From: Candidatus Krumholzibacteriia bacterium
GTDB taxonomy: Bacteria > Krumholzibacteriota > Krumholzibacteriia > WVZY01
Reading direction: 5' to 3'
NCBI GenBank assembly: GCA_036478295.1
Contig: JAZGDW010000183.1
Coordinates: 1-15,456 of the forward strand
Length of the DNA: 15,456 bases
The position numbers and the translations under genes were made by a program. The first letter of the stretch is position 1. Each line of letters opens with the position of its first letter. Below, piece after piece: positions 1 to 15,456 of the stretch. The notes under the pieces are model-generated. The model had not been told where the DNA came from, made no database searches, and saw nothing but the letters and a program-made list of their open reading frames with translations.

Positions 1-378
1 ATAGCCGAGCCCCTCGCCGCTGCGCGTAAACTGCAGCGTAACCGGGCGGCCGGCGAGCACCGAGTCGGTGAAACCAGCGGGCACCACGAGCTGCCGGGTA
101 TAGGCGGCGAATTCCTCGTCCGTTTCCGGGCGGACGATCTGGTAGTCGTTTTCCTCCAGCCGCAGGGCTAGCTGCTCGACGAGAAAACCGGCGGACTCAT
201 CCGCTTTTAGAGCCACGTTCTCTTTTCTCGCGACCCCCGGCGCGAAGCCGCCGGTAATGGTGCCGATAAAATAGAAAAACACGATCGGCATCACAAAAAC
301 CCAGAAGAGCGTCTCTCGGGCGCGCAGCATATACTTGACATCTTTGCTTGCAATGAAGATCGCGTCTCGCAGCATCAT
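1..378 (-). CDS. ABC-2 type transporter permease (N-terminal part, runs off the left edge)
   Basis: Not in the ORF track. Manual translation from ATG at 378 (alternative ATG 375) gives MMLRDAIFIASKDVKYMLRARETLFWVFVMPIVFFYFIGTITGG..., open to position 1. It has the KD..R...FW...P N-terminal pattern plus a TM helix typical of ABC-2 permeases and starts 2 nt after the stop of the upstream permease. Confidence 0.88.
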   Translation of the reverse strand, partial: MMLRDAIFIASKDVKYMLRARETLFWVFVMPIVFFYFIGTITGGFAPGVARKENVALKADESAGFLVEQLALRLEENDYQIVRPETDEEFAAYTRQLVVPAGFTDSVLAGRPVTLQFTRSGEGLGY

Positions 379-380
379 TA

Positions 381-1631
381 TCAACCCCGGGCAAAACCAG
401 TGCGCAGGCGCCGCGCGCTCCACAGGAACAACACGGCCCCTGCCACAAGCAGCCCCGCGAAGACGCGGGCAAGTGTCGCCAACTCCATCCGCCCGAGCAG
501 AATCGCCTTCAGCTGGTCGAGCGCCCAACCGTTGGGCGTTAGCCGGCCGACGGCCGCCATCGCAGGGGGCATGGTCTCGAAGGGGAAGAAGCTCCCACCC
601 ACCATCATGAGTGGAAATATGATCGCCATGCTCAACACACCGGCGGTACGCTGGCTCGATGCATGGAGCTGGATGAGCATCATCATGACGGTGAGCACCG
701 CACCCGAAAAAACCGTCCATGCAACCGCAAGCGGAAATATCGTCGGCGACAGCCCGAAGTACCAGAAGCCGATCGGCAGGGTGATTAGGCAGACCACAAA
801 CATCATGCCCAGTCCGGAGAGCAGCTTGCCGGAAAGAAAAAAGAGTACGTTCTGCGGCGACACCATCACCCGCCGCAGCGTCTTCTTGTTGCGCTCCACC
901 CACAAGTCTGCGCTCAATCCCTGTGCCATGAAGAGGAGCGACATGAACAGGATGCCGGGCAGAAAAACCAGCGCATAACTGACCTCGTCTTCTTTCTCTT
1001 CCTCGGCGATTTCAGGCGCAGGGGACTCCACCTTGATCAAGGGCGGCGAGAGATAGGTGGCCAGCCGATCGGCGAGCCGGTTCACCTTGACACTGAACTC
1101 GCCGATGCGGGGATCGGAGAACGTGTTCGCCCCCGTGGGCGGTCCCTCGGCGAAGGTCTTCAGGTCTTCGCCGATCAGGCGATGCACGTAGAACAATGCG
1201 TCCACAAGAATGGTGAGGCTCTCTTCGACGATACCGGGCAGGATACGCTCGGACGGATTGGTCAACAGCTCCAGCGTGGTCGGTTCTTCCTTCAGCACCG
1301 CGTTTCCGAACCCCGGGGGAATGATGAGCAGTGCCGTGGCCTTACCCTTCCTGATCCGCTTCTCGCCATCTTCGCGCTCGACACTCTCGGCCTTGATCAT
1401 GCCCCCCATCGCGTCCTGGCTCAGGGCGCCCACGAGGAACCCGCTTATAAACGAATCGTCCTCGTCCACGACGAGGACATGCGCCTGGGGTTTGGGCCCG
1501 GAGCGTCCCCCACTCACCATCATGATCAAGGAGCCAATGATCAGGGGGATCCCGATCCACATGAGAAACGCCGTCGGATCGCGCCGGTAGCGCAGCCAGT
1601 CCTTCACCGCCGTGTTCCACACGAAGCGCAT
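381..1631 (-). CDS. ABC-2 type transporter permease with large extracytoplasmic domain
   Basis: 416 aa: N-terminal KDWLRYRRDP plus TM helix, long soluble loop (VVDED...IIPPGF), then about 5 C-terminal TM helices with ERNKKTLRRVMVSP and GGSFFP...LTPNGWA motifs. It lies directly downstream of an ABC ATPase. Confidence 0.92.
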   Translation of the reverse strand: MRFVWNTAVKDWLRYRRDPTAFLMWIGIPLIIGSLIMMVSGGRSGPKPQAHVLVVDEDDSFISGFLVGALSQDAMGGMIKAESVEREDGEKRIRKGKATALLIIPPGFGNAVLKEEPTTLELLTNPSERILPGIVEESLTILVDALFYVHRLIGEDLKTFAEGPPTGANTFSDPRIGEFSVKVNRLADRLATYLSPPLIKVESPAPEIAEEEKEDEVSYALVFLPGILFMSLLFMAQGLSADLWVERNKKTLRRVMVSPQNVLFFLSGKLLSGLGMMFVVCLITLPIGFWYFGLSPTIFPLAVAWTVFSGAVLTVMMMLIQLHASSQRTAGVLSMAIIFPLMMVGGSFFPFETMPPAMAAVGRLTPNGWALDQLKAILLGRMELATLARVFAGLLVAGAVLFLWSARRLRTGFARG

Positions 1632-1633
1632 CG

Positions 1634-2563
1634 CTATTCCCTGAGTTCCTTCCCGGTGAGTTTTATAAAGAGGGTCTCGAGGCTCGGCTGGGTGAGCGTT
1701 GTCTCTCGCACCTCCGCCCCCGCGTTGGAGAGCGCGCTGAAGATCTTCGAAAGTTTCGTGGAAGCATCGGGGATCGAAAGGGTGAGCGAATTCTCGTCGA
1801 GCTGGACCAGTTCGGTCTTGTCGAGACGCGCCAGGGGTTCACGTACCGCGTCAGGATCGAAGCTCCCCGTCAGACGCAGGATATCGCGTTCACCCACCAT
1901 GGCCCGCAGTTCGGGCAAGGTTCCCGCCGCAATAATCTTGCCGTGGTCGATGATGGCCAGTCGATCACAGAGGCTCTCCGCTTCTTCCATATAATGCGTC
2001 GTATAAAGTACGCAGGTGCCTTTTTGAGTCTGGCTCCGAACCAGATCGAGAAGCCGCACGCGGCTTTGTGGGTCGACGCCGACTGTGGGCTCGTCGAGGA
2101 GCAGGGCCTCCGGTTCATGGACGATGCCGCAGGCGAAATTCAAACGCCGCTTCATGCCGCCGCTGAACTTGCTGACCGGCTCGTTCGCCCGGTCGAGAAG
2201 TCCGGCCAGTTCGAGAACTTCGTTCACGCGCTGTTTGAGCCGCGTTCCGCCCATACCGTATGCCGTGCCCCAATAGGACAGGTTCTCGCGTGCGGACAGG
2301 TCCTCGTAGAGCGCCAGCTCCTGGGGCACGACGCCGAGCTTCCTGCGCGACGCGGGGCCGTCGGTGACGACGTCATGACCGAGTACGGTGATCCGGCCCG
2401 CGGTCGGCTTCAACAGACCGCCGATGCAGCTGATGGTCGTGGTTTTGCCGGCACCGTTGGGTCCCAGCAGCCCGAAGATGACCCCGGGCTCGGCGGCAAA
2501 GCTCACATCGTCAACGGCGGTCAGATCGCCATACTGCTTGCGCAGCCCTTTGACCTCGATCAA
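1634..2563 (-). CDS. ABC transporter ATP-binding protein (ABC-2/DrrA-like exporter ATPase)
   Basis: Walker A GPNGAGKTT, signature FSGGMKRR, Walker B LLLDEPT, H-loop TTHY, C-terminal PSLETLFIKLTG. The start was moved from 2713 to TTG at 2563 (MIEVKGLRKQYG) because GGAGG lies at 2571-2575 and a promoter lies between 2713 and 2563. Confidence 0.95.
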   Translation of the reverse strand: MIEVKGLRKQYGDLTAVDDVSFAAEPGVIFGLLGPNGAGKTTTISCIGGLLKPTAGRITVLGHDVVTDGPASRRKLGVVPQELALYEDLSARENLSYWGTAYGMGGTRLKQRVNEVLELAGLLDRANEPVSKFSGGMKRRLNFACGIVHEPEALLLDEPTVGVDPQSRVRLLDLVRSQTQKGTCVLYTTHYMEEAESLCDRLAIIDHGKIIAAGTLPELRAMVGERDILRLTGSFDPDAVREPLARLDKTELVQLDENSLTLSIPDASTKLSKIFSALSNAGAEVRETTLTQPSLETLFIKLTGKELRE

Positions 2564-2614
2564 GCAACTTCCTCCCTGGTAAAGCGTTTGGTCGCGCTGT
2601 TTGGGTAGGATACC

Positions 2615-2643
2615 AGCATATGCCACAACCGCCTCTTTTGCAA
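2615..2643 (-). promoter_or_regulatory. Putative sigma-70 promoter of the ABC exporter operon
   Basis: The minus strand reads TTGCAA (2643-2638), a 17 nt spacer, then TATGCT (2620-2615), about 50 nt upstream of the proposed TTG start. Confidence 0.55.
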
Positions 2644-2962
2644 GGAGCCCGGGGCCGGCGGAGTCTTTCCCCCTCACGGGCTGTGGCTGCGCAGTTTGGG
2701 CGGCGGTCCGCACTACTCACGGCAGATGGTGCCGGGCGGCAACAAGTACAGGGGCCAACCGGAAACATCCGTTTTTTTTCTTCACCGCGCGGAAATGGGG
2801 AAATTTTGCACGAACCTTGCATCAAACTCCGCGGACGTTGAGCGACCGGCCGATCCTGGCAGTAGAAGCACTTGATAGATAACTTAATTGTGTTTAACGA
2901 GTTAGGTGTATGGCGTCACCTGGCGCCCCAGTGACATCTTGCAAGACACGCGCTCACAGAAT

Positions 2963-3469
2963 ATGCGCCCGTATGGGTCTGGGCCGAACCGATTTCCACT
3001 CGAGGTGTGGGGTGGCGCATGCGCGCACCGGATTTGGAGTGGGTTCACTTTGATCGAGATTCTTATCGTCCTCGCGATCCTGGGCACCATAGCGGCCTTC
3101 GCGATTCCGGCATACACGCGAGCCGTCGACAACGCCAAAGTTGCCGCGGCCATCGGTGACATCCGTGCGTTGGAAAACGACGTATCGGCCTACGAAGCGG
3201 TGAACGGAAAACCGCCGGACACGCTCGACCAGATCAATCGCGGTGGGTTGGTGGACCCCTGGCAGCGACCATACGAATACTTAGTCTTCAGTGGCAACAA
3301 GGGAACCGCGCGCAAGGACAAGTTTCTCGTGCCGTTGAACTCGACCTATGATCTTTACAGCAGAGGCAAGGACGGGAAAACCAAATTGCCCCTGAACACC
3401 AAGGTGAGCTGGGATGACGTCATCCGTGCCAACGACGGCGCCTACGTGGGTCTGGCTTCGGGTTATTAA
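2963..3469 (+). CDS. Prepilin-type N-terminal cleavage/methylation protein, GspG-like pseudopilin
   Basis: Class III signal G|FTLIEILIVLAILGTIAAFAIP with E5, plus GspG-like motifs DPWQRPYEY and YDLYSRGKDG. The start is uncertain (GTG 2906, ATG 2963 or GTG about 3005). Confidence 0.88.
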   Translation: MRPYGSGPNRFPLEVWGGACAHRIWSGFTLIEILIVLAILGTIAAFAIPAYTRAVDNAKVAAAIGDIRALENDVSAYEAVNGKPPDTLDQINRGGLVDPWQRPYEYLVFSGNKGTARKDKFLVPLNSTYDLYSRGKDGKTKLPLNTKVSWDDVIRANDGAYVGLASGY

Positions 3470-3506
3470 TCCTTGGCAGGTCTCACCCCGGTATAGGAAC
3501 AACATT

Positions 3507-5684
3507 ATGAGAATCGATACGACAATCTTTCGCAGCAAGTTCGCTCAACGGATGTTTGCGCTCTTCATCTTGTGTGCGGCCCTGCCCATGGCGGCCCTGG
3601 CGATTCTTTCATTCAGCCAGGTGACGAAGCAACTCAGTGAGCAGAGCTGGCGGCGACTTCGACAGGCCAGCAAGTCGATGGGCATGGGCATCAACGAGCG
3701 GCTGGTTCTTCTGGAAACCGAAATGAAAATGGTCGTGTGGACTCTGCGTGATGGGTCAACCAACGTCCCTGAACAGGGCGCTGGAAGCTATAGTGAGCGT
3801 CTGGCCCGGCCGTTCAAGGGGGTCGCAGTCGTTTCTAAGGCGGGAGAGTCGAAAAGCCTGTTTGGCAGTGTGCCTGATCTCGGGCAACCGACTTCGGCGG
3901 AATGGGAACATCTCCGATCCGGAGCGACACTTCTTTCCACCTATCATCGCGCCGGCCATGCGCCAGAAATATGCCTGACCATGATTCTGGATCCGGAGCG
4001 GCCCGGGCGGGGCGTCGTGCGTGCCGTGATCGAGTCGGCATTTCTCTGGGGGCTCCCCGGTGAGAACCCGCTGCCACCCTCGATGGAAGTTTGCATCCTG
4101 GACCAATCGAATCGGGTGATCTTCAGCACCCATCCCGTCGAGGGACCATTCCTGGAGCAGGCGGTGACCCACGCCAGGCGATCCCACTCTGGGCGCTTCG
4201 AGTGGGCGTACGACGACGACAAGTATATCGCCAACTACTGGTCCCTATTCCTGAAGGCCGCCTATTACGTCCCCACTTGGACGGTGGTGACCAGCGAATC
4301 CAGGGTCAGTGCGTTCTCTGCCATGGCTGATTTTACGAGGAACTTTGTCTTTGTCCTCGTCATGACGGTGTGGGTGGTGCTGCTTTTGAGCATCGGCCAG
4401 ATCCGGAAGAGGCTGGTTCCCCTGGAGAGGCTCCTCGCCGCCACCCGGGCCATCGCCCGAAGTGACTTTACGAAACGCGTGAGGATAAAGACCGGGGATG
4501 AGTTGGAAGCACTCGCCGACTCGTTCAACAGCATGGCCGAACGCCTTGGCAAGCAGTTCAATGCCTTGACCACCATCGCCGAAATCGACCGGGAAATTCT
4601 CTCGACTCTGGACACGAGAAAAATGGCGGATGCGCTGCTCTACCGTATGGGCGATGTGCTGCCCTGCGATGACATTAGCGTCATTCTGGTGGACAAGCGC
4701 GAGAACAACGTTCTCAAAACCTACGTCCGGACACGGGATTCCCGGGAAGTAACGACGTTTCAGGATGCCGCGTTTACCGAGGAGGAATTGCACAGACTTC
4801 AGGAAAACCCGGAGACCCTGATCCTGGATGGGAACGAGGCCCCGCCACGCTACCTCCAAACGCTGGTCGATGCGGGCTCGAAATCATTCGTGCTCCTGCC
4901 GATCTTCGTCAAGCGCGATTTGAGCGGCATTGTGAGCCTCGGCTCTGCGCGAAGCATAAAGCATAGCGAAGGAGATTTACTCAGGGCACGTCAAGTCGTC
5001 GACCAGGTCGCCGTCGCCCTGTCCAATGCCCGTCTCGTCGACGAGCTTGACGAGCTCAACTGGGGAACGCTTACCGCTCTGGGGTGGACCATCGACGCAA
5101 GGTCTCACTGGACGGCGGGCCACAGCAAGGGAGTCGTCAAGCTGGCCCTGAAACTCGGGCGGGAGTTGAATCTTTCAAAGGAGGAGTTGGACAATTTACA
5201 CCGAGGCGCGTTGCTGCACGACATCGGCAAGATTGGCGTACCATCTGAGATCCTCGACAAACCCGGGAAGCTCACCCCGGAAGAGAGGCGAATCATGCAA
5301 GAACATGTCCTTCACGGTGCGCGTATCCTCGAACCCATTACGGCCTACGCCGGCGTACTCCCCATCGTCCGGCAACATCACGAGTGGTACGACGGATCGG
5401 GATACCCGTTTGGGCTGGTCGGGGAGGAGATAGATCTCAAGGCACGCATTTTCGCCGTTGCCGATTGCTTCGATGCGCTTCTCGCAGATCGGCCATACCG
5501 GCCCTCCGTGGGTCTCGCCGGCGCCATCGACTTCGTCCGCCAGGGAGCAAGGACCCAGTTCGATCCCAGGGTGGTCGAGGCGTTCCTGGCGCTCATGGAG
5601 CGGGAGGCCACCGAGGTGGAAGGCGGCGAGCCAAAGGCGGCGGATCGAGCGGAGCCGGTGTCGGTACGTTCGGAGGAATCCTGA
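3507..5684 (+). CDS. Membrane-bound HD-GYP phosphodiesterase (TM-extracytoplasmic sensor-TM-HAMP-GAF-HD-GYP), probable c-di-GMP hydrolase
   Basis: Two TM helices flank a roughly 270 aa extracytoplasmic region. These are followed by HAMP (PLERLLAATRAIARSDFTKRVRIKTGDELEALADSFNSM), a GAF-like region (LLPIFVKRDLSGIVSLG...QVAVALSNARL) and HD-GYP motifs (GHS, LLHDIGK, HHEWYDGSGYP, DCFDAL...RPYR). ATG 3507 after AGGA is preferred over 3414, which overlaps the pilin gene. Confidence 0.93.
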   Translation: MRIDTTIFRSKFAQRMFALFILCAALPMAALAILSFSQVTKQLSEQSWRRLRQASKSMGMGINERLVLLETEMKMVVWTLRDGSTNVPEQGAGSYSERLARPFKGVAVVSKAGESKSLFGSVPDLGQPTSAEWEHLRSGATLLSTYHRAGHAPEICLTMILDPERPGRGVVRAVIESAFLWGLPGENPLPPSMEVCILDQSNRVIFSTHPVEGPFLEQAVTHARRSHSGRFEWAYDDDKYIANYWSLFLKAAYYVPTWTVVTSESRVSAFSAMADFTRNFVFVLVMTVWVVLLLSIGQIRKRLVPLERLLAATRAIARSDFTKRVRIKTGDELEALADSFNSMAERLGKQFNALTTIAEIDREILSTLDTRKMADALLYRMGDVLPCDDISVILVDKRENNVLKTYVRTRDSREVTTFQDAAFTEEELHRLQENPETLILDGNEAPPRYLQTLVDAGSKSFVLLPIFVKRDLSGIVSLGSARSIKHSEGDLLRARQVVDQVAVALSNARLVDELDELNWGTLTALGWTIDARSHWTAGHSKGVVKLALKLGRELNLSKEELDNLHRGALLHDIGKIGVPSEILDKPGKLTPEERRIMQEHVLHGARILEPITAYAGVLPIVRQHHEWYDGSGYPFGLVGEEIDLKARIFAVADCFDALLADRPYRPSVGLAGAIDFVRQGARTQFDPRVVEAFLALMEREATEVEGGEPKAADRAEPVSVRSEES

Positions 5685-5688
5685 CGAT

Positions 5689-6054
5689 ATGCAAAAGCGA
5701 AAGTTACAGATGGCAGTCATGGCTTTGGTTTTCCTTGCCGGTTGCAAGCAGGCAGTGAGCGTTCCGGACCTGTTGATCGGAGAGTGGAGAACGGAAGCGC
5801 CGAAGTACGCGGATAGGTCTCTGGTGATTACTTCGGATCAGCTTATTTTCGGAACCGGTAACGGAAACGTTGACGTGAAACGTATCGTTAGAGTCGACGA
5901 GCTCCGGGAGGAGCAAGGCATTTCATACACGATTTACTATGGCAATCCCGGGGAGCCCGAATATCGATTGATCCTGTGCTATGAGGAAAGAGGTGGCGGA
6001 GTTATCCGCCTGAAAAATCAGAACCAGATTGAGTGGACCAAAGGAGGACTCTAA
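5689..6054 (+). CDS. Small hypothetical lipoprotein (121 aa)
   Basis: ATG at 5689 with GGAGG at 5672-5676, 4 nt after the HD-GYP stop. The N-terminus MQKRKLQMAVMALVFLAGC has a basic n-region, an h-region and the lipobox LAG-C. The mature part is beta-rich (LIGEW motif). The ORF-track start at 5458 lies inside the HD-GYP gene. Confidence 0.75.
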   Translation: MQKRKLQMAVMALVFLAGCKQAVSVPDLLIGEWRTEAPKYADRSLVITSDQLIFGTGNGNVDVKRIVRVDELREEQGISYTIYYGNPGEPEYRLILCYEERGGGVIRLKNQNQIEWTKGGL

Positions 6055-6723
6055 ATGAGCACGCGAACACCAAGAAGAAGCAAGATAATCATGAACGCTT
6101 TTCAATTGCGCTTGATGATCGTCTACTTGATCCATTTCTTTGCGATCTTGCTGGTATTTGTGGGCATGCTCTTTGTGCCCTTGATGACCAAACTCAACGA
6201 CGGAAACCTGTCAGTGCTCGAGGAGCAAGAGGTGGCAAGACAGTTCCTGGCGCTGCACTCCCAGATGTGGCCGGCGCTGGGAATGGTCCTCGCACTTCTC
6301 ATTCTCCATTCCGTCGTGGTGTCGCACAGAATTGCGGGGCCGATGCAACGGTTAAGGGATGCCTTGAAGACGATTGGGGAAGGCGATCTCACTACCCGGA
6401 TATCGTTTCGTAAGAATGACTATCTGGCGGACACGGCCGCGGATATAAACAAGTTGACCGTATTGCTGGCGGTCAAGGTCACAGAGCTTGAAAAGAACCA
6501 CCGGGCAGCCAGGGCGGCGTTCGCCTATTTGAGACGCTCGCTGGTAGACGGACGCCCGGACCTCACCGAACGGAAATTGGAAGAACTCAATACCCATGTG
6601 ATGGCCATCGAGCAGTGGCTTCAGGAATTTGAGCTTCCCACCGGGGACGCCTGGGACGATGATGCAGATCGGACGGTCGATGACTCGGCGCAGAAAGCTG
6701 AAGAAGTAGAAGTCGAAGCGTAG
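6055..6723 (+). CDS. Two-TM HAMP-domain membrane protein without catalytic output domain
   Basis: RBS AAGGAGG in the end of the upstream gene; the ATG directly follows its TAA. Two hydrophobic helices, HAMP SHRIAGPMQRLRDALKTIGEGDLTTRISFRKNDYLADTAADINKL, a short coiled coil and an acidic tail. Confidence 0.82.
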   Translation: MSTRTPRRSKIIMNAFQLRLMIVYLIHFFAILLVFVGMLFVPLMTKLNDGNLSVLEEQEVARQFLALHSQMWPALGMVLALLILHSVVVSHRIAGPMQRLRDALKTIGEGDLTTRISFRKNDYLADTAADINKLTVLLAVKVTELEKNHRAARAAFAYLRRSLVDGRPDLTERKLEELNTHVMAIEQWLQEFELPTGDAWDDDADRTVDDSAQKAEEVEVEA

Positions 6724-6925
6724 GTACAGACTGGGACGCCGCAGTCCCATTCGGACGGACCCTATCGCGATGTAACGCATCCGCAAACCACAGACCCCTT
6801 TCCATGGTCTGGAGCCGGTGGCGGCAGACGTGCTCACAGAAGAGCACGCCTTTCGGGCCCCTGCCTGTCATACCACCCCATCTCAATTTTTGGGCCTTAG
6901 CGCCTCACCGGCGGGCCGCCTACCT

Positions 6926-6936
6926 TGTGTTATAAT
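6926..6936 (+). promoter_or_regulatory. Extended -10 promoter for the sigma-54 activator gene
   Basis: TGTGT-TATAAT (TATAAT at 6931-6936) is a perfect TRTGnTATAAT element in an AT-rich patch, about 70 nt upstream of ATG 7005. Confidence 0.65.
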
Positions 6937-7004
6937 AAATAACCACAGCGCGTGCGACAACCGTCTTCGTAGTACCTTTCGGATCAGGGAGAACGGCAAG
7001 AGCG

Positions 7005-8447
7005 ATGGATTTCCACAAGTCAAAAGAGCAATCGGCTTATGACGTCGAGTATTATCGCCGGGTCCTCGAAAACATCCCGGCCGAGATCGGTGTCTTCGAT
7101 GCAGAGGGCCGCTTCGTCTTCGATACGCCCACCGGTATAAAGGATCCCTCGGTGCGTGAGTGGGTCATCGGAAAGACCCACCATGACTACGCTCGTAAGA
7201 GAAACCTCCCCGAGTCGTTTGCCGATGAGCGGCAAAAGCACATCGACCGGTGCGTCAGGGAAAACAAAACCATTGAGTTTGAGGAACTCATCATAGACCC
7301 GTCGGGGAACCCACGACACTATATGCGGTGTTTCTGTCCGGTCGAGGACGAGTCGGGCAAGGTCACGCACGTGATCGGCTACGGCCACGAAATCACCGAT
7401 CTGAAGAAAACGGAAGAAGCACTTCGCACTGCTCTGGCCGAAGTCGAGCAGCTGAAAAACCGTCTGGAGGCGGAAAACATCTACCTGCAGGAGGAAATAA
7501 GGCTCGAGCATAATTTCGGAGACATCATCTGCCGGAGCAAGTTGTTCAAGAAAGTGCTGAGGCAGGTGGAACAGGTGGCCGCGACCGATTCCACTGTCCT
7601 GGTGCTGGGCGAGTCCGGCACCGGCAAGGAACTGCTTGCCCGCGCGGTTCATGACATCAGTCCGCGGAGAAACCGGCCCCTGGTCAAGGTGAACTGCGCG
7701 GCGCTCCCCGCGACTCTCATCGAAAGCGAGTTATTCGGCCATGAAAAGGGCGCGTTCACGGGAGCGCTCTCGCGCAGGATAGGCCGCTTCGAACTGGCGG
7801 ATGGCGGCACCATCTTTCTCGATGAGATCGGAGATCTGTCGCTGGAACTGCAGGCGAATCTCCTGCGCGTGCTGCAGGATGGGGAGTTCGAGCGGGTGGG
7901 CGGAACACACACGATAAAAGTAGACGTTCGCATCATCGCCGCAACCAACCGCGATCTCGAACAGGCGGTGGGGGAGGGGGAGTTCAGGGAGGATCTGTTC
8001 TACCGATTGAACGTATTTCCGATCAAGAGTCCCCCACTTCGTGACCGCAAAGAGGACATTCCCCTGCTGGTGAAGCACTTCATCAAGAAGCACGGGGCAA
8101 AAATAGCGACGCGCATCGAAACCGTTCCGAAAAAAGCCATGGACGCCCTGCAGGCCTACCACTGGCCGGGTAACGTGCGCGAACTGGAAAACATCGTCGA
8201 ACGCGCGCTGGTGGTCAGCCGCGGAAAAACGTTCGAGCTGGGAGAGTGGTTTTCAAAAGCATCCGGTCCGCCGAAACCATCCGGTATCGTCACACTCGAA
8301 GAGGGTGAGCGGCAGCATATCAAAGACGCCCTCGACTTGACCGGCTGGCGTGTGAGTGGGGAGAAGGGAGCCGCCAAACTCCTCGGCATCAATCCGAAAA
8401 CGCTTGAATCGCGAATGAGAAAGCTGAACATAGAGCGCGCGCGGTAA
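7005..8447 (+). CDS. PAS-domain sigma-54-dependent transcriptional activator (bacterial enhancer-binding protein, FhlA/HyfR-like)
   Basis: N-terminal PAS/PAC ending [13 protein letters not shown], coiled coil [12 protein letters not shown], Walker [15 protein letters not shown] loop, Walker [18 protein letters not shown] and C-terminal [23 protein letters not shown]. Confidence 0.96.
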
Positions 8448-8450
8448 AAA

Positions 8451-8484
8451 TCCCCGTATTTAGGGAATCCCTGATATTCAGGGA
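8451..8484 (+). promoter_or_regulatory. Tandem palindromes, candidate upstream activating sequences (bEBP binding sites)
   Basis: TCCCCGTATTTAGGGA (8451-8466) and the perfect inverted repeat TCCCTGA-TAT-TCAGGGA (8468-8484), about 100-130 nt upstream of a -24/-12 like element. Confidence 0.6.
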
Positions 8485-8582
8485 AACCTTCCTTCGGTAA
8501 CGGCCCGCGGTTCCACCGGCATCATCTACATAACTCGGCTCTTCAAAAGCGCTTGGACTTATCTCCGGGCGGTTTTTTCTTT

Positions 8583-8598
8583 TGGCACGTTGCTTGTA
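8583..8598 (+). promoter_or_regulatory. Putative sigma-54 (-24/-12) promoter
   Basis: TGGCACG-TTGC-TTGTA versus consensus TGGCACG-N4-TTGCW: perfect -24 box and correct spacing, with -12 GC replaced by GT. It lies between the bEBP gene and thioredoxin. Confidence 0.7.
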
Positions 8599-8659
8599 AT
8601 AGGGTTCAGGCAAATCGCTCACGTGAATCATCCGAACATCGCAGAAGGAGGGTCGAACA

Positions 8660-8989
8660 ATGGAGACCAAAACCACCATCACACTGACCGAGGACAACTT
8701 CGAAGAAGAAGTATTGAACAGCGGGGACATCGTTGTCGTGGACTTCTGGGCGGACTGGTGCGGGCCGTGTCATGTCATCGCGCCCGTTATCGAAGAGCTG
8801 GCCGACGAGTACGAGGGCCGCGTGAAAATCGGCAAGCTGGATACCGAGGCAAGTCCCAAGATCGCGGAGCGGTTCGGGATTCGCTCGATACCCACACTGC
8901 TCTTTTTCAAAGACGGACAGATTGTCGATCAGGCCATTGGCGCGCTGCCGAAGAGTGTCCTGGTCGAAAAACTCAATCAACTGCTGTGA
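8660..8989 (+). CDS. trxA: Thioredoxin
   Basis: 109 aa with VVDFWADWCGPC active site, cis-Pro motif SIPT and GALPK; RBS AAGGAGG upstream. Confidence 0.96.
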   Translation: METKTTITLTEDNFEEEVLNSGDIVVVDFWADWCGPCHVIAPVIEELADEYEGRVKIGKLDTEASPKIAERFGIRSIPTLLFFKDGQIVDQAIGALPKSVLVEKLNQLL

Positions 8990-9082
8990 TGGGTCTTCGC
9001 CACGGCGGGCCCAGCGACGTTCACAAGGAATGCGGAGTGGCCGCATGGAACCAGGGTGTTCAACACTCGAAGGAGGTCCACA

Positions 9083-10117
9083 ATGAAAGCCGCAGTAATG
9101 CATAAGTTCGGAGATACCGACGTACTGAAGTACGAGGACATCGGGACCCCAACTCCGAAGCCGGGGCATATCCTGGTCAAGGTGCTCGGAGCCGGTATCA
9201 ATCGCTTCGACCATTACATACGAGAAGGGTCGGTTACACCGGAGCTCGCGTTTCCCCACATCCTCGGCGCCGACGCCGCCGGTGAGGTGGCCAAACTGGG
9301 TGACGGGGTCACCGGCTTCGAAATCGGCGAGCGAGTGGTCGTGGTTCCCGGTTTTCCCCTCAAGGAGGAAGACTACGGTATCTCACCGGCCGGCACGGCA
9401 CCCAGCTTTACTCTGCCGGGCCTGGGGATCCCGGGTGCCTACGCGCAGTTCATGGAGGCGCCCGCGCGGTTCGTCTTGAAGGACGAGACCGGACTCGAGC
9501 CGCAAGAAGTGGCGTCGCTACCCATGACGCTGGCAACCGCCGTTCGCGCGGTGAAAGTCGTGGGAGAGGTCAAGGCTGGAGACAAGGTGCTGGTCCAGGC
9601 GGGTGCCTCTGGTTCTGGCAGTATGCAGATCCAGGTGGCGAAGGCGCTGGGTGCCGAGGTCGCCACGACGGTTCGCAGCGACGCCAAGGGCGAGTTCGTA
9701 CGGTCGCTCGGTGCGGACCTGGTGATCAACACGCGCAACGAGGATTTCGTGGAGCGCGTGAAGCAATGGACCGGTGGCCGCGGAGCCGACGTGGTCATCG
9801 ATAACGTCGGCGGCGACGTTCTGCCAAAGAGTATCGATGCCGCGCGCACACAAGGCGTCATTGTGGCGTTCGGTTTCACCGCCGGGACCGAGGTCACCTT
9901 CGACATCCGCAACTTCTTCTTCGCCCAGAAGGAGTTGCGAGGTACGATGGCGAGTGACATTTCGGACCTCGAGTGGGGTCTGGCGCAGATCCGCAATGGA
10001 CGTATCAAGCCCACGCTCGACCGGACGCTTCCGCTGAAGGATGCCGCAGAAGCCCATCGCCTGGTCTCGACCAACCAGGTTAGCGGCAGCATCGTGCTGC
10101 TGCCCTGGGCGGAATAG
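9083..10117 (+). CDS. Medium-chain dehydrogenase/reductase, zinc-independent NAD(P)H:quinone oxidoreductase-like
   Basis: ATG 9083 after AAGGAGG. MKAAVMHKFG...P.PKPGHILVKV...GINRFD, PHILGADAAG, nucleotide-binding loop VLVQAGASGSG and LGADLVIN. It has no Zn-binding Cys or GHE motif. Confidence 0.92.
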   Translation: MKAAVMHKFGDTDVLKYEDIGTPTPKPGHILVKVLGAGINRFDHYIREGSVTPELAFPHILGADAAGEVAKLGDGVTGFEIGERVVVVPGFPLKEEDYGISPAGTAPSFTLPGLGIPGAYAQFMEAPARFVLKDETGLEPQEVASLPMTLATAVRAVKVVGEVKAGDKVLVQAGASGSGSMQIQVAKALGAEVATTVRSDAKGEFVRSLGADLVINTRNEDFVERVKQWTGGRGADVVIDNVGGDVLPKSIDAARTQGVIVAFGFTAGTEVTFDIRNFFFAQKELRGTMASDISDLEWGLAQIRNGRIKPTLDRTLPLKDAAEAHRLVSTNQVSGSIVLLPWAE

Positions 10118-10144
10118 CGAACCGCCGACCGAGTTTGGACTGCA

Positions 10145-10164
10145 AAATTGACATTTGTCAATTT
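10145..10164 (+). promoter_or_regulatory. Palindromic operator, FNR/CRP-family-like box overlapping a TTGACA hexamer
   Basis: AAATTGACA-TT-TGTCAATTT is a perfect 9 bp inverted repeat with core TTGAC-N4-GTCAA. Confidence 0.5.
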
Positions 10165-10176
10165 GTGTGATACACC

Positions 10177-10217
10177 TGAAGCCAGGAGGAAGAGCCAAAG
10201 AAAACCTCCTGGCTTCA
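10177..10217. repeat. 13 bp perfect inverted repeat (stem-loop) in the intergenic region before the hydrolase
   Basis: TGAAGCCAGGAGG (10177-10189) and CCTCCTGGCTTCA (10205-10217) with a 15 nt purine-rich loop. Confidence 0.8.
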
Positions 10218-10327
10218 AGCAGTGATGCCAGCCGCACCTTGCTGCGCTCCGCATCTATGATTCAGCTTCCCGAACGCTCTTACCTTCCCCTGAATCTTCA
10301 TCTACCGGTCACAAGGGAGAGATCACC

Positions 10328-11299
10328 ATGAAAACCTTGACCATCTTCGCAATACTGGCCTTCGTGGCCCTCACGGTCAGCGCCGCTTCGCCTGCTATGG
10401 CGTCGGTCCAGATCAATGTCGTGAAGTACAAAACGGTCACCATCGACGGTCTGGAGATTTTTTATCGGGAAGCGGGGAATCCGAACAACCCGACCATTCT
10501 TCTTCTCCACGGTTTCCCGACCTCCTCGCATATGTTTCGTAATCTCATGACCGCGCTGGCCGACGAATTCTATCTTGTTGCGCCGGATTATCCCGGCTTC
10601 GGAAACAGCTCGATGCCCAAGGTGGATGAATTCGAGTATACGTTCGATAACCTGGCGAACGTGGTTGAGAAATTTATCCACGAGTTAGGTCTCAAAAAAT
10701 ACAGCTTGTACCTGATGGATTACGGCGCGCCGGTGGGGTTCCGCATCGCTACCAGGTACCCGGAACGGGTGGAGGCTCTGATCATTCAAAACGGCAACGC
10801 CTACGACGAAGGCCTCCTGGAATTCTGGGATCCGATAAAGAAGTTCTGGAAGGACCGGTCCGACGCCAACGCCGACGCATTGCGTGGTCTCCTGACCCTG
10901 GACGCCACGAAATGGCAGTACACCCACGGTGTGCGCAACGTCGAATCGATCAGTCCGGACAACTGGGGACACGTCCAGCCGCTCCTGGATCGCCCCGGTA
11001 ACCAGGAGATCCAGCTCCAGCTTTTCTACAGCTACGGCTCGAACCCGCCGCTGTATCCCGAGTGGCAGGCGTACCTGCGGAAATTCCAGCCGCCAACGCT
11101 GATTGTCTGGGGTAAAAGCGATCCGATCTTTCCCGCGGAGGGAGCCCATCCCTATAAGCGGGATCTGAAGAAACTCGAGTTCCATCTGCTCGACACTGGT
11201 CATTTCGCTCTGGAAGAGGACGGCGACGTGATCGCGGGGTACATGAGGTCTTTCGTCAAGAAACACGTAGCTGTTTCAGAGGCAAACAGGGCCAATTAG
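10328..11299 (+). CDS. Alpha/beta-fold hydrolase, epoxide hydrolase/haloalkane dehalogenase superfamily, with signal peptide
   Basis: LLLHGFP oxyanion motif, [10 protein letters not shown], Asp nucleophile elbow [10 protein letters not shown], acid in WGKSD and His in TGHFALE. N-terminal Sec-type signal [25 protein letters not shown]. Confidence 0.92.
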
Positions 11300-11330
11300 G
11301 CTCGAACCAGGAGAAAAAAGGAGAACGGTC

Positions 11331-12095
11331 ATGCCAATTACCCCCAAGTCAATTCAGACGCTCGTTCTTGTCGGCTTGCTTGCCGCCAGTGTTTCGATCG
11401 CATTCGGCGGGTTACCCGATCCGGGTATGACCGTCGACCAGACGACCGCGCTGGTAATTACCGATCCACAAAACGATTTCTTGAGCCCGCAAGGCGTCAC
11501 ATGGGGCATAGTCGGCAAGAACGTTACGGCGAACAATACCGTCGAGAACATCGAGACGCTCTTGAAAGCCGCGAAGAAGAAGGGTATTCCGGTCTTCATC
11601 TCTCCGCACTACTACTTCCCAACCGACCACGGCTGGAAGTTCGAAGGAGCCCTCGAAAAGGCGATGCACAGCATGGGTATGTTCGACCGGGCCGGCGCGC
11701 TCAACCTCGATGGCTTCGAGGGCTCGGGAGCCGACTGGCTCGAGCGGTACAAGAAATACATCGAGGACGGCAAGACCGTCATCTCGAATCCGCACAAGGT
11801 CTACGGCCCGGAGAACAACGATCTGATGCTTCAGCTCAGGAAACGGGGGATCGACAAGGTCATCCTGGCTGGAATGTCAGCAAATCTCTGTGTCGAGTCG
11901 CATTTGAGAGAGTTCCTCGAGCGGGGGTTTGAGGTCGCGGTGGTAAAAGACGCGACCGCGGCCGCCCAGGTCCCGGAAGGTGATGGTTACGCGGCTGCGT
12001 TGATCAATTTTCGTTTTATTGCCAACGCCGTTTGGACCACCAGGCAAGCTGAAGACATGATGAAGTCTGCCCGGCTCGCGAGCACAGGGAAGTAA
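11331..12095 (+). CDS. Cysteine hydrolase (isochorismatase/nicotinamidase family) with signal peptide
   Basis: TALVITDPQNDF (Asp), PHKVY (Lys) and ILAGMSANLCVESH (Cys) triad motifs, plus VVKDATA. Hydrophobic N-terminus; RBS AAGGAG. Confidence 0.92.
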   Translation: MPITPKSIQTLVLVGLLAASVSIAFGGLPDPGMTVDQTTALVITDPQNDFLSPQGVTWGIVGKNVTANNTVENIETLLKAAKKKGIPVFISPHYYFPTDHGWKFEGALEKAMHSMGMFDRAGALNLDGFEGSGADWLERYKKYIEDGKTVISNPHKVYGPENNDLMLQLRKRGIDKVILAGMSANLCVESHLREFLERGFEVAVVKDATAAAQVPEGDGYAAALINFRFIANAVWTTRQAEDMMKSARLASTGK

Positions 12096-12224
12096 GCTAC
12101 CGCCAAGCAACGGAGCGCCCCGCCTGCAACGGGGCTCCCGGACGGCGGGGGATGTTGCGACACCCCGTGCCGCCCAGCAAGAAACTCCCAATGTGAAAAA
12201 CGAGGGCTAGGGAAGGAGAGGTAT

Positions 12225-13349
12225 ACGATCGATAATCGTCGGGTGGCAATCGTGGCGGGAGGCCGAACTCCCTTTGTAAGATCCGGCAAGGCCTTCAAAG
12301 ACGTCGGTCCGCTGGGCCTCGCGAAACACGCGGTCATGGGTTTGATCGAGCGGCACGACATCGACCCATCCACGGTTGACACTATTGTCTACGGTGCGGT
12401 GATACCCGAGCCCGGCAAACCAAACCTTGCCCGTGAGATCGTCCTCGAGACCGGACTGCCCAGCAGTATCGAGGCGCAGACGATCTCGTCCTACTGCATT
12501 ACCGGGCTCCGCACAGTGACCGCCGTTGCCGAGGCGATCGCCCTCGGTCGTATCGATGCCGGGATCGCCGGCGGGGTCGATTGGCTCTCGGGCGCGAATC
12601 CGGACACCTTCAGAGAGCCATCGACAGGGCTCTCTATGGGCGAACACACCGAGATCACGCGCAGGGAATGGGACATCCCGCGCGAGCGACAGGACGAAAT
12701 CGCTCTGGCCAGTCACCGGAACGCCGTTGCCGCCCGTGACAAACTCGCCGATGAGATCTTTCCGCTGGAAGGAATCCAACATGACACCGGGCCGCGCAAT
12801 GACACCTCGCTCGCCGCTCTTGCCGCCCTACGACCGGTTTTCGAAGAAAACGGCATGCTCACCGCCGGCAATTCGTCACCGATAACGGACGGCGCCTCTG
12901 CGGTATGTCTCATGAGTGAGGAAAAGGCTCTCGCCGGGAACCGGCAGCCACTGGCATTCATTCGCGCCATGCAGTACGCGGCGATCGATCCCGCGGAAGG
13001 ATTGTTAATGGCACCGTCTATCGCCGTGCCACGCCTGCTAGAGCACACTGGCCTTGCGCTCGCGCAATTCGACCTCATCGAAATCCACGAGGCTTTCGCA
13101 GCCCAGGTCCTGGCCAACGCCAAGGCCTGGGACCAGGGTTGGAAAGGTGAGCCCACTGGCGCTGTCGACTGGGACCGGGTGAACCTTAACGGCAGCTCCC
13201 TCGCTATCGGCCATCCCTGGTCAGCCACCGGTGGCCGCATTCTTACCACGCTGGCGTACGAGATGGCGCGCCGCGATATTAGAAGGGGCCTGGTGAGTAT
13301 TTGTGCGGCCGGTGGAATGGCCGGCGCATTCGTTTTAGAGAGGGCGTAG
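12225..13349 (+). CDS. Acetyl-CoA C-acyltransferase (thiolase), FadI/trifunctional-enzyme-beta-like
   Basis: VAIVAGGRTPF, PNLAREIVL, nucleophile Cys in SSYCITG, TAGNSSPITDGASA, EIHEAFAAQVL (HEAF type), GHPWSATG and SICAAGG. The start is ambiguous: GTG 12243 in the ORF track, or ACG 12225 positioned 6 nt after AAGGAG. Confidence 0.9.
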   Translation, partial: TIDNRRVAIVAGGRTPFVRSGKAFKDVGPLGLAKHAVMGLIERHDIDPSTVDTIVYGAVIPEPGKPNLAREIVLETGLPSSIEAQTISSYCITGLRTVTAVAEAIALGRIDAGIAGGVDWLSGANPDTFREPSTGLSMGEHTEITRREWDIPRERQDEIALASHRNAVAARDKLADEIFPLEGIQHDTGPRNDTSLAALAALRPVFEENGMLTAGNSSPITDGASAVCLMSEEKALAGNRQPLAFIRAMQYAAIDPAEGLLMAPSIAVPRLLEHTGLALAQFDLIEIHEAFAAQVLANAKAWDQGWKGEPTGAVDWDRVNLNGSSLAIGHPWSATGGRILTTLAYEMARRDIRRGLVSICAAGGMAGAFVLERA

Positions 13350-13364
13350 AGGAAGGAGGTAGAC

Positions 13365-13793
13365 ATGGCTTCGACCGTAGTTGTCCGAAGCGTGGCAGGG
13401 CAGCGGTTTACCCAGGAAGTTGAGGCTGGAATACACAAACTCTTTGCTGACGAGCCGGAATCCTATGGGGGCTCCGAACGCGGACCAGGGCCCTACGAAT
13501 ACTTGCTCGCCGCGCTTGGAACCTGAACGTCCATGACACTTCGCTTGTATGCGGAGAGGAAAGGATTGCCGCTGGAGAGCGTTGAGGTGCGGCTTCGGCA
13601 TGCACGGATTCACGCGAAGGATTGCGAGGACTGTGAAACGAAAGAGGGGATGCTCGACGAGATAAGTAGTGAAATCCGGTTGGAGGGGGACCTCGATGAG
13701 ACCCAGAGAAAGCAGCTTATAGAGGTAGCCGCCATGTGCCCGGTACACCGGACTCTCACTAGCGAGATCAAGATCCGAACAACTGAGATCTAG
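13365..13793 (+). CDS. OsmC/Ohr-family (YhfA-like) protein, probable selenoprotein (Sec at codon 54, TGA 13524-13526)
   Basis: RBS AAGGAGGT at 13353-13360 and ATG at 13365. The frame reads ...[45 protein letters not shown]...AAMCPVHRTL. The TGA falls at the Cys of the OsmC LLAALGxCTxMT motif; the frame is continuous over 142 codons and ends TAG TAG. Confidence 0.88.
13527..13560 (+). promoter_or_regulatory. Candidate bacterial SECIS element
   Basis: Stem CTTCGC (13539-13544) / GCGGAG (13551-13556) with G-containing loop TTGTAT starting 19 nt after the UGA. A lower stem TCC (13530-13532) / GGA (13558-13560) is possible. Confidence 0.6.
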
Positions 13794-13835
13794 TAGATGT
13801 AACTGGTTCGGATAGTGGGCGCGCACGGCGGCGAG

Positions 13836-14585
13836 CTATTTTTCGCGGAAGGCGTTCGCTATCGCGACGACTTCTGCCTTGCCCAGCTGGTTGAGATGGA
13901 CGCGTTGTCCGGCGAGTATCTCTTCGATTTCCGATTTGAACTGCTTGAGCTCTTTTTTCTGGGTGAGGTCTTTTCCATTCTTCGTGGAGTAGCCGCAGTA
14001 GTAGTGCCCGTCGATACCGTTGAGCCGCCAGCTGAATTCGGGTTCCACACCGAGTACCACCGCTTTCTCTTTCGAATGCACGAACTGGGCGCCCTTTTTG
14101 ATCTTCTCGTAGAAGAGCCGTTCGCCCTCTTTGGCGGCCTCGCTTAGAATGCGCCTGGCAAGGCCTCGCAGGTGGATGAGTCTCGGTGCCGCCGCGAGTT
14201 TGTCGATCAGATAAAGGGCGAACTCGTTTTTCGCGATGCCCCGGGGAATGGCGACCAGCGCCATGGTCGTGTCGATCGAGAAAAGATCCCGGTGCCCTTG
14301 CTTCTTGATACCGATGCCGCACTTGCGGATGACATCGGGCAGGTCATCCAGCTTCTTCTTCAGCGTGGTCGCAAAACGCCCGCCGGGTTTGAGGGCGCCC
14401 CGGGCGTCCTCGAAAAGCTTGCGTTTTGCCCTGTATTTTCCAAAAAACCATCTGCCGGGGGTCCGGCGCAGGACGTCTTCCAGCACGGTCTGCCCATCGC
14501 GGGCAATCCATTCCTTGAACAGGTCCTGAGTCATAAGTTGTTTAACGACTTTGAATTCTTGTCCTGTCCATTTGAGTGCGGCCAT
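13836..14585 (-). CDS. Hypothetical Lys/Arg-rich soluble protein (about 249 aa)
   Basis: Long ORF with protein-like composition from MAALKWTGQEF (ATG 14585, GGGAG at 14596-14600). The longer ORF-track N-terminus (to 14777) is Pro/Arg-rich and starts inside a terminator-like hairpin. No family recognised. Confidence 0.65.
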   Translation of the reverse strand: MAALKWTGQEFKVVKQLMTQDLFKEWIARDGQTVLEDVLRRTPGRWFFGKYRAKRKLFEDARGALKPGGRFATTLKKKLDDLPDVIRKCGIGIKKQGHRDLFSIDTTMALVAIPRGIAKNEFALYLIDKLAAAPRLIHLRGLARRILSEAAKEGERLFYEKIKKGAQFVHSKEKAVVLGVEPEFSWRLNGIDGHYYCGYSTKNGKDLTQKKELKQFKSEIEEILAGQRVHLNQLGKAEVVAIANAFREK

Positions 14586-14757
14586 GGCTGGTAGACTCCC
14601 CGAGTGGTGGTCAATGCGGTCGCGAAGATATCGCTGGGGGTGTCGTCGCACGCCCCAGGTTGGCGGTCCGGAGGATGCAAGAACCGGTTCCTTTGGCTCT
14701 GCGGGTGGCGGATATTCCCGCGGGCGACCGGTTGAAGGCCGCCGCAGCAGGGCACGG

Positions 14758-14786
14758 CAAAGGGGCTCCCGCTGCACGGGAGCCCC
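14758..14786 (-). terminator. Putative intrinsic terminator of the beta-barrel gene
   Basis: Perfect 10 bp GC stem GGGGCTCCCG (14762-14771) / CGGGAGCCCC (14777-14786) with a 5 nt loop, followed on the minus strand by a short TTTG. It is about 40 nt after the stop at 14828. Confidence 0.55.
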
Positions 14787-14827
14787 GGGTGCTTCGAGGC
14801 GTTTGCGGCGCGCTTCGCCGCGCCGTC

Positions 14828-15456
14828 TTAGAAGTGGAACGAAAAACCGGTGGTGGCGCTAAAGCTACCGATCAGACCGATTTCGACGAAACCCATAACC
14901 GGCATCGTGCTCGTGCGCGCGCCGAACGTAACGTCGACCTGGCCGTCCCGATCCAGCTCGATGAGTCGCGTCTGCTGTCCGGGAGTCCGGGTCTGGTCCG
15001 TTTCCTCCAGGTCCGCCTGGTAGGAAACCATTCGAACGCCGCCGTAGAATCCCACATCCTGGATCGTATACCCGATGGCGCCGTCGAAGGCGAACGAGGT
15101 CTCATTGTAATCCCACGTCGTGTTGATGTCTTCGTTGAAATCCGACGAAAACAAGTTGAAGGCGAAACCCACCGACCAGAAGACGTCCGGGTTGCTGGGA
15201 AACGCGTCACCGACGCGAGCGCCCATGGAGAGGAACATGTCATCGTCAAAACCCCGCGAGTTCAGGTCGAGGTTCGGATCGACAACGCGTTCGTCTCTCA
15301 CCGTCACCTGCGCCAGTCCGAGCGTTCCCCAAATCGAGGCCAGTCTGGGAAACTGATGGTTGACACGAAAACCGATACCCGAGCCATTCATGTCCCAATC
15401 CCTCAGCGCCTGGTCGAACGTATCATCCGTACCGTCGAAATCGGTGGCACGGTTGA
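14828..15456 (-). CDS. Outer membrane beta-barrel protein (C-terminal part; gene starts beyond the right edge)
   Basis: The frame is open from the window end (NRATDFDGTDDTFDQALRDWDMNGSG...). It has alternating amphipathic beta-strands with Gly/aromatic residues and acidic loops, and a C-terminal beta-signal-like TTGFSFHF ending in Phe. Confidence 0.75.
   Translation of the reverse strand, partial: NRATDFDGTDDTFDQALRDWDMNGSGIGFRVNHQFPRLASIWGTLGLAQVTVRDERVVDPNLDLNSRGFDDDMFLSMGARVGDAFPSNPDVFWSVGFAFNLFSSDFNEDINTTWDYNETSFAFDGAIGYTIQDVGFYGGVRMVSYQADLEETDQTRTPGQQTRLIELDRDGQVDVTFGARTSTMPVMGFVEIGLIGSFSATTGFSFHF

Follow-up and report, generated by a model that had tools for sequence, protein, structure and literature searches.

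An OsmC-fold gene of the OsmC-esterase domain type with an in-frame UGA that very probably encodes selenocysteine

The OsmC-fold gene near the 3' end of the window (the whole 15,456-nucleotide stretch of DNA that was analysed) very probably encodes one selenoprotein of 142 residues, in which a UGA is read as selenocysteine (Sec) by means of the adjacent hairpin and whose product is likely a thiol-dependent redox enzyme. The recoding of the UGA at codon 54 as Sec is, judging from the comparison of related genes, almost certain. By its sequence the gene is a member of the CxxC-bearing OsmC domain type known from the OsmC-esterases and not of the published OsmC-like selenoprotein family. Selenium-containing OsmC proteins as such have long been predicted, the Sec form of the esterase-type domain being apparently uncatalogued; we regard it as a sound extension of a theme already known and not as a new kind of system. 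The features are collected in Table 1.

Table 1. Features of the OsmC-fold gene and its surroundings (window coordinates; residue numbers refer to the read-through protein)
Feature	Position	Strand	Remark
Upstream run: thioredoxin, quinone-oxidoreductase-like, alpha/beta hydrolase, isochorismatase-like, thiolase	8660..13349	+	same strand
Shine-Dalgarno AGGAGG	13354..13359	+	5 nt upstream of ATG 13365
OsmC-fold gene, 142 aa with one TGA read through	13365..13793	+	
Tyr44, in the place of the Ohr/OsmC catalytic Glu	13494..13496	+	10 residues before the first Cys; invariant, 75/75
In-frame TGA, codon 54, likely Sec54	13524..13526	+	at the first conserved OsmC Cys
Predicted SECIS	13529..13566	+	folding energy -13.4 kcal/mol; conserved in relatives
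Predicted SECIS lower stem	13529-13532/13563-13566	+	weaker
Predicted SECIS upper stem, 6 bp	13539-13544/13551-13556	+	starts 13 nt after UGA; each pair probability at least 0.99
Predicted SECIS loop UUGUAU	13545-13550	+	UGUA closed by U.U; G third
Cys87-x-x-Cys90	13623..13634	+	loop between strands 70-83 and 96-108 (predicted model)
Cys125 (CPVHR), second conserved Cys	13737..13739	+	invariant; Cys in 47/47 Sec loci covering it

The frame opened by the ATG at 13365 runs through 53 codons, the TGA and 88 more codons to a double stop, TAG TAG, at 13791-13796; the ribosome binding site, start, in-frame TGA and continued frame described in an earlier note on this DNA are all present in the sequence. 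An AAGGAG at similar spacing precedes the start in all seven of the other genome Sec genes listed. The read-through protein matches the Pfam OsmC family (PF02566) with 68.8 bits over residues 36-139, the downstream 86-aa piece reaches 36.8 bits, and the first 53 residues alone have no Pfam match; the gene is the sole PF02566 match in the genome. As the earlier note had anticipated, the product is stored in truncated form: the protein collection (source NCBI) contains the exact 86-aa downstream piece, which lacks the key residue, and the full 142-aa protein is absent from it. The gene also escapes the existing NCBIfam model.

This 86-aa call, which has four cluster members in the database, and the ATG found 7 nt after the TGA would agree with a split gene, in which a 53-aa and an 86-aa protein are made and translation restarts at Met57. 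We consider such an arrangement scarcely credible, given that codon 57 is not ATG in 3/8 genome and 15/47 metagenome Sec genes, and that the break would fall in the middle of a helix (residues 43-66 of the predicted model) and delete the conserved Cys.

The UGA aligns with the conserved OsmC Cys, as had been proposed. Among the best 80 genome loci, codon 54 is TGC or TGT in 73 and TGA in 7, the latter being 74 to 79% identical and labelled as delta- and gammaproteobacteria, Acidobacteriota, Latescibacterota and the Olavius symbiont Delta 3. Three phylum samples were added. The first (301 genomes) gave 41 matches, four with TGA, which comprise one repeat, two new loci and one TGA at a Trp codon that was dropped; the second (301 genomes) gave 12 matches with one TGA, a repeat; and the third (168 genomes) gave 13 matches, with one repeat and one new locus among its two TGA genes. 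Altogether, 10 other genomes, which belong to several phyla, have TGA at codon 54. A DNA pattern search yielded 47 metagenome loci with TGA, a set that is biased, as the pattern contained the window-type hairpin, and one of whose members repeats a genome locus. Each of the 56 Sec loci included has a single stop within the aligned region. In comparisons with six Sec genes from genomes, pN/pS is 0.14/0.53 upstream of the TGA and 0.15/0.68 downstream of the hairpin, values by which both halves of the gene are under purifying selection.

The dropped TGA (L266 in genome G543) sits at a Trp codon and its C-terminus is disturbed, and it was removed from the Sec count. Another locus, L063, has a frame shift just before the second Cys; we read both as errors or decay.

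A nonsense mutation, a pseudogene or an assembly error at a Cys codon is an extremely improbable explanation for the window. The change from TGC or TGT to TGA takes a single step, and the G543 case looks like a real nonsense TGA. In addition, the TGA form occurs in none of 60 close relatives of the window's genome; the same-genus genome has no match and the same-family genomes hold only Cys or distant forms. However, the same TGA recurs in the 10 other genomes, without further stops and with purifying selection on both sides. It also recurs in an assembled contig (contig 29 of run X6, from the marine-sediment runs), which may derive from the window's own source sample; this contig spans the site and differs from the window by one letter, at position 13541. 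All aligned contigs, and thus all depth there, show C at this position, so that a stem pair that is U-G in the window is C-G there. Since this must be the sole differing letter of contig 29, the contig keeps both the TGA and the TTG. The absence of the TGA form from the 60 close relatives and of any match from the same-genus genome rather suggests that the gene is patchily distributed and that lateral movement is likely.

The genome, which is 90.9% complete, encodes the machinery for Sec insertion that the earlier note had asked about: selA (476 bits), selB (384 bits) and a tRNA-Sec (68 bits, anticodon TCA) all score above their cut-offs, and selD is represented by its N-terminus, which is cut by a contig end, hence under the cut-off, and carries an in-frame TGA of its own. 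The other TGA genomes agree with this picture, selB being present in 10/10 of them vs 6/11 Cys-type control genomes, and selA in 8/9 of those tested; selB is, however, frequent in Cys-type genomes too. A global reassignment of TGA, which the earlier note had already argued against, is ruled out: TGA is the commonest stop in the genome (549/1312 long ORFs), and the permease, HD-GYP and thioredoxin genes in the window all terminate with it. The high number of TGA stops also argues against the UGA being decoded as Cys or Trp and not as Sec, a reading that we regard as very unlikely. One database relative (P0006) has Trp at position 54 and the window's loop is imperfect, but TGG never occurs at the Cys54 position among the best 80 genome loci, and Sec machinery and a conserved hairpin are present. 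Some database relatives speak against recoding: the nearest one (82%) carries Arg at this position, and several at 74 to 79% identity have Cys.

A rough genome-wide scan gave 838 read-through candidates, from which 13 were chosen by motif. Ten of these 13 have Pfam matches. Read-through genes of the genome match known selenoprotein families and have G-U or G-G loops; therefore, the organism seems to make wide use of Sec. The read-through genes L253-L263 lie on contigs C109, C308, C98, C87, C169, C120, C129, C110, C155, C206 and C220 of the window's genome (G000). They comprise a glutathione peroxidase, a MerT-HMA fusion, a DUF3179, a CMD/AhpD-like, a YHS-domain, two DUF2938, an AhpC-TSA, a MerB-like and a glutaredoxin gene, and one unnamed protein with U-G-C-P. 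A further ORF of about 57 aa (L264, G000:C132:3353-3532, minus strand) has no Pfam match, contains a hydrophobic stretch and the motif G-U-G-P-T-S-C, and has a strong hairpin of -19.9 kcal/mol; we describe it as a candidate small membrane selenoprotein.

The predicted hairpin folds as CUUCGC-UUGUAU-GCGGAG, in line with the stem and loop reported in the earlier note. By itself it is modestly beyond chance, arising in 3.2% of 20,000 random synonymous recodings. The case for a SECIS thus rests on the comparative data, which are strong, while the single hairpin is weak evidence. The bacterial SECIS model set out in PMC13188914 admits loops of 3 to 9 nt, stems of 4 to 16 bp, distances of 16 to 37 nt from the UGA and energies of at most -7.5 kcal/mol, and the window hairpin lies within these limits (loop 6, stem 6, spacing 18, -13.4 kcal/mol). 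The strict form of the model, according to that paper, wants the G at loop position 1 or 2. The remark that the loop is not a textbook SECIS accordingly stands for the G, which is third in the predicted loop, but not for size, spacing and energy, which fit. The G is second in 7/7 of the closest genome relatives, where a UGUA loop is closed by A-U; the window has a 6-nt loop with the G third because one A-to-U change (Met-to-Leu) opens this closing pair to U.U. The same U.U pair is found in one metagenome locus, L163.

Relatives keep both the TGA and the hairpin, and none of the outcomes that the earlier note had named as refuting turned up. At least five pairs together with the G-U at the window's register are present in 8/10 TGA genes vs 7/122 Cys genes, and the exact core CGC-ATG-TAT-GCG-G is present in 7/7 Sec genes vs 2/37 Cys genes with Met61. 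In Sec gene pairs, pS at codons 59-64 is 0.17 vs 0.54 to 0.59 elsewhere; in Cys gene pairs it is 0.52 vs 0.59 elsewhere. We give no p-value for the conservation of the hairpin because the Sec genes are kin and the counts are not independent. In a more distant group of three Sec genes (L215, L217 and L271) the stem is a different one, NNCGCGC-UGUAY-GCGCGNN, in which the spacing between the UGA and the G-U is unchanged and one U-A/C-G exchange occurs. This second stem type comes at the cost of amino acid changes, the residues being I/V/A-A-L-Y-A-R.

OsmC-like selenoproteins have been predicted since 2005, in the Sargasso Sea data and then in the GOS survey (PMC1088965 and PMC2398784). They form a single entry, with the motif UxxT, among the 119 families in PMC13188914, and are also listed in PMC9312934. 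The published family (COG1765, NCBIfam NF041052) shares with the window protein the PF02566 fold, a Sec at the first Cys, where the positions align, and a hairpin directly 3' of the UGA. In contrast, its published sequences that were examined read GIGF-U-LLT and GCFAE and are without a CxxC, whereas the window protein has ALGT-U-TSMT, the CxxC and CPVHR; the UxxT motif (F-U-L-L-T) is replaced by T-U-T-S-M-T. The window protein scores 75.8 bits against NF041052, where the cut-off is 95, and the eight relatives tested score 58.9 to 67.7 bits, all under the cut-off as well; five Sec relatives lie at 60.7 to 67.7 bits. A member of NF041052 from genome G249 scores 156.8 bits, and its alignment with the window protein covers only 62 residues, at 34%. 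Membership in NF041052 was therefore rejected. The earlier note's reading of a Sec at the first OsmC Cys is supported, with the refinement that the gene is not of the published family. Genome G249 has two TGA-bearing NF041052 members (L199 and L210), which serve here as stand-ins for the published family, and 201 genomes of the window's own phylum gave no match above its cut-off. A search of the sequence files from the Sargasso and GOS surveys found none of the window protein's motifs.

The OsmC domain of the OsmC-esterases (EstO/EstRM, "bifunctional alpha/beta hydrolase/OsmC family protein", 9wo1) instead shares ADEP..GG, LG-C-T-MT, H-KDC-DC and CPVH with the window protein. The nearest solved chain by sequence is the C-terminal domain of PDB 9wo1 (E 7e-37), a 400-aa chain named OsmC, which was not among the structures returned by the fold search. 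Described OsmC-esterases consist of a Cys-type OsmC domain joined to an esterase, and many Cys relatives carry the same domain at the end of hydrolase fusions of about 400 aa, whereas the window domain stands alone and has a TGA for the first Cys: only 58 open codons lie upstream of the TGA, which leaves no N-terminal alpha/beta hydrolase. The CxxC is found in 54/54 Sec and 121/122 Cys loci that cover the site. The HAKDCEDC motif, which the earlier note called an extra, is thus not specific to the Sec form, and the authors of the OsmC-esterase study had noted the extra CXXC and called the OsmC domain enigmatic (PMC5113044). In the literature and lists searched there is no report of a Sec form of this domain; further supplements or BSepDB, whose tblastn used E 0.01, may include members under "OsmC-like", and the one BSepDB supplement searched is without OsmC.

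The AlphaFold2 model, with Cys placed at position 54, has a pLDDT of 92, and its fold search matches OsmC, Ohr and Ohr-like structures. The best TM-scores (0.75 to 0.78) are to the YhfA/Ohr-like entries 2pn2, 2onf, 1lql and 1ml8, a loose group, with 13 to 20% identity between these structures and the window protein. As in the window protein, the two Cys positions are kept in this group and the Glu is missing (PMC5384416 and PMC8945050); its members are described in PMC8945050 and PMC5962072 as uncharacterised in function and without known activity. The Ohr/OsmC peroxidases share the fold (TM about 0.6 to 0.7) and two redox residues 71 apart, but TIGR03562 gives the window protein 20.8 bits against 85.8. 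Their catalytic Glu, which can be located by the Glu51/Cys61 spacing (PMC5962072) and which Ohr and OsmC need (PMC5384416), is replaced by Tyr44, and the window protein adds the CxxC. Tyr is found at position 44 in 122/122 Cys loci and 55/56 Sec loci. No Arg before residue 54 reaches 90% conservation; Arg39 is kept in the eight main-clade genome Sec genes, but not in the fused Sec forms.

As the putative function of the protein, we lean slightly towards a thiol-dependent peroxidase or oxidoreductase cycle. To insert Sec54, SelB and its Sec-tRNA would recognise the G-U loop some 19 nt past the UGA; the residue, which occupies the peroxidatic position, would then react with an oxidant, the most plausible being an organic hydroperoxide. 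A Se-S bond would then form between Sec54 and Cys125 as the resolving residue, and re-reduction could proceed via the Cys87-x-x-Cys90 loop with thioredoxin or a lipoyl carrier as the electron source. Being ionised at neutral pH, selenium may stand in for the missing activation by Glu. We infer the insertion of Sec, a dimer, the substrate, the role of the CxxC and the reductant. Of the four cysteines, one shows a conserved exchange for Sec, which suggests that residue 54 is the working redox centre. As the protein lacks the Glu of Ohr/OsmC, and as a Cys member has no peroxidase activity in the assays described in PMC5113044, we only infer that this residue is catalytic.

The Cys member, EstRM, was inactive in its full-length form towards H2O2 and cumene hydroperoxide when assayed with DTT, removal of its OsmC domain raises esterase activity, and the full-length enzyme is more metal-sensitive (PMC5113044). 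Together with the absent Glu and the nearly invariant CxxC and H79/H128, these observations lend an appreciable minority probability to a selenoprotein that is no peroxidase, but a redox or metal sensor or a disulfide- or persulfide-exchange module, with a metal on the CxxC and a nearby His, which would gate the esterase in fusions. Against a sensor speaks that the Sec sits at the peroxidatic position, there being no TGA at Cys87, Cys90 or Cys125 in the loci checked. Moreover, most Sec forms have no attached esterase, and genes for redox or detoxification functions often lie next to them. With Sec and Cys forms occurring naturally, both alone and fused, the family lends itself to a direct test of the enigmatic OsmC domain.

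Five metagenome loci (L143, L157, L158, L161 and L176) contain the TGA and the same hairpin inside a hydrolase-OsmC fusion of about 410 aa with an intact GHSLGG motif and are candidate esterase-selenoprotein fusions. In the trees, the Sec genes fall into three groups and 5 to 6 Sec/Cys changes are needed; a single Sec origin is not rejected (p-AU 0.30, in a quick tree with 52 of 123 rows). Tentatively, and with some doubt on our part, the CxxC-bearing OsmC domain may have gained Sec more than once, namely in the stand-alone clade, the esterase fusions and the clade with the other SECIS stem, giving esterase-selenoenzyme fusions and a Sec/Cys-CxxC relay peroxidase without the Arg-Glu pair of Ohr/OsmC. 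If this were true, the long-unassigned OsmC domain would be identified as a catalytic redox unit. In one genome (G066), the stand-alone Sec form occurs together with a hydrolase fusion of the Cys type (L241 and L252).

The thiolase gene ends 15 nt before the ATG of the OsmC-fold gene, and homologues of the hydrolase, isochorismatase and thiolase recur beside a few Sec genes. Across 56 loci, the neighbour clusters, whose labels were read by eye from the sequences and not from a profile scan, include MOSC-type (9), short-chain dehydrogenase (7), alpha/beta hydrolase (5), isochorismatase (4), WrbA-type (4), pirin-type (3) and thiolase (2) genes. As the neighbours vary among the 56 loci, a conserved operon was rejected. 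A promoter scan of positions 8400-14000 found none, and terminators are at chance level. On the minus strand, a 313-aa ORF (13836-14777) converges on the OsmC-fold gene; it has no Pfam match and a weak NadC match (19 bits). The remainder of the window comprises ABC exporter genes on the minus strand (1-2713) and, at 2906-8447, a series made up of a pilin-like ORF, a HAMP-GAF-HD-GYP protein, a membrane ORF and a PAS sigma-54 activator.
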